This document shows, piece after piece, positions 1 to 64,000 of a DNA stretch of 64,000 nucleotides (its first letter is position 1; every line of letters starts with the position of its first letter). This DNA comes from Armatimonadota bacterium. GTDB taxonomy: Bacteria > Armatimonadota > HRBIN16. Made by a program: the position numbers and the translations under genes. Location of the stretch: assembly GCA_026003195.1 (NCBI GenBank), contig BPGU01000004.1, positions 70,317 to 134,316 of the forward strand, in the 5' to 3' direction. The notes beneath the pieces were generated by a model. That model saw only the letters and a program-made list of their open reading frames with translations. It was not told the DNA's origin and ran no database searches.

Positions 1-28
1 CGCGCCGTAAGGGGTGGTCTTCGCGTGG

Positions 29-1744
29 CTACGCCGCTTCCAGCACGTCAATAGGGGGTGTGTTCGAAGAGATAAACGCTTTGGCGGTCACCTCTTCCAG
101 CGTGGTGATGCCCTGTATCGCCTTCTTGATGCCGTCTTCTGACATTGGTATCATACCCTTGCGCAGGGCGGCGTCGAGAATCTGTTTGCTGGGGGCGTGC
201 TGGATAATCAAAGTGCGGATTTCATCATCCACCACCAGGATTTCATGCACGCTGACACGACCGAAGTAGCCGCGTCCTCCACACATGGAGCACCCTACCC
301 CGCGGTACAGCCTTTCTACGGGGCGACCGATCACTCGAGCCTCTGCGAGGGAGGGTTCGTATGCCTGTTTGCAGTGGGGGCAGATCACTCGCACCAGTCG
401 CTGCGCCACTACCCCCACCAGCGATGAGGAGATAAGAAACGGCTCCACTCCCATGTCCATCAGGCGAGGGATGGCGCTGGCTGCGTCGTTGGTGTGCAGA
501 GTGGAAAGCACGAGGTGCCCGGTCATCGCAGCACGGCAAGCGATTTCTGCCGTCTCCTGGTCGCGGATTTCGCCCACCAGCACCACATCGGGATCCTGAC
601 GCAGGATGGCGCGTAGCTGGGCGGCAAAGGTCAGCCCTGCTTTTTCGTTCACGTTGGACTGGTTGATACCTTCCAGCTCGTATTCTATTGGGTCCTCGCA
701 GGTGATAATATTCCGACTGACAGACCGAACCTCTCGCAGAGCCGCGTACAGGGTGGTGGTCTTGCCCGAACCGGTGGGACCGGTCACCAGGATAATGCCG
801 TTCGGTCGCTGTAGGAGCCAGCGGAAAGTTATCAGGTTGTGTGGCGAAAAGCCCAGCTCATCCAGCCTGCGCAGGCTTCTGTCGCGGTCCAGAATACGCA
901 TCACCACGCGCTCCCCGTGCTGGATGGGCAATGTGGAAACGCGCAGGTCTACCTGTCTGTCTTCCACGCGGATAGTGATGCGTCCATCCTGGGGGATGCG
1001 CCTCTCGGCAATGTCCATGTCCGCCATCACTTTGATGCGCGAGATGCACGCTGCCATCAGATTGCGGGGGATATTGCGCACGTGTTGCAGTTCACCATCG
1101 ATACGATAGCGCACTTCCATGTGCGTGCGACGCGGTTCCAGGTGGATGTCGCTGGCGCGCCCGTTGATGGCTTCCATCAGCAACATGTTCACGATGCGCA
1201 CCACCGGTGCATCTTCTACCGCCTTGCGGAGGTCTTCCAGGTTTTCATCGTCCTCCTCAGGCGTCGCGCTCACCTCGGAGATGGCGTCGTCCAGTGATTC
1301 GGTGCCGAGAGCTTTCTCGCTGTAATGAAAGTCAATCGCCTGAAACAGATTCTCGGGGCTCGTGTAAACAACCTTCACATACATACCGGTATGGCGCTGG
1401 AGCACGTCGATAGCATCCACGTCCAGAGGGTTCTCCATCGCCACGACCAGCTTGCCGTCCTCCACGCGCAGGGGCAACACTCTCAAACTTTTCGCCATCG
1501 CGGCAGACACCTTCGCGATGGCATCGGGCTGTACGCTGTCGGGAGTGACCTTCTCGTAGTCCACATCGTATTGCTCCGCCTGCGCTTCCGCCAGCTGGTC
1601 GGCGTCGATGTAGCCCAAGCGAATCAGAATCTGCCCCAGCATTCCGCCTTCGTGCTGCTGCAGCTGCAGGGCTTCCTCCAGCTGCGAGTAGTCTATATAG
1701 CCCAGATCTACCAGTATCTCTCCCAGCTTACGCCGACCATACAT
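29..1744 (-). CDS. GspE/PilB-family type II secretion / type IV pilus ATPase with N-terminal MshEN-like domain
   Basis: Walker A GPTGSGKT, 'LRAILRQDPDVVLVGEIRD', 'GHLVLSTLH', CxxC...CxxC Zn motif; N-terminal KLGEIL..G / MLGQIL..G repeats; start moved to ATG 1744 behind AAGGA. Confidence 0.93.
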   Translation of the reverse strand: MYGRRKLGEILVDLGYIDYSQLEEALQLQQHEGGMLGQILIRLGYIDADQLAEAQAEQYDVDYEKVTPDSVQPDAIAKVSAAMAKSLRVLPLRVEDGKLVVAMENPLDVDAIDVLQRHTGMYVKVVYTSPENLFQAIDFHYSEKALGTESLDDAISEVSATPEEDDENLEDLRKAVEDAPVVRIVNMLLMEAINGRASDIHLEPRRTHMEVRYRIDGELQHVRNIPRNLMAACISRIKVMADMDIAERRIPQDGRITIRVEDRQVDLRVSTLPIQHGERVVMRILDRDRSLRRLDELGFSPHNLITFRWLLQRPNGIILVTGPTGSGKTTTLYAALREVRSVSRNIITCEDPIEYELEGINQSNVNEKAGLTFAAQLRAILRQDPDVVLVGEIRDQETAEIACRAAMTGHLVLSTLHTNDAASAIPRLMDMGVEPFLISSSLVGVVAQRLVRVICPHCKQAYEPSLAEARVIGRPVERLYRGVGCSMCGGRGYFGRVSVHEILVVDDEIRTLIIQHAPSKQILDAALRKGMIPMSEDGIKKAIQGITTLEEVTAKAFISSNTPPIDVLEAA

Positions 1745-1943
1745 GGATTCTCGTCCTTGCACAAAGTCGTTTCCAGCGTTTTCAGCCCTCCAGCGAATAC
1801 AGGAAGATCAGCCAGGCACTCTGTCCCTTCGCCAAAGCTTCACACCACAGGCAAGCACAGAATGGTTGAGCGTTCTCGTGGCTAGAGCCCCCATAGGATA
1901 TTGTCGGCATCCGGGGGAAACAGGCTCAGTGCGGCAGAGCAGG

Positions 1944-2543
1944 TTACAATTCCCTGCGCCATTCGAGGGCAGAAATCAGCGTTGCCTGATCGGCGTAGTC
2001 CAGGTCGCCTCCTACAGGCATACCGTGCGCCAGCTGGGTGACACGGATGCCCAGCGGTTTGATCAGTCGGGAGAGGTACATCGCGGTAGCGTCCCCCTCG
2101 ATGGTGGGGTTCATCGCGATGATGACCTCCCGAACAGGTTCCGACTGAAGCCTCTGCAGCAGTTCACGGATGCGCAGCTGCTCCGTGCCCACGCCGTCCA
2201 TCGGGGAAATCACCCCTTGCAACACGTGGTACAGCCCGCGGTACTCCTGGGTGCGCTCGATAGCCATCAGGTCACGCACATCTGCCACCACACACAGTAC
2301 GGAAGTGTCACGCGAGGGATTGCGGCAGATAGGGCATAACTCTTCATCGGTGAAGTTGAAGCACCGCTTACAGGTGACGATGCGTTCCTTCACCTCGATA
2401 ATGGCTTCCGCCAGCGTACGCGCTTCCTCGTCGGGCATCCGCAGGATATGGAACGCCATTCGCTGGGCGGACTTGGGTCCCACGCCGGGCATCTTCTCCA
2501 GTTCGCGGATCAGTTTTGCCAGTGGCTTGGCGTATTCCACCAT
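1944..2543 (-). CDS. recR: Recombination mediator RecR
   Basis: MPGVGPKSAQRMA HhH, CKRC..CPIC zinc finger, Toprim 'NPTIEGDAT'; follows ybaB. Confidence 0.97.
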   Translation of the reverse strand: MVEYAKPLAKLIRELEKMPGVGPKSAQRMAFHILRMPDEEARTLAEAIIEVKERIVTCKRCFNFTDEELCPICRNPSRDTSVLCVVADVRDLMAIERTQEYRGLYHVLQGVISPMDGVGTEQLRIRELLQRLQSEPVREVIIAMNPTIEGDATAMYLSRLIKPLGIRVTQLAHGMPVGGDLDYADQATLISALEWRREL

Positions 2544-2882
2544 TTAGAACAGATTCCCCAGGTCGATGTTTGGCATCCCCGGAAGCGATGTCATTCGCCG
2601 TGTCGCTTCGGCAACCGCCTGCTCGCGTGCTTCATTCACAGCGGAAACAATCAGGTCCTGCAACATCTCCACATCGTTCGGGTCTACCACCACCGGATTG
2701 ATTTCAATGGAGATGAGCTCGCCGGTACCATCCACAACTGCCTTCACCACACCGCCACCCACCGACGATTCTACCCGAAGGTTTTTCAGCTCTTCCTGCG
2801 CCTTTTGCATCTGCTGCATCGTCTGCTCCAGCATCTTTTGCAGGTCGCGCGGGTTCGCTCCGAAAGGATTTCGCATTCTCAT
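2544..2882 (-). CDS. ybaB: YbaB/EbfC nucleoid-associated protein
   Basis: 'GGGVVKAVVDG', 'DVEMLQDLIVSAVNEA'; lies between dnaX and recR. Confidence 0.95.
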   Translation of the reverse strand: MRMRNPFGANPRDLQKMLEQTMQQMQKAQEELKNLRVESSVGGGVVKAVVDGTGELISIEINPVVVDPNDVEMLQDLIVSAVNEAREQAVAEATRRMTSLPGMPNIDLGNLF

Positions 2883-4585
2883 CCTCCCTCCAGTTCAATA
2901 TAGCCGTTGAAAGTCTGCGCTACCTCTTGCGCGTATTGTTCAACATCTATCTCCTCATCATCCTGTCTTTGCTGTGTTGTCTGGCTCGCCGAACGAGAAC
3001 CGATGCTCGTTTGCTGCAGTTCACACCGGATGGTCATCGCCCTGCCACCCAGAAAGCGCGAGATGGTCTGCTCCACAAACTGGCGCCGCTTGTCGGACTG
3101 CATCTGGGCGTATGCGAACTCCGTGCGGAACTGCAGAACCACTGTATTCTTCCCTTCTAAGCGCACCGGCTTGGCGTCACGAAGCACCTCTGCACCGCCG
3201 CGACTGCGCTCCGCTACTCTGGCGATAATTTGTTCCCACCTGCCCTGAACCAGCTTCAGCAGTTCGAGTGCGTCGGCTTCTGGCTGCGAGGTCGTCACCG
3301 GCTCGGACGGGGCACTGGCAGCTGCAGGAGCCGACGCAGGAGCTGAAGCGGTGGGTGCGGATGCCTGTCTGGTTTCCTCAGGGCGAGAAGGGAAGGGCGG
3401 GGGAATATTCTCCTTCGCCCTGGCTTCGGTAACTGGCGGTGTCGTCGCGGCGGGTTTTACTGCCGTTTGCCCGCTGTTCAAGGGGGCAGCCGGTTCCGTT
3501 TCCTGTTTCATGCGGGCTATCTGTACCATCGCCATATCCAGAAGCACGCGCTGTTGGGGCACGTTACGCAATTGCGCCTGAGCACGCACGAGGATATCCA
3601 GCATCCCGCTCAGCGTGTCGGGGGTGAAATGCTGTGCCAGTGCTTTGAGCGCGCTCCGTTGTGCCACAGGAAGGCTTTCATCCAGTGCGCCTACCCGGGC
3701 GTACAGCAGATCGCGGACGCGCTGGGCAACTGCCTCCAGCACAGTGCGCACGCTACTCCCACGTCGCAGCATCTCGTCCGCCGCCATTAACGCCTTTGCC
3801 ACATCGCCGCGTGCAGCGGCGTTTATCACTGCACCGACCGCCTCTTCATCCACAATGCCCAGCACCGAGCGCACGGTCTCGTCATCTACATGTCCGCCTG
3901 CATATGCCAGAACCTGCTCCAGCAAGCTCAGGGCGTCCCGGAAGGAACCATCTGCCGCTCGCGCGATGGCTTGCACTGCTTCTGGCTCGGCGGTCAGACC
4001 TTCGCGCTCCAGAACGGTGTGGATGCGGAGAACCAGGTCTTCCAGAGAGGCGCGGCGGAAATCAAAGCGGATACAGCGCGAACGGATCGTGATGGGCACA
4101 CGCTGTACCTCCGTGGTCGCCAGCACAAACACCACATGCGGAGGCGGTTCTTCCAGCGTTTTGAGCAGGGCATCAAAAGCTTTGGCGGAGAGGTCGTGCA
4201 CTTCGTCGATGATGTATACCTTGTACCGCGCCTGCTGGGGCATATACTGCGCGTTCTCGATGATGGTCTCGCGCACGTCGTCGATGCCCGTTTCCGAGGC
4301 GGCGTCCATCTCTATCACGTCCACCGCCCTGCCCTCGCGAATGGCGATGCACATCGCACACCGGTCACATGGGGTAGGAGTAGGGCCCTGCTCGCAGTTC
4401 AATGCCTTTGCCAGCAGGCGCGCTGTGGTAGTCTTGCCCGTGCCGCGCGGTCCGCAGAACAGATAGGCGTGAGCCACTTTGCCTAAGCGGATGGCGTTCT
4501 GCAGCGTCTGGGTCACGTGCTGCTGCCCGATGACGTCTTCGAACGTCTGCGAGCGGTATTTCCTGTAGAGTGCGATGTGTGCCAT
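2879..4585 (-). CDS. dnaX: DNA polymerase III subunit gamma/tau
   Basis: 'ALYRKYR', GPRGTGKT, IIDEVH, 'TIRSRC', Pro/Ala-rich linker and C-terminal tau domain. Confidence 0.97.
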   Translation of the reverse strand: MAHIALYRKYRSQTFEDVIGQQHVTQTLQNAIRLGKVAHAYLFCGPRGTGKTTTARLLAKALNCEQGPTPTPCDRCAMCIAIREGRAVDVIEMDAASETGIDDVRETIIENAQYMPQQARYKVYIIDEVHDLSAKAFDALLKTLEEPPPHVVFVLATTEVQRVPITIRSRCIRFDFRRASLEDLVLRIHTVLEREGLTAEPEAVQAIARAADGSFRDALSLLEQVLAYAGGHVDDETVRSVLGIVDEEAVGAVINAAARGDVAKALMAADEMLRRGSSVRTVLEAVAQRVRDLLYARVGALDESLPVAQRSALKALAQHFTPDTLSGMLDILVRAQAQLRNVPQQRVLLDMAMVQIARMKQETEPAAPLNSGQTAVKPAATTPPVTEARAKENIPPPFPSRPEETRQASAPTASAPASAPAAASAPSEPVTTSQPEADALELLKLVQGRWEQIIARVAERSRGGAEVLRDAKPVRLEGKNTVVLQFRTEFAYAQMQSDKRRQFVEQTISRFLGGRAMTIRCELQQTSIGSRSASQTTQQRQDDEEIDVEQYAQEVAQTFNGYIELEGG

Positions 4586-4588
4586 GGT

Positions 4589-5599
4589 TCACAGGTTGGC
4601 GGAAAGCCATTCCTTGAGTATGCTCACCAGCGCGGGCGCAAGAGGTCGCTGTGGGTTTGTCAACACGTCCTGCGTATCGCCCGTCGCAGCATCCTTGAAA
4701 GCATGAGCTGTCCCTCCGATGACTTTCAACTCCACCTGGCTATTTCCTGCGCTGCGTGCATGTTGCAACAGCAGCTCCCCATCCTGTTTGGGCGATACCC
4801 TCTTGTCCATCTCGCCGTACACCAGCAACACAGGAACCTTCACCAGTTTCAAACGCGCCACCGGGTTTTCAAAGTAGAACTCCTGCAAGTAAGGGCGGTC
4901 GGGCAGCATGAAGTAAGGAGCCACGTCCTCGTGCAGAGGAGGCATCGGCAGGCGATAGTAAAGGGCGGCAATGGCGGTGTCAAAATCCCCCAGTCTGCGC
5001 TGGATTTTATCTGCCGACAAGCCCTCGTTTCGCCATCGTTGCTGGAGGTTTTCGCGCAGGATGACAGCGGGCGTGCGCCCCGGCGGAGCCAGACACACCA
5101 GCACTTTGGGCGGGTCAGGCAGTTCTCCCGCCAGCGCCATCCCTATCAGCGCGCCGTCTTCATAACCCAGCACTCCCACGCGCCTGGGGTCCACCTCCGG
5201 CTGCTGACGCAGGAATTGCAAAGCGGCGGCTGCATCGCGGGCGACCTGGCTCAGGGTGGTTTTGCCCTCTTCTTTCTGGGGTATTTTGCTTGCGCCGACA
5301 CCGCGTTTGTCATAGCGCAGGGTCACATATCCCATCTGCGCCAGCTGCTGTGCCAGCTGGCGATAGAGGTCGGTGTTCAGTCCATCGCCGTTACCGTTGC
5401 GGTCTACCGCGCCGCTGCCGGGGATCATCAGCAGGGCAGGCAACTGGGAGGTACGCTGGGGCACGCTCAGCGTCCCCACCAGCACCACCCCATCGCTCTG
5501 AAAACGCACTTCGCGTTCATCCGCCAGAAGAGCCGTTGCCAGTATCAACGTGATCCCGATACCGACCAGCGCGGAACGCATCCTGTTCATCCACTTCAT
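4589..5599 (-). CDS. Exported alpha/beta-hydrolase-fold protein with atypical nucleophile (GYEDG)
   Basis: Signal peptide, 'PGSGAVDRNGN', 'LRYDKRGVG', Asp in GEMD, His in GTAHAF; the upstream extension in the ORF track overlaps the SRP RNA, so the start is placed at about 5599 (5590 or 5608 possible). Confidence 0.8.
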   Translation of the reverse strand: MKWMNRMRSALVGIGITLILATALLADEREVRFQSDGVVLVGTLSVPQRTSQLPALLMIPGSGAVDRNGNGDGLNTDLYRQLAQQLAQMGYVTLRYDKRGVGASKIPQKEEGKTTLSQVARDAAAALQFLRQQPEVDPRRVGVLGYEDGALIGMALAGELPDPPKVLVCLAPPGRTPAVILRENLQQRWRNEGLSADKIQRRLGDFDTAIAALYYRLPMPPLHEDVAPYFMLPDRPYLQEFYFENPVARLKLVKVPVLLVYGEMDKRVSPKQDGELLLQHARSAGNSQVELKVIGGTAHAFKDAATGDTQDVLTNPQRPLAPALVSILKEWLSANL

Positions 5600-5626
5600 C
5601 ACAGACATCCAAAAACACAGTGATAG

Positions 5627-5903
5627 AGTAGCCGTGCACCTGCCGTTGATGCGCGCCTTCCGGGTGTCGACCTGCGCAGTTGACTCCGGCTGGGTAGGTC
5701 TGCGGCACACGGCGAGCGTGTGGACCGTTGCTTCCTTCCGGACCTGGCGGGGTTGGCACGTCAACCGTTGCGCAGCGCCCAACCATCGACGCCACTTACG
5801 CAGGCACTGCCCACAAGACGCCACCGCGGGCAGGAGTTCACCCCCGCTATAGCGGATTGCGGGTACAGGGCACCGCTAGCTCCCCGGCTAGCACGGCTAC
5901 TCT
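5627..5903 (-). ncRNA. ffs: Signal recognition particle RNA, large (Bacillus-type, Alu-domain) form
   Basis: 5' GCCGTGCTAGCCGGGGAGCTAGCGGTGCCCTGTACCCGCAATCCGC closely resembles the B. subtilis scRNA 5' Alu region; S-domain CCAGGTCCGGAAGGAAGCAACGG; ends pair; upstream of dnaX; exact ends estimated. Confidence 0.93.
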
Positions 5904-5909
5904 ATCACT

Positions 5910-5918
5910 ATTGTAACA
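5910..5918 (-). promoter_or_regulatory. Extended -10 promoter (TGnTACAAT) for the SRP RNA
   Basis: Minus strand TGTTACAAT about 7 nt before the SRP RNA 5' end. Confidence 0.6.
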
Positions 5919-5930
5919 CATCGGGTGAGG

Positions 5931-7286
5931 CTATTCCAGACCCGTGTACTCTACCGCCTCCCCTTTGCCGCTCAGCAACTGCTCGCGCGTGAGCATCAGA
6001 TGCTTGCGCACGCGGCGCACGTCCACCGTATACGTCTTACCGTCCTTGTCCACGGTGGTGACCTTGTCCAGGCGCAGATAGCGTTTATCGGTAATGCCTT
6101 CGCCTCGCCAGCCGATGCGGTCCTGCGTCTGGGGCGGTGCATACAGCGGGTTGAACCGCACCGTGATCACGTAGCGCGGAGCCTTAAAGTTATACATCAT
6201 CGGGTCCTTGCTCATGTCAATCTTGCGCTTGAACTTGCCCTTGATGATGGCTATCTGCTCCTGCATAATGGTCACGTCTGGCACCTCGAAGGTAAACACC
6301 TTCTGCCTCCAGACCTCGCCTGCCTCTTTCTCATCGGTCGGCAGGATGGAGGACTTGTAGCCTTCGTCGCGCAGCACCACGTCCACGCGCCCGGGGCGAT
6401 AATCCATCTTCTGCATCTGTTCGTCAAAGTACTGCCCCAGGTCTACCGTGCCGGAGACCTCGATAATCTTGGGCTCTACCACGCGTACCTTGACGTCAAA
6501 CTTGACATCGAGGGGTGGCTGTGTGTCCGGTGGTTGTTTCAGGTAGCGTCGGTACTGGCGCAGATCCGTCAGGGTGTAGTTGTGCTTCGCAACGTCTATC
6601 TGCACGCGCGCCATGTACTCTTTCTTGTGCTGCTCGTAATAGCGTTCATGTCTTTGCAGGATATCCTGCCAGGCGAGCAGGCACTGGTCAATCAGCCCCG
6701 CTTTCTCCCAAGCGTGCGCCAGCATGTGCCTTCGCGCAGGCGGAATGCCCGGTGAGTACTCGTCCGGGCGGTCCGGGAAATCATACGCCTTCTGGAACCA
6801 CTGGACGGAGTTGTGTGCTTGCTTAATCTTGTCGTACCACATCCAGCCCATCTCGAAGTACAAGTCGTACACATCGGGATTGTTCTCCACGCCCTCTTCC
6901 AGCAGTTTCAGCGCGGCGGAGAGGTAGCGTCGGTCCGAACGCTGTTCAGTGTCGGTGAAGTTGTAGCCGATGTGCCACGCGCCGGTGCTGTACACGTCCA
7001 GATTGTGCGGGTCCAGCCAGGTGACCAGCCGGATGATGGGCAGGATGGCATCGTAGTTGCCCTCGTGGAAGAAGGCGTCGGCACGCACCCACAATGCGCC
7101 TGCCACCACTTCGCGAAAGCCCAGCATGGTGCCGAAGATGTACTCGGTGGGCAGACCGGTCATCTTGCCGAACAGCCCCTGTACCTTCGGCTCAAACTGC
7201 TTGCGATGGGGGTCAATCGCGGTCTGCAGGGCTGCGCTCAGCGCCCATAGCACGAGCATAGCCAGTATGAGCTGCGTTCGTCGCAT
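5931..7286 (-). CDS. Membrane-anchored/exported TPR-like helical protein (PilG/XapA-like N-terminal half)
   Basis: N-terminal hydrophobic helix; 'ALWVRADAFFHEG...LVTWLDPHNLDVY' helical repeats; 2 nt after the ABC permease stop. Confidence 0.75.
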   Translation of the reverse strand: MRRTQLILAMLVLWALSAALQTAIDPHRKQFEPKVQGLFGKMTGLPTEYIFGTMLGFREVVAGALWVRADAFFHEGNYDAILPIIRLVTWLDPHNLDVYSTGAWHIGYNFTDTEQRSDRRYLSAALKLLEEGVENNPDVYDLYFEMGWMWYDKIKQAHNSVQWFQKAYDFPDRPDEYSPGIPPARRHMLAHAWEKAGLIDQCLLAWQDILQRHERYYEQHKKEYMARVQIDVAKHNYTLTDLRQYRRYLKQPPDTQPPLDVKFDVKVRVVEPKIIEVSGTVDLGQYFDEQMQKMDYRPGRVDVVLRDEGYKSSILPTDEKEAGEVWRQKVFTFEVPDVTIMQEQIAIIKGKFKRKIDMSKDPMMYNFKAPRYVITVRFNPLYAPPQTQDRIGWRGEGITDKRYLRLDKVTTVDKDGKTYTVDVRRVRKHLMLTREQLLSGKGEAVEYTGLE

Positions 7287-7288
7287 GG

Positions 7289-8068
7289 TTACACCTCGCG
7301 CCGGTCAAAGATGATGACCGCGATGATCAGCAGCACCGCGATATACAGAACGGCGTAGCCGATGTTCTGGACGTAGTACACCCCTTCATTGATGATGCGT
7401 GTCTCGGGGTGGATAATCTTGTTCTGGACGTTGAAGTTGCCGAACTGGGGCAACAGATAGTGCAACACCGCGCCGATACCCTTCTGGATGATGGTGCGGT
7501 TCTCGCCCTTCATCAGTGACTCGGTCACGCTGGAGAGCGTTCCGACGATGTACACCCCGAGCGACATGAAGAAGTTGACGAAGGGGGTGAGGAACACCGA
7601 GAAGAAAATCGCCAGCGACACCAGAATGCTCATCTGGAAGAAAATCATCATGAAGCCCTTCCAGAGTTCCAGTGCCTGTTTGGGGGTACCTCGCCATGCC
7701 ACAACCGCGAAGAAAACGATGCCCATGAACAGGATGTTGAACAGCATGGTGAGGATTCCGCCCAAAAACTTGCCCAGTACGAACTCGTACCGCTGCACCG
7801 GTTTGGAGAGCACGGTATAAATGGTGCGACGTTCTATCTCGGTGGGTATCAGCGAGATGCCCATCACGATGCAGATGAACATGGAAGCGAGCTGGATCAC
7901 GCCCAGCCCGAGGCTTTTGAGCAGGGTCAGCTCCTCACGCGGAGAGAGGAAGCTGAACAGGGGCGACAAGACAATCAACACCAGTGCCCCGAACAGAAAC
8001 AGCAACACCACACGTCGGCTCAGAGCCTCGCGCACGGTGTTGTAAGCGATCGCCATAACCGCCGTCAT
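7289..8068 (-). CDS. ABC-2-type transporter permease (PilI-like)
   Basis: About 6 TM helices; 'EIERRTIYTVLSKPVQRYEFVLGKFLG'; ends FDRREV; overlaps the ATPase stop. Confidence 0.9.
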   Translation of the reverse strand: MTAVMAIAYNTVREALSRRVVLLFLFGALVLIVLSPLFSFLSPREELTLLKSLGLGVIQLASMFICIVMGISLIPTEIERRTIYTVLSKPVQRYEFVLGKFLGGILTMLFNILFMGIVFFAVVAWRGTPKQALELWKGFMMIFFQMSILVSLAIFFSVFLTPFVNFFMSLGVYIVGTLSSVTESLMKGENRTIIQKGIGAVLHYLLPQFGNFNVQNKIIHPETRIINEGVYYVQNIGYAVLYIAVLLIIAVIIFDRREV

Positions 8069-9009
8069 CTCTTTTCAACCTCCTCAATGGTGGAAACGAA
8101 GAGTTCTTCGAGGGTGCGTCGCTGTGGGGTCAGCGAGCGGATAACTCCATTCGCGCTGCGGATGATGTCTACCACCCTGTTCACCGAGGCGTCGTCCGGT
8201 TGCTGCACCACAATGCGTCCGTCTTGTCGCTGCACCACGCCCCCTGCGTCGCGAATCCTGGCGATGACGCCGTCATCCGAAATGTTCTCGGCAACGATTT
8301 CCACGCGCCCGCTGGGCAACAGCTCGTCCAGTTTGCCCGCCTTCAGCAGCTTGCCGCGGTTGAGGATAGACACGCGGTCGCAGATGAGTTCCACTTCCAG
8401 GAGCTGGTGCGAGCTCAGAAAAACGGTCTTGCCCTGCTGCTTCAGGCGGATGATCAGGTCGCGGATTTCGATGCGCGCCATCGGGTCCAGACCGGATGTC
8501 GGCTCGTCCAAGAACAACAGTTCGGGGTCATTGAGAAGCGCCTGGGCGATGCCAATACGCTGCAGCATTCCTTTGGAATAGTTGCGCAGGGTCTTGTCAC
8601 CGTCGCGCGACAGCCCCACCATATCGAGCAACGCATCCACTTTCTTCTTGCGCTCGCTGGCGGGAATGCCAAACAGTCGGGCGTAGAAATCCAGCACCTG
8701 ACGCCCGGTGAGATACTCGTAAAAGTATGGGCTTTCGGGCAGGTAGGCAATCTGCCTCTTGACGCTCACGTCACCGATAGGCTTGCCGAATATCCAGGCG
8801 TCGCCCTTCGTCGGGAAGATGAGCCCGAGCAGCATCTTGATGGTTGTGGTTTTGCCCGCGCCGTTCGGTCCTAAGAAGCCGAAGATTTCTCCCCTGTATA
8901 CTTCTAGATGCAGATCGTCCACCGCGCGGACCATTTTGCCGGTTGTTTTGTTCAGATACTCTTTGGTGAGACCTTCGATCTTGATGGCTGACTCCATCGT
9001 ACGTGCCAT
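8065..9009 (-). CDS. ABC transporter ATP-binding protein (PilH-like)
   Basis: GPNGAGKT, YSKGM signature, LDEPT; ATG 9009 behind AAGGAGG. Confidence 0.93.
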   Translation of the reverse strand: MARTMESAIKIEGLTKEYLNKTTGKMVRAVDDLHLEVYRGEIFGFLGPNGAGKTTTIKMLLGLIFPTKGDAWIFGKPIGDVSVKRQIAYLPESPYFYEYLTGRQVLDFYARLFGIPASERKKKVDALLDMVGLSRDGDKTLRNYSKGMLQRIGIAQALLNDPELLFLDEPTSGLDPMARIEIRDLIIRLKQQGKTVFLSSHQLLEVELICDRVSILNRGKLLKAGKLDELLPSGRVEIVAENISDDGVIARIRDAGGVVQRQDGRIVVQQPDDASVNRVVDIIRSANGVIRSLTPQRRTLEELFVSTIEEVEKR

Positions 9010-9418
9010 GCCTCCTTTTGGTTGGCGCCCTGAGATATGGGGTTTGTCGCAAAAACCACCGTCGGATAGTATACCGAAAGCCCTGCTCGGTGTCAAACAC
9101 CATCCGCTCTGCAGCAGGGCTCATACAGTATATACGGAAAGCGAGGCGAAAAGGTGCCTCTCATCCCCGAAGGATTCGCGGTTTCGAGCAAAAAACCCGT
9201 GCCTTTGCGAGAGGGAGATGTCCGATTGACGGCTCTGGAGCGGTACGCTAAACTATTTGCGTGGATAATGGACATCAGATTCCTTCTGGTGCGATGGGCG
9301 CGCTCCTTCCTGCCAGAATCTGTAGGGCAATTTTCTCAGCAGGCAGGGAGGAGAAGGTTCGGCAGGAGCCTCGCCCTCCGGGAGGATGATATCGATATCG
9401 GAAAGGAGCGGATATCAG

Positions 9419-10753
9419 ATGCGCTTTCGAACGATGCTTGTGTCCTGCTTGCTGGTATTTTTGTGCGCTCTTGCCAGCGCACAGCGCAAGTACGATTTCG
9501 TGATGTTACCTGCGGATAGTGACCTCAACGCGAACGTTTCCCTGCAGGCGTTTACCAGTGGCACTTTAATCGGCAATTACGACCCCAATACCAACCCCAC
9601 GGGCACGCGCACTAAACCCGGGTTGTTCGGCAATTTTGGAGCTACAGAAAACGTGCCTGTGCCGGTGGAGGTGAACCCTTTGGTGGAAGGCAACGTGGCT
9701 TCCAAACCGGCAGGCACGTTCAGTATGGTGCTGCACCCTGAAGCGGGGCAGGTTGTGCTGCTCGATTTCTTTTCCGACCTGCTGCACTCCGGCGCGGTCA
9801 GCTTGCCTGCCAGCGCGGAGTTCGCCACCGATGGCTTTCGCACGCGCAATCCCACCTCCACTTACCCCGCCGGGCGGTTCACCGTACCGGTAGGAGAAAT
9901 TCTGGTGACTCAGCTGACCGCCACTCAGGTAGGCGAACCGGCGGTGGGCACGCTCAGCCCGCTGGGCGGTAATCGCTACGCATTCGCCGTTGCGCCGACG
10001 GTGGTGCTGACCGTGCGGGCGGAGCTACAGGGTAGCGTGCTGGAGAGCACCTCTAACCCGAATCCCCTTGCACTGGTCGGCGAGGTGGAGATACAGGGCG
10101 ATGCCGCCACCATCCTCTCGGTGAATGCCATCGACTGGTCGGATGTGGATACGCCGAACCAACCCATCCCGCAGTTCGCGATGGACCTGCCTACCGTTTT
10201 CCCGCCCGGCGACGTCGCACACCTGCTGTTTGACCTTACGCTGAACGAGGTGCGCACGCGCGTAAACGGAACCTACACCATCGCCGCCAGCGGTGTGGCG
10301 AGCTACCGCATGGTGAGCGGTACTGTCATGCTGGGCGACTATACCGCACCGACGGGCGGGTTGAACATCCCGATAGAGATACGCACTCCGGGCGAGACGA
10401 CACCTCTGGAGACGCACGTGGTTGCGCTCAACGATGCGGGCGAATATCAGTTCCAGACCGCGCTGTGGGGCACGTTTGACCTCTCTGCGAAAGGCGTGCA
10501 CTGGCTGAGGCACACAGTTTCAGGCATCTCGCTGGAGAAAAATGCGCAGGTGGACTTCACCTTGACAAACGGCGACATCGACGGCGATAATGAGGTGACG
10601 TTGTTCGATTTCGGTGCGCTGGTTGCCGCCTTCGGCAGCATGCCCGGCGATGCTCACTGGAACTCTGAGGCTGACCTGGACGGCGATGAGGAGGTGACGC
10701 TGTTCGATTTCGGTATCCTGGTGAGAAACTTCGGGGCGATAGGAGACGAGTAG
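9419..10753 (+). CDS. Secreted protein with C-terminal dockerin/EF-hand-like double repeat
   Basis: Signal peptide ending ASA; C-terminal GDIDGDNEVTLFDF...ADLDGDEEVTLFDF..FGAIGDE; RBS GAAAGGAG. Confidence 0.8.
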   Translation: MRFRTMLVSCLLVFLCALASAQRKYDFVMLPADSDLNANVSLQAFTSGTLIGNYDPNTNPTGTRTKPGLFGNFGATENVPVPVEVNPLVEGNVASKPAGTFSMVLHPEAGQVVLLDFFSDLLHSGAVSLPASAEFATDGFRTRNPTSTYPAGRFTVPVGEILVTQLTATQVGEPAVGTLSPLGGNRYAFAVAPTVVLTVRAELQGSVLESTSNPNPLALVGEVEIQGDAATILSVNAIDWSDVDTPNQPIPQFAMDLPTVFPPGDVAHLLFDLTLNEVRTRVNGTYTIAASGVASYRMVSGTVMLGDYTAPTGGLNIPIEIRTPGETTPLETHVVALNDAGEYQFQTALWGTFDLSAKGVHWLRHTVSGISLEKNAQVDFTLTNGDIDGDNEVTLFDFGALVAAFGSMPGDAHWNSEADLDGDEEVTLFDFGILVRNFGAIGDE

Positions 10754-11053
10754 ATGAGCCAACCCTTGATGACCAGACGTCAGTTCCATCTCGCACTGAT
10801 GACATCTGTAGTAGCTCTGGCTGCGCCCGGCGGAGCGCAGGAACCCTCTACACACTCAGTCGACACCTTGCCGGCAGATGTCGTTAACTCCTGGCTTCCC
10901 GCACCGATGCCTCCTGAGCAGGCGCAGAAGGTGGCGGAAGCGGTAAAATCCATGCAGCAAACGTTAGCAAACCTGCGCGCTTACCCTCTACCCGAAGGCT
11001 CCGAGCCTGCTTTCGTATTCCAACCCCGCCCCCTCAGAAAGGAGAAGCGATGA
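10754..11053 (+). CDS. Small protein with Tat-like signal; GatC/AtzG-like putative amidase partner
   Basis: TRRQF motif, hydrophobic stretch, C-terminal 'LRAYPLPEGSEPAFVF'; ATGA overlap with amidase. Confidence 0.7.
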   Translation: MSQPLMTRRQFHLALMTSVVALAAPGGAQEPSTHSVDTLPADVVNSWLPAPMPPEQAQKVAEAVKSMQQTLANLRAYPLPEGSEPAFVFQPRPLRKEKR

Positions 11054-12450
11054 GCGACGACCTGCTGTTCCTCACCGTCACCGAACAGGCGAAGCTACTC
11101 CAGTCACGCAAAATCTCTTCGGTAGAGCTCACAGAAGCTTACCTGCAGGCTTTGCGCACGCGCGGTACCATCCTGCACGCCGTCGCCGAAATCGCCGAAG
11201 AGGTTGCCATGCAGCAGGCACGACAGGCAGACAGAGAAATCGCTTCAGGTAAGTATCGCGGGGTACTGCATGGTATCCCCTACGGCGCCAAAGACCTCTT
11301 CGCCACGAAAGGCATCCCGACACGCTGGGGGTCGCCCGCTCACCGTGACCAGGTTTTGGACTATGACGCCACCGTCATCGAGCGTCTGCAAAAAGCGGGC
11401 GCAGTACTGGTTGCCAAGCTGGCGATGATCGAGCTGGCGGGCGCAGGGGGTTACGAATTTGCTCATGCCTCGGTGACGGGAGCCTGCCGGAACCCCTGGG
11501 ACACAACACGCTGGGCAGGTGGTTCCTCCAGCGGTTCGGGCGCGGCGGTCGCGGCGGGGGCGGTGAGCTTTGCACTGGGTACAGAAACATGGGGTTCCAT
11601 CACCGTGCCTGCCGCTTTCTGCGGGGTAACCGGACTGCGCCCAACCTACGGACGGGTGAGCCGCTATGGAGCGATGGCGTTATCCTGGACAATGGATAAG
11701 ATAGGCCCGATGGCTCGCAGTGCGGAAGACTGCGCCCACATCTTGCAGGCGATTGCTGGGCACGACCCGCGTGACCCATCGAGCGTGGACATGCCTTTCC
11801 GCTATCGCTTCTCCACGTGGCGCAACCACCGTTTCCGCATCGGCTTGCTGCCGGTGGACTTCGCGAAGAACAACGCACCTGATGCCGAACGGTGCTTTAT
11901 GGCGGCTCTGGAGGTGTTCAGGAAGCGTCGAGCGGAGTTTGTGGAAGTGAACCTGCCCGACCTGCCCTATAACGAGGCGGCGGAGGTTATTATCGTGGCG
12001 GAAGGCTCCTCTGCATTTGAGAACCTCATCCGCAGTGGTAAGGTGAACGAGCTGGCAGACCAGTCGCAGGTAACAGGCTTGCTCTCGGGGCTGGCACTCT
12101 CGGCGGTGGACTACCTGCGGGCGATGCGTGTTCGCGCCGAAGCCTCTCGTGCGGTAGCGGAGGTGTTTGAACAGTGTGACGTGCTGATGGCGCCAACCCT
12201 GCTGCAGAGTGCGCCGCCGGTCGATCGCAGTCTGAACGAGACATGGGTGAACATGGGTGGCAACGGCGGTTTCGCTAACCTGACAGGCTTGCCGTCGGTC
12301 TCCGTGCCGATGGGTTTCACTGCCAGCGGGTTGCCTCTGGGGCTGGAGATGATCGGCGCACCGTACGAGGAAGCGAAAATGCTGGCTCTGGCGCAGGTTT
12401 TCCAGCAGGAGACGGACTGGCATCGGAGGCGTCCACGTGCTCTGGGCTAA
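11050..12450 (+). CDS. Amidase signature family enzyme (GatA/AtzE-like)
   Basis: 'GIPYGAKD', GGSSSGSGAAVAAG, 'GTETWGSI' (Lys-cisSer-Ser triad). Confidence 0.93.
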   Translation: MSDDLLFLTVTEQAKLLQSRKISSVELTEAYLQALRTRGTILHAVAEIAEEVAMQQARQADREIASGKYRGVLHGIPYGAKDLFATKGIPTRWGSPAHRDQVLDYDATVIERLQKAGAVLVAKLAMIELAGAGGYEFAHASVTGACRNPWDTTRWAGGSSSGSGAAVAAGAVSFALGTETWGSITVPAAFCGVTGLRPTYGRVSRYGAMALSWTMDKIGPMARSAEDCAHILQAIAGHDPRDPSSVDMPFRYRFSTWRNHRFRIGLLPVDFAKNNAPDAERCFMAALEVFRKRRAEFVEVNLPDLPYNEAAEVIIVAEGSSAFENLIRSGKVNELADQSQVTGLLSGLALSAVDYLRAMRVRAEASRAVAEVFEQCDVLMAPTLLQSAPPVDRSLNETWVNMGGNGGFANLTGLPSVSVPMGFTASGLPLGLEMIGAPYEEAKMLALAQVFQQETDWHRRRPRALG

Positions 12451-12503
12451 AAGCAGGCATTGTATCTCGCCTCGCTATGGGTTTCTTTCCTTTAGAGTAT
12501 ACT

Positions 12504-13499
12504 CTACACCGTCACCGTCAGTCCTTCTTCGGGTATCCACTGACGCAGGTAGTCGGCGTTGCGCTTCAGATCGTCCAGAATAACATCCTCGCGCTTGGTG
12601 GAGCCGGGGATGATTTCACAGATCAGATAGATGTTCTGTGGCAGGGGTAGCCACTCTGCCCACGGCTGCTCATCGCGCCAACGCAGGCTCTCGGCGATGG
12701 CATCCAGCACCTTCGGTATCTCGATATGCCCCTTCGCGTTGTATTCAGGGGTGAAGGGCCAGTGTGCGCTGGCGTCGGGCGTGGTCTGCTGCAGGTGTAT
12801 CACCTCCGCCGCCGTGCCGAAGCGGCGCAGCCATTCGGTGTAGTCCAGGTCGGCACCGCTCAAGCCGTAGTGCATCCCGGCGCAGTGCCCCACGTCCAGC
12901 GTCAGATAAACGGGTATGCCCTTGCGCTCACGGTTCACTTCCACCAGAAAGCGTTCCGCTTCGGCTAAGGTCCAGGGCGATTCGCTGGGGATGTACATCT
13001 GCTCCTGATACAGCGCGCGGATACCCTTCTGCGCCAGCGCTTCGGAGAGTTCGCGGAAGATGGCGTACTGTCGGTGCAATGCCTCTTCGTGGCGCGCGGG
13101 GTCGGAGAGTACCTCCACCGAGAAAGCGTCCCAGTGACCGCCGATAGCATCCACCCCCATCGCGCTGGCGATGTCGGCGCACTCGATAATCCACTCTTTC
13201 ATACGCTGGCGCACGCGCGGGTCGGAATGACTCAAACCGTGAAATCGGTGCGTGGCAACGCCGGTGTAGATGTCGTTGATGAACACACCGTACTTCTGCG
13301 CCGCTTCGCGGGTCGCGTGGGCTGTCTCTATTTGATACTCTTTGTCGCCGGAGAAGAAGGGGTCCAACACATCTGCACAAAACGAATGCACCCGATAACC
13401 GCATTCGCGGGTCAGGCGCATCCAGTTTTCGGGTTCCTCCCATCGGCGCGTGAGAAATGCGCCATTGATGCCCAACCATAGCTTGACGCTCTTGCTCAT
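12504..13499 (-). CDS. TIM-barrel sugar-phosphate epimerase/isomerase, EryC-like
   Basis: Metal ligands E(QM), D(VGH), H(LQQ); 'HWPFTPEYNAKGHI' resembles the EryC C-terminal motif as I recall it. Confidence 0.75.
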   Translation of the reverse strand: MSKSVKLWLGINGAFLTRRWEEPENWMRLTRECGYRVHSFCADVLDPFFSGDKEYQIETAHATREAAQKYGVFINDIYTGVATHRFHGLSHSDPRVRQRMKEWIIECADIASAMGVDAIGGHWDAFSVEVLSDPARHEEALHRQYAIFRELSEALAQKGIRALYQEQMYIPSESPWTLAEAERFLVEVNRERKGIPVYLTLDVGHCAGMHYGLSGADLDYTEWLRRFGTAAEVIHLQQTTPDASAHWPFTPEYNAKGHIEIPKVLDAIAESLRWRDEQPWAEWLPLPQNIYLICEIIPGSTKREDVILDDLKRNADYLRQWIPEEGLTVTV

Positions 13500-13834
13500 G
13501 CTTCCTCCTCAAACGGTTGCCAGCGACAGGATGTCATATCTACCCGTCCGTCCTCGTGGAACCGTACACCCTCTTGCTGCAGCAGGTGACGTTGCAGAGC
13601 CGCCATGCGCGGGTCGCGTTTGGCAATCAGCAGGTCGCCCTCTTTGCCGACCACGCGCCACCAGGGAACACTGTCAGGAGCGTGGTACATCACCCTCCCC
13701 ACGATGCGTGCAGAGAGAGGTGGTACCATCCAGTCGCCCACCTGCCCGTACGACATCACCCTGCCAGCAGGAATCTGCCGCACCAGGTCATATACCTCTT
13801 GCATCAGGTTTGCGCCGATTCGCTGGCGTAACAT
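13496..13834 (-). CDS. Alkyltransferase-like (ATL/YbaZ) protein
   Basis: 'IPAGRVMSYGQV', 'ARIVG', PWWRV in place of MGMT PCHR, 'LLQQEGV'; start 13834 or 13804. Confidence 0.88.
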   Translation of the reverse strand: MLRQRIGANLMQEVYDLVRQIPAGRVMSYGQVGDWMVPPLSARIVGRVMYHAPDSVPWWRVVGKEGDLLIAKRDPRMAALQRHLLQQEGVRFHEDGRVDMTSCRWQPFEEEA

Positions 13835-14067
13835 TTTCTGGGTTACTGCAGTCTGTATGATGGACGGACGGCAGCACATTTCGCTGTAGAAACAGCGTAT
13901 TCCTGCCATGATGAGTACAGGGCAGGAAGGAGGGAGGTCTTTTCGTGGTGGACAGGCTGTTTCGGGGCAAAACACAAGCGACGCTTTGGCGCGAAGCTCT
14001 CTCTACGACTCTGTTCTTGTGGAAGACAAGCACCGATTTCGCGCGCTCTGCAGGAAAGGGAGGCAGA

Positions 14068-14994
14068 ATGTCGGCTCTTCTGCGCATAATGCTCTGGACG
14101 GCGATGGTGTTGCTGGTGCATGTGGCGGCTGTGGCTCAGCAGGCACCGGTTCAGACGACGCCGCAGCTGTTCCGCTACCGTTTTGAGCCGGGCACTCCAG
14201 CAAAGTATCGGGTGAGCGCACAGATGTCGGGCACTTTGCCGTTGTTCGGTGGCTTGCCGGTAGAAAAGGTGCTGCTGGATATGACGGTAGTGTTGAAGGC
14301 GCGTCAGGTGCGTCCCGACGGCAACGTGGAACTGGGTATTGATGTGGAGACGTTCAAAGCGGAGATGGACGGGCAAGCGTTGCCGTTGCCGGTAGACCGT
14401 CTGCGTGCCAGTGTGCGCGACCTGGTGTTTGTGGTCACTCCACAGGGCGAGATCGTGGAGCGGAAAGGGGGAGGCGCAATGCCTTTCAGTATACCCATTC
14501 CGGGCATAGAAGCGAGCCAGCTGCCCTTGCTGGTGCTTCAACTGGTGTTTCCTCGCGAACCCCTCTCCAGAGAGCAGGAATGGAGCTATACTCGCGCCAT
14601 GACCACCCTCCCTAACGACACTCCTGCCCAGTTCACGGCACGATGGCTCAAAGAGGAGGCGGTGCACCATCTGGACGCCTCGCTGTTTCATCAGAAGATG
14701 CACTGGAGCCGCTCGTTCAAAGCGGACGTCTTTGACCTGCCTACCACCGACGAGAGCCTGATGGTCAAACAGATAGAACAGACCGTCAACGGCGAGGCGC
14801 AGATATGGTTCAGCCGCGCCGACGGCAGGCTGGTCAAAGCGGTGCTGGATGCACAATATGAGCAGCGGGCTCGCCTGCTGAATCCCGGCGAAACCGCCTC
14901 ACAACCCGCTCCGGCACGATTAACAGCCAGAGTGCAAATCACCCGCGAGGAACTGCTTTCTCGCGAGCAGCAAAACGGACAAACCGAAAGATAG
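14068..14994 (+). CDS. Secreted beta-rich hypothetical protein (DUF6263-like)
   Basis: RBS GGGAGG, signal peptide, 'FRYRFEPG..AKYRV', 'FP...L..EQEW', 'WFSRADGRLVK' shared with the next gene. Confidence 0.7.
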   Translation: MSALLRIMLWTAMVLLVHVAAVAQQAPVQTTPQLFRYRFEPGTPAKYRVSAQMSGTLPLFGGLPVEKVLLDMTVVLKARQVRPDGNVELGIDVETFKAEMDGQALPLPVDRLRASVRDLVFVVTPQGEIVERKGGGAMPFSIPIPGIEASQLPLLVLQLVFPREPLSREQEWSYTRAMTTLPNDTPAQFTARWLKEEAVHHLDASLFHQKMHWSRSFKADVFDLPTTDESLMVKQIEQTVNGEAQIWFSRADGRLVKAVLDAQYEQRARLLNPGETASQPAPARLTARVQITREELLSREQQNGQTER

Positions 14995-15009
14995 AAAGGG
15001 GTACGACAC

Positions 15010-15885
15010 ATGAGGTTCATGACACGATTTTTGACAGCGATGGCAGTTGTCACTTTGCTTACGGTAACAGTATTGCCTGCACTGGCGCAAGAGGGCTACA
15101 AACTGCGCCACGTCTTCAAGGTCAACGACATCCGCCGTTACAAGATGGTCATGGATATGAACGGCGAGATGCAGATGGGCGAGAACTCCATGCCCCAGAA
15201 CATGCAGATGGTGATGACCTATCGCGAAAAGGTAGCGGGCATCAAGGACGGCAAGGCGACCGTCCACACTACCTTCGAAGGAACGAAGATGTACATGAAC
15301 GGTCAGGAGTTCGTCTCGCCGATGGCTCCCGACATGAACAACATGGTCATCACCACAGTGATCGACGACCGCAACAAAGTGTATGAAATCAAGGGGCTGG
15401 AAAAGGTATCTATGGGCGCGCCCGGTATGGGCATCCTGAACATCGTCACGGTGTTCAATCCGCGTGCTGAGTTTCCCGAAGGAGAGATTAAAGTAGGCGA
15501 CTCGTGGGAGACCAAGGTGTACATTCCCAACGCGGGCGACCTGAAGATCACGGCCAAACAAACCTTTGTGAGCGTGGAGAAGGTCGGAGAGGTGGAAGCT
15601 GCCCGCATCAAGACCGAGTTCGAAATACCTTCTGAGAAGCTGATGGCAGCAATGGCAGGGCAATCTCCTGCGGGCGTCCCTCCCATGACGGGGACCTCCA
15701 AGATGGTGTCATACACCTACTTCGATCTTGCCACCGGCAACATTCTGAAGATGGATGGCGACATGGTCATGAGCATGCAGATGCTGGGCGGTGCGAACCG
15801 GCAGATGCCGCAGAACATGCAAATGAACATGACCGCCAAGATATCGCTGATGCAGGTGAAAGAGGAGAAGCCAGCGGGGAAATAA
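15010..15885 (+). CDS. Secreted Met-rich beta protein (DUF6263-like), distant paralogue of the upstream gene
   Basis: Signal peptide ending ALA; 'LRHVFKV', 'FPEGEIKVGDSW', 'YFDLATGNILK'. Confidence 0.75.
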   Translation: MRFMTRFLTAMAVVTLLTVTVLPALAQEGYKLRHVFKVNDIRRYKMVMDMNGEMQMGENSMPQNMQMVMTYREKVAGIKDGKATVHTTFEGTKMYMNGQEFVSPMAPDMNNMVITTVIDDRNKVYEIKGLEKVSMGAPGMGILNIVTVFNPRAEFPEGEIKVGDSWETKVYIPNAGDLKITAKQTFVSVEKVGEVEAARIKTEFEIPSEKLMAAMAGQSPAGVPPMTGTSKMVSYTYFDLATGNILKMDGDMVMSMQMLGGANRQMPQNMQMNMTAKISLMQVKEEKPAGK

Positions 15886-15901
15886 GCCACATCTTCATCA
15901 G

Positions 15902-15970
15902 GGGGATTGCTTCGGCACCTCCTGCCATGCAACGTCATGGCAAGGCAGCGTAGCAACCGAAGCAATCTCC
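15902..15970. repeat. REP-like inverted repeat (GATTGCTTCGG...CCGAAGCAATC)
   Basis: GGGGATTGCTTCGG pairs with CCGAAGCAATCTCC; inner TGCCATG..CATGGCA hairpin. Confidence 0.6.
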
Positions 15971-15996
15971 CAGTGCATCTTTATGCTGGATAAAAA

Positions 15997-16914
15997 ATGC
16001 CTCACCTTATCACACTCCGCACCGTCGCGATGGGCTGCGACTTCGAAGTATTCGCCTTCGGAGAAGAGAGAGGGCTATTGCGCTCCGCTGCAGAGGCGGC
16101 TGTCGAGGAGATAGAGCGCATCGAGCAGCTGCTCAGCCACTATCTCCCCGAGAGTGAAATCAGCTACCTCAATGCCCACGCCGCCATCGAGCCAGTGCGT
16201 GTACATCCCGAAGTGTTCGCTCTGATAGAGCGCGCGCTACGCCTTTCCGAAGAGACACAGGGAGCGTTCGACATTACCGTGATGCCGTTGATACAGTGCT
16301 GGGGGTTCTTCGCGGGTGTTGGGCAGATACCGGATGCTCAAACTGTGGCGCAGGCTGTGGAACGGGTGGGGTCTTCGCGTCTCCTTTTGAATACGGAGAA
16401 TCTGACTGTTGCCTTTGACCGCGAGGGCGTACAGGTGCATCTGGGCGCTATCGGCAAGGGATATGCGGTGGACAAGGCGATAGAAGTGTTGCGTGACGCC
16501 GGTGTGGAAGCGGCGATGGTGCACGGTGGACATAGCAGTGTGCGGGCGTACGGAACCCCTCCCGATACGGGAGGCTGGCAGATAAACCTCCCCCATCCCC
16601 TGTATCCTGAACGTAGCCTTGCCCACTTACTGCTGCGCAATCGGGCAATATCCACCTCATCAGCAACCGAGCAGTACTTCGAGCGCGGCGGGCGGCGGTA
16701 TGGGCATATTCTGGACCCCCGCACGGGCTTGCCAGTGGAAAACAACCTGCTCTGTGTGAGCGTGCTCGCGGATGAGGCAGCGGTGACCGATGCGCTCTCG
16801 ACCGCCTTCTTCGTGCTGGGTGAAAGAGGGGTTCGGGAATACGTTGCCTCGCATGCGGGGGTGCAGGTAGCTCTACTGCGACAGGATGGCGAGCAGATCG
16901 AGTGGATAGGCTGA
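15997..16914 (+). CDS. apbE: FAD:protein FMN transferase
   Basis: 'AMGC', 'GAFDIT', 'LGAIGKGYAVD', 'HILDPRTG', 'DALSTA'; no signal peptide or lipobox. Confidence 0.93.
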   Translation: MPHLITLRTVAMGCDFEVFAFGEERGLLRSAAEAAVEEIERIEQLLSHYLPESEISYLNAHAAIEPVRVHPEVFALIERALRLSEETQGAFDITVMPLIQCWGFFAGVGQIPDAQTVAQAVERVGSSRLLLNTENLTVAFDREGVQVHLGAIGKGYAVDKAIEVLRDAGVEAAMVHGGHSSVRAYGTPPDTGGWQINLPHPLYPERSLAHLLLRNRAISTSSATEQYFERGGRRYGHILDPRTGLPVENNLLCVSVLADEAAVTDALSTAFFVLGERGVREYVASHAGVQVALLRQDGEQIEWIG

Positions 16915-17028
16915 GGTGCTTTGGGCAGGAGAACATCCCCAGATTTGTGAAGTATAATGTGTACGGCGAAGATATTCGCCGACAACATTGGCTGCGGTTC
17001 TGAAGCGGTTTGAGGAGGTTGAGGTTTC

Positions 17029-18387
17029 ATGTTCAAAGACAAGCATATTCAGGTATCCCGGCGCGAGTTTTTGCGCGACTCGGCATGGGCTGCTGCCGCT
17101 GCCGCCTTCGCAGCAGCATTTCAGGAGAGACTGGAGGCGCAACAGAAAAAGGGCCAGCCTGCCAGGACACAACCAGCAAAGCCAGCGACGCAACAAGCAA
17201 AACCCACGCCACAACCCGCCCGCAACCTGCCCCCGGTGAACATCGGTTTTATCGGCACGGGCACACAGGGGCAAACGCTGCTGCAACGCCTTGTGCGTAT
17301 CCCCGGTGTGCGCGTGCTGGCGGTGTGCGACATCTATCCACCGCATCTGTCGCGAGGGTTGCGTATGGCGGGTGCGCAGGCAAAAGGCTACGAGGACTAT
17401 CGGCAGGTTCTGGACAGAAAAGACATTGATGCGGTCATTATCGCAACGCCCCTATACCTGCACGCCCCCATGAGCATCGACGCCCTGCAGGCAGGCAAAC
17501 ATGTGTTCTGTGAAAAGACGATGGCTTATTCCGTGGAGGATGCGCGACGCATGGTGCAGGTCTCCCGTGAGACGGGCAAGCATCTGCAAATCGGACACCA
17601 GCGCCACTACAGCCCCATCTACGCGCACGCTCGCGAGATGATGGTGGAGCAAGAGGTTATCGGCAAGCTGGTACATGTGCGCGCATGGTGGCATCGCAAT
17701 AACTCGTGGCGGCGCCCCGTGCCCGATAAAAAGTACGAGGAGCTGCTGAACTGGAGGCTCTACCGCAAGTACTCACAGGGGCTGATGGCGGAGCTCGCCA
17801 GCCACCAGATAGACGTGGTCAACTGGTTTACCGGTGCAACGCCCATTTCGGTGATGGGCATGGGTGGAATCGACTACTGGAAGGACGAGCGTGAGGTATG
17901 GGATAACGTGGAGGTTATCTACGAATATCCCGACGGCGTGAAGGTCGTTTACACCTCTATCCTGTCTAACCAGTACGATGGCTATGCCGAGCAGTTCATG
18001 GGCGACAAAGGCACGTTGCTGCTCACGAACGAGAAGGACGGCTTCCTGTTCAAAGAGCCCACCGCGGAAGAACTCGGCTGGGAAGCACACGCCAAGAAAG
18101 CCGCAGGCAAGGGAGGCACCACCGGTCTGGTGCTGGATGTCACTGCCACCAAGAAGAGAGGCACTGGGGCGGTTATCGGTGGGCAGAAGATGGCGGCGGG
18201 CTATGAGCTGAAGGATGCCTACACTCTGGAGCTGGAAAGCTTCGTCAACGACGTGGTACGCAACGGGCAAAAACCGCTGTGCGACGCGGAAGTAGGTTTC
18301 AAAACAGCGGTCGCCGTGCTGATGGCAAACAAAGCCATCGAGGAGGGCACAAAGGTGACCTTTACACCCGACATGTTCCAGGTGTAA
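17029..18387 (+). CDS. Tat-exported Gfo/Idh/MocA oxidoreductase
   Basis: SRREFL twin-arginine signal, GTGTQG Rossmann motif, CEKT, 'ELASHQID'. Confidence 0.92.
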   Translation: MFKDKHIQVSRREFLRDSAWAAAAAAFAAAFQERLEAQQKKGQPARTQPAKPATQQAKPTPQPARNLPPVNIGFIGTGTQGQTLLQRLVRIPGVRVLAVCDIYPPHLSRGLRMAGAQAKGYEDYRQVLDRKDIDAVIIATPLYLHAPMSIDALQAGKHVFCEKTMAYSVEDARRMVQVSRETGKHLQIGHQRHYSPIYAHAREMMVEQEVIGKLVHVRAWWHRNNSWRRPVPDKKYEELLNWRLYRKYSQGLMAELASHQIDVVNWFTGATPISVMGMGGIDYWKDEREVWDNVEVIYEYPDGVKVVYTSILSNQYDGYAEQFMGDKGTLLLTNEKDGFLFKEPTAEELGWEAHAKKAAGKGGTTGLVLDVTATKKRGTGAVIGGQKMAAGYELKDAYTLELESFVNDVVRNGQKPLCDAEVGFKTAVAVLMANKAIEEGTKVTFTPDMFQV

Positions 18388-18392
18388 CCGCA

Positions 18393-18426
18393 GGGGCAGG
18401 GGCAGAGCTCTGCCCGCCCCTTTCTC
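18393..18426 (+). terminator. Hairpin terminator between convergent genes
   Basis: GGGGCAGGGGCAGAG/CTCTGCCCGCCCC followed by TTTCT. Confidence 0.6.
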
Positions 18427-18431
18427 ACTGC

Positions 18432-19523
18432 TCAGAACTGATAAGAGTAGTAGACAGCGATACCTTGCTGGCGTGCGTATTCTTCCACATCCCGCTCGGA
18501 TATCATGTGGGTTACCAGTATCGGGAATGGATTGGGATATGCGCCCTGTAGCCGCTGCAGTTTGCGACGCACAAAGGCATCGACGTCGTTCTTCGAGAGC
18601 TGCGCTTTGCTTTCACCTACGATGGTGATGATATCGCCGTTGCGACGCGCCTGCCCAAAGATATTGACCTCGATGTACTCACCGGTATTGTCCGCCACGA
18701 ACTGCCTCTTCAGGTCGCCCTCTATCTCTATGCCGAAGTCCCGTGCGAGCAGGCGTGGCAAAGCTTTGTACGCCTCGTTCTCAATCGTGTACCCCACGGT
18801 GATAGAGAGGCCGCCAACCTGCTTGCGCAGGTCATCTAACCCCTGTGTGAGGCGGCGGATGTCTTCCTGAGTTTGCTGTTGCACCTGGATCAGCTGTTGC
18901 ATCATCCTCTGCAGGTTGCCAATCTCCTGCGAGTGCTGTTGTGTCACCTGCACCAGCTCCGCCGTTTGCTGCCTTAGTTCAGCAATTTCGCGGGAGTGCT
19001 GTTCGGTGACCTGAAGCAGCCTGTTCACCGCCTCCCGCAACTCGGCGATGGCTTCGGTGTTGCGCTGGGTCGCCTCCCGCAACTCGGCGATGGCTTCGGT
19101 GTTGCGCTGGGTCGCCTCCCGCAACTCGGCGATGGCTTGGGTGTTCTCGCGCACCATCTGCCTCAGTTCGGCAATCTCGCGAGAGTGCTGCTCGGTAATC
19201 TCAAACAGCCTGTTCACCGCCTCCCGCAACTCGGCGATGGCTTGGGTGTTCTCGCGCACCATCTGCCTCAGTTCGGCAATCTCGCGAGAGTGCTGCTCGG
19301 TGACCTGAAGCAGGTTCGCGAGGACGCTTTCGATGCGGGCAAAACGCTCTTCTACCTCCCGCCGCAGCGCGGTGGTTTCCTCATACAGCGTGCGGAACCA
19401 CTTTTCGCTCATCGATTCCTGGAGCTCTGTAAACGCGCTACCCAGCACCTCCGCGATGCCTTCTGCAGCGGCGGGATCCATTTTGTCCTTTAGCTTTTCG
19501 TAGATGGTCAACGTGTCTATCAT
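18432..19523 (-). CDS. Coiled-coil repeat protein with DUF1640-like head and C-terminal PD-(D/E)xK-like domain
   Basis: ATG 19523 behind GAGGGAG; 'IDTLTIYEKL' head; heptad repeats; 'EVNIFG...IVGESK' tail. Confidence 0.8.
   Translation of the reverse strand: MIDTLTIYEKLKDKMDPAAAEGIAEVLGSAFTELQESMSEKWFRTLYEETTALRREVEERFARIESVLANLLQVTEQHSREIAELRQMVRENTQAIAELREAVNRLFEITEQHSREIAELRQMVRENTQAIAELREATQRNTEAIAELREATQRNTEAIAELREAVNRLLQVTEQHSREIAELRQQTAELVQVTQQHSQEIGNLQRMMQQLIQVQQQTQEDIRRLTQGLDDLRKQVGGLSITVGYTIENEAYKALPRLLARDFGIEIEGDLKRQFVADNTGEYIEVNIFGQARRNGDIITIVGESKAQLSKNDVDAFVRRKLQRLQGAYPNPFPILVTHMISERDVEEYARQQGIAVYYSYQF
18960..19310 (-). repeat. Intragenic tandem repeats (42-bp and 105-bp units, all heptad multiples)
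   Basis: IAELREATQRNTEA twice and TEQHSREIAELRQMVRENTQAIAELREA twice, near-identical at DNA level. Confidence 0.9.
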
Positions 19524-19581
19524 GGACGCTCCCTCACGTACCGTTCCACTCGAATTATACCACCACGGGGCAAAATCTGTC

Positions 19582-20649
19582 TCAACGCAGCTTTTTGCCC
19601 GTGACCACCTCGTAAGCGGCGAGCACATTGTCCACCGGCGTGTTGGGCTGGATGCAGTGCGAAGGAGCGAAGATATAGCCTCCGTCCTTCCCAATGACCT
19701 CCACACGATGCTTTGCCTCGGCGATGCAGTCCTCTATTGTGCCGAAGGGAAGTGTTCTCTGGGTGCTGATGAGCCCGCACAGGGTGAGCTTATCGCCGAC
19801 CTCGCGTTTGATCTCTTCGGGGTTCATGCCCACCGGCTCAGGCTGCATGGCGTCCAGGATGTCCAGCCCCATCTCCACGAAGCGCGGCTGCAGTTTGCGT
19901 GTGCTCCCGCAGCTGTGCATCATCACCTTGCAACCGTACTGATGCCCCAGGTCGTAGAACTTTTGCAAGCGCGGGCGGAAGAAGCGGTCAAAAACCTCTG
20001 GAGAAACCATTGGACCAAGCTGATTGCCCAGGTCCTCCCCCACACAGAGCACATCTATCAGACCGTCTGCCTCCTCCAGTCCGCGCTTCACGAACTCATA
20101 ATAGAACTCCACGCGATGGTCAATGATGGCAACCCCCACTTCGTCTTCGGTGAGGATATCTATCAGCACCTGCTCCATGCCTCTGCCCCGGCTGACGCCG
20201 TTAATGATGTCGGGAATACCTGCCCCACCAAAGCACACGACGTAATCTCCCACCGCTTTGCAGGCTTCCTTGAGATGCAAGAAGTCGTAGTCGTCCACCG
20301 AGGGCCAGGGGTAGTCCTCCACCTCTTTCAACGTGCGCATATGGGCAAACGGAAGTTCGTACGCCTCCAGGTACTCGCCGAAACCGTATGACTGCCGAAT
20401 GTAGCCGATCCCCCACTCGTCGTAGTACGCCACCGGGCTACCCGGCTCTGGTTGGCGTAGTGGTTTCTTGCGCGGCACACCCACTGTGCGAAAGTCCACC
20501 TCCAGAACCTCCAGCAGGTTCTGACCCGGAAACCGCTCCTGCAGCTTCGCCTCGAATTCAGGGGTGGTGTAAAACTGGATAGGCGGTCTATCCGGCTGCT
20601 TGTGAGCTACGCACAGAGCAAATCGCTCCTTGGGACTCATCCACGACAT
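19582..20649 (-). CDS. Uroporphyrinogen decarboxylase / MtbA-CmuA superfamily protein
   Basis: 'PDRPP', 'EDLGNQLGPMVSPE', MHSCG, 'GGYIFAPSHC'; lacks the HemE RQAGR motif. Confidence 0.88.
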   Translation of the reverse strand: MSWMSPKERFALCVAHKQPDRPPIQFYTTPEFEAKLQERFPGQNLLEVLEVDFRTVGVPRKKPLRQPEPGSPVAYYDEWGIGYIRQSYGFGEYLEAYELPFAHMRTLKEVEDYPWPSVDDYDFLHLKEACKAVGDYVVCFGGAGIPDIINGVSRGRGMEQVLIDILTEDEVGVAIIDHRVEFYYEFVKRGLEEADGLIDVLCVGEDLGNQLGPMVSPEVFDRFFRPRLQKFYDLGHQYGCKVMMHSCGSTRKLQPRFVEMGLDILDAMQPEPVGMNPEEIKREVGDKLTLCGLISTQRTLPFGTIEDCIAEAKHRVEVIGKDGGYIFAPSHCIQPNTPVDNVLAAYEVVTGKKLR

Positions 20650-20733
20650 GGTCGTATACCTCCTCGCTCAGTAGCATTCGCGTCGAGAAGGAGGGTTGCC
20701 TGCTCCGCATTCTCTGTCGGTCGGGGGGGTGCG

Positions 20734-21759
20734 CTACCCGGCTACTTTGGCGAACGCCTCAATGGCGCGAGTGATGTCCTCGTCGTCCACGTCCTTGTGG
20801 GTGACTAAACGGATGGTATCTGGAAACACGTCCAGACACAGCACGCCCAGCATCTCCAGTTGCTGTACCACACGCCTCGCCGGCTGCGCCGTCTGTACGT
20901 ATACCATGTTCGTTTGCACGGTTTCCAGATCCACCGAGAAGCCTCGCAGGTGGGCTATCGCCTCCGCGAGCCTGCGGGCACGGGCGTGGTCTTGTGCAAG
21001 GCGGTCTATCATCGTGTCCAGTGCCACCAGCCCTGCTGCGGCGAGGATACCTGCCTGGCGCATCGCTCCACCCAGTATCTTGCGCACTCGCCGTGCCTCT
21101 TCGATAAAAGCACGAGAACCACACAACACCGACCCCACCGGGCACGCGAGTCCCTTCGACAGGCAGAACATCACCGAATCGGCGCACGCTGCCAGTTCTC
21201 TCGCGGGAACGCCCAGCGCGATGGAGGCGTTGAAGAGACGCGCCCCGTCCAGATGCACTGCTATCCCGTGTTGCTGAGCAAGTCCCCATATTTCGCGCAT
21301 ATACTGCAGGGGGAGTACCACGCCACCTGCCGCGTTGTGGGTGTTCTCCAGACAAATCAGGCGGGTAGGCGGCACGTGGTCATCGCCGGGGTGGATGCGT
21401 CTGGAATATTCCTCCACCGGCACAATACCTCGCTGATTGGGCAGGGTATGCAGTTGCACATTGCTGATGAACGCCGCTGCCCCCAGCTCCCACTTGACGA
21501 TGTGACAATCCTCGTCAATAAGCACTTCATCGCCGGGGCGCGTGTGCACCTTGATGGCGATCTCGTTGCCCATCGTGCCAGACGGTACGAACAGCGCCGC
21601 TTCCTTGCCTAGCAGCTCTGCTGCCCGTTCCTGCAAGCGATTGATGGTGGGGTCTTCTCCATATACGTCATCACCAACCTCGGCGTTCGCCATGGCGCGA
21701 CGCATCTCGGGCGTGGGCACCGTGACGGTATCGCTCCGCAGGTCTACCAGACGATGCAT
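20734..21759 (-). CDS. ltaE: Low-specificity L-threonine aldolase
   Basis: 'DLRSDTVT', 'HLDGARL', 'CLSKGL' PLP lysine, 'GGAMRQAG'; GGAGG RBS before ATG 21759. Confidence 0.95.
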
Positions 21760-21839
21760 GAGAACCTCCAGCACGCAGAGAATATCCATCTACAGCATAC
21801 ACGCCACGGTGCTGAAAATCAACCCTGAGGAGGGAACTC

Positions 21840-22874
21840 GTGCATAATCTGGATACATTCCTTGAACCCATCCGTGCCGAGGCGAAAGTGCCTGCGCTGG
21901 CGGCAGCGGTGATACAAAAGAACAAACTGGTCGCGCTAGGTGCGGTGGGTAAACGCCGGGCAGACAGAGATGACCCCATACGGCACGATGACCGTTTTCA
22001 TATTGGCTCCTGTACCAAATCCATGACCGCTACGATGATTGCCCGACTGGTAGAGATGGGCAAATTGGATTGGGGAAGCATGGTCGCAGAAGTACTGCCT
22101 GCCCTTCGCAAAAGGGTCCGTCGCGAATACTGGAGGGTCACTCTAGAGCAACTGCTTACGCACCGTTCCGGTCTACCCGAAGACCGCACTCCTCACCCCC
22201 AGGTATTCCCCAAGCTGTGGAGCCTCTCCCCGAAACAACGTTCGCAGGCGGCGGAGATTATCCTGCAGCAAGAACCTGTAGCCAGGCCGGGTGAGAGAAC
22301 CATCTACTCCAACGGCGGCTACGTGGTGGCAGGCGCCATGGCGGAGGCGGTGACAGGCAAGACGTGGGAGGAATTGATGGACGAGCATCTGTTTCGCCCG
22401 CTGGGGATAAAAAGCGCCGGGTTCGGCGCGCCTGCCACCGGAGCATGGGGACATCGCTCTGGTGTAGATGGATACCTTCCTGTGCCGCCCTCGCCCTTTG
22501 CAGATAACCCGCCTGTGCTCGGTCCCGCAGGGACTGTGCACCTGTCACTATCGGACTGGGCGCGCTACGCCATCATCCATTTGCGGGGATCGGTCGGAGA
22601 GCACCCTCCCCTCCTTCGTAAAGACACCTTTGCCACACTACACACTCCTCCCCACAACAGCACGTACGCCATGGGCTGGGGCATCGTACAACCAACCTGG
22701 GCACGCGGACGGGTACTGCAGCACGCGGGAAGCAACACCATGTGGTTTGCCCTTATCCTGCTGGTGCCGGATGCGCAAGCGGGCTTGCTGATAGCGACCA
22801 ACGCCGCCGATGAAAAGGCAATGGATGCGGCGCGCCGTGCAGCGGATACCCTCCGCGCGCAGTATATCCGGTAG
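21840..22874 (+). CDS. Serine hydrolase, beta-lactamase/AmpC-like family
   Basis: SxxK (SCTK), YSN, HAGS, LLTHRSG. Confidence 0.9.
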
Positions 22875-22932
22875 GGAAAACCGGGTGGCGTAGCGAAACC
22901 AATGGTTAAGCAACCTGCAGGAGGTTAAGCAG

Positions 22933-23685
22933 ATGGGCAAGTTCGGGATCGCTTTACAGACCTATACGGTGCGCGACGATATGGCGCGCGATTTCCAGGG
23001 GACGCTGCAAAAGGTTGCCGAGATGGGCTACCCGGCGGTACAGCTTTCCGGCACGGGCGGAATGAGTGTGCAGGAAGCAAGGCAGTTTCTGGATAGCCTC
23101 GGCTTGAAAGTGTTCGGCGGACACTTCGGCATTGAACAGCTGGAAAAGGACCTGGATAGTGTGCTGGAGCTGGCACGAGGACTGGGCATGGAGTATATCG
23201 TGGTGCCCTGGATGCCCGAGGAGCTGCGCAGGGATGCAGAAGGCTGGAAGAACGTCGCCAAACGCATGAACGCTATCGGGGAGAAGGTCGTTGCGGCGGG
23301 GTTTACCTTCTGCTACCACAACCACTCGTTCGAGTTCCAGAAGTTCGACGGCAAATACGGTCTGGACATCTTCTACGAGAACACTGACCCCAAACTGGTG
23401 CAGGCGGAGCTGGATACTTACTGGGTCAAACACGGTGGCGAGGACCCCGCGGAGTACATCCGCAAGTATGCGGGACGGGTACCCTTGCTGCACCTGAAGG
23501 ATATGGCAGAAGACGGCAGCTTCGCCGAGGTGGGACACGGCATTCTGGACTGGGACGCCATCTTCCAGGCGGCGGAAGAAAGCGGCGTGAAGTGGATGGC
23601 GGTAGAGCAAGACGTATGCAAGCGTCCGCCGCTGGAGAGCGCGAAGCTCAGTCTGGAGTTCCTGAAGTCTAAGGGCTTGCTGTAA
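22933..23685 (+). CDS. Sugar-phosphate isomerase/epimerase (xylose isomerase-like TIM barrel)
   Basis: 'LQTYTVR', 'YHNHSFEF', 'ELDTYW', 'HLKD', 'VEQD'. Confidence 0.92.
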   Translation: MGKFGIALQTYTVRDDMARDFQGTLQKVAEMGYPAVQLSGTGGMSVQEARQFLDSLGLKVFGGHFGIEQLEKDLDSVLELARGLGMEYIVVPWMPEELRRDAEGWKNVAKRMNAIGEKVVAAGFTFCYHNHSFEFQKFDGKYGLDIFYENTDPKLVQAELDTYWVKHGGEDPAEYIRKYAGRVPLLHLKDMAEDGSFAEVGHGILDWDAIFQAAEESGVKWMAVEQDVCKRPPLESAKLSLEFLKSKGLL

Positions 23686-23912
23686 CGTTGCAGGGGAATC
23701 CGGGAGGCACGGTCCCTACCATGCCTCCCTTTCTGCCATTGCGAGGGGGATTTATCCCTGAAGCAGTTCCTTTCGAGGAAGTGGAGGATGTCTTCGCGGC
23801 TCGCGACGATACGTGAGCCAAGGTTCCCCCGAGGCTATAGCCCTGGTTTCCCGGTGTGGTTTCAGAGCTGTGACTGTAACTTGCAAACCAAATCCATGAT
23901 GGGTACACGTGC

Positions 23913-25898
23913 ATGGCAACAACTATCTGGCAAAGAATACGTGCAGAAGCAGAAACGCAGGAACAAGCGGTTGCCGTACAGCGTGGCGTGACTCTCCGTG
24001 CTGTAGTGGTCGGTGTCATTCTTGCACCGCTGATTGCGTGGTTCAACATCTCTATCGAAGCCATTCGCTATGCGGGGCAGCCGACCACTATCTCGTTGTT
24101 TCCTCACATCCTGTTCGTGCTTTTGTGCTTGATTGCGGTGAACGCGGTAGTCGGGCGCATCGTACCCCGGTGGCGTTTCTCCCCCGCAGAGTTGATGACC
24201 ATCTACTTCTTTACTCTGATGACGGCGGTGATGGCGTCGCATGACCTGATTGAGGTCATCACGCCTATTCTGACCTATCCCTTCAAGTACGCCAACCCTG
24301 CCAACCGCTGGGACAGCGATGTCATACCCTATCTGCCCAAATGGCTGTTTATCAGTGACCCCGATGCGGTGGACAAGTACTATATCGGCAACGCCAACTT
24401 CTGGAACGGACGTGACCTGCGCATCTGGACACCACCCCTGCTCATCTGGACGGGCTTCTTTACGGTGCTGGCGTTCGGCATGTTCTGCTTGAATGTGCTG
24501 CTACGCAAGCAGTGGACCGACCGTGAACGCCTCTCTTACCCCCTGGTGCAGCTGCCGCTGGAGCTGGTACAGCCGCGCGTGCCTGTGTTCCAGAATCGGC
24601 TGTTCTGGATTGCGTTCGCCATCGCTGCGATAAACGACATCTGGTTCGGCTTAAATCGGTTGTTTCCCACCATCCCGCAGCCCTACGTGCGCTGGCAGAC
24701 GCTGGAGCAGTATATCACCACGCCGCCGTGGAACGCGATTGGCTGGCTACCGCTGGCGTTCTTTCCCTGGATTGTGGGCATCGGGGTGCTGCTGCCTACC
24801 GACTTGCTCTTCTCGTGCTGGTTCTTCTTCTGGATGTGGAAGCTGCAACCCATCATCGCCGCCTACTACGGCTGGAACCAGATACCCGGCTTTCCCTACG
24901 TGAATGAGCAATCGTTCGGTGCGTATATGGGCATTGCACTCTTCACACTTTACACCGCAAGGAAGGCACTGGCGCAGGGGTTCTCGGCGATATGGAGAGG
25001 CTCGGATGGCAGCGACAAAGGTGAGGCATTACCCTACCGCTGGGCGGCGCTGGGCTTCTTAGCGAGCCTGGCAGCGATTTACCTTTTCTTCCTTTCTACC
25101 GGTATGAGCGGCTGGGTGATCGCGCTGTCTCTACTGATCTATCTGGCGATCTCTTTAGCGGTGACCCGTATGCGCGCGGAACTGGGCCCTCCCGCCCATG
25201 ACCTGCACGACTCGGGTCCGCAGAGGCTCATCCCCCTGCTGTTTGGCGTGGAGAACCTGAAGCGGCAGGACCTGGTGATGTTCGCACCGATTCAGGGCTT
25301 CAACCGCGCTTACCGTGCCCATCCCATGCCCACGCACATCGAAGGGTTGCGTGCAGCGGAGCGAACACGTTCCTCGATGCGGGCGATGTTCTGGGTGCTG
25401 GTGTTCGCAGTGTTCTGGGGAACGCTCACCGGCTTCTTTGTGAACGTGCACCTGCACTATCAGTGGGGCGCGGCATCGAAGGCGGACACCCCCTACGTCA
25501 GTACCATCTTCGGCAGGGAGCCGTACGACCGGATTACCTCCTTGCTGTCGGGATCGGTTTCCTCCCTACAGAAGCGTAACGTGATATGGGCGATGATGGT
25601 GGGCTTCGGCGTCACTGCGGTGCTGAGCATCTTCCGTATGAACATTGCCAACTTCCCCTTGCATCCGGTGGGCTACGCTATTTCCAGCAGCTGGAGCCTC
25701 AGCGTGTTATGGTTTTCCCTGCTGGTGGCGTGGGTGTGCAAGGTGACCATCATGAAGATAGGTGGGTTGCGCAGCTACCAGCGGGCGTTGCCGTTCTTCC
25801 TGGGGCTGGTGCTGGGCGAGTGCACGATAGGTAGCCTGTGGATGCTGGTGAGCATCTTCACCGGCACGAAAACATTTATTGTCTGGCCCTACGGATAA
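23913..25898 (+). CDS. Polytopic membrane protein, DUF6785/DUF6784-like (OPT-like transporter candidate)
   Basis: Many TM segments; 'LRKQWTDRERLSYPL', 'RMRAELG', 'FPLHPVGY', 'PFFLGLVLGE'. Confidence 0.8.
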   Translation: MATTIWQRIRAEAETQEQAVAVQRGVTLRAVVVGVILAPLIAWFNISIEAIRYAGQPTTISLFPHILFVLLCLIAVNAVVGRIVPRWRFSPAELMTIYFFTLMTAVMASHDLIEVITPILTYPFKYANPANRWDSDVIPYLPKWLFISDPDAVDKYYIGNANFWNGRDLRIWTPPLLIWTGFFTVLAFGMFCLNVLLRKQWTDRERLSYPLVQLPLELVQPRVPVFQNRLFWIAFAIAAINDIWFGLNRLFPTIPQPYVRWQTLEQYITTPPWNAIGWLPLAFFPWIVGIGVLLPTDLLFSCWFFFWMWKLQPIIAAYYGWNQIPGFPYVNEQSFGAYMGIALFTLYTARKALAQGFSAIWRGSDGSDKGEALPYRWAALGFLASLAAIYLFFLSTGMSGWVIALSLLIYLAISLAVTRMRAELGPPAHDLHDSGPQRLIPLLFGVENLKRQDLVMFAPIQGFNRAYRAHPMPTHIEGLRAAERTRSSMRAMFWVLVFAVFWGTLTGFFVNVHLHYQWGAASKADTPYVSTIFGREPYDRITSLLSGSVSSLQKRNVIWAMMVGFGVTAVLSIFRMNIANFPLHPVGYAISSSWSLSVLWFSLLVAWVCKVTIMKIGGLRSYQRALPFFLGLVLGECTIGSLWMLVSIFTGTKTFIVWPYG

Positions 25899-25912
25899 GG
25901 AGGGTGTACGCT

Positions 25913-27160
25913 ATGTCTCGCGTGAGCGCAAACGACAAGATTCTCATCGGTTTCATCGGCACGGGCGGGCGAGGACAACATCTGATGCGCATTGCGCTGG
26001 GCAACCCCGATGTGCAAATCGCCGCCGTGTGCGACGTAATGGAACAGCGCCTGGCGCAGGCGGTACAAATCACGGGCGGCAAAGCCACGCCGTACAAGGA
26101 CTTCCGTCGTCTGCTGGAGCGTAAGGACCTGGACGCGGTGTTCGTTACCACGCCCGACCACTGGCATTGTATCATGACCATTGCGGCGTGTGAGGCGGGC
26201 AAAGATGTCTACGTGGAGAAGCCGCTGAGTCATAACGTTGCGGAGGGGCGTGCGGCGGTCAATGCCGCCAAACGGTTCCGACGCATTGTACAGCATGGCA
26301 CCCAACAACGGAGCGGGCAGCATTACGCCGAGGCGAGGGAACTGATACGCTCCGGTACGCTGGGCAAGATCACGCACGTGCGCATCTGGAATGTGTGGAA
26401 CGAGTCGCCTGAAGGTATCGGCAATCCTCCCGATACCGAGGCTCCTCCCGATATCGACTACGACCTGTGGCTGGGTCCCGCGCCCAAACGCCCGTTCAAC
26501 CCCAACCGGTGTTATGCACCCGGCTACTGGTTCCAGTGGGACTACTCTGGCGGGCACATGCTGGCGTGGGCGATACACCACATCGACACGGTGCACTGGG
26601 TGCTGGGCGTCACCGCGCCACGACTGGCGGTATCCGCAGGTGGAAAGTACGCGCTGAAGGATAACCGCACCACTCCTGATACACAGGATGCCCTGCTGGA
26701 CTACGGCGACTTCATCGTGCAGGCATCCATCTACCACGCCAGTGCCCGCCCTGTGGAGGGAAGCTGGTACGGCATCGCTTTCTACGGAACGAACGGCACC
26801 ATGCGTCTGCTGCGTGAGGGGTTTGAGATTTATCCCGAAGGCGACCGCACCCGCCCTGTGCAGCGCGGTGGTACCCCACAGGAAGAACCGCACGTGCGTA
26901 ACTTTCTGGACTGTGTGAAGAGCCGAAAGGAACCGGTGGCGCCCGTCGAATGGGGGCACTGGTCCACCAACGCCATGCATCTAGCAAATATTGCCCTTCG
27001 CACAAGACGGGCGGTACACTGGGATGCCAGGCAGGAAAAGGTCATCGGTGACGAGGAGGCAAACCGCTACCTGTGCCGCACCTATCGCAAGCCGTGGGGG
27101 CAATACGTGCTGCGCTATCTATCGCCAGCGCATCAGAAGTACTACAGGGAGACGACGTAG
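25913..27160 (+). CDS. Gfo/Idh/MocA oxidoreductase
   Basis: GTGGRG, 'TPDHWH', VEKP, 'GTQQRS', 'DYDLWLGPAP'; AAGGAGG RBS before ATG 25913. Confidence 0.93.
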   Translation: MSRVSANDKILIGFIGTGGRGQHLMRIALGNPDVQIAAVCDVMEQRLAQAVQITGGKATPYKDFRRLLERKDLDAVFVTTPDHWHCIMTIAACEAGKDVYVEKPLSHNVAEGRAAVNAAKRFRRIVQHGTQQRSGQHYAEARELIRSGTLGKITHVRIWNVWNESPEGIGNPPDTEAPPDIDYDLWLGPAPKRPFNPNRCYAPGYWFQWDYSGGHMLAWAIHHIDTVHWVLGVTAPRLAVSAGGKYALKDNRTTPDTQDALLDYGDFIVQASIYHASARPVEGSWYGIAFYGTNGTMRLLREGFEIYPEGDRTRPVQRGGTPQEEPHVRNFLDCVKSRKEPVAPVEWGHWSTNAMHLANIALRTRRAVHWDARQEKVIGDEEANRYLCRTYRKPWGQYVLRYLSPAHQKYYRETT

Positions 27161-27954
27161 AAACCCGCCGCCGCTCCCGCCAGCGTGCAAAGCAGGTTCA
27201 CCATGTCGTTGCTCATCCATCGCCAGCCGGCGACCTGTGTAGCGGCGAGATCGCAATGTTCCCTTCTCTCTACAACCTCGCCGCATCGTTCGCAACGATA
27301 CCTTGCCTGCAGGGTGGCGCCCAGCACGCTGTCCAGCAAATTGCCGACCATCCCACCCAGCGCAACGGCAAACATCTGCCAGAGAGGCACAGGATGTACC
27401 AGCCATGCCGTTGCCGCTACAACCACGCTACCTACACACCCCGCCAGCGTACCCCACAGAGTCACCCCACCCGAATCGCCTGCTCGCAGGGTACGACCTG
27501 TGAGGATATGACGCGGCGGGGCAGGAGAGAGTGCGCCGATTTCACTGCTCCACGTATCCGCATTGGCGGCAGCGTAAGCTCCGGCAAAAGCCAGCCACCA
27601 GTGTGCCTCACCAGTCAGAGCATACAGCGCCATGCACAGCGAGGCGACTCCACCGTTGGCAAGCACCTGTGCGGCATCGCGCCGCGCTCCCCGCGCGGTC
27701 AGGCTCTCCATACGACGCTTGCGCTCCGCACGCCAGCGGCTTAGCACACTGGAGGTGAGGAAAAAGGTAAGCAGCACGCTTGCCCCCTGCCAGCCACCAG
27801 CCGCCAGAGTCACCCATCCCACCGCCAGAGCGGCAATGGCTCCGGTGACGGATAGCCAGCGCAGACGGATAGCGGAGAGCACCACCGGCAAAACGAGCAC
27901 TGCAGAGAGAAAAGGGTCCACTACCCACACCGCTTCTCTACCGACGGATGCCAA
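27142..27954 (-). CDS. DUF92 (TMEM19-like) membrane protein
   Basis: 'RDAAQVLANGG', 'ADTWSSEIG', 'GDSGGVT', 'DSVLGATLQ', 'NDMVN'. Confidence 0.92.
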   Translation of the reverse strand: MASVGREAVWVVDPFLSAVLVLPVVLSAIRLRWLSVTGAIAALAVGWVTLAAGGWQGASVLLTFFLTSSVLSRWRAERKRRMESLTARGARRDAAQVLANGGVASLCMALYALTGEAHWWLAFAGAYAAANADTWSSEIGALSPAPPRHILTGRTLRAGDSGGVTLWGTLAGCVGSVVVAATAWLVHPVPLWQMFAVALGGMVGNLLDSVLGATLQARYRCERCGEVVERREHCDLAATQVAGWRWMSNDMVNLLCTLAGAAAGFYVVSL

Positions 27955-28771
27955 CGAGCGTCTTCAGGTATTTGGGGTCAGTGATGCGGTCTATTGCCAC
28001 GCGACCACGGCTGCTAGCAGCGTGGATAAAGTAGCCGTTGCCGATGTAGATTCCTGTGTGCGCAATGGGCTGTTTGCTGGAGCGGAAATACAGCCTGTCG
28101 CCCGGCTGCAGCATCGACAGGTCGGGGATCGGTGTGCCAACCTGTGCTTGATGTCTGCCCAGACGCGGTAACCGGATACCGTTGAGCGCGAACACCTTTT
28201 GCACGAAGCCCGAGCAGTCCAGCCCGTTGTAGGAGGTACCTCCCCAGCGGTAAGGGATGCCCAGAAAGCGCAGGGCGGTTTGCACGATGCGCTCACCCAG
28301 TACACCCGTTGCTGTGGGGTTAGCAGGTAGTACTTCGTAGTCCAGAAGACGCACATGCTGGCGCGGAATCCAGCCCACGCTGCCGTCCGCCATCAACACG
28401 CCGTACCACGCCCCGGCTTCATGGGTCACCGCGAGATACGTCAGGGTTTCACAGCGAGCATACAACCTGCTGCGTGTGCTCCGCATCGCGTAGATGGGAG
28501 CAGGGCTGACGGTCACGCCTAACCGCCCAATGGCTTGAGGGCGTTTGGATTCTGTTCTGCCGGGCGGAGGGCTACTGCGCGATGGTGTGGAGCGGGGTGG
28601 CTCCGGCGGGCGGATGGGCAGTTCGATGGAAAGGGTGGTATCGGCGCGAGCGCCCCCTGCTACCCATAGAACGAGCGTCGCCCCCAGAAAGGCAAGGTAC
28701 AACCAGCCTCTTCCCCACCCCATTTCCCTCAGGGAGGGGTTCGGAAGACAGGTATGATTCTTGAACCACAC
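27938..28771 (-). CDS. NlpC/P60 peptidoglycan endopeptidase with SH3b domain
   Basis: 'GIPYRWGG', DCSG, 'HTGIY..FIHA'; SH3 'WYGV..GWI'; start uncertain. Confidence 0.92.
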   Translation of the reverse strand: MWFKNHTCLPNPSLREMGWGRGWLYLAFLGATLVLWVAGGARADTTLSIELPIRPPEPPRSTPSRSSPPPGRTESKRPQAIGRLGVTVSPAPIYAMRSTRSRLYARCETLTYLAVTHEAGAWYGVLMADGSVGWIPRQHVRLLDYEVLPANPTATGVLGERIVQTALRFLGIPYRWGGTSYNGLDCSGFVQKVFALNGIRLPRLGRHQAQVGTPIPDLSMLQPGDRLYFRSSKQPIAHTGIYIGNGYFIHAASSRGRVAIDRITDPKYLKTLVGIRR

Positions 28772-28813
28772 GACGGAGCGTGCCCCCCTCCGGAGATTGC
28801 ACCTGAAAGACTG

Positions 28814-29476
28814 TTACTGCACCAGTCTCAGCCAGTCGCTAAAGATAAAGTACATCCGGTCAAACAGCAGCGCCATACGTGCCATAATGGTTGTTCCAAA
28901 AATCGCGCCGAACGCCACCATCATCACCCAGCGTCCGAACTGCGCCGAGTTACGGATCGCTTTGCTCTTCTGCTCAAAGGAGAAGAAGAAGTAGCTCATG
29001 ACGGTGACGAGCACTACCATGAAGATAAGATTGTTCAAGCTCTTCGCAAAATCGAACGAACCGTTCTCCGTCACAACATACAGCGGTCGGAACGAATTCG
29101 ACAGCTGTGGCAGGTAAGTGTTGGAAAAAATCTGGAAAATCTGCCCTGCCGAGAAGCCCATCAGGAAGCCGATGGGCAGACGGCTGAGCCAGTTGTATTT
29201 TCGGCTGTGGATGAAATAGAACAGTAGTCCGAACATAAACACGAACGTCCAGTACCACTCGCCGTTCTTGAACACCGGCTGGTACAGGAACGGGTCGAGA
29301 ATATTTTTGACCAGCGCCACGATAGAAAAACCTGCAGCCAAGCCGATGAAGATGTGCTCAAAAAAGCGATAGACCACATTTTCACGGTAGATCAGGGTCA
29401 TCAGTCCGATGGTACAAAGGGCGCCGATGTACACACCCGGGCGCGCAACAAAGTCCTGCCACACCTGTTCGATCAT
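28814..29476 (-). CDS. Hypothetical membrane protein (about 6 TM), sixth gene of the DUF6754-type operon
   Basis: Hydrophobic ORF; 'YRENVVYRFFEHIFIG', 'GRWVMMVAFGAIFG'; ATGA-coupled to the upstream gene. Confidence 0.85.
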   Translation of the reverse strand: MIEQVWQDFVARPGVYIGALCTIGLMTLIYRENVVYRFFEHIFIGLAAGFSIVALVKNILDPFLYQPVFKNGEWYWTFVFMFGLLFYFIHSRKYNWLSRLPIGFLMGFSAGQIFQIFSNTYLPQLSNSFRPLYVVTENGSFDFAKSLNNLIFMVVLVTVMSYFFFSFEQKSKAIRNSAQFGRWVMMVAFGAIFGTTIMARMALLFDRMYFIFSDWLRLVQ

Positions 29477-30315
29477 CGCGACCTCCGTGCTCGCGTTGCG
29501 AAATAGCCGATGTTACCTATCACAATCAGCAACATGATCAACACGTGCGCCAGCGAGATGCTGCCCATGCCCACCGTCGCTAACCCCGGTTTTTTGAGCA
29601 ATCTCTCGTACTCTGCGGCGCCTCGCATTCCCTCCATCGTTCCCACAATCTGACCGGAAGCCAGATAGGGATATGTCTCCGGTACCATGACGGACGTAGG
29701 ACAAAACCCGAACTTCAGTTTGGGATTGGCACCCACAACCAGCCCAATCCAATCCGCATAGATACCAGAGGCAGCAATCTCCACAATCGCATCCACGTTC
29801 TGGATGTTCTTAATTCCCTGCATCATCGGCATATCCTTGGTTGGCTTGCCCTGGTAGTCTTTGTCAAAAGTGCCCGGGATGTCGCGCACCATCGATTTCA
29901 TCACCACGCCTACCTGCGGGCGAAAGCCCCAGTGAACCCAGTTCTTGCCGTACTCGTAACCGTATTCAGCGGCAAGTCGCTTAGCGATGTCCAGCGATAG
30001 CTGGCTACCCTGCACATCGAAGGAGAACACTGCCACCCGCAGTCCTCGCTGCATGGCATGGCGCAAGATGGCGACGGTCTGCGGCATATTTTCCGCGCGC
30101 GTGCCTCCACTCCATGTGGCGCTGACGATCACAAAACCGCCGGGCGGTATGGACTCGATAGCGTCGTATAACCTCTGTGTCGAGGGCATAGTGACCGTCG
30201 GCAGGCTTATAGGCAGAAACAGCGGCGCAATCACCACTATCAGCAACAGCAGATACAGTATCCGACGGTCAATCGCTTGCAGCTTGTCCCAAAAGTTCGC
30301 CGATGCCCCTGTCAT
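29473..30315 (-). CDS. Hypothetical protein with two terminal TM helices flanking an alpha/beta domain
   Basis: N- and C-terminal TMs; 'YGKNWVHWGF', 'PYLASGQIVG', 'GAAEYE'. Confidence 0.85.
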   Translation of the reverse strand: MTGASANFWDKLQAIDRRILYLLLLIVVIAPLFLPISLPTVTMPSTQRLYDAIESIPPGGFVIVSATWSGGTRAENMPQTVAILRHAMQRGLRVAVFSFDVQGSQLSLDIAKRLAAEYGYEYGKNWVHWGFRPQVGVVMKSMVRDIPGTFDKDYQGKPTKDMPMMQGIKNIQNVDAIVEIAASGIYADWIGLVVGANPKLKFGFCPTSVMVPETYPYLASGQIVGTMEGMRGAAEYERLLKKPGLATVGMGSISLAHVLIMLLIVIGNIGYFATRARRSR

Positions 30316-30318
30316 CGT

Positions 30319-31128
30319 CTAAATCTCCTTCTCGAAGTAAGCCCCTCGTTCCAGGCTAAGCCAGATACGTAGTGAAATGGCAAGTCCGCCTACACCCAAT
30401 CCGAAAGCAATGGCACGCAGCGCCGCCGCATTCAGCACCGTTAACAGCCACTCCTTCATCACTTCCAGACGCAGCGAAGCCAGCATACTGTCACGGGGGA
30501 TCCAGGCGGTCAGAGCCAATCCCACCGGCACCTGCGCAAGCATTACCAGAAACGCCGTTGCCATCAGGATGGTGGCTTCCACCGAGCGGATACGAAAGGC
30601 GCGGTATGCCGCTGAGACAATGTAGAAAGCGATAAGCGAGAACATGGTAGCGTCCATGTTAATCAACATGCCCTCAAACAGCACACTGAACACCTGCTTG
30701 GCGGTTGGGTTGTTGCCGTATCGCTCCATCAAACCAAACACCACCATCGCCGTCATGGCTGCCAGCAAGGCGAGGCTGTTGTACCACCCGCTACGCAAGC
30801 GCGTGATATTACGACCATGCACTCGCAAAAGGCTCAGGATGCCCAGGGTCAACGTCATCCCTGCCAGCAAGCTGCCCAGCTTGCTGGCGGGCACAAGATA
30901 GTCGGTCAGGAAGTTCTTACCCTCTTTGTCTATCGGCAGGAAGAACTCTGTAGCGTAAAAGAGCCCTGCGAGAAAAGTGACTGTAGCGATAAGCGGCTTG
31001 CGTGCGCGCGAGGGCAGGTTCATCAGCAAGATGATGATCAGGATGCTCAACACAACCGCCCCTGCCACATAATACGGCAGCACCTCTGGCGGCTTGGGAC
31101 CGAAAAAGCGAACTATCGGCTCTAGCAC
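30319..31128 (-). CDS. Hypothetical polytopic membrane protein
   Basis: About 7 TM; 'ATMFSLIAFYIVSAAYRAFRIRSVEA', 'LRIWLSLER'. Confidence 0.85.
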   Translation of the reverse strand: MLEPIVRFFGPKPPEVLPYYVAGAVVLSILIIILLMNLPSRARKPLIATVTFLAGLFYATEFFLPIDKEGKNFLTDYLVPASKLGSLLAGMTLTLGILSLLRVHGRNITRLRSGWYNSLALLAAMTAMVVFGLMERYGNNPTAKQVFSVLFEGMLINMDATMFSLIAFYIVSAAYRAFRIRSVEATILMATAFLVMLAQVPVGLALTAWIPRDSMLASLRLEVMKEWLLTVLNAAALRAIAFGLGVGGLAISLRIWLSLERGAYFEKEI

Positions 31129-31145
31129 CGTCCGTTACCCCCCTG

Positions 31146-31949
31146 TTAACGAATGCGAAACAGGTCCACGAACCATTGGCCCGCATCCGCCAGCATCGGC
31201 ACTTTCAGTGCGGCAAGCGTTGCAGCCATCGAACCCACCACGCACAGCGCGGTAATCAGCAGCTTGCCAAAATCCTGACCGACCAGGCTACCCAGCATCG
31301 TCGGATTGCGCGAGATATATGCGCTGGCGGCGTAGTACTCATCGCCGATGATGGTGTAGTCACACGCGGCGATGAAGAAGGGAATCTGGGTCGTCTGCGT
31401 CGTACCGGCAACCTGTATCGCACCGGTCATATTGCCTGTCTCGGCGAAGATAAGCGACTCCGCGAAGAACTCCCCGAACATAAAGGAGCTGGCTACTTTC
31501 TCGCGCTGTATCAGTCCTGCCACGCCGGATGCGAACGCGAACTGGCGGTCGGAAAGGAAGCGAATAGAATCGGGGTCAAACCGTTCGGGATGTCCCTCTG
31601 CCTGATAGGCGTCACGGATGACCTCTTCCGCCACGGTATACACCGTGGGGTCTGCTACAGGCATCAGGATGCGGTTGCCGAACCTGGCGGTGGAACGGGC
31701 GATATAGCTGAAGATACTCAATGCCTGCAGGGCGATGATGCCAAACCCGCCGATACCAGGTACCATGAGCACAGGACGTCCCATTTCGGTAGCGCGTCCT
31801 ATCGCTTCATCGATGGCGTTCAAACCGGGAATACGTCGGATGAACATCTCCTTGCCCCGCTGAGCCGATAGAATGCGCCAGATAATTATCGTCGCCGTCA
31901 ACACTTCCATAATCAGCACGGGCCAGATTTTCTCAAAGGCGTGTTGCAT
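31146..31949 (-). CDS. DUF6754-type membrane protein
   Basis: 'IRRIPGLNAIDEAIGRATEMGRP', 'FAESLIFAETG', 'QIPFFIAACDYTIIGDEYYAASAY'; family recognised from memory. Confidence 0.8.
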   Translation of the reverse strand: MQHAFEKIWPVLIMEVLTATIIIWRILSAQRGKEMFIRRIPGLNAIDEAIGRATEMGRPVLMVPGIGGFGIIALQALSIFSYIARSTARFGNRILMPVADPTVYTVAEEVIRDAYQAEGHPERFDPDSIRFLSDRQFAFASGVAGLIQREKVASSFMFGEFFAESLIFAETGNMTGAIQVAGTTQTTQIPFFIAACDYTIIGDEYYAASAYISRNPTMLGSLVGQDFGKLLITALCVVGSMAATLAALKVPMLADAGQWFVDLFRIR

Positions 31950-32262
31950 GATCAGATGGCTCCTGCTCCTTTTCGTGTTCTAACTGTTCGATGCGCTCGA
32001 TCAGCCTCTCTACGTTCTCCCGCTTCTCCAGCAATCGGCTGTAGCGATGCACGTTGTCTATTCCCACAAAAGGCGCGAGAAACGGCGTCAGCACAATCAG
32101 CGACTGGCTGGCGACGAAAGAAAGGGGCTTGTTCAGCTCCAGAAACAGCACTGCCGGAGCTGCCATCCCGCGACGCACAATCCCCTGTGCGATACGCTCC
32201 AGAATAGCGTCGCGCTCTTCGTCGCTCAGTTCGTCTTCTTGCCAGCGGTCGATTCTCTCCAA
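31933..32262 (-). CDS. Small hypothetical protein
   Basis: TTG start behind GGAGG; 'IVRRGMAAPAVLFLELNKPLSF'; overlaps both neighbours. Confidence 0.75.
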   Translation of the reverse strand: MERIDRWQEDELSDEERDAILERIAQGIVRRGMAAPAVLFLELNKPLSFVASQSLIVLTPFLAPFVGIDNVHRYSRLLEKRENVERLIERIEQLEHEKEQEPSDHATRL

Positions 32263-32693
32263 AAGGCAATCGCCTCCAGCACCTGGTCACGGTTGCCCGC
32301 GAAGCGCAGGTACACCCCGCGAAAGGGTTCCAGACGCGAACGGGGCGGCAAAGGGCTGAGCTTCACCCCGTCAGGAGTAACGGTCACATATTTCACGCGC
32401 TCCCACGCGATGTCAAACCCTGCCCCCAGATAGCGCACCCTCGCCCCTTGTTCGTCCACCGCATAGTGTACTGGCAGCCAGTAATCGCGTGTGGCCAGCC
32501 ACAGCAACAGCAGTGCCAGCAACCCCATTCCCGCACTGCGAAAAGCCACCCCTACCAGAGCAGACGCCAGCAGCATGATGGCTCCCGCCAACCATGCCTT
32601 CTGCGGCTGTTCACGTAACAGATGCACTCTCCATCGCAGGGTGTACTGGTTCGCCTGTTCCTCGTCGCTCATGCGCGGAGCACCGCTGTGCAT
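32226..32693 (-). CDS. Hypothetical 2-TM protein with PH-like cytoplasmic domain
   Basis: Two TMs then 'YAVDEQG...IAWERV', 'SRLEPFRGVYL'; start 32693 or 32672. Confidence 0.75.
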   Translation of the reverse strand: MHSGAPRMSDEEQANQYTLRWRVHLLREQPQKAWLAGAIMLLASALVGVAFRSAGMGLLALLLLWLATRDYWLPVHYAVDEQGARVRYLGAGFDIAWERVKYVTVTPDGVKLSPLPPRSRLEPFRGVYLRFAGNRDQVLEAIAFWRESTAGKKTN

Positions 32694-32704
32694 AGCCCTG
32701 CGTC

Positions 32705-32733
32705 ATTATAAGGAGAAACACCCCCCATGTCAA
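32705..32733 (-). promoter_or_regulatory. Perfect sigma70 promoter for the DUF6754-type operon
   Basis: Minus strand TTGACA (32733-32728), 17-nt spacer, TATAAT (32710-32705). Confidence 0.88.
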
Positions 32734-32771
32734 GGGTAACTATTCGGCATATCTGGTGGGTATCCCTTCCC

Positions 32772-32805
32772 AAACAAAAAGAGGGTCACGCTCTGCGTGA
32801 CCCTC
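32772..32805 (-). terminator. Intrinsic terminator of the PEP-CTERM gene
   Basis: GAGGGTCACG-loop-CGTGACCCTC followed by TTTTTGTTT on the minus strand. Confidence 0.85.
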
Positions 32806-32824
32806 TCGCCAAAGACATCTGGAA

Positions 32825-33481
32825 CTACGCACGTCGTCGGCGCAGAGCCAGCAGTCCCACCACTCCGCTACCCAGCACCAGCAGGCTGGCGGGTTCGGGT
32901 ACGGGAACCGTCTCCAGATAGAAGTTGGCTACTGGATTGCCGCCAAACCAGTAAGGTCCGCCGTTGTTGATGGTGAACAGGTCGTGGCTGGTACCCACTG
33001 TCGGCGGGTTGTAGATAAGCAGCCCAGCATCCGCCGCACTGAACGAGAAGCCAATCCACAGGTCCGCCGGTGCGGTGAGAGGAGCCGGTAACGTGATGGT
33101 GTAAATCCACCCGCCGGAGCCGTTCAGCGTGCCCAGCGGATACGAAGCGATGAGCGAAGCCGGCAAGTTAAAGTCGCCGTTGTTTTGATAGATGTAGAGG
33201 GTGACATCAGGTGCGCTGGTCGGCGCGTAATAGGCGAACGACACCTGCCCAATCGGCAGGCTGGTGGTGCGATGCACATCGTCCGCCACGATAGCCCCTG
33301 CTCCACCGGGATAATAAAAGCCGGTGGAGTTGGTGGTGTTGCTGTAGTCGGGAGCCATCTGGGGGGTTAAGCTGCCACGGAACAGGTCGGCTGGCACAGG
33401 CGTTGCCGTAACCCGAATCTGCGCGTTAGCTACTGCGACGGCACCCAGCAATAAAGCGGTGACCAGCAAAGTGCGAAACAT
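32825..33481 (-). CDS. PEP-CTERM sorting domain protein
   Basis: Signal peptide; C-terminal VPEPASLLVLGSGVVGLLALRRRRA. Confidence 0.93.
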   Translation of the reverse strand: MFRTLLVTALLLGAVAVANAQIRVTATPVPADLFRGSLTPQMAPDYSNTTNSTGFYYPGGAGAIVADDVHRTTSLPIGQVSFAYYAPTSAPDVTLYIYQNNGDFNLPASLIASYPLGTLNGSGGWIYTITLPAPLTAPADLWIGFSFSAADAGLLIYNPPTVGTSHDLFTINNGGPYWFGGNPVANFYLETVPVPEPASLLVLGSGVVGLLALRRRRA

Positions 33482-33523
33482 GCGAACCTCCCTTCCTTTC
33501 CTGAAAAAATGATTGTTGCTCTC

Positions 33524-33552
33524 ATTGTAAACAAATGGGTTCCTTCCGTCAA
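33524..33552 (-). promoter_or_regulatory. Sigma70-type promoter of the PEP-CTERM gene
   Basis: TTGACG-17-TACAAT on the minus strand. Confidence 0.7.
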
Positions 33553-33610
33553 TGGGAAGACAACCATTGTGAAAAAAACCCGTACTTTTGCTGGTGTGAA
33601 AGATGCCGGT

Positions 33611-34750
33611 TTACGGGGCGCGCCAGGAATACATACCTTCCCTGGGTGGGAAAGCCAGCCTGTCGAAAGCGCGAGCAGGCGGTTTGTTCAACAGCTGCCA
33701 GTCGGCGAAATCCAGCAGAGCCTGCCAGTCCGCCAGCGAATGCTCGTGTCCACCTTCGCGGAACCAGATACCGATGCGCTGTTCCACCCCCAGGAAGCGG
33801 TACACCTCTTTCGCAGCGAGGTAGGTCACCTGTGTGCCTTCAGGGTTTGCCCACAGGTCCGCCAGCGCTTCGGTGCTGAGCTGCGCCCGCGGAGCCACCA
33901 GCGCCTTCACGATATGCTGGTCAAACGGCAACCTCTCCACCTTGCCGATGAACTGAGCAAAGCGCGGATGGAACCAGTAAGGAATGTTGCGCAGGATGTC
34001 GGCAATGGTTTCGCTGCCCTGTGCCTGGTAACGGTAGCACCCTGCACCGCCACAGCCTGAGTTGTTCGGGGCGGTGAGGGCGATGCGTTCATCGGTGGCA
34101 CCTGCCAGCAGGGCAGTCTTGCCACCCCGAGAGTGTCCGGTAACCACAATGCGCTTCGCATGGATAAAGGGTTGAGTCAGCAAAAAGTCTATCACGCGGT
34201 GATAGCCCCATGCCCATGCTGCCAGCCTGCCACCTTCGTCATGGGGGTATGCCTCATAAACACCCTTGCGCTCTGCGCTGTCGGGAGCGATTTGCGTGCG
34301 GTCAAAGAAGGCAAGCACGTAATGGCGCTGGAGCACTTCCCGGACGATTTCCCCCGTTGGCTCGCCCCACCCGAGGTCGCCGTCCACGATAACGGGCATC
34401 TTCCCTCGCCAGCGTGGACGAAAGAGGAGCAGGCGCGTGCTCAGGGGGACAGGAGATTCGATGTGCAGGCGGTATTCGGTGCGCACCGCCTTCAGGTCAG
34501 ACAGATCTGTCTCTGCCACAGTCTCTGCACGCACCCCACGCGGTGGGGGAGGCAGCTCGCCGTATTCGTAGTGCAGCACCAGCTTGAGCCAGTGTTCACG
34601 CAGCGATTTCCACTCCCGTGGCGAGGTCACACGCTTCCCATCAGGGCGCAAAAACGGATCGGGAAGTTCCCTCACCGGTGGCAAATCCTCCGCAGCGGGA
34701 AAATCAGCATCGGTCGTGAGATGCTCAAACTGATCGTGTCGGACATTCAT
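33611..34750 (-). CDS. CE15-like (glucuronoyl) methylesterase
   Basis: 'ELPDPF', 'AAWAWG', GHSRGGK nucleophile motif, 'LPFDQH..ALVAPR', 'DLWANP'; no signal peptide. Confidence 0.88.
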   Translation of the reverse strand: MNVRHDQFEHLTTDADFPAAEDLPPVRELPDPFLRPDGKRVTSPREWKSLREHWLKLVLHYEYGELPPPPRGVRAETVAETDLSDLKAVRTEYRLHIESPVPLSTRLLLFRPRWRGKMPVIVDGDLGWGEPTGEIVREVLQRHYVLAFFDRTQIAPDSAERKGVYEAYPHDEGGRLAAWAWGYHRVIDFLLTQPFIHAKRIVVTGHSRGGKTALLAGATDERIALTAPNNSGCGGAGCYRYQAQGSETIADILRNIPYWFHPRFAQFIGKVERLPFDQHIVKALVAPRAQLSTEALADLWANPEGTQVTYLAAKEVYRFLGVEQRIGIWFREGGHEHSLADWQALLDFADWQLLNKPPARAFDRLAFPPREGMYSWRAP

Positions 34751-34933
34751 CTTTCTGTCTCCTTACAGTTGCTCATAGTTTCTTTGCGGATTGAACCGAC
34801 GCGCCAGATCGTTCCGTCCGAAGTGATGTCCACAAGTACCTCATCGCTCAAACGGATGGTCTCTACCTGTTCATCGGCTGTTCGAAAACGAATGTAGGCA
34901 ACTTTATACTTGGGACCGTACGTGATTTCCCAT
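34747..34933 (-). pseudogene. Frameshifted DUF2283-family remnant
   Basis: After RBS GGAGG, ATG-G-GAAATC puts 'EITYGPKYKVAYIRF...VETIRLSDEVLVDITSDGTI' out of frame; the typical C-terminal GIE motif is lost. Confidence 0.6.
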
Positions 34934-35002
34934 ACCACCACCTCCCTCAAAAATAAAGGATTCGAACGGTCTTTCCTGCAGCAGCACTCTCTTCCACTCT
35001 GA

Positions 35003-36010
35003 CTATACCTCCCCCTGATACAGCTCGGGACAGGGGTTGCCATGCTCGTCGTACCAGCCATAGCGTTCGCGCATCTCCAGCATCAGCAGATAACGTTCCA
35101 GCGGAAGCCCTTTGAACGCCACGTTGGTTGTTGCGTACACATATCCGCCGCCGGGCATTCCATGTTTCAGCACGTATTTGCAGTTCTGGATAATCTGCTC
35201 CTCCGTACCGGTCTGCAGCAGGCTACACTGCACCCCACCCAGCAGGCAGAGTTTCTCCCCTGCCAGCGCTTTTATCTTCGCGATGTCCATATCCTTCGCC
35301 TGACTGTCGATGGAGTGCAGTCCGTGTGGCTCCGCTTCCACAATCTGGTCCAGAATGGGCATGATGTTGCCATCGGTATGTTTGATGACGTACAGCCCCA
35401 TCGCGCGGTATCCCGCCACCAGTTCCTTCAGATAGGGGGTGACAAATTGCCGGAACATCCGCGGCGAGAGGAAAGGACCGTCATTAAAGGCGTAATCGGC
35501 ACACAGGGCGAAGCCGTCAATGCCGTACTCTTCGCGCAGGCGCTTGCCCCGTTGCAACGCCCATTGCACGTTGCGCTTTGCCGTGTCGTGCATCTCATCG
35601 GGGCGCTCGAAGAAGGCGGTTGCCACCTCCACCATATCGCTGCCTGTGGGGATGGCGAAGGTGGCGTCGCCGTGTGCAATCAGCAGGTACTTATCGCCCA
35701 CGAGGTCGCGGATGTAGCGAATGGTGTGTCCTAACCCATCATCATCGGGGGCATGGACAATCATGAGGATACTGTAGTCTAACCTCTCGGCAACCTCGAT
35801 ATACAGTTCTGCGTTCTCGCGCAATAGGCGGTCACATTGCGCAGCGGTCGCGTTCTGGAACTCATGCCAGTGGTGGTACTCTTTGCCCAGCAACTCTTGC
35901 GTCAACTGGAACTCCAGTTCGAAGGTGGGCACTTTGCTGTGGGGGCGTGGGGGCTTGCGCTCCAGCGCCCAGATAGCCTGTTGCTTGGGAGTGAGAGCAT
36001 CTGTTGCCAT
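35003..36010 (-). CDS. Uroporphyrinogen decarboxylase / MtbA-CmuA superfamily protein
   Basis: 'ADYAFNDGPFLSP', KHTDGN, 'LCLLGGV', 'GGGYVYATTN'. Confidence 0.87.
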   Translation of the reverse strand: MATDALTPKQQAIWALERKPPRPHSKVPTFELEFQLTQELLGKEYHHWHEFQNATAAQCDRLLRENAELYIEVAERLDYSILMIVHAPDDDGLGHTIRYIRDLVGDKYLLIAHGDATFAIPTGSDMVEVATAFFERPDEMHDTAKRNVQWALQRGKRLREEYGIDGFALCADYAFNDGPFLSPRMFRQFVTPYLKELVAGYRAMGLYVIKHTDGNIMPILDQIVEAEPHGLHSIDSQAKDMDIAKIKALAGEKLCLLGGVQCSLLQTGTEEQIIQNCKYVLKHGMPGGGYVYATTNVAFKGLPLERYLLMLEMRERYGWYDEHGNPCPELYQGEV

Positions 36011-36134
36011 GTAAGATGGAACCTCCTGTTGGCTTCCTCGAACGAATACACCGGAGGAGGGCGATTATCCTGTTGCCGAAGGAGCCCTGAAAGGAGACTT
36101 TGTGTTTGCGTGCGAGAGATGTGGCGAGGAGAAG

Positions 36135-36204
36135 GCACACCAAGACGCAAAGAGCACCCAGAGAGAACTCATCTTCTTCTCAGCGTCCTTGCGCCTCGGT
36201 GTGC
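36135..36204. repeat. Imperfect palindrome downstream of rplA (REP-like or terminator)
   Basis: GCACACCAAGACGCAAAG pairs with CCTTGCGCCTCGGTGTGC. Confidence 0.55.
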
Positions 36205-36215
36205 GACCAGAACTC

Positions 36216-36926
36216 TTACGCAGCGGTCTCGGCGAGCTTCTGCGCCTCCTGCATGTCCACGCGGATGCCTGGTCCCATCGTAGAGGAGACGGTGATTCCG
36301 CGCAGATAGCGTCCCTTCGCGGCTGCAGGGCGCGCCTTCAGCAGGGCGTTGAGGGCAGCGCTGAAGTTCTCCACCAGCTGGTCCACCTCAAAAGACGCCT
36401 TGCCGATAGGCATGTGCACGATACCTGCTTTCTCCACACGGAACGCCACGCGCTTGCTCTGTTTCAGGTCGCGCACTACCCGATCGATATCATTGGTGAC
36501 CGTGCCCGACTTGGCGTTGGGCATCCGAGGACCGAGCAAGCGTCCCAGGCGGCTCACCTGCGGAACCATGTCCGGAGTAGCCACCAGCACGTCGAAGTCG
36601 CGCCAGCCCTGCTGAATCTGCTGGATCAGGTCTTCCGCACCAACCACGTCTGCGCCGGCGTTCAGTGCCTCTTCCGCTTTATCGCCTTTGGCGAATACCG
36701 CCACCTTCACCTTCTTACCGGTTCCATGCGGCAGGGTGGTGGTACCTCGTACCATCTGGTCGCCGTGTCGGGGGTCTACACCCAGATTGACAGCGATATC
36801 GATGGTCTCGTCGAAACCAGCTTTTGCCAGCGACTTCGCCAGCTCCAGTGCTTCACGCACTCCGTAGAGTCGGTTGCGGTCTATTTTCTGTTTCGCTTCC
36901 AGATAGCGTTTGCCATGCTGTGGCAT
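36216..36926 (-). CDS. rplA: 50S ribosomal protein L1
   Basis: '[21 protein letters not shown]', 'LGPRMPN', 'SSTMGPG'. Confidence 0.98.
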
Positions 36927-36940
36927 GGTTCTGTCCCTCC

Positions 36941-36980
36941 TGTGGTATGTGTTCTTTCTCGGGGGTTACCCCCTCCCACA
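36941..36980 (-). promoter_or_regulatory. Putative L1-binding autoregulatory RNA site upstream of rplA
   Basis: Minus strand TGTGGGAG-GGGG-TAA-CCCC...ACCACA immediately before the GGAGG RBS, resembling the GUGGGAG/ACCAC L1 target. Confidence 0.65.
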
Positions 36981-37007
36981 GATTGTCCTGCTGAGAACAG
37001 CATCGCG

Positions 37008-37121
37008 GAGATTCTTCGCTTCAGAATGACACTTTGTTGCTCATCCTATCATGTTGGGCGTCAGTGAAGCATCTCAGAGTGTCTCTACGAGTGAGATTCT
37101 TCACTTGCGCTCAGAATGACA
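37008..37121. repeat. REP-like repeats (GAGATTCTTC..TCAGAATGACA x2) between rplK and rplA
   Basis: Two direct copies at 37008 and 37093 with a degenerate inverted copy (GTGAAGCATCTC) between them. Confidence 0.7.
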
Positions 37122-37150
37122 TTTTTCCGAACGACGACGGGTGTTCCTCT

Positions 37151-37579
37151 CTAGGAGGGCACGATTTCGATGCCCATCGATCGAGCGGTTCCCGCCACAA
37201 TCTTCATCGCTGCCTCTTCGTCGTTCGCATTGAGGTCAGGCATCTTCGTGCGCGCGATTTCGCGCAGCTGCTCTATGGTAATTTTGCCCACCTTCTGACG
37301 GTTCGGAGTCGAGGAGCCTTTGTCGGCGCCCGCCGCTTTGCGCAGCAGCTCCGAAGCGGGCGGTGTCTTCGTGACAAAAGTGAACGAGCGGTCCTCGTAG
37401 ATGGTGATTTCTACGGGAACAATAGAACCCATCTGCGAGGCAGTACGCTCGTTGTACTGCTTGATGAACTCCATCATGTTAATACCGTAGGGTCCGAGCG
37501 AGGAGCCTACGGGTGGGGCAGGGGTCGCTTTGCCTGCCGGTATTTGCAACTTGACCACAGCCAGAATCTTTTTCGCCAA
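37151..37579 (-). CDS. rplK: 50S ribosomal protein L11
   Basis: '[10 protein letters not shown]', 'KTPPAS', 'GTARSMG'. Confidence 0.98.
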
Positions 37580-37604
37580 CGTGAACCCTCCGTTTTCGTG
37601 CGCG

Positions 37605-38132
37605 CTACGTGATTTTCTCTATCTGCTCGAAATCGAACTCCACGGGCGTGTCCCTCCCGAAGAGCGAAATGAGAACGCGCACTTTCTCTTTATCTGGTAG
37701 CACCTCCTGGATGGTGCCGTGAAAATCGGTAAACGGACCGGACACTACGCGCACCTGTTCACCCGGCTGCCATGCGATACGCGGCTTCTTTTGTGTGCCC
37801 TCCACTGTTTCCAGGATGGCTTCCACCTCTTTCTCCTGAAGAGGCACCGGCTTATCGCCCGAGGTGACAAAGCCGGTCACGCCCGCCGTGCTCTTCACCA
37901 GGTACCAGGTCTGGTCATCCAGGATCATCTCAATGAGAATATAGCCCGGAAAGATTTTGCGGCTGACGGTGACCTTCTTGCCCTGGCGGGTGCGCATCTC
38001 CTGTTCGGTGGGCACGAGAATACGAAAAATACGGTCGCGCAGTCCCATAGCTTCTGCACGCCGCTCGATAGCGGTCTTGACCTTATTCTCGTGACCGGCG
38101 TAAGTATGTACGGCATACCACTGTTTTTGCAT
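37605..38132 (-). CDS. nusG: Transcription termination/antitermination factor NusG
   Basis: '[14 protein letters not shown]', 'FPGYIL', KOW 'GPFTDF', 'FGRDTPVE'. Confidence 0.98.
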
Positions 38133-38141
38133 GGCACACCC

Positions 38142-38420
38142 TCAGAACAGCCTGAGCGCTCGTGTGACCCACGAGAGCAGAGCGTCCAGTACTCCAATAT
38201 ACACACTCATCAGCGCGATAAATCCCAGCACAATCAAGGTAGAGCGAACAATCTGTTCGCGCGTGGGCCACTCACAACGTTTCAGTTCTATCCATACGTC
38301 ATTCAGAAAGCGACGGATGCGCTCGAAGCTGGGTGTTTTCCGAATCGGAGGCTTGCCCGCTCCCGAACTGGCGGGCTTTGCCCGTTCCGCTTCTTTGGTT
38401 TTCGTTTTCGCTATGCCCAT
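38142..38420 (-). CDS. secE: Preprotein translocase subunit SecE
   Basis: 'ELKRCEWP' plus a single TM; lies between tRNA-Trp and nusG; start uncertain. Confidence 0.93.
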   Translation of the reverse strand: MGIAKTKTKEAERAKPASSGAGKPPIRKTPSFERIRRFLNDVWIELKRCEWPTREQIVRSTLIVLGFIALMSVYIGVLDALLSWVTRALRLF

Positions 38421-38459
38421 CACGGTGTTCTCTCTCAACGTTCCGATTTGACAGACAAA

Positions 38460-38536
38460 TGGCAGGGGTGGAGGGATTCGAACCCCCGACCGCCGGTTTT
38501 GGAGACCGGTGCTCTACCAGGCTGAGCTACACCCCT
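38460..38536 (-). tRNA. trnW: tRNA-Trp(CCA)
   Basis: AGGGGTG acceptor, anticodon loop CTCCAAA, GGTTCGAATCC, encoded CCA. Confidence 0.97.
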
Positions 38537-38570
38537 GCACAGGTAGCGCAGGTTGCCCTGCGCTGATCCA

Positions 38571-38741
38571 TTACTTCACCTCACGGTGCACCACATGGTG
38601 GCGGCAGCGTGGGCAGTACTTGCGCAACTCCAGCCGGTCCGGATCGTTAATCCGGTTCTTGGTGGTGGTGTAGTTGCGCGAGCGACACTCTGTGCAAGCC
38701 AGCGTGATGATTATCCGGTTTTCTTTGTTCTTGCTCGCCAT
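38571..38741 (-). CDS. rpmG: 50S ribosomal protein L33 (Zn-binding C+ type); not in the ORF track
   Basis: [56 protein letters not shown]. Confidence 0.97.
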
Positions 38742-38756
38742 CGCTATTCCCTGCTC

Positions 38757-39959
38757 TTACTCGATAATCTTGGTGACCACGCCTGCGCCCACCGTGTGAC
38801 CACCTTCACGCACCGCAAAGCGCAAGCCCTCCTCCATCGCTATCGGGGCGATCAACTCCACCTCTATCCGCACGTTGTCCCCGGGCATCACCATCTCCAC
38901 ACCCTCCGGCAACTTCATCGTGCCCGTCACGTCCGTCGTGCGGAAGTAAAACTGCGGACGATAACCGCTGAAAAACGGCGTGTGGCGACCGCCCTCCTCC
39001 TTCGTCAACACGTATATCTCCGCCGCAAACTTCGTGTGAGGTGTGATGCTGCCCGGCTTCGCCAACACCATCCCACGCTCCACTTCCTTGCGGTCTACCC
39101 CACGCAGCAACACCCCTGCGTTGTCCCCTGCCTGTATCTGATCCAACGTCTTGCGGAACATCTCCAACGAGGTCGCTACCGTCGTGCGCGTCTCCGGGTG
39201 CAAGCCCACTATCTCCACCTGCTCCCCTACACGCAATACCCCACGCTCGACACGACCCGTCACCACCGTGCCACGACCCGTAATCGTGAACACGTCCTCT
39301 ATCGGCATCAGGAACGGCTTGTCTACGTCACGCTGAGGCGTCGGAATATACGTGTCGATCGCCTCAATCAACTGCCAAATCTTCTGAACCCAGGGATCAC
39401 TCTTGTCCACGTCCGGTGCCTCTATCACCTTCAACGCACTGCCACTAATCACCGGAACCTCGTCCCCAGGAAAACCATACTTGCTCAGTAACTCCCGAAC
39501 CTCTAACTCCACTAACTCCAGAAGCTCGGGGTCATCTACCATGTCCTCCTTGTTCAGAAAAACCACAATATACGGCACCCCAACCTGACGAGCCAGCAAA
39601 ATGTGCTCCCGCGTCTGGGGCATCGGACCATCCGCCGCCGACACCACCAAAACCGCTCCGTCCATCTGCGCCGCGCCCGTAATCATGTTCTTGATGTAGT
39701 CCGCGTGACCCGGACAGTCCACGTGCGCATAGTGGCGATTGGGCGTCTGATACTCCGCATGGTAAATGTTAATCGTTACCCCACGCTCCCGCTCCTCCGG
39801 AGCCGAGTCGATGCGCTCATACGGCTGGTATTCCGCCAAACCCTCTTTCGCCAAAACGCGCGTGATGGCAGCCGTCAACGTGGTCTTGCCGTGATCCACG
39901 TGACCAATCGTGCCGATGTTCACATGCGGCTTCGTGCGCTCAAATCGCTGCTTGCCCAT
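38757..39959 (-). CDS. tuf: Elongation factor Tu
   Basis: [20 protein letters not shown], full-length EF-Tu. Confidence 0.99.
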
Positions 39960-40047
39960 TGAGTCCTAACCTCCCAATCGTTTTGAACAGGGGCTGTCCG
40001 CGCGTGCACGGGTGCGGCACCGGAGCAGCCGATGGTTTCGCCTTTCC

Positions 40048-40122
40048 TGGAGCCCCCGACGGGACTCGGACCCGTGACCTCGTCTTTACCAAAGACGCGC
40101 TCTCCCTCTGAGCTACGGGGGC
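40048..40122 (-). tRNA. trnT: tRNA-Thr(GGT)
   Basis: GCCCCCG acceptor, anticodon loop TTGGTAA, T-arm GGTCCGAGTCC, encoded CCA. Confidence 0.93.
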
Positions 40123-40174
40123 TCACGTTACAACATACCGCTTCCTGCTATGCTTCTTTCGGATAGTTTGGGAA

Positions 40175-40261
40175 TGGTGGGGGGAGGAGGATTCGAACCC
40201 CCGAAGGCATTCCGCCGGCAGATTTACAGTCTGCTCCCTTTGGCCGCTCGGGCATCCCCCC
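40175..40261 (-). tRNA. trnY: tRNA-Tyr(GTA)
   Basis: Anticodon loop CTGTAAA, long variable arm, GGTTCGAATCC, encoded CCA. Confidence 0.97.
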
Positions 40262-40292
40262 ACGCACATAGCAGGCGGAGTTTGCACCATGT

Positions 40293-40322
40293 AATATACA
40301 TCATGCCATTGCTATTTGTCAA
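40293..40322 (-). promoter_or_regulatory. Sigma70 promoter of the tRNA-tuf operon
   Basis: TTGACA-18-TATATT on the minus strand. Confidence 0.7.
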
Positions 40323-40351
40323 GGGGAGCAACGGGTGCACGCAAACGACTC

Positions 40352-41848
40352 TCAAAAACTCTGTCCCAGCGTGACGTAGGTAAACACCTTGCGTCTGCCC
40401 GCTGCGATGTCCAGCCGAATCGCACCAAGTGGACTGAAAAAGCGCACCCCCACGCCTGCGCCGGCGTTCAGGCGAATACTATCGCCCCGTTTCCATGCGT
40501 CGCCTGCATCGAGGAAGAGCACTCCCTGGATACCCTCCAGCACGGGGAAGCGCACCTCCCCGCTGAATAGCACCATTCGGTCGCCGCGAAACTCGTCGAA
40601 CTCGTAGCCGCGCAGGTCGAAACCGCCCAGCCAGAAGCTTTCGGACAGAGGCAAATCTTTCGTGGCGAATCCAGCCACTGCACGCAGGGCGAGCGTGCCT
40701 TCCTGGAGAGCACGCCAGTAGCCACGCACGTCCAGCGTGGCGCGGTCAAAGGCAAAGTCTCCGCCCCACGAGCGCTGAGCCGATTCCCACCCACCAGAGA
40801 CGAAGATGCCTCGACGGGGATCCATCCGGTTATCGCGCGAATCGTACTCCAGCTGGACGCCGGGCGCAACCACCCGTCCGCGGTTCAGTACCTTCTGCCC
40901 GAAAGAGAGCAGGTAGGGTGGCGCATCATCGTAATCCACCTCGTCGTTGCGGAAAGTAGCCATGATCTGCAGGCGGTCACTCCACTGTTTGCCCAGCAAC
41001 AGCGTGTACCCTCGCCGTTTTTCGAAAGTGCGCAGGGTCACGTCGGTTTGGGAGAAGCTGGGACGGAATACGGATTGCAGGTTGTATGCCGCGATACCCA
41101 CTATCAGTCCCCAATCGGTCAGGTAGGGGTCTGTGTAACGGAGCAGATATGCCTGGCGCTGCTCGCCCTCTTCGGGACCGCCGTCGTAGAAAAAGGTGCC
41201 ACGCTGCCATTGCAGCTGCAGGCTCTGACCACCTCCCAGCAGGTTGGAGTCCGAGAACTGCACATAGCCCAGCCATCCCCGCCGTGAGGTATAGCCCACC
41301 GCTGCTGCCAGCTGAGCGGTGTTCAGCTCGTCTACGATGATGTTCACCAGCACCTGTCCCAGTTCGTCAGCGGGTTCGGGTGCGACCTGCACCTCCTTCA
41401 GATAAGGCAGCCTTCCCAAACGCTCACGCTCGCGCTGTAGTTTGGGCAGCGAGTAAATCTCGCCCGGGCGCAGCTGCAGGTTGCGCAAGATGGCACTGCT
41501 GCGGGTACGCCGATTGCCCGTGACGCGCACCCCGCGGATCAGTCCCTCCGCGATACGCACAACCAGTGTGCCGTCCGGCTGCCGTTCCAGCCCGACCACT
41601 CGCGCAAGCGGATAGCCCTTCTGCTCATACAGCTTCTGAATAGCCTCCGCGTCCTGACGCAACCGCTCCTCATCGAACGCACTGCCGACCCGGGTCTGCA
41701 TCACCGAGAGAATCTCCTCTGCGGGCAGCACCGTCGATCCGTCGGCGTGGGAACCGTACAAGCGGATAGCGGTCACCGTTTGTGGCTGAGCAAGAGCCGC
41801 GGTGGCGAGAACGAAAACCGCGATAAAAGCCATCCAGCACCGAAACAT
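40352..41848 (-). CDS. BamA/TamA (Omp85) family outer membrane protein with about 2 POTRA domains
   Basis: Signal peptide, POTRA 'VTGNRRT', 'GGFDLRGY', 'GVGVRFFSPLGAIRLD', terminal Phe. Confidence 0.92.
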   Translation of the reverse strand: MFRCWMAFIAVFVLATAALAQPQTVTAIRLYGSHADGSTVLPAEEILSVMQTRVGSAFDEERLRQDAEAIQKLYEQKGYPLARVVGLERQPDGTLVVRIAEGLIRGVRVTGNRRTRSSAILRNLQLRPGEIYSLPKLQRERERLGRLPYLKEVQVAPEPADELGQVLVNIIVDELNTAQLAAAVGYTSRRGWLGYVQFSDSNLLGGGQSLQLQWQRGTFFYDGGPEEGEQRQAYLLRYTDPYLTDWGLIVGIAAYNLQSVFRPSFSQTDVTLRTFEKRRGYTLLLGKQWSDRLQIMATFRNDEVDYDDAPPYLLSFGQKVLNRGRVVAPGVQLEYDSRDNRMDPRRGIFVSGGWESAQRSWGGDFAFDRATLDVRGYWRALQEGTLALRAVAGFATKDLPLSESFWLGGFDLRGYEFDEFRGDRMVLFSGEVRFPVLEGIQGVLFLDAGDAWKRGDSIRLNAGAGVGVRFFSPLGAIRLDIAAGRRKVFTYVTLGQSF

Positions 41849-41868
41849 GCGAGGCAACCTCCTTGGTT

Positions 41869-42288
41869 TCAGTATAATACCTTGCCGATGATACTGCTCA
41901 GAGGAATAGGACCGAATGTACGACTGTCCTCCGATACCTCCAGGTTATCACCGACTACGTAAATATGGTTGGCGGGCACACGGGTACCATCTGGGGCGGT
42001 TTCGTAGGGCAAAGCCACCACCCGTTTCACCAGCAGCTGCCCCTCGCGCGTAAACACCACCACATCACCTCGTTTCAAGGCACCGAACAACAGCCCCCCC
42101 TTGCCCACCAGGATCACCTGTCCATCGTGAAAAGTCGGCTCCATCGATTTGCCTCTGACCACCGACAGAGTGAAAAAGTTGTGATAGAGGAAGGCGATAA
42201 TCAAAAAGACAAATAAAGCTACGGCTTGTCTCAACCAGCGTTGTTGTTTCGCCGTCTGTTCCGGTTTCGCGGCGGGTTCGGGTTGCAT
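41869..42288 (-). CDS. lepB: Signal peptidase I (S26), compact form
   Basis: GKSMEPT (Ser), LVKRV (Lys), 'GDNLEVSEDSRTFG'; GGAGG RBS. Confidence 0.88.
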   Translation of the reverse strand: MQPEPAAKPEQTAKQQRWLRQAVALFVFLIIAFLYHNFFTLSVVRGKSMEPTFHDGQVILVGKGGLLFGALKRGDVVVFTREGQLLVKRVVALPYETAPDGTRVPANHIYVVGDNLEVSEDSRTFGPIPLSSIIGKVLY

Positions 42289-42368
42289 GGCGGAGCCTCC
42301 CTTTGTGCGAATGGTTTCGTCTTGAGTATACTCTTTGAGGACAGCGCATTCAAGAGGAGGTCGGTAGC

Positions 42369-42878
42369 ATGTCCCTGTGGCAGGGAGTGCTGGAGAGTGT
42401 CGGACAAAATGTACAGGCATGGCTGACGGCGTGCCTGCTTCTGCAACTGTTGTGGGCGCTGGTGCTGGCACTGGTGCTGGTACGGGTGCGCACGCTCAGC
42501 AGGCGTCTGCACCGGTTGACAGCAGGCGCGACAGGAGCAAGTTTGGAAAGGGTGTTGATGGACCATCTTGCCCGGGTGGAAGAGGTGGATACCCGTCAGA
42601 GACAGGTGGAACAGCGGGTTTCTGCGCTGGAGGGGCGGATACCTCTGTGCGTGCAGCATGTGGGACTGGTGCGTTACGATGCCTTTGAGGATGTCGGGGG
42701 GCAGCAGAGTTTTTCGCTGGCGATGCTGGACGCCCAGCAAAACGGTATCATCCTGACGAGCGTTTACAGTCGTTCGGATGTGCGTGTCTACGCCAAGTCC
42801 GTGCGGCAGGGGCAACCCTCTCACCCGCTAAGCGAAGAAGAACTGCAGGCATTGCGCAACGCACTCTCTTCCACATGA
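42369..42878 (+). CDS. DUF4446-family membrane-anchored protein
   Basis: TM, coiled coil, 'VRYDAFEDVGGQQSFS', 'YAKSV', 'LSEEE'. Confidence 0.85.
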   Translation: MSLWQGVLESVGQNVQAWLTACLLLQLLWALVLALVLVRVRTLSRRLHRLTAGATGASLERVLMDHLARVEEVDTRQRQVEQRVSALEGRIPLCVQHVGLVRYDAFEDVGGQQSFSLAMLDAQQNGIILTSVYSRSDVRVYAKSVRQGQPSHPLSEEELQALRNALSST

Positions 42879-42888
42879 GAGGTACACG

Positions 42889-43476
42889 ATGACGTCTTCC
42901 GAGGATCGCCAGCTGATTGAGCGATGCCGTAGCGGCGACCGCGAAGCCTTTGACGAGCTGGTGCGCCGCTACGAGAGGCAAGCGTACAACCTGGCTTACC
43001 GCCTGTCGGGCAACTATGACGATGCCAGCGATGTGGTGGTGGAAGCCTTCGTGCGCGTCTTTCAGGGGTTGCACACCTTTCGCGGCGAAGCCCATTTCGG
43101 CACATGGCTACATCGGGTGGTAGTCAACACCTTTCTGGATATGCGCAAGCGGTCGAAGGGACGCCAGAATGTGTCGTTAGAGGAGCAGCTGGAGCTGGAC
43201 GGCGATACCCTGACGCGCCAGATAGAGGACACTGCGCCGGGTCCCGAGGAACTGGTGGAGAAGGAGGAACGCGAAGAGGTTTTGCAGCGGGCGATTGCGC
43301 AGCTCCCCCCGGAACGTCGTATCCTCATCGTGTTGTACCACTTCGAGAACCTCTCCTACGAAGAGATTGCACAGATGTTGAACCTGCCGGTGGGCACGGT
43401 CAAAAGCCGCCTCAACCGCGCCCGGCTGGCGCTGCGTGAGATTCTGGAACCCTCGCGGGAACTTTTCGGAAGATAG
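42889..43476 (+). CDS. ECF sigma factor
   Basis: 'GDREAFDELV', 'FGTWLHRV', 'SYEEIA..LNLPVGTVKSRLNRAR'. Confidence 0.95.
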   Translation: MTSSEDRQLIERCRSGDREAFDELVRRYERQAYNLAYRLSGNYDDASDVVVEAFVRVFQGLHTFRGEAHFGTWLHRVVVNTFLDMRKRSKGRQNVSLEEQLELDGDTLTRQIEDTAPGPEELVEKEEREEVLQRAIAQLPPERRILIVLYHFENLSYEEIAQMLNLPVGTVKSRLNRARLALREILEPSRELFGR

Positions 43477-43518
43477 AGTCGTCAAACGCAACGAAGAGCC
43501 TGCCGGCGAAAGAATGGT

Positions 43519-44415
43519 GTGAGAACCATGCATTGTGAACAGTTTCGGGAATGGATATCGGCATACATCGAGCGGAGCATCACACCTCCTCTGGCGGCGA
43601 AGATGGAGGAGCACGCTGCCAGTTGTCCGTCCTGCCGCGCCGAGCTGGAAGACGTTCGGGCACTGTGGCAGATGATGGCGGAGGTACAGCGCGTGGAACC
43701 GCCAGCTTCCCTGCACTCCCGCATCATGCAGGAGGTGCATGCGAGGGTGCCAGCCGCACCCGCCCTGCGCTGGTGGGAACTGGCATGGCGCCCGCGATTC
43801 GCTTTTGCAGCGGCAGCAGTTCTGGCGGTGATAGCGCTGGTGTTCTGGTCTTACAGCGTGCAGACAGATGCTATCGCTTTGAGCGTGGTGTCCAGTGGTG
43901 GCAGCCCGGTGACGCCAGTGAAAACCAGTATCCTGCCTCTGCGCTTCGAGCCGTTCCGGGCGGAGCGGGGAGACCTGCGCTGGATGCTGAAACTGAACGC
44001 TCTCCAGCCTACATTGGTGGAGATTACAGCAGGAACACAGACCGTGTGGAGCGGACTCGTTGCCAAAGAGATGCCGGTGGTATTGCCCATGTCGCCAGAC
44101 ACCTCTGTGCTGGAGGTTCGCGTGACGTGGGACAACGGCAGTGTGCTGCGTGCGTGGCTGCCTGCGGAGCTTTTGTCACCAGACCCCAAGCCTGTGCTGG
44201 TGTTGAAAGAAAAAACGGTGGAGGAGACGCTTTCGCACATCGCCCGGGCATACAGGGTGCCTCTGGTGCTTGTGGGTGAGGCAGACCCGCTGACGCGCGT
44301 GAACTTGAGGTCTACCGGCGTGGCACTGGACGAGATGTTACGCAAAGTGGCGGCGGAACTGAAACTGGAGATTTCGCGTGCCGAGGACGGCACCACTGTC
44401 TTAACTGCCCGATAA
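43519..44415 (+). CDS. Zinc-binding (zf-HC2) membrane anti-sigma factor
   Basis: C...HAASCPSC, one TM, extracytoplasmic C-terminus; directly follows the ECF gene. Confidence 0.88.
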   Translation: MRTMHCEQFREWISAYIERSITPPLAAKMEEHAASCPSCRAELEDVRALWQMMAEVQRVEPPASLHSRIMQEVHARVPAAPALRWWELAWRPRFAFAAAAVLAVIALVFWSYSVQTDAIALSVVSSGGSPVTPVKTSILPLRFEPFRAERGDLRWMLKLNALQPTLVEITAGTQTVWSGLVAKEMPVVLPMSPDTSVLEVRVTWDNGSVLRAWLPAELLSPDPKPVLVLKEKTVEETLSHIARAYRVPLVLVGEADPLTRVNLRSTGVALDEMLRKVAAELKLEISRAEDGTTVLTAR

Positions 44416-44438
44416 CCCCATCCCGTCCGCCCTACCCG

Positions 44439-44476
44439 AACACACCGTCCCGTCACCCCGCGGGGCGGTGTGTTTG
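44439..44476 (+). terminator. Hairpin terminator after the anti-sigma gene
   Basis: AACACACCGTCCCG pairs with CGGGGCGGTGTGTT, followed by T residues. Confidence 0.6.
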
Positions 44477-44601
44477 TCTTGCAATACTCCCAATCTCCCT
44501 TGACCTGCACCAAAAATGTGTTATCCTATATAAGGGCGATGTGGCGCATCGCTCTGTTCGCCGACAGGCGACGCAAAACTCTCTATGACGGGTGGAAGGA
44601 T

Positions 44602-47280
<2,679 letters not shown>

Positions 47281-47298
47281 GCAAGAGTGCAACTCACC

Positions 47299-47329
47299 CT
47301 CTCCCCTCTCCCACACGGAGAGGGGAGAG
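47299..47329. terminator. Perfect hairpin between convergent genes (terminator or REP-like)
   Basis: CTCTCCCCTCTC-CCACACG-GAGAGGGGAGAG. Confidence 0.6.
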
Positions 47330-47404
47330 AACCTCCCTCCTACGCTGGAGTGAAGGCAATGTGAGAGTTTCCCCCCTGGATGGTGCTCTGGAAACAAGGA
47401 GAAG

Positions 47405-49738
47405 CTACTCGTCTCCCACCATACCGAAGTGGGCTACCAGCCAGCTGAAGTCCCACAGGCTGACCTCGCCGTCGCCGTCCAGGTCGGCATCGATGTCGTA
47501 GCCTTCTTCACCGGCGAATCTGCCAAACGCCGCCACCATCCTGCCGAAGTCCAACAGGGTGACCTCGTTATCGCCGTCCACGTCACCAATCAGCAGAGAC
47601 ACAGGCTTTGGTGACCACCCCCCAGAAATCTCCGAGACCAGCACAGTGTGCTTCAGAAAGGGACTGCCCCCGATGGTGAGACGGAGGCTGGCAGGGTCTC
47701 TATCGGCAGGGATGGGCAGGGTAAATGTGCCTGTCGCCAGGTCAGGCACATTGGTCACGTGCAGTGTACCCTCGTCCAGCACCTCAGCCGTCAACGCATC
47801 GCGCAGGGTGTAGCGCAGATGTTCGGGGAACAGCCCGCACCATCCGTTCAATACCACTGTGCCCGATACCCCGACCTTATCAGAGAAACCGCGCTGAATG
47901 ACCGAACCAACAACGACGTAGCGACCGCTGCGAGAGAAGGTCAGGTTGGAAGGGGCACTGCTACCGCGCCAGAGGGTAATCAACCGCGGATGAGGGTCGT
48001 CCCAACGATACAGTATGGTCTCTCGCCAGCTGGATTGACTGCCTCGTGTGGTCATAATGACCTTCGCATCAGGAGACACGCTGACCGAAGCACCTTGCGG
48101 GTCTGTCGGGTCGCGCGACAGGAGGAGGCTGGTGTAGCGCAACAAGTCGCCTGTCGGCAAATCGTACAGGGATACACGATAGATGTTATACACTGCGTCT
48201 ACCAGCACTGTTGCTAACCGTTGACCGTCCTGCACTACCCCGAACCATCGCACGCGAGGAAGTGTGTACAGGATGGCACCGTCCGCGACACGACGCACGG
48301 TCAACACGTCCTCTTGCGTGACCAGTATAGAACCGTCTGGTGTGATGTCGAAGCCGTACGCACTTTGCGCCAGCGTGGAAATGGTACCATCGGCGATACG
48401 GATACGGTGAACCTTGCCCGAGTCGTCCCACACAAAAAGGGCGGAACCGTCTTCGCTCAAACGCATCCTCAGAGGTTCATCGATATCGCTGAGCGGAAAC
48501 AGCGGTATGGTCAGCAAGGGAATGGCAGCACCACTTGCTGGTAGATGGAAAACGGCAATGCCGCCCTCATAACCGCTGTAGACAGCGTAAGTGCTTCCAT
48601 CCCCAGAGATAGCAGCCGCGAAGGGGCGACCTTCAGGCACGTCCACCTGGCGAACGAGGGAGCCGTCCGCACTGGCGTAAAAACGCACGCTCTGCTCATC
48701 CGCAACCGTGACTTGCTCCTCGCTGGAGAGGAAGCCGAGCATCATCGCTCCTTTCGAAGTACGCCACTCATCCAGCACGACGCCCGAGCAAACATCTACC
48801 ACACTTATCCGTGATGGAAAAGATACATAGAGCGTGGCGCCGTCGCCAGAGAAGGCTACTGTCCACACTTCATTTTCTGAGGACCAGGGATAGTTCTCAC
48901 CCGCTATCTGTGCGCCGTCCGTCAATCGCCACAAACGCCATGCACCTTGCTCGTAGTTCAGTCCATACCCACCTGCCAGATAGTTGCCGTCCGGGCTGAA
49001 GCGCAGCGTGGTGAACTCCCATGAGCCGACGTCCGTGAACGTGTACAGCAGCTGTGCATCCGCCACGCGGTAAACATTCACCTGCATGGGCATGGCGAAA
49101 GCGATCCGGTCTCCAGAAGGTGATGCTGCGAGCAAACCGAAGGCGTTCACGCGGAACCGCCGCACCACCTGCCCCCCCGGTAGCGCCCGCACGGTAACCT
49201 CCGTGCTATAGTTGTCCATATATCTTCCTTCAAACAGGTAGCGTCCGTTCGCAGAGAGGGTGACCGTGCTGCGGTAAAGAGGTAGTGTCAGGCTTAAACG
49301 TCGCTGTGGAGGGGTCAGTTCCCACAGCTCAGCGAACTGCTCCCACCTGGCGTATCGATAGACGAGGAGCCATCGTCCGTCCCGCGATGCCTGCAAAAGT
49401 CCGTTGGTCGGGAGGCGATAAACGGGGCGGAAAGAGGGCACATCGCGCAAGACGACTCCTTCAGCGGTATCCAGCGCGATCAGGCGGTTTCCCACGAACA
49501 CAGGTGCCCGCCCGATGAGAACACGCACCAGACGGCGTTCGGACAAACTGTATACGCCTGTTTCGGAAGACCACACGCTGCTAACAGCCATCCACCGGTT
49601 GTCGGGCGAAACCTCGACGTGCGAAGCGGCTGCAGGAGCCTCTTGCAGACGGATCATGCCGTTTTGAGCAAGCGCTGGTAACGCCAGGCACCCCAGAGCC
49701 ACCAAGCCCCACCAGAGGCGCATCAAAAGACACCTCAT
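47405..49738 (-). CDS. Secreted WD40-like beta-propeller protein with C-terminal dockerin-like domain
   Basis: Signal peptide; repeated 'FSPDG/SGDG/SEDG' blades; GDVDGDNEVTLLDF...DLDGDGEVSLWDF..FGMVGDE. Confidence 0.85.
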   Translation of the reverse strand: MRCLLMRLWWGLVALGCLALPALAQNGMIRLQEAPAAASHVEVSPDNRWMAVSSVWSSETGVYSLSERRLVRVLIGRAPVFVGNRLIALDTAEGVVLRDVPSFRPVYRLPTNGLLQASRDGRWLLVYRYARWEQFAELWELTPPQRRLSLTLPLYRSTVTLSANGRYLFEGRYMDNYSTEVTVRALPGGQVVRRFRVNAFGLLAASPSGDRIAFAMPMQVNVYRVADAQLLYTFTDVGSWEFTTLRFSPDGNYLAGGYGLNYEQGAWRLWRLTDGAQIAGENYPWSSENEVWTVAFSGDGATLYVSFPSRISVVDVCSGVVLDEWRTSKGAMMLGFLSSEEQVTVADEQSVRFYASADGSLVRQVDVPEGRPFAAAISGDGSTYAVYSGYEGGIAVFHLPASGAAIPLLTIPLFPLSDIDEPLRMRLSEDGSALFVWDDSGKVHRIRIADGTISTLAQSAYGFDITPDGSILVTQEDVLTVRRVADGAILYTLPRVRWFGVVQDGQRLATVLVDAVYNIYRVSLYDLPTGDLLRYTSLLLSRDPTDPQGASVSVSPDAKVIMTTRGSQSSWRETILYRWDDPHPRLITLWRGSSAPSNLTFSRSGRYVVVGSVIQRGFSDKVGVSGTVVLNGWCGLFPEHLRYTLRDALTAEVLDEGTLHVTNVPDLATGTFTLPIPADRDPASLRLTIGGSPFLKHTVLVSEISGGWSPKPVSLLIGDVDGDNEVTLLDFGRMVAAFGRFAGEEGYDIDADLDGDGEVSLWDFSWLVAHFGMVGDE

Positions 49739-49818
49739 CGGATTTCCCTCCTTTCCAGCAAACTATCCCAATTCTAACTCGCGTTTCCGAAAAAGTCAAA
49801 ACCCCGCAAGAATACCTG

Positions 49819-49847
49819 TTGCACTTTTTGGCACAGGCATTTATACT
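49819..49847 (+). promoter_or_regulatory. Sigma70-type promoter of the second PEP-CTERM gene
   Basis: TTGCAC-17-TATACT. Confidence 0.65.
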
Positions 49848-49889
49848 GAAGGTGTACTTCATGCCGTGCCAGGAAAGGAGGGCAGTATC

Positions 49890-50645
49890 ATGAAGATTCG
49901 TCTGTTTCTGGCGGCAGTTGTGGTGATGGCGCTGGCGACCGTCGCGGCGCAAGCACAGCTGGCATGGTACGATTCGAAGGGCTTCGAGGCACCGACCTTC
50001 GTTCCTGGCGTCCTGAACGGACAGGACGGCTGGATCAGCGAGGGAGGCGGCACCTCCGGGGACACTGCACGAGTGGTTGTCTCCCCCGAACCAGTATTCG
50101 GTGGGCAGGCGGTACGCCTGGAAGTAGGGGACAGCCAGGGCGACTATTCGCTGATGGCGCGTGAAATCCCCGACCCGCTGGCTGCTGGCTGGAAGGTGGT
50201 CATCGTCACCTTCGATATCTACCGCATCGGACCCCAGCAAAAACAGAACCTGTGGTGGTACTGGTTCGATAACGGCGAGCCGACCTACGGCTTGCAGTGG
50301 GACCTGTCGAACGCCACCCATCCGTTTGGCTGGAACCCCGGCGCCACTTCCACTCCCACCATCTTTGACCAGTACGTTACGCTCCAGATGATGTGGGATT
50401 TCAACAAAGGAAAGGCGTACTCCTGGTACAACGGGGTGATGGTGGACAACGGTATCCCCATCAACGGGATCACCACGCTTACCGGCTGGGGCATCTTGCT
50501 GTCTCACGATGCCGCGTCGGGGTCGGGGGCGGATGTGGTTTGGATTGACAACTTCGCCATCCACGTCGTGCCCGAACCGGCGAGCGTCGCGGTGCTGGCG
50601 GGCGGAGTGCTTGCGCTGGTGGGCATCAAACGACGCCGCGCGTAG
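49890..50645 (+). CDS. PEP-CTERM sorting domain protein (lectin/beta-sandwich-like)
   Basis: Signal peptide; 'LNGQDGW', 'WIDNFAI'; VPEPASVAVLAGGVLALVGIKRRRA. Confidence 0.92.
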   Translation: MKIRLFLAAVVVMALATVAAQAQLAWYDSKGFEAPTFVPGVLNGQDGWISEGGGTSGDTARVVVSPEPVFGGQAVRLEVGDSQGDYSLMAREIPDPLAAGWKVVIVTFDIYRIGPQQKQNLWWYWFDNGEPTYGLQWDLSNATHPFGWNPGATSTPTIFDQYVTLQMMWDFNKGKAYSWYNGVMVDNGIPINGITTLTGWGILLSHDAASGSGADVVWIDNFAIHVVPEPASVAVLAGGVLALVGIKRRRA

Positions 50646-50656
50646 CTGGCGCATAG

Positions 50657-50685
50657 GGGGCAGGCAGGGCGTCCTGCCCCTTTTT
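50657..50685 (+). terminator. Intrinsic terminator
   Basis: GGGGCAGG-loop-CCTGCCCC-TTTTT. Confidence 0.85.
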
Positions 50686-50807
50686 CACTCTTCCCAAGAG
50701 AGCGTTCGTTTCTATACACTTGCGAAACGTGAATTTGTTATGGTAATATGAAGATGCTACAGGATTTGTAAGACTACCGTCTCAACCTTGCGAAAGGCGG
50801 TGCAACC

Positions 50808-51188
50808 ATGAGAAGAGCCATCGGGTTGGTCAGTGTTATCGTGCTTTTGGCAGTGCTGGGAGCGGTTTTACCAGCACGGGCAGTGGTCATCGAGGACGTT
50901 TTGAAGAACCATCCTTTGGTCGCGTTGGTGAATAGCTGGAACACTCCGGCAGAAACCAACCCATCCGTTACCTTGAGCCAAGCTGGAGATACTTCCGAGG
51001 GGCTGAACGCCCTACCGGCAGCAAACAGCCCGGTCGTTTCGCCCGACGACATGACCGTAGAGATTGTTCCCATTCGCCTGCCCAAACTACCGGTGCAGGT
51101 GGTGTTTGCGCTCTACCTGATAGGCGCGCTGGTTTTCTACACTCTGCTGGTGCTGATCGCACAACCCGGTCCAGCCGAGTACTCCTGA
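50808..51188 (+). CDS. Hypothetical protein with signal peptide and C-terminal TM
   Basis: Signal ending ARA, low-complexity middle, hydrophobic C-terminal helix. Confidence 0.6.
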   Translation: MRRAIGLVSVIVLLAVLGAVLPARAVVIEDVLKNHPLVALVNSWNTPAETNPSVTLSQAGDTSEGLNALPAANSPVVSPDDMTVEIVPIRLPKLPVQVVFALYLIGALVFYTLLVLIAQPGPAEYS

Positions 51189-51216
51189 AACACTCTCATC
51201 TTACCTGGCACCTCCG

Positions 51217-51250
51217 CACTCCCCGGCACCAAGCTGCCGGGGAGTGTTTG
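51217..51250. terminator. Hairpin between convergent genes
   Basis: CACTCCCCGGCA-CCAAGC-TGCCGGGGAGTG-TTTG. Confidence 0.7.
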
Positions 51251-51257
51251 TGATGCA

Positions 51258-52925
51258 TTATCGGCTTCTCTGTACCACTGGTAACAGGATATGGCTGGGA
51301 CGTTTGGTATCCATATAGATGGTGTTGTGTGCCGGACGGGTGCGTTCGCTAGCGCGGAAAGGCTCCCCAGTGTTCGGGTTGGGGTCAAAGGCTGGGGCGT
51401 TGCTTGAAGTGATGTGCACCCGAATCCGATGCCCCTTGTTGAAGACAATGCTGGTGCTCCACAGGTCTATCTCGAAGCGATAGGATGTGCCCGGTTGCAG
51501 AAGCTTTTCGCGAGAGAACCCTTCCCGGAATCGGGCGCGTAGAATGCCCTCACAGATGTTGATGGAGCGTCCGTCCGGATATACGTCGCACAGCTTGGCC
51601 GCGAAGTCGGTGTCCGGTGCATCGCTGGAAGCCCACAGGATTACCCGAACCCTGCCTGTGACTTCTACGGGCTCCCGCAGCGGTTCGCTGGTGAACACGA
51701 GCACATCGGGACGGCTCTCTATCCGACGCTGGTCCATCGCTCCGGCGGGCAGGGTCAGACGTGGTCCGCCCACCGTTGGCACAGGGTCTTTGGGGTCGTA
51801 GGTATAGCTCAGCATGCCGCCCTCTTCGGGCTTGTGCACGGAGAGCGAGCGGTCTGGATGCAGGTAGAAGGGGGTTGGCGTGGCATTCACAGGAGGCCAC
51901 CTGTCGGCGGTGCGCCACTCGTTGCCGGGAGCATTGCGGTCGGTCACGTCGCCCATCACATAGTAGGTCACCGCAGGCTCGCGGTCTACGCCGTTGTCCA
52001 CCCCTTTCAGATAGTGGTCGAACCACTTCCAGATGTCGTGCGCGCTTCCGGGCGGATTCTTGGCGTTGGGAAAGGTCAGTTCCCCCGCTTTTTCCTGAAA
52101 CACCCCATGCGTCCAGGGTCCTATCAGCAGCTTCTGTTTGCCGCGTGCACCCTGCCCGCCCTGTGTCTGCATGCCGACGAAGGCGTCTATCGTTGCCTGC
52201 GCGAAGATGTCGTACCAGCCGCCGATGTGGATGGCGGGTGCATGGGTGTAGCGGTAGCGGGTAGTCATATCTCGCTCACGCCAGTAGGCGTCGTAGGTAG
52301 GGTGAGATGTCCAGATGCGCAGCGCGTCGGGGCTAAAAGCACTGATGCGCAGCCAGTCCTCAATCATCGCTTTGCGGAACACACCGCCCCAATACACCAC
52401 ACCATGGTACAGGCTGGGTGCCCCGACAGTGATATGTTGAGCGGTCACCTTCTTCGTGCCAGTGCCAGCCAGCAGATACTGCGTGATGCCCAGCGCAGAA
52501 CCGCCCCACGTGCCGATTTTGCCGTTGCACCAGGGCTGACGGGCTATCCACTCTACGGTGTCCTCGCCGTCACGCAGCTTGCCCCAGCCATCGGTTTCAA
52601 AAGGCAGGTTCTCCCCTTCTGAGCCAAACCGCCCGCGTGTGTTCTGAACAACCATCACATATCCCCTGCGTGCCGCGTCCTGAGCGATTCCCTCGCCCAG
52701 CTTGCGGTCGTATGGGGAGCGCAACAGGATCACGGGGAAGGGTCCCTCCCCTTCAGGGAAATAGATATCCGTTGCCAGACGCACCCCATCGCGCATCGGC
52801 ACCATGACCGTTTGCTTCTTCACCGGCGGCTGCAGTTTAGAGAGCACCGCTCGCACGAGAAAACCGACGCCGATGACACATACACTGAGGGTCAGTACCG
52901 TTCGCCACCATTTTGTCCTGCGCAT
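51258..52925 (-). CDS. CocE/NonD family hydrolase
   Basis: 'MRDGVRLATDIY', 'RGRFGSEG', WGGSALG, 'GGWYD', 'IGPWTH', jelly-roll C-terminal domain. Confidence 0.93.
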   Translation of the reverse strand: MRRTKWWRTVLTLSVCVIGVGFLVRAVLSKLQPPVKKQTVMVPMRDGVRLATDIYFPEGEGPFPVILLRSPYDRKLGEGIAQDAARRGYVMVVQNTRGRFGSEGENLPFETDGWGKLRDGEDTVEWIARQPWCNGKIGTWGGSALGITQYLLAGTGTKKVTAQHITVGAPSLYHGVVYWGGVFRKAMIEDWLRISAFSPDALRIWTSHPTYDAYWRERDMTTRYRYTHAPAIHIGGWYDIFAQATIDAFVGMQTQGGQGARGKQKLLIGPWTHGVFQEKAGELTFPNAKNPPGSAHDIWKWFDHYLKGVDNGVDREPAVTYYVMGDVTDRNAPGNEWRTADRWPPVNATPTPFYLHPDRSLSVHKPEEGGMLSYTYDPKDPVPTVGGPRLTLPAGAMDQRRIESRPDVLVFTSEPLREPVEVTGRVRVILWASSDAPDTDFAAKLCDVYPDGRSINICEGILRARFREGFSREKLLQPGTSYRFEIDLWSTSIVFNKGHRIRVHITSSNAPAFDPNPNTGEPFRASERTRPAHNTIYMDTKRPSHILLPVVQRSR

Positions 52926-53083
52926 TGCCGTCACTCCTTCGTCCATGTTTGGCATACACTTCGCAGAGGATGCAGGAGGTTCCTGTGAATCGTACACCCG
53001 GCGAGGATGAGGCTGCCGAGGTTGACATCCCCTGCCGAGCATGGTAGCTTGTAGCTGGCATCACGACAACGGAGGAAACAGCG

Positions 53084-53512
53084 GTGGATACCTGCAAAGT
53101 GTTCCATACCACCATCCGCAAGGAAACCCGGGGCAACGGGCACACGATAGACCTGACTTCAGAACTGCAGGCAGCGGTGCGCGAAAGCGGTATCCAGGAA
53201 GGAATCGTCAGCCTGTTCGTGATAGGCTCTACCGCAGGGTTGACCACGATGGAGTTTGAGCCGGGGCTGGTGAGTGACCTGCAGAGAGCTTTTGAGGCAA
53301 TCGCTCCCACTCAAGCCTCCTACGCGCACGAGGCTCGTTGGGGCGATGATAATGGACACGCGCATGTGCGTGCGTCGTTGCTGGGTCCTTCCCTCACCAT
53401 CCCGGTTGTGCAGGGGCAGGCGACGCTGGGCACGTGGCAGCAGGTGGTGCTGATCGATTTCGACACGCGCCCTCGTCAGCGGAGCGTGATGGTGCAGGTC
53501 CTGGGGCGATAG
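53084..53512 (+). CDS. yjbQ: YjbQ/UPF0047 family protein
   Basis: 'GSTAGLT', 'NGHAHVRASLLG', 'LGTWQQV..DFD'. Confidence 0.92.
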   Translation: MDTCKVFHTTIRKETRGNGHTIDLTSELQAAVRESGIQEGIVSLFVIGSTAGLTTMEFEPGLVSDLQRAFEAIAPTQASYAHEARWGDDNGHAHVRASLLGPSLTIPVVQGQATLGTWQQVVLIDFDTRPRQRSVMVQVLGR

Positions 53513-53524
53513 CCATCGCCCCAT

Positions 53525-54124
53525 TTACTCCTGCTGGGTTAACAGCGTCTTCAGCCTGCTGGCGAATGCACGTGGTGGTTCGTAGCCGACCAGCGTGAGC
53601 TCTTTCACCCACTCGCCACGCTTGCTGAGAAACGCGACGGTGGGCAGACCCTCTGCGCCGTACTTCCTGGCGAGTTCCGCCGTTTCGGGGGGTAACGTGC
53701 TGGAGGTCATGTCCACCCGGAAAACCGCAAACTGCTTCGCCAGGCGGGCCACCTCTCCGTCGGTCAGGGTTTCCCTCTCGAGCTGACGGCAGAACGGGCA
53801 CCAGTCCGCACTGAACAGCAGAATCACCGGCTTGCCCTCATCGACAGCCTGCTGAATAGCCGCTTTGCTCGCAGGCAGCAGGGTCACCTGTCCTTTCCCC
53901 GCCAGTACGCCGGGCTGTGCAATCCACAGTGCTGCCATGATGAGCACGAATCCCAGCATCGTATGCGCGCCGCGTCTGCGCAGCAGGAGTATTCCCGCCA
54001 CGCCCAGGCTCACTGTCATCAAGACGCGCGCCACCTCTAAGGGCATCCTCTCGCGAGCCAGCCAGAGCACGCCGGCAACCGCCAGCAGGACCACCACAGG
54101 TAACCAGAAACCGAACCGTTGCAT
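53525..54124 (-). CDS. Membrane-anchored thioredoxin-like protein (DsbD-gamma-like)
   Basis: Three N-terminal hydrophobic helices, FSADWCPFC, 'GLPT'. Confidence 0.88.
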   Translation of the reverse strand: MQRFGFWLPVVVLLAVAGVLWLARERMPLEVARVLMTVSLGVAGILLLRRRGAHTMLGFVLIMAALWIAQPGVLAGKGQVTLLPASKAAIQQAVDEGKPVILLFSADWCPFCRQLERETLTDGEVARLAKQFAVFRVDMTSSTLPPETAELARKYGAEGLPTVAFLSKRGEWVKELTLVGYEPPRAFASRLKTLLTQQE

Positions 54125-54135
54125 CGTACCTCTCC

Positions 54136-55989
54136 CTATCGCTTCGCTGTCTGTGTCGCCAGCGAATGGAATTGTGCCATCCGCTTCAAGAAAGCGTCCG
54201 GCGGTTCGAACTGTACCAGGCGCAGCGCTTTGTGTTCCTGCCCGGAGCCGTCCAGGAAGACAATCGTGGGTACGCCGACGATCCCGAAGCGTTTTTTCAA
54301 CTCCTGCACGGCAGGGCTATCGTCGCGCGTCAGGTCAGCCTTCAGCGCCAGCACGCCCTCGAACGCCTGCGCCACGCGCGGGTCCGAGAAAGTGTTTGCC
54401 TCCAGCTCTTTGCAAGGCAAGCACCAGTCGGCGTAAAAGTCAATCACCACCGGCTTGCGCTCGGCGATGGCTTGCTGGAGCGCCGTCTCACTGTAGGGCT
54501 GCCAAGCGATGTGAGCGCTTTCCGCTTTCTGTGTGGGCAGTGCAATCATCACCGCCCACGCTACAAGCGCAACGCCCAGCAGCCGCTTGAACCAGAAGAA
54601 AGCGCGTACCGTCTTCGCCAGCTGGTCGATGGCTACCAGGTACACCCCCACACCTGCTAGGAAGGCAAACATCAGCCACTTATAAACTGCTGCAGGCAGG
54701 ATGGGGCTGAGGAAGAATATCGCTACGCCAATCAGTGCAAAGCCGAACAGATGCTCCACCGCCACCATCCACTCACCGCTGCGAGGCAGGCGTCGGATCG
54801 CTCCCGAGAACATCGCCAGCACAATATACGGAATGCCCAGGCCGATTCCTAACGTCAGAAACAGTAGAAAGCCCAGAGGCACGTTGCCTGTGCCGGACAC
54901 CACCGCTGCCAGAGCAACCACCACAGGACCCACACACGGCGCTGCCGCCACACCCACCAGCAAACCCATCAACAACGCGCCCAGCCAGCCTTCGCGCAGG
55001 CGCGCCTTGTTCCGCAGACCGGCGGGCAACTGCAACTGATACACTCCAAACATGCTCAACGCCAGTGCCACCAGTATCACTGCGAACCCACCTAACACCC
55101 AGGGGTTTTGCAACTGGAACCCGAAAGTCTTTCCCAATGCCGCTGCTGCCGTGCCCAGCGCGGCGTACATCAACGCCATCCCGAACACATAGACCAGAGC
55201 CAGTCCGAAAGTGCGCCCCGAACTGCCGGAGGTCTGCCTGCTGAAAAAGGAGATGGTGATGGGAATCAGCGGATACACACAGGGCGTCAGGTTCAAAAGA
55301 AGCCCCAGCAGCAGGATGATAGGCAGAGCGATGGCAAATCGCCCGGTGTTCAACAGGTCTTGGAGTTTCTGCAGATATGCTCCCCCCGGTGTGGAAGAGA
55401 AGCTTCCTGCCGCGGCAGGCGTGCCCGCCGAGCCATCTGCCGGAGAGGTTTCGCCCGCCTGTGCCACTGCCTGTGTTTCCTCCGTCGCCGCGCTGGCGGA
55501 AGCGGTGCCCACCTTGAGTTTCAACGTAAAGGGCACATCCCCAGGAGGATAACAGGACTTGTCATCGCACGCCTGATAGTTCACCTTGCCGCGAACGGTG
55601 ACTTCGCCCGACTTCAGACCCTGAGAGGGCGTAGCAGGAACACGCACAACCACCTTGCCCTCGTAAACGGCGATTTTCTTGCCTCCGGTGAAAGCGAACT
55701 CGCGCAGCAAGCCCTTCGGATACTGGGGAGCAGCGAAGGTGATACCCGGTACAGGGTCTATCGTCACACTGGTAGGAATCAGGAACTTCTCGCTCGCCGG
55801 GTTGGCATTCACGTGGTAGGGATGTTTGATGTTCAACGTCACCAGTATCTGAAAAGGCTTCCCTGGCACGACCTGTTTCACTGATGCCGTCGCCTGTACG
55901 CTCAGCGCGTCCTTCGGCGGCGCAAACTGCGCTACGGCGGTGATGGTCAGCAGCAATATGGTGAACAACAGAGCAATGATTCGGTGCAT
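54136..55989 (-). CDS. dsbD: Thiol:disulfide interchange protein DsbD
   Basis: Alpha 'QACDDKSCYPP', beta 'LTPCVYP' and 'APCVGP', gamma 'ADWCLPC'. Confidence 0.95.
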   Translation of the reverse strand: MHRIIALLFTILLLTITAVAQFAPPKDALSVQATASVKQVVPGKPFQILVTLNIKHPYHVNANPASEKFLIPTSVTIDPVPGITFAAPQYPKGLLREFAFTGGKKIAVYEGKVVVRVPATPSQGLKSGEVTVRGKVNYQACDDKSCYPPGDVPFTLKLKVGTASASAATEETQAVAQAGETSPADGSAGTPAAAGSFSSTPGGAYLQKLQDLLNTGRFAIALPIILLLGLLLNLTPCVYPLIPITISFFSRQTSGSSGRTFGLALVYVFGMALMYAALGTAAAALGKTFGFQLQNPWVLGGFAVILVALALSMFGVYQLQLPAGLRNKARLREGWLGALLMGLLVGVAAAPCVGPVVVALAAVVSGTGNVPLGFLLFLTLGIGLGIPYIVLAMFSGAIRRLPRSGEWMVAVEHLFGFALIGVAIFFLSPILPAAVYKWLMFAFLAGVGVYLVAIDQLAKTVRAFFWFKRLLGVALVAWAVMIALPTQKAESAHIAWQPYSETALQQAIAERKPVVIDFYADWCLPCKELEANTFSDPRVAQAFEGVLALKADLTRDDSPAVQELKKRFGIVGVPTIVFLDGSGQEHKALRLVQFEPPDAFLKRMAQFHSLATQTAKR

Positions 55990-56167
55990 GGACTTCACCT
56001 CGTACAGAATTTCTCTTCCCTATACGATAGATACCTCGAAGCGCGTTTCGGATGCATCCTTGCGACGGAAGGTGTGATGCCTCACCCTTGCACAGGCTCT
56101 TTGCGGAAAGAGGAACGCTTTGCGCCGTCGGATAAAGTATAACGCAGCATTCTTCGGAGGTAGCACC

Positions 56168-57826
56168 ATGTCGGACAACTGGAACGCACGCTGGGATGCG
56201 CTGGCGGACCGCCTGACACAGATGACCCTGCAGCGCTACCCGGAAATGGCCACCTATCTGGGCGTACATACCTACGACCATCAGGTATACGACTACTCCG
56301 AATCTGCACGGGATGCGGAGATACGCGCCCTGTACAGCTTCTTCAGGGAGATGCAGTCCATCCCGCGCGAGCAGCTGAGTCCGGAGCGCGCGCTGGACTA
56401 TGCGCTGCTGGAAGGGGAAATACGCCACCGGCTGATTGACCTCGAATCGTGGCGCAGCTGGACGCATGACCCCGACACACCCAACAGTCTGGTCGTGGGT
56501 GGGGTGTTTGTCCTGGCAAAGCGGTCCTTTGCTCCACCGGAGGAGCGGTTCAAAGCGGTGATTGCACGCCTCAAGCAGGCACCGACCACGTTCGCTCACG
56601 CCCGCCGCCAGCTCACCGAGCCCGCCCGCGAGCCGACGGAAATCGCCATTCAGCAGGTGAAGGCGACCATAGGCTTTTACGAAAGGTCGTTGCCCGCCGC
56701 TTTCCGCGAGGTGAAGGACACCTCTCTCTGGAACGAGTTCGAGGAGGTCAACCGTGAGGTGATCGACACCTATCGCGCCTATGCGGCATGGCTGGAGGAA
56801 GAGGTGCTCCCTCGCGCAGAACATCCCTTCGCCATCGGTGAACGGCACTATAGCCTGCGTCTGAAATGGGGCGAAGGGGTGGAAATGCCTCTGGAAAAGC
56901 TCATCGACATCGGCAAGCGCGAACTGCAACGGCTGCAGGAAGAGTTCGTAGCGACCGCCGCACAGATAGACCCGCACCGCTCCCCACGCGAGGTGTTCGA
57001 CGAGATAGCTCAAGACCACCCCACTGCAGAAGAGCTCATCCCCTTCACCCAGCAGATGCTGGAGGAACTGCGGCAGTTCTGCATCGACCGCGAGATAGTG
57101 ACCATCCCTTCCGACGTGCGTTGTCGGGTGGAAGAGACGCCTGAGTTCATGCGCGAGCTGACCTTCGCCAGCATGGACACGCCGGGTCCTTTCGAGGAGG
57201 TAGCGACGGAGGCGTATTATAACGTTACTCTGCCTGCGCCCGACTGGTCGCCGGAGGACGTAGAAGCACACCTGCGTGCGTTCAATCGCTACAACCTGAC
57301 TGCTATCAGCATCCACGAGGCGTACCCGGGACACTACGTACAGTTTCTGTGGCTGAAACATGCTCCCACGCGCCTGCGCAAGATGCTCGGTTCGTACTCC
57401 AACGCAGAGGGCTGGGCACACTACTGCGAGGAGCTGTTCATGGAACTGGGCTATCAAGCGGATGACCCTCGCTACCGTCTGGCGCAGCTGCACGAGGCAC
57501 TGCTACGCGCCTGTCGGTACGTGGCAGGGTTCGGTATGCATACGCAGGGGATGAGCCTGGAGGAGGCAAAACAGCTCTTTATCGAGCAGGGGCATATGGA
57601 ACCCATCAACGCCGAACGAGAGGCAAAGCGCGGTACCGTAGACCCCATGTACTGCAACTACACGCTGGGCAAACTGCTCTTACTCCAGCTGCGCGAAGAC
57701 CTGAAGCGCAAACAGGGTGACGCTTTCAGCCTGCGCCGGTTTCACGATGAGTATCTGCAAGCAGGCTTCCCGCCTATCCCGCTGCTCAGGGAGCAGATGC
57801 TGGGCGAGGTGGGAGAGGTTTTGTGA
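56168..57826 (+). CDS. DUF885-family putative metallopeptidase
   Basis: 'HEAYPGHYVQ', 'EGWAHYCE', 'YTLGK', 'FHD'; GGAGG RBS; no signal peptide. Confidence 0.9.
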   Translation: MSDNWNARWDALADRLTQMTLQRYPEMATYLGVHTYDHQVYDYSESARDAEIRALYSFFREMQSIPREQLSPERALDYALLEGEIRHRLIDLESWRSWTHDPDTPNSLVVGGVFVLAKRSFAPPEERFKAVIARLKQAPTTFAHARRQLTEPAREPTEIAIQQVKATIGFYERSLPAAFREVKDTSLWNEFEEVNREVIDTYRAYAAWLEEEVLPRAEHPFAIGERHYSLRLKWGEGVEMPLEKLIDIGKRELQRLQEEFVATAAQIDPHRSPREVFDEIAQDHPTAEELIPFTQQMLEELRQFCIDREIVTIPSDVRCRVEETPEFMRELTFASMDTPGPFEEVATEAYYNVTLPAPDWSPEDVEAHLRAFNRYNLTAISIHEAYPGHYVQFLWLKHAPTRLRKMLGSYSNAEGWAHYCEELFMELGYQADDPRYRLAQLHEALLRACRYVAGFGMHTQGMSLEEAKQLFIEQGHMEPINAEREAKRGTVDPMYCNYTLGKLLLLQLREDLKRKQGDAFSLRRFHDEYLQAGFPPIPLLREQMLGEVGEVL

Positions 57827-57850
57827 GCCTTTGGCGGTTGCCGAGTCTTC

Positions 57851-59044
57851 TCACGAACTGAGCAGAACCGTCTCCCGCTCGAACAGGCGGGTGGCTATCT
57901 GCAGCGTCAGCACCGCCACCAGACCGGAGAGGAGCAAAGAGACCAACAGAAACGTGGGGTTCACGATACCCGTCAGCACCTGTTTGATGATGATCGCACT
58001 GTTCAGCACGGGTATCGCCGCCAACCACAGCCCGGACTCCGTGCGTACGAACATCGATGCTACAGCGGGCAGCACAATGAGCGAACTGAGCGGTATCAGG
58101 TAGGTCTGAGCTTCCTTCTGGTTGCGGGCGAAGGTGGAGAGGATAACCAGCATCGCCGAGTAGAAAACGGTGAGCGGTAGCAGGGTGACCAGCAGTGCGC
58201 CCATTGCCGGCACGGACAGACCGAACTTGCCTGCCTGCTCAGCGAAGATATTGGCGCTCGTGGGCATCGCGAAAGCCAGCATCATCCCCAGCATGGCGAA
58301 TATCGCTGCCAACATGCACACGACCACTACGGTCAGGAACTTCCCCCAGACAATCTGTCGGCGCGAGGCAGGCGTCGCCAAAAGTGTTTCCAGCGTACCA
58401 CGCTCCTTCTCCCCCGCCACGAGGTCAAAAGCGGGCGAAACTGCCCCGAAAAACGCCGATAGCACGATGACGTAGGGCAGGATGATGCTGAGAACGAGGT
58501 TGCCCACCGGACTCTCGGTCTTTATCGCCTGAGTGACCACTGCCAGCGGTTGGGCGAACTCCGAACCGATGAAACGACGGGCGAGACGCCGTTGGAGCCA
58601 TACCGCGCTGAAGCTATCGGTCAAAGCCTTCAACCGCTGCACCGCGTCGCGAGAGCTGTCGTTCAAAGGGTCAAACAACACGACTAACTTCGCAGTGCTC
58701 TCGTTGTGCAGGTGCTCCTCGAAACGCTCTTCCAGCAGAACCACCACCTTCACGCGGCGGCTGCGCAACATCGCCTCCGCCTGTTGCCGGTTCTCAACGG
58801 TTTGAACGGCGAAGCCCCCCTCTTTCAGCGCGGTGATGAACTCCTCGCCGCCTCTGGGGGCGACCACCCCTGCGGGGATGACCACCGTACGGGCGGATTC
58901 CTGACGTTGCCGCACCATCATCCCGATGCCCCACAGCAGCATCGGGGTCAGTAAGAGCGGAGAGACGATGGTGGAGAATAGCACTCGTCGGTCGCGCAGA
59001 ACCTCGCGTAGCTCCTTCCAAAAGACCACAAAGGTTCGGTTCAC
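57851..59044 (-). CDS. ABC transporter permease, NatB-like
   Basis: 'KELREVLRDRR', 'AGEKERGTLETLL', 'FARNQKEAQTY'. Confidence 0.9.
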   Translation of the reverse strand: MNRTFVVFWKELREVLRDRRVLFSTIVSPLLLTPMLLWGIGMMVRQRQESARTVVIPAGVVAPRGGEEFITALKEGGFAVQTVENRQQAEAMLRSRRVKVVVLLEERFEEHLHNESTAKLVVLFDPLNDSSRDAVQRLKALTDSFSAVWLQRRLARRFIGSEFAQPLAVVTQAIKTESPVGNLVLSIILPYVIVLSAFFGAVSPAFDLVAGEKERGTLETLLATPASRRQIVWGKFLTVVVVCMLAAIFAMLGMMLAFAMPTSANIFAEQAGKFGLSVPAMGALLVTLLPLTVFYSAMLVILSTFARNQKEAQTYLIPLSSLIVLPAVASMFVRTESGLWLAAIPVLNSAIIIKQVLTGIVNPTFLLVSLLLSGLVAVLTLQIATRLFERETVLLSS

Positions 59045-59787
59045 TCTTCGCCCTCCTTTTCGCCGATAAGACTCAGGAATATCAGTTCCAGTGCTCGCTC
59101 GCCCGTGCGCGCTCGCAGTTCCTCCAGTGTGCCGGTTGCCACGATGCGTCCCCTGTGGATGACCGCGATGCGGTCGCAGAGCCGTTCGGCTTCGCTCATG
59201 ATATGCGTGGAGAACAGGATGGTATGTCCACGCTGGCGACTGTGCTGGATAAACTGCATGATGGTGCGTGAAGTCACCACGTCCAGCCCCGCCGTGGGCT
59301 CATCCAGGAACATCACAGGGGGGCGATGGATGATGCTCCGGGCGATGCTCACCCTCTGTTTCTGACCGGTGGAAAGCCTGTCGCACCGCCCGTCGATAAA
59401 CTCCTTCATCTGCAGGGTCTCTACCAGTTCCTCGATGCGCTGGTGCAGCACCTTGCGCGACAAACCATACAGGGAGCCGAAATAGGTGAGCACCTCTCGC
59501 GCCGTGAGACGACCATACAACGCGGTGGAGCCGGTCAGGTAGCCAATATGCTGGCGCACCTCTTGCGGTTGCGTGCGGATGCTGTATCCGGCAACCGTCG
59601 CCTCGCCTGCGGAGGGAGCCAGTATCGTGCCCAACACGCGCAGAAGCGTGGTCTTGCCTGCACCGTTGACACCCAGAATGCCAAGCACCTCTCCGGGGCG
59701 CGCCTCAAAGCTCACCTCGTCCAGCGCAACCACCGTGCCCCGCTTGCGGTCGGTGAAGATTTTGCTCAAACCCGATGCCGTAACCAT
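59041..59787 (-). CDS. ABC transporter ATP-binding protein, NatA-like
   Basis: GVNGAGKT, LSTGQ, LDEPT; ATG 59787 behind GAAAGGA. Confidence 0.92.
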   Translation of the reverse strand: MVTASGLSKIFTDRKRGTVVALDEVSFEARPGEVLGILGVNGAGKTTLLRVLGTILAPSAGEATVAGYSIRTQPQEVRQHIGYLTGSTALYGRLTAREVLTYFGSLYGLSRKVLHQRIEELVETLQMKEFIDGRCDRLSTGQKQRVSIARSIIHRPPVMFLDEPTAGLDVVTSRTIMQFIQHSRQRGHTILFSTHIMSEAERLCDRIAVIHRGRIVATGTLEELRARTGERALELIFLSLIGEKEGEE

Positions 59788-59924
59788 CTCGATAATCCTT
59801 TCAACAAGGAGGACACCCTTCCCGCGTACAGGTTTCGCCTGTGCGCACCGCTCGTTATTGTACAGGAAGAAAAGAGCGTTGGGCAAACAAGTACTCCGTC
59901 AAGGCTCAATGTTGTGAGAGACCA

Positions 59925-60033
59925 CCCGGCGACTGGAAGTCGCGGGCAACAAATGCACAAAACCCCCTTCGGGGGTTAGTAACCTGCGTGAGCAGGTTTC
60001 GTACCTTGTTGCCCGCGATTTTCCATCGCTGGG
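59925..60033. repeat. REPIN/BIME-like composite palindrome
   Basis: CCCGGCGACTGGAAGTCGCGGGCAACAA and an inverted near-copy enclose hairpins AACCCCC-TTC-GGGGGTT and AACCTGC-GTGA-GCAGGTT. Confidence 0.75.
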
Positions 60034-60102
60034 ACAACACTTCAGAAGCAGGCCTGACAAAGTACGAGGTGTTGCACAATTTTTCTTTTGTGATAAACTC
60101 GG

Positions 60103-60131
60103 TTGACAATTTTTTTCTGCTTCACTATAAT
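60103..60131 (+). promoter_or_regulatory. Perfect sigma70 promoter of the RpiR sugar operon
   Basis: TTGACA-17-TATAAT; upstream CACAA-N8-TTGTG palindrome at 60075-60092. Confidence 0.88.
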
Positions 60132-60151
60132 GGGAAGTGGAGGCGAGTATC

Positions 60152-61009
60152 ATGGCGTCGGTACTGGAAAAAGTTTCTGCGCTGTACACCTCCTTGAACG
60201 AAGCGGAGCGCAAAGTCGCCGACTTTGTGCTGAACCATCCCGAGGAGGCGCGGGGCTGTAGCGTCATTCACCTCAGCGACCGCAGCGGAGTCAGCGAGAC
60301 CACGGTGGTGCGATTCTGCCGCTCTATCGGCTTCAAGGGCTACGCGGATTTCAAGCTGGCGCTGGTCGCCGACCTGGCTCCCCAGCGCGAACCTGTGCCC
60401 GATGTGCATGGCGACGTATCGCCTGAAGACGACCTTCCCCGACTGGTGCAGAAGGTGCTGAACATGGACGTGCAGGCGGTCGCCAGCACGATGGAGTTGC
60501 TGGACATAAAGCAGTTCGAGCGGGCTGTAGACGTCATCGCCAGCGCACGCCGGGTAGCGATATTCGGGGTGGGCAGCTCACTGCCCGTGTGTATGGACCT
60601 GCAGTACCGTCTGCAGCGTTGTGGCATCAACACCCTCTTCTCGGTGGATGACCATCTTCAGGCAATCAACGCCGCTCTGCTGGAGCCGGGTGATGTGGGG
60701 CTGGCGGTATCCTATTCCGGAGCGAGCCGTGAAACGATCGAATCGGTGGAACTGGCGAAAGAGGCAGGCGCACGCACCGTCTGCGTCACCAGCTTCCGAC
60801 GCTCCCCGCTGGCGAAGCTGTGCGACATCTGTCTGGTGACCTCCGCCGGACGCACGCAGTGGCTGGATGAGACCATCACCGCGAGGCTGGTACAGCTGGC
60901 TCTGTTTGACGCGCTGTGTGTGGCGCTGGCTCGCCGAAAGCACGGTGAAGCACTGCCCATTCTGAACAAAATCGCCCGAGCGGTGGAGCGAAAGAGGCAC
61001 ACGGTATGA
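60152..61009 (+). CDS. MurR/RpiR family transcriptional regulator
   Basis: HTH 'SETTVVRFCRSIGFKGYADFK', SIS 'FGVGSS', 'SYSG'. Confidence 0.95.
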   Translation: MASVLEKVSALYTSLNEAERKVADFVLNHPEEARGCSVIHLSDRSGVSETTVVRFCRSIGFKGYADFKLALVADLAPQREPVPDVHGDVSPEDDLPRLVQKVLNMDVQAVASTMELLDIKQFERAVDVIASARRVAIFGVGSSLPVCMDLQYRLQRCGINTLFSVDDHLQAINAALLEPGDVGLAVSYSGASRETIESVELAKEAGARTVCVTSFRRSPLAKLCDICLVTSAGRTQWLDETITARLVQLALFDALCVALARRKHGEALPILNKIARAVERKRHTV

Positions 61010-62679
61010 GCACCCCTCTGCAACTGTTGCTGGGCATCAAAACCGACCCGATAGAGTATCGTTACTCCTACCCCTGGCTGTTCCGACTGGCGACAGAAGA
61101 GGGCGTGGAGTACATCCAGCTGGGGAGTACTTTCGAGTTCTACCTGTTGCCCGACGACTTCTTCCACTGGCTGCGCGAACAGGCGGAAAAGGCAGGGGTG
61201 CGCCTCTATAGCCTGTTCACCGCCCATCGCGAGCTGGGTGGTTTCTTCCGCAATGAGCCGGGCTGGGAAAGCGTCGCGCGGCGCATGTTCGAGCGGTATA
61301 TCCAGATTGGCAGCATTTTGGGAGCGCAATCGGTGGGACACAACCCGGGCGCGGTACTGCGTGACGAGATGCACACCAAAGCGCAGGGAGTCGCCCGCTA
61401 CCTGAAGCACTTCAAGGAGCTCATGCACTTTGCGCACGAGCAGGGCGTGCCCTGGCTGACCATTGAGCCGATGTCGTGTCTCGCCGAACCGCCTACCTTG
61501 CCCGAGGAGATTCGACAGATGGGCGAGGAGCTGGCGGCTTACCACCGCCAGCACCCCCACACCACCGCCCGTGTGGGCTTCTGCGCCGATGTGTCGCACG
61601 GTTACGCCGATGAGGCGGGCAACGTCGTTTGGGAGAACTTGCAAACCTTCGAAGCCACTCTGCCTTATCTGTACGAGGTGCATCTGAAGAATACCGATGT
61701 CCTCTTTCACTCCACCTTCGGTTTCAGCGAAGGGGAAAGGTCTAAAGGTATAGTGCAGATAGAACGGTTTCGCGACCTGCTTCATGCAAACGCACACCTT
61801 TTGCCGGTAGACAGGGTGGTGGGTTATCTGGAAATCTCGGGACCGAAGCTGGGGCGTGACTATAGCGATATCCACCTGGAGAGGCATCTGCGCGAATCGC
61901 TGAGATACCTGCGCGAAACGTGGTGCGCACTCCCGCAGCAGCCTGCAGCGTCATTCCCCACCCTTGCCCAGCCTTCCACAGAGCCGGTGCGTTTCTCGGC
62001 ATCGCTGATGTGCGCCGACCAGCTGAATCTGGAGCCGCATCTGCGCCAGCTGGAAGCGATGGGCGTTCACTATTTGCACGTGGACCTGATGGATGCGCAC
62101 TTCACGCCGAACATGCCGGTCGGTCTGGTGGTGCTAGAACAGCTGTGTGAGCGCACCCATCTGCCTCTGGACGTGCATCTCATGGTGGAGGACAACGACC
62201 TCTTCATCCGCAAGCTGTTGCCGCTGGGGGTACAGATGATTTCGGTGCACGCCGAGTCCGCCCGACATTTAGACCGCACGCTCAGCCTGATTCGCGAGGG
62301 CGGTGCGAAAGCCGGGGTTGCGCTCAACCCTGCCACACCGCTGGACACGCTGGATTACGTGTTAGAAAAACTGGACTTCGTGCTTATCATGGCCGTGAAC
62401 CCGGGTTTCGCCGGACAAAGGCTGATACCACAGACCCTGCGCAAAATCGCCGACTGCCGTCGCTATCTGGACGGACGTGGTTTCACAGAGATGCCCATTC
62501 AGGTGGACGGCAACGTGAGCTTCGAGAACATCCCGAAAATGGTGGCGGCAGGGGCGGATATTCTGGTGCTGGGCTCCAGTAGCCTCTATCATCCGGGGGC
62601 AACGCTCTGGCAGAACGGTCGGCAGGTGATGCAAGCGGTGCAGGAGGGGCTTCGCCGGCGCGCGGGAGGTGAGGCTTAG
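61006..62679 (+). CDS. Fusion: TIM-barrel sugar epimerase (EryC-like) + ribulose-phosphate 3-epimerase family domain
   Basis: N-terminal 'IEPMS', 'DVSHG', 'HLKNTD'; C-terminal 'HVDLMDAHF', 'DVHLMV', 'VNPGFAGQ', 'VDG'. Confidence 0.88.
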   Translation: MSTPLQLLLGIKTDPIEYRYSYPWLFRLATEEGVEYIQLGSTFEFYLLPDDFFHWLREQAEKAGVRLYSLFTAHRELGGFFRNEPGWESVARRMFERYIQIGSILGAQSVGHNPGAVLRDEMHTKAQGVARYLKHFKELMHFAHEQGVPWLTIEPMSCLAEPPTLPEEIRQMGEELAAYHRQHPHTTARVGFCADVSHGYADEAGNVVWENLQTFEATLPYLYEVHLKNTDVLFHSTFGFSEGERSKGIVQIERFRDLLHANAHLLPVDRVVGYLEISGPKLGRDYSDIHLERHLRESLRYLRETWCALPQQPAASFPTLAQPSTEPVRFSASLMCADQLNLEPHLRQLEAMGVHYLHVDLMDAHFTPNMPVGLVVLEQLCERTHLPLDVHLMVEDNDLFIRKLLPLGVQMISVHAESARHLDRTLSLIREGGAKAGVALNPATPLDTLDYVLEKLDFVLIMAVNPGFAGQRLIPQTLRKIADCRRYLDGRGFTEMPIQVDGNVSFENIPKMVAAGADILVLGSSSLYHPGATLWQNGRQVMQAVQEGLRRRAGGEA

Positions 62680-63744
62680 GTGAAAGCATTGGTGCTCCAT
62701 GCGATAGGCGATTTACGCTACGAGGAAGTTCCCCAGCCGGAACCCGGCGCGGGCGAGGTGCTGGTGCGTGTAGCGTACTGTGGCGTGTGCGGCTCCGACA
62801 TTCCCCGTATCTTCTCCAAAGGCACATATCGTTTCCCATTGATATGCGGTCATGAGTTTGCAGGTGTCGTGGAACGATGCGGTGAAGGTGTCACAGGCTT
62901 CGCGCCGGGCGACAGGGTGGCAGTCTTCCCCCTGATATGGTGCGGGCAGTGCGCCGCCTGTGAAAAGGGCAGGTATGTGCAGTGCGAGTCGTACGATTAC
63001 CTCGGCTCGCGGCGGGATGGAGCGTTCGCCGAGTATGTGGTGGCACCTGCTCGCAACCTGCTGCGTCTGCCAGAGGGCGTCAGCCTTCAGGAAGGGGCGA
63101 TGACCGAACCGGCAGCGGTGGCGCTCCATGCGCTGCGTCGTGCCGGGGGATGCCAACCGGGCGAAACGGTGGCGATATTTGGCGCGGGACCGATCGGGCT
63201 GATGGTGGCGCAGTGGGCGCGGACGATGGGCGCGTCGCAGGTGGTGCTTTTCGACGTGGTGGAGGAGAAGCTCACGCTGGCAAAGGAGCTGGGCTTTGCG
63301 CACACGTACCACTCCTTACACCATACGCCCGAAGAGGTCATCGTCTCCTGGACAAAGGGTCAGGGGGCGCATCTGTGTATCGAGGCGGCGGGAGTGCCCC
63401 CCGCACTCCTGCAGGCTTGTACCTGCGCCAGAAGGGGAGGACGGGTGGTGATGCTGGGCAACCCCTCGGCGGATGTCACCTTCCCTGCCGCTCTGCTCTC
63501 GCAGCTGATGCGGCGCGAGGTGAACCTGTATGGCACGTGGAACTCGGACTACGCGGTGTATAGCGAAGAGGATGACTGGCATGCCACCCTGCAGGCGATG
63601 GCGTCTGGGCAGTTAGACCTGCTGCCGCTCGTGACCCACCGCGTGCCGTTGAGCCGTGCCGCCGATACCTTGCACGCCATGCGCGATAGAAGGGGGTTCT
63701 TCTGCAAAGTGCTGATATATCCCGACGGACAGGAGGAAGAGTAA
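62680..63744 (+). CDS. Zn-dependent polyol(-phosphate) dehydrogenase (GatD-like)
   Basis: CGSD, GHE, CxxCxxC..C, GAGPIG. Confidence 0.93.
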   Translation: MKALVLHAIGDLRYEEVPQPEPGAGEVLVRVAYCGVCGSDIPRIFSKGTYRFPLICGHEFAGVVERCGEGVTGFAPGDRVAVFPLIWCGQCAACEKGRYVQCESYDYLGSRRDGAFAEYVVAPARNLLRLPEGVSLQEGAMTEPAAVALHALRRAGGCQPGETVAIFGAGPIGLMVAQWARTMGASQVVLFDVVEEKLTLAKELGFAHTYHSLHHTPEEVIVSWTKGQGAHLCIEAAGVPPALLQACTCARRGGRVVMLGNPSADVTFPAALLSQLMRREVNLYGTWNSDYAVYSEEDDWHATLQAMASGQLDLLPLVTHRVPLSRAADTLHAMRDRRGFFCKVLIYPDGQEEE

Positions 63745-64000
63745 TGCTGGCAGCTGTTCTGGAGAAACTGGGCAAGCTGGTGCTCCGGGAGGTGCCTGAG
63801 CCGGAGATAGACGACGATTCCGCGCTGTTGCGGGTGGAGTCGGTCAGTATCTGCGGCTCGGATGTGCGCATCCTGCACCATGGCAACCCGCGTGTGAAGC
63901 CTCCAGCAATTATCGGGCACGAGGCGGCAGGCGTGGTGGTGAAGGTGGGCAAAAACGTCACGCGCGTGAAGGAAGGCGACCGCGTAGCGATTGGTGCGGA
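63744..64000 (+). CDS. Second Zn-dependent dehydrogenase (runs off the window end)
   Basis: TAATG coupling; MLAAVLEKLG...ICGSD...IIGHEAAG. Confidence 0.88.
   Translation, partial: MLAAVLEKLGKLVLREVPEPEIDDDSALLRVESVSICGSDVRILHHGNPRVKPPAIIGHEAAGVVVKVGKNVTRVKEGDRVAIGA

Follow-up and report, generated by a model that had tools for sequence, protein, structure and literature searches.

The window, the whole stretch of 64,000 nucleotides analysed here, comes from an Armatimonadota bacterium and carries six minus-strand genes, designated A to F, in one compact block. An ORF check of the window recovered all six frames and their junctions, bearing out the tight, co-directional packing that had been described from the letters alone: A and B overlap by 37 nt, B and C by 17 nt and E and F by 4 nt, while the gaps between C and D and between D and E measure 17 and 3 nt. 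The block and its flanks hold the following features.

32779..32807, minus strand: intrinsic-terminator-like hairpin (13-pair stem and T tail) that closes the upstream PEP-CTERM gene (PF07589)
32705..32733, minus strand: sigma70 promoter of exact consensus, TTGACA-17-TATAAT, with conserved hexamers and a diverging spacer
32226..32693, minus strand: gene A, 155 aa as called, likely start 32672; 2-TM hairpin and predicted cytoplasmic PH-like domain; single-copy accessory subunit
31933..32262, minus strand: gene B, 109 aa; single-copy, small and helical, with one hydrophobic stretch
31146..31949, minus strand: gene C, 267 aa; DUF6754; TM, Rossmann-type alpha/beta domain (predicted cytoplasmic), TM
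30319..31128, minus strand: gene D, 269 aa; 7-TM protein with a conserved basic cytoplasmic loop
29473..30315, minus strand: gene E, 280 aa; TM, Rossmann-type alpha/beta domain (predicted extracytoplasmic), TM
28814..29476, minus strand: gene F, 220 aa; ~6-TM protein, N-terminus predicted outside
27142..28771, minus strand: NlpC/P60 and DUF92 genes downstream of F (PF00877, PF01940); perhaps co-transcribed, outside the conserved system

The first ATG of gene A (32693) is lost in close relatives and only the ATG at 32672 is kept (L003, L004 and L006); A is therefore probably a protein of 148 aa. The terminator and, after it, the exact promoter were both found ahead of A, as reported earlier. 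Only 44 exact TTGACA-17-TATAAT sites occur in the whole 4.58-Mb genome. Upstream of A, 25 of 66 relatives have a 12/12 promoter match, and none of 65 control windows rose above 8/12. The exact consensus promoter is kept across distant families; it was found in none of ten metagenome loci having A plus upstream DNA. An operator within the promoter spacer was considered and rejected, as the spacers diverge among relatives.

No terminator was found 3' of F, and the transcript may therefore continue into the NlpC/P60 and DUF92 genes, which accompany the operon in 7 and 5 of 80 loci, respectively, all close kin. RNA evidence is thin, with only two RNA runs, from one sample, holding 5-6% of words. 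Nine short RNA contigs, 88-100% alike, fall on the upstream gene, on four of the six genes (A, B, D and E) and on the NlpC/P60 gene and cannot rank the genes; one of them reaches into the promoter spacer and cannot show where transcription starts. No riboswitch lies at the operon, where Rfam gave no match, and a scan of 14 eight-gene or metagenome loci turned up nothing cis-regulatory.

The order A-F is constant across 80 Armatimonadota loci, with A present in 73 and F in 75 of them, so that homologues are co-localised rather than scattered. The module also extends beyond the phylum, to named Nitrospira, Fermentibacterales and Poribacteria proteins, in line with the earlier suggestion of similar clusters in further bacterial phyla. 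A search of plasmids found no C relative.

Families, topology and domains of the membrane subunits

C is a full member of DUF6754 (PF20539; E 9.6e-96, 320 bits against a Pfam gathering cut-off of 27), a family catalogued without a function. The other five genes fall in no family over cut-off: A, D, E and F gave no Pfam match, B gave only two, both below cut-off, and none of A-F matched NCBIfam. Scans of A-F for Walker A, CxxCH and CxxC motifs found none in any protein, and no A-F protein matched TRAP, Mrp, Rnf or Nqr families in Pfam or NCBIfam at E 0.1. Motif and HMM scans thus agree with the preliminary description, which had seen no Walker A, heme, Fe-S or known transporter signature in the six subunits. 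PDB sequence searches with C, D, E and F and with two proteins encoded elsewhere in the genome, M and N, returned nothing better than E 0.02; fold searches gave generic Rossmann matches only, and HMM, PDB-sequence and fold comparisons link no subunit to a known transporter. In per-member Pfam scans of C and E relatives, DUF6754 was the only recurring family. A literature search found no paper naming DUF6754 or PF13941, the Pfam family matched by M, and no published function for the system. HMM, PDB-sequence and locus comparisons support the idea of a conserved multi-gene membrane module without a characterised match.

Family hydropathy gives two TM segments for A, two clear ones for C, seven for D, two for E and five for F. 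This matches the layout first described, with a 2-TM A, a ~7-TM D and a domain between two TMs in C and E. For F, originally given about six, five TMs stand by hydropathy and the sixth comes only from charge alternation. The TMs of A span residues 33-51 and 55-73, with both termini predicted inside; its Atlas neighbours at 0.96-0.97 include PH-domain clusters, and bPH_6 lies on 16% of one cluster. B has 2,896 relatives among 50%-identity representatives and in other genomes often directly precedes M, an actin-fold gene. D consists of a 6-TM core with one extra N-terminal TM in this lineage. Its long forms bear ankyrin or Poly_export domains, predicted on the outer side, and no subunit-subunit fusion was seen among the five long forms examined, a weak indication. 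The predicted orientations of D and F are opposite, and no homology between the two was detected; D has no Cys and F has one.

In C, K+R is 0.1 before TM1 and 3.9 after it, from which the domain is predicted to be cytoplasmic; in E, the K+R flanks predict an extracytoplasmic alpha/beta domain. The earlier suggestion that the two soluble domains lie on opposite membrane faces therefore agrees with prediction, C inside and E outside. C is the most conserved membrane subunit (median identity 60%) and E is variable (38%). Some C relatives carry an N-terminal Fn3 domain, which C here lacks. In structure models of C (pLDDT 90) and E (pLDDT 96), the order of helices and strands is alike. When C and E were compared by hhalign, the best E-value was 9e-4 and probabilities were 7-23%, with one of 30 block shuffles scoring higher. 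As modelled, E is likely an ancient inverted paralog of C, with a homology that is weak by sequence.

M, N and the eight-gene system

A-F are six genes of a conserved eight-gene system, the other two being M and N, which this genome encodes far from A-F and apart from each other, at three sites in all. Co-occurrence was followed in 201 genomes of one phylum, each at least 90% complete. DUF6754 (C) is present in 177, mostly in one copy. Both DUF6754 and PF13941 (over cut-off) occur in 176 genomes and neither in 22 (five families); three genomes are discordant, unlisted misses being deduced from the tallies. N and B are each present in 176 genomes and are both missing from the same 22 as C and M. 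Since 16 of these 22 joint absences fall in one family, they are not independent events.

M and N stand in a single operon with A-F in other Armatimonadota and in metagenome contigs. Complete eight-gene operons occur at L116, L117, L119, L120, L121 and L122 (N of L120 and L121 by coordinates). Of 80 metagenome loci retrieved through N alone, 48 have M, 32 B, 30 C, 28 D, 26 E, 24 F and 12 A; 19 combine M, N, C, D, E and F, six have all eight genes, and seven have at least two C copies. E is 74-85% identical to named Nitrospira proteins in seven N-found loci. Around close C relatives, none of the 80 loci, which span up to 12.8 kb, contains M or N. In the genome studied here C, D, E and F are each present twice and A, B, M and N once, and second C-D-E-F modules with neither A nor B next to them were found at L244-L246, L248, L249, L253 and L254. 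A and B go with M and N in the single-copy, presumably shared part of the system. PADLOC anti-phage models matched none of the eight proteins at E 0.01, and ABC families matched none of A-F, M or N.

M is an actin-fold, GlmL-like protein (442 bits on PF13941). Its residues D11/G13/S14/T15/T17/K18, D284/G286-D291 and G418/G420/G421 are invariant in 29 aligned sequences; we take them to be the phosphate-1, phosphate-2 and adenosine motifs of the ASKHA (actin/Hsp70/sugar-kinase) fold. With these nucleotide-binding motifs intact, M is a predicted ATPase. It is homologous to GlmL and Or-4 models, yet it scores below all three NCBIfam cut-offs (NF040745, 236 against 475; NF040744, 219 against 600; TIGR01319, 184 against 204), while the short GlmL-type form L087 passes those of NF040745 and TIGR01319. 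M is ~120 residues longer than GlmL and Or-4 proteins, has an extra C-terminal region of ~110 residues that is absent from L087, and lies just above the Hydantoinase_A cut-off (E 2.4e-5).

N is a barrel-sandwich protein with at least 7,996 relatives. Two of its matches are weak, one to an RnfC-type barrel sandwich (below cut-off at E 2e-4) and one of RraA type (E 0.24), and its C-terminal segment reads as KOW-like, one relative being labelled NusG. Residue counts were tabulated for positions 84-99 and 236-244. H241 is His in 37 of 72 sequences and Gln in 25, and no His stands among the invariant columns. The hairpin residue at the lipoyl/biotinyl position is Lys in 54 of 72 and Arg in 14, this genome having Arg.

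Proposed working and rival explanations

The membrane genes are gained and lost together with M and N, which makes a new kind of ATP-driven membrane transporter likely. We tentatively propose that A-F may well be the membrane part of an eight-gene ATP-driven importer, powered by the predicted actin-fold ATPase M and its partner N, a reading drawn from sequences and models. As their fixed order and duplication as a block suggest, C, D, E and F would form one membrane unit of ~17 helices. Cargo would be captured by the variable outer alpha/beta domain of E, with help, in certain lineages, from additional outer domains carried by C (Fn3) or D. M would dock on the look-alike inner domain of C, the most conserved part; ATP binding and hydrolysis in the actin-like cleft of M would move this domain, and a path through D and F would open. 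Single-copy A, B, M and N would act as one shared energising set for each C-D-E-F module, as in ECF transporters. The ATP-independent transporter offered by the preliminary description is not supported, because M, with its intact nucleotide-binding motifs, belongs to the system. Somewhat more tentatively still, the system is possibly a new class of primary active transporter, in which the motor is an actin-fold ATPase instead of an ABC or P-type one. It would power a four-protein, pseudo-symmetric translocon with one of its twin Rossmann-type domains facing inwards and the other outwards, and several cargo-specific C-D-E-F modules would take turns with a single A/B/M/N motor set. We know of no transporter with an actin/Hsp70-fold ATPase as its motor.

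Several known systems invite comparison. Group II ECF transporters share a single energising module among several membrane modules, as set out in PMC7755397. By copy number, the logic may be alike here, one A/B/M/N set accompanying one or more C-D-E-F sets. However, A-F have no Walker A motif or ECF Pfam match, the candidate motor has an actin fold rather than being ABC, and the specific module comprises four proteins with soluble domains on both faces. GlmL and Or-4 (PF13941) share actin-fold motifs with M, but M is longer and tied to membrane genes. Transhydrogenase domain III and DHS-like Rossmann folds resemble C and E in having a membrane-tethered alpha/beta domain; however, the match of C is tied with SDR, sirtuin, RCK and MT0777 folds, the operon has no domain I partner, and the genome has its own pntB elsewhere. 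Rnf and Na+-NQR are brought to mind by the weak likeness of N to RnfC and by the opposite orientations of D and F, since RnfA/E also lie in opposite orientations. Against this, Fe-S and heme motifs were not found in A-F, D has no Cys and no membrane subunit matches these families.

Near-universal, mostly single-copy retention and the exact promoter also fit a housekeeping envelope role. PilM and GspL are actin-fold platform proteins at the inner face of pilus and secretion systems, and M could be such a protein in an ATP-dependent machine of the envelope, one for exporting, anchoring or remodelling surface material. Presence in 177 of 201 genomes, the 25 of 66 loci with the exact promoter, the outer Fn3, ankyrin and Poly_export (Wza-type) additions, and the cell-wall peptidase gene that follows the operon in close kin all favour such a machine, as do the genes following N in 5-6 metagenome loci, which from their sequences are presumably TolQ/R-like. 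We nevertheless hold it doubtful, since the 93 neighbours scanned include no recurring pilin, secretin, glycosyltransferase or outer-membrane gene, and tandem C-D-E-F copies beside one M and N are better fitted by substrate-specific modules. Less probable again is a membrane-coupled enzyme or energy transducer, in which M would phosphorylate or hydrolyse a crossing substrate (group translocation or hydantoinase/oxoprolinase-like chemistry), or C and E would bind a nucleotide-like ligand and couple it to ion flow in the manner of transhydrogenase domain III. In its favour are the Hydantoinase_A score of M and the alignment of C to transhydrogenase domain III (4j16_C, Z 9.9, rmsd 3.5, 140 residues), although tied with other Rossmann folds. 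The E profile scored 23.4 over 131 columns against a 7-sequence PntB domain III profile, beating 30 of 30 block shuffles (maximum 19.6) and ten other alpha/beta families (maximum 18.7), yet its hhalign probability is just 6%, and motif matches of C to PntB and ETF fall within shuffled scores. Moreover, prediction puts the E domain on the outer face, where one would not expect NAD(P), and Fe-S and heme motifs were not found. N has barrel-sandwich domains and its weak RraA-type match, but neither the invariant phospho-acceptor His of a PTS-like carrier protein nor a required lipoyl/biotinyl Lys.

The look-alike C and E domains on both faces, the PH-like domain of A and the KOW-like end of N would also suit a transmembrane signalling device, in which E would detect an external ligand, C would change the nucleotide state of M, and the signal would pass on from M through N and the PH-like domain. 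This is improbable, as the operon has no recurrent regulator, kinase or cyclase beside it and the ~13 helices of D and F exceed the needs of a receptor. We give little credence to an ion-coupled, ATP-independent transporter complete in six genes, with M and N as incidental neighbours. Opposite-orientation subunit pairs are typical of secondary carriers and count in its favour, together with the lack of M and N around close C relatives; however, M and N follow C in presence and absence even where they are not linked to it, and share one operon with it in other lineages. Hardly tenable at all is a chance link to the membrane genes, with M a B12-mutase reactivating factor like GlmL. The PF13941 score and the homology to GlmL and Or-4 models agree with it, but the NCBIfam shortfalls and the extra C-terminal region do not, and it is largely refuted by the search for glutamate mutase E (PF06368), which was found in none of the 201 genomes (the control matched once, below cut-off). 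PF09043 (lysine or ornithine aminomutase) gave no match in G000 or G166, nor in any control genome.

Turning to the cargo of the proposed importer, the 93 scanned neighbouring proteins were heterogeneous and gave no clue. Of 80 metagenome loci, 7 have gcvP upstream and 4 have lipA or lplA-like genes; given the Lys and Arg counts at the hairpin of N, the lipoate/glycine link is now only a lead. A TPP riboswitch ~2 kb upstream of the second E-F pair here precedes an unrelated prepilin-like ORF; it was rejected as a cargo clue and read as a rearrangement product, none of 13 second-module loci of relatives having one.

The system is large, judging from the relatives of N and its presence through most of one phylum, and extends to Nitrospira and many uncultured lineages. 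Its motor candidate has been hidden by the filing of M under a Pfam family named MutL and by its resemblance to a B12-mutase accessory protein. Relatives include the cultured genera Chthonomonas, Fimbriimonas, Capsulimonas and Nitrospira, which makes the system testable.

The six-gene operon and its promoter

The six minus-strand genes A–F, described from the raw sequence as a compact operon behind a terminator and a perfect promoter, are present as such: six ORFs with tight junctions, a hairpin upstream of the operon at 32807-32779 and an exact TTGACA-17-TATAAT at 32733-32705. The assignment of C as a DUF6754 protein was also upheld, C being the sole member of A–F with a family over cut-off, and a motif search agrees that A–F contain no Walker A, heme or Fe-S motif. 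NCBIfam and PADLOC gave zero matches for the operon proteins. The closest relatives of C (90-91% identity) have titles naming Armatimonadota or unnamed bacteria. Homologues are co-localised: across the best 80 loci around C the gene order A-B-C-D-E-F is invariable, and tblastn recovered C in 80, D in 79, B in 77, F in 75, A in 73 and E in 72, absent genes being mostly owed to contig ends. In five of the 80, an E-sized gap below the tblastn threshold lies between D and F. Since flanking PEP-CTERM, NlpC/P60 and DUF92 genes recur in just 6, 7 and 5 of these loci, the conserved unit here is A–F. In 20 other loci, F is followed by a different gene, which from its sequence we take to be recO-like.

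Exact TTGACA-17-TATAAT sites number 44 genome-wide. Among the 66 loci in which the ORF of A was recovered (14 of the 80 were left out), 25 have a 12/12 match 5' of A, and 0 of 65 control windows within the operon rose above 8/12. The spacer and flanks drift among relatives and the promoter hexamers are kept. The exact promoter is absent from the remaining loci, largely titled Fimbriimonadaceae or Fimbriimonadales, and was not found upstream of A in any of the 10 testable metagenome loci. Judged by this sequence evidence, the promoter of A–F is real and under selection, and its conservation argues for constitutive transcription of A–F in part of the phylum. The adjacent PEP-CTERM protein gene (32825-33481, minus strand) has a near-consensus promoter (10/12) at 33552-33524 and was assembled from both RNA runs.

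Joint occurrence with M and N

Two partners are encoded elsewhere in the genome that holds the window (G000), both on contig C1: its single PF13941 protein, M (591 aa), and, ~490 kb away, its single N (375 aa). We surveyed 201 genomes of the phylum, each at least 90% complete. DUF6754 occurs in 177 of them, and 178 have a PF13941 match over cut-off; C and M were both present in 176 and both absent from 22, C stood alone in one and M alone in two (where a miss had no individual listing, it was worked out from the totals). N and B were each found in 176 of the 201 and are each missing from the same 22 genomes as C and M, with additional misses of N in G042, G060 and G146 and of B in G002, G079 and G149. 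Because 16 of the 22 joint absences, which span five families, fall in one family, few independent events are implied.

Shared operons were read in seven of eight genomes chosen for having M near C. Five have the layout A-B-M-N-C-D-E-F (L116, L119, L120, L121, L122; N of L120 and L121 was placed from the coordinates of the genome-wide N search), one has A-B-C-D-E-F-M-N (L117), and one reads A-B-M-N-C up to the contig end (L118). In 80 metagenome loci found by N alone, many on short contigs, M was present in 48, B in 32, C in 30, D in 28, E in 26, F in 24 and A in 12; M, N, C, D, E and F occur together in 19, all eight genes in 6, and at least two copies of C in 7. Seven of these loci read B-M-N-C-D-E, and their E is 74-85% identical to named Nitrospira proteins; named relatives also come from Poribacteria and Fermentibacterales. 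Atlas clusters of D and A are mainly from Armatimonadota, Planctomycetota or Nitrospirota. We conclude that A–F and M/N very probably constitute one functional system, a claim we hold more firmly than that of import.

Five of the N-containing loci (L142, L153, L173, L183, L199) carry between M and N an unannotated ~260-aa protein with a signal-like N-terminus and no Pfam match; most of these loci, like L160 and L174, have TolQ/R-like genes 3' of N. At the M locus of G000 (L086, G000:C1:651820-660000), the region directly 5' of M comprises a gene resembling a transposase and a prophage-like island with ORFs presumed from sequence to be terminase-like and portal-like. In the same-genus locus L130 this position is taken by mutS-like and dioxygenase-like genes.

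G000 holds two copies each of C, D, E and F and one each of A, B, M and N. Its second C-D-E-F module is split into C4:284072-282439 and C4:466898-465256, ~180 kb apart; the module is contiguous in G041 and G054, and in G123 and G096 the same D/E junction is interrupted by inserted DNA, suggesting a hotspot for insertion. Among 13 second-module loci of relatives, seven are bare C-D-E-F with no adjacent A or B, and the remainder are incomplete or represent C duplicated in tandem inside the main operon. Of the 176 genomes with B, 174 have it in one copy. A and B are single-copy and C-D-E-F modules repeat without them; by copy number these two genes belong with M and N, despite being transcribed with C–F here. 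Tandem duplication affects C alone in some operons and E alone in others (L255 and L256, from G033 and G059; L131, L146, L187).

Properties of the subunits

The proposal that two soluble domains face opposite sides of the membrane is supported by prediction from K+R flanks, which puts that of C inside and that of E outside. At family level, K+R is 0.1 before and 3.9 after TM1 of C; for E the values are 2.9/1.1 at TM1 and 1.2/3.1 at TM2. Some relatives carry Fn3 domains at the N-terminus of C, as expected if that terminus lies outside. Structure models of C (pLDDT 90) and E (pLDDT 96) share an identical run of helices and strands, with one insertion in E. Profile comparison of the two gave probabilities of 23% and 7%, and the score lay above 12 of 12 column shuffles and below 1 of 30 block shuffles; sequence support for C–E paralogy is thus weak. 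Fold searches returned tied, Rossmann-type matches. C aligned to 6zdz (Z 10.6; 138 residues at rmsd 3.1) and to transhydrogenase domain III (4j16_C, Z 9.9), and E to MT0777 (1kjn, Z 10.2; 138 residues at rmsd 3.2). The E profile scored higher against PntB domain III than 30 of 30 shuffles and any of 10 decoy families, yet with a probability of only 6%; we treat this likeness as a lead, not a result.

Conservation, by median identity, peaks in C (60%) and is lowest in E (38%) and A (36%). The predicted cytoplasmic domain of C spans about residues 30-229, and R38, G42, R52, E55, E150 and E170 are invariant in C. F and the 6-TM core of D are predicted to have opposite orientations, and sequence comparison found no D–F homology. 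Long forms of D carry ankyrin repeats or Poly_export domains, predicted on the outer side. Forms with large outer insertions (P0463-P0467; L248, L249, L252, L253) include a 956-aa form with ankyrin repeats; others are lipoprotein-like with Poly_export domains, and those in second modules measure 510-520 aa.

In M, residues that we take to be the actin-fold phosphate and adenosine motifs are invariant across 29 aligned sequences. M scores under the GlmL, Or-4 and TIGR01319 cut-offs, and no glutamate mutase E turned up in the 201 genomes; on these two grounds a role for M as a B12-mutase helper was rejected. An aminomutase search (PF09043) gave no match in G000 or G166, but no control genome gave one either. 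A review (PMC5597319) assigns the glutamate-mutase-associated family to those members of the actin superfamily that act as enzymes and do not form polymers. N matches barrel-sandwich domains weakly and has at least 7,996 relatives; neither a carrier lysine nor a histidine is invariant in N. G166, a fragmented assembly in which searches for glutamate mutase E and PF09043 were both negative, encodes a GlmL-type protein of the short, classical form that passes NF040745 (L087, G166:C75:35-1450).

Possible functions

A full-text literature search, with most subscription papers and all supplements outside its scope, returned no paper naming DUF6754 or PF13941, and broader searches listed nothing on the eight-gene system.

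Our preferred reading of A–F with M/N is an importer, at slightly less than even odds. The variable outer domain of E would capture cargo, M would drive the conserved inner twin domain on C, and D and F would form the translocation path. The copy-number pattern, one A/B/M/N set with several C-D-E-F modules, would fit the logic of group II ECF transporters, in which, according to PMC7755397, one energiser serves several membrane modules. Counting against an importer are the lack of transporter homology, a housekeeping-like distribution and the want of any cargo clue among 93 neighbouring proteins or in an Rfam search. The same proteins could instead form a machine for envelope export or assembly, which we consider unlikely, or a membrane-coupled enzyme or energy transducer, rather less likely again. 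A signalling device seems improbable and an ATP-independent carrier, an option raised in the preliminary description, more so; that M serves as a reactivase is hardly credible.

Around the operon, glycine cleavage P-protein genes lie directly 5' in 7 of the 80 metagenome loci (L152, L154, L161, L164, L168, L186, L202), and lipA and lipoate-ligase-like genes lie nearby in four metagenome loci. The window also encodes a 661-aa polytopic DUF6785 + DUF6784 membrane protein (23913-25898, plus strand) in a sugar-catabolism-like gene run. Elsewhere in G000, a TPP riboswitch (L082:9799-9904; G000:C4:468798-468903, minus strand) immediately precedes not a thiamine gene but a prepilin-like ORF, whose sequence reads as having an N-terminal methylation-type motif.
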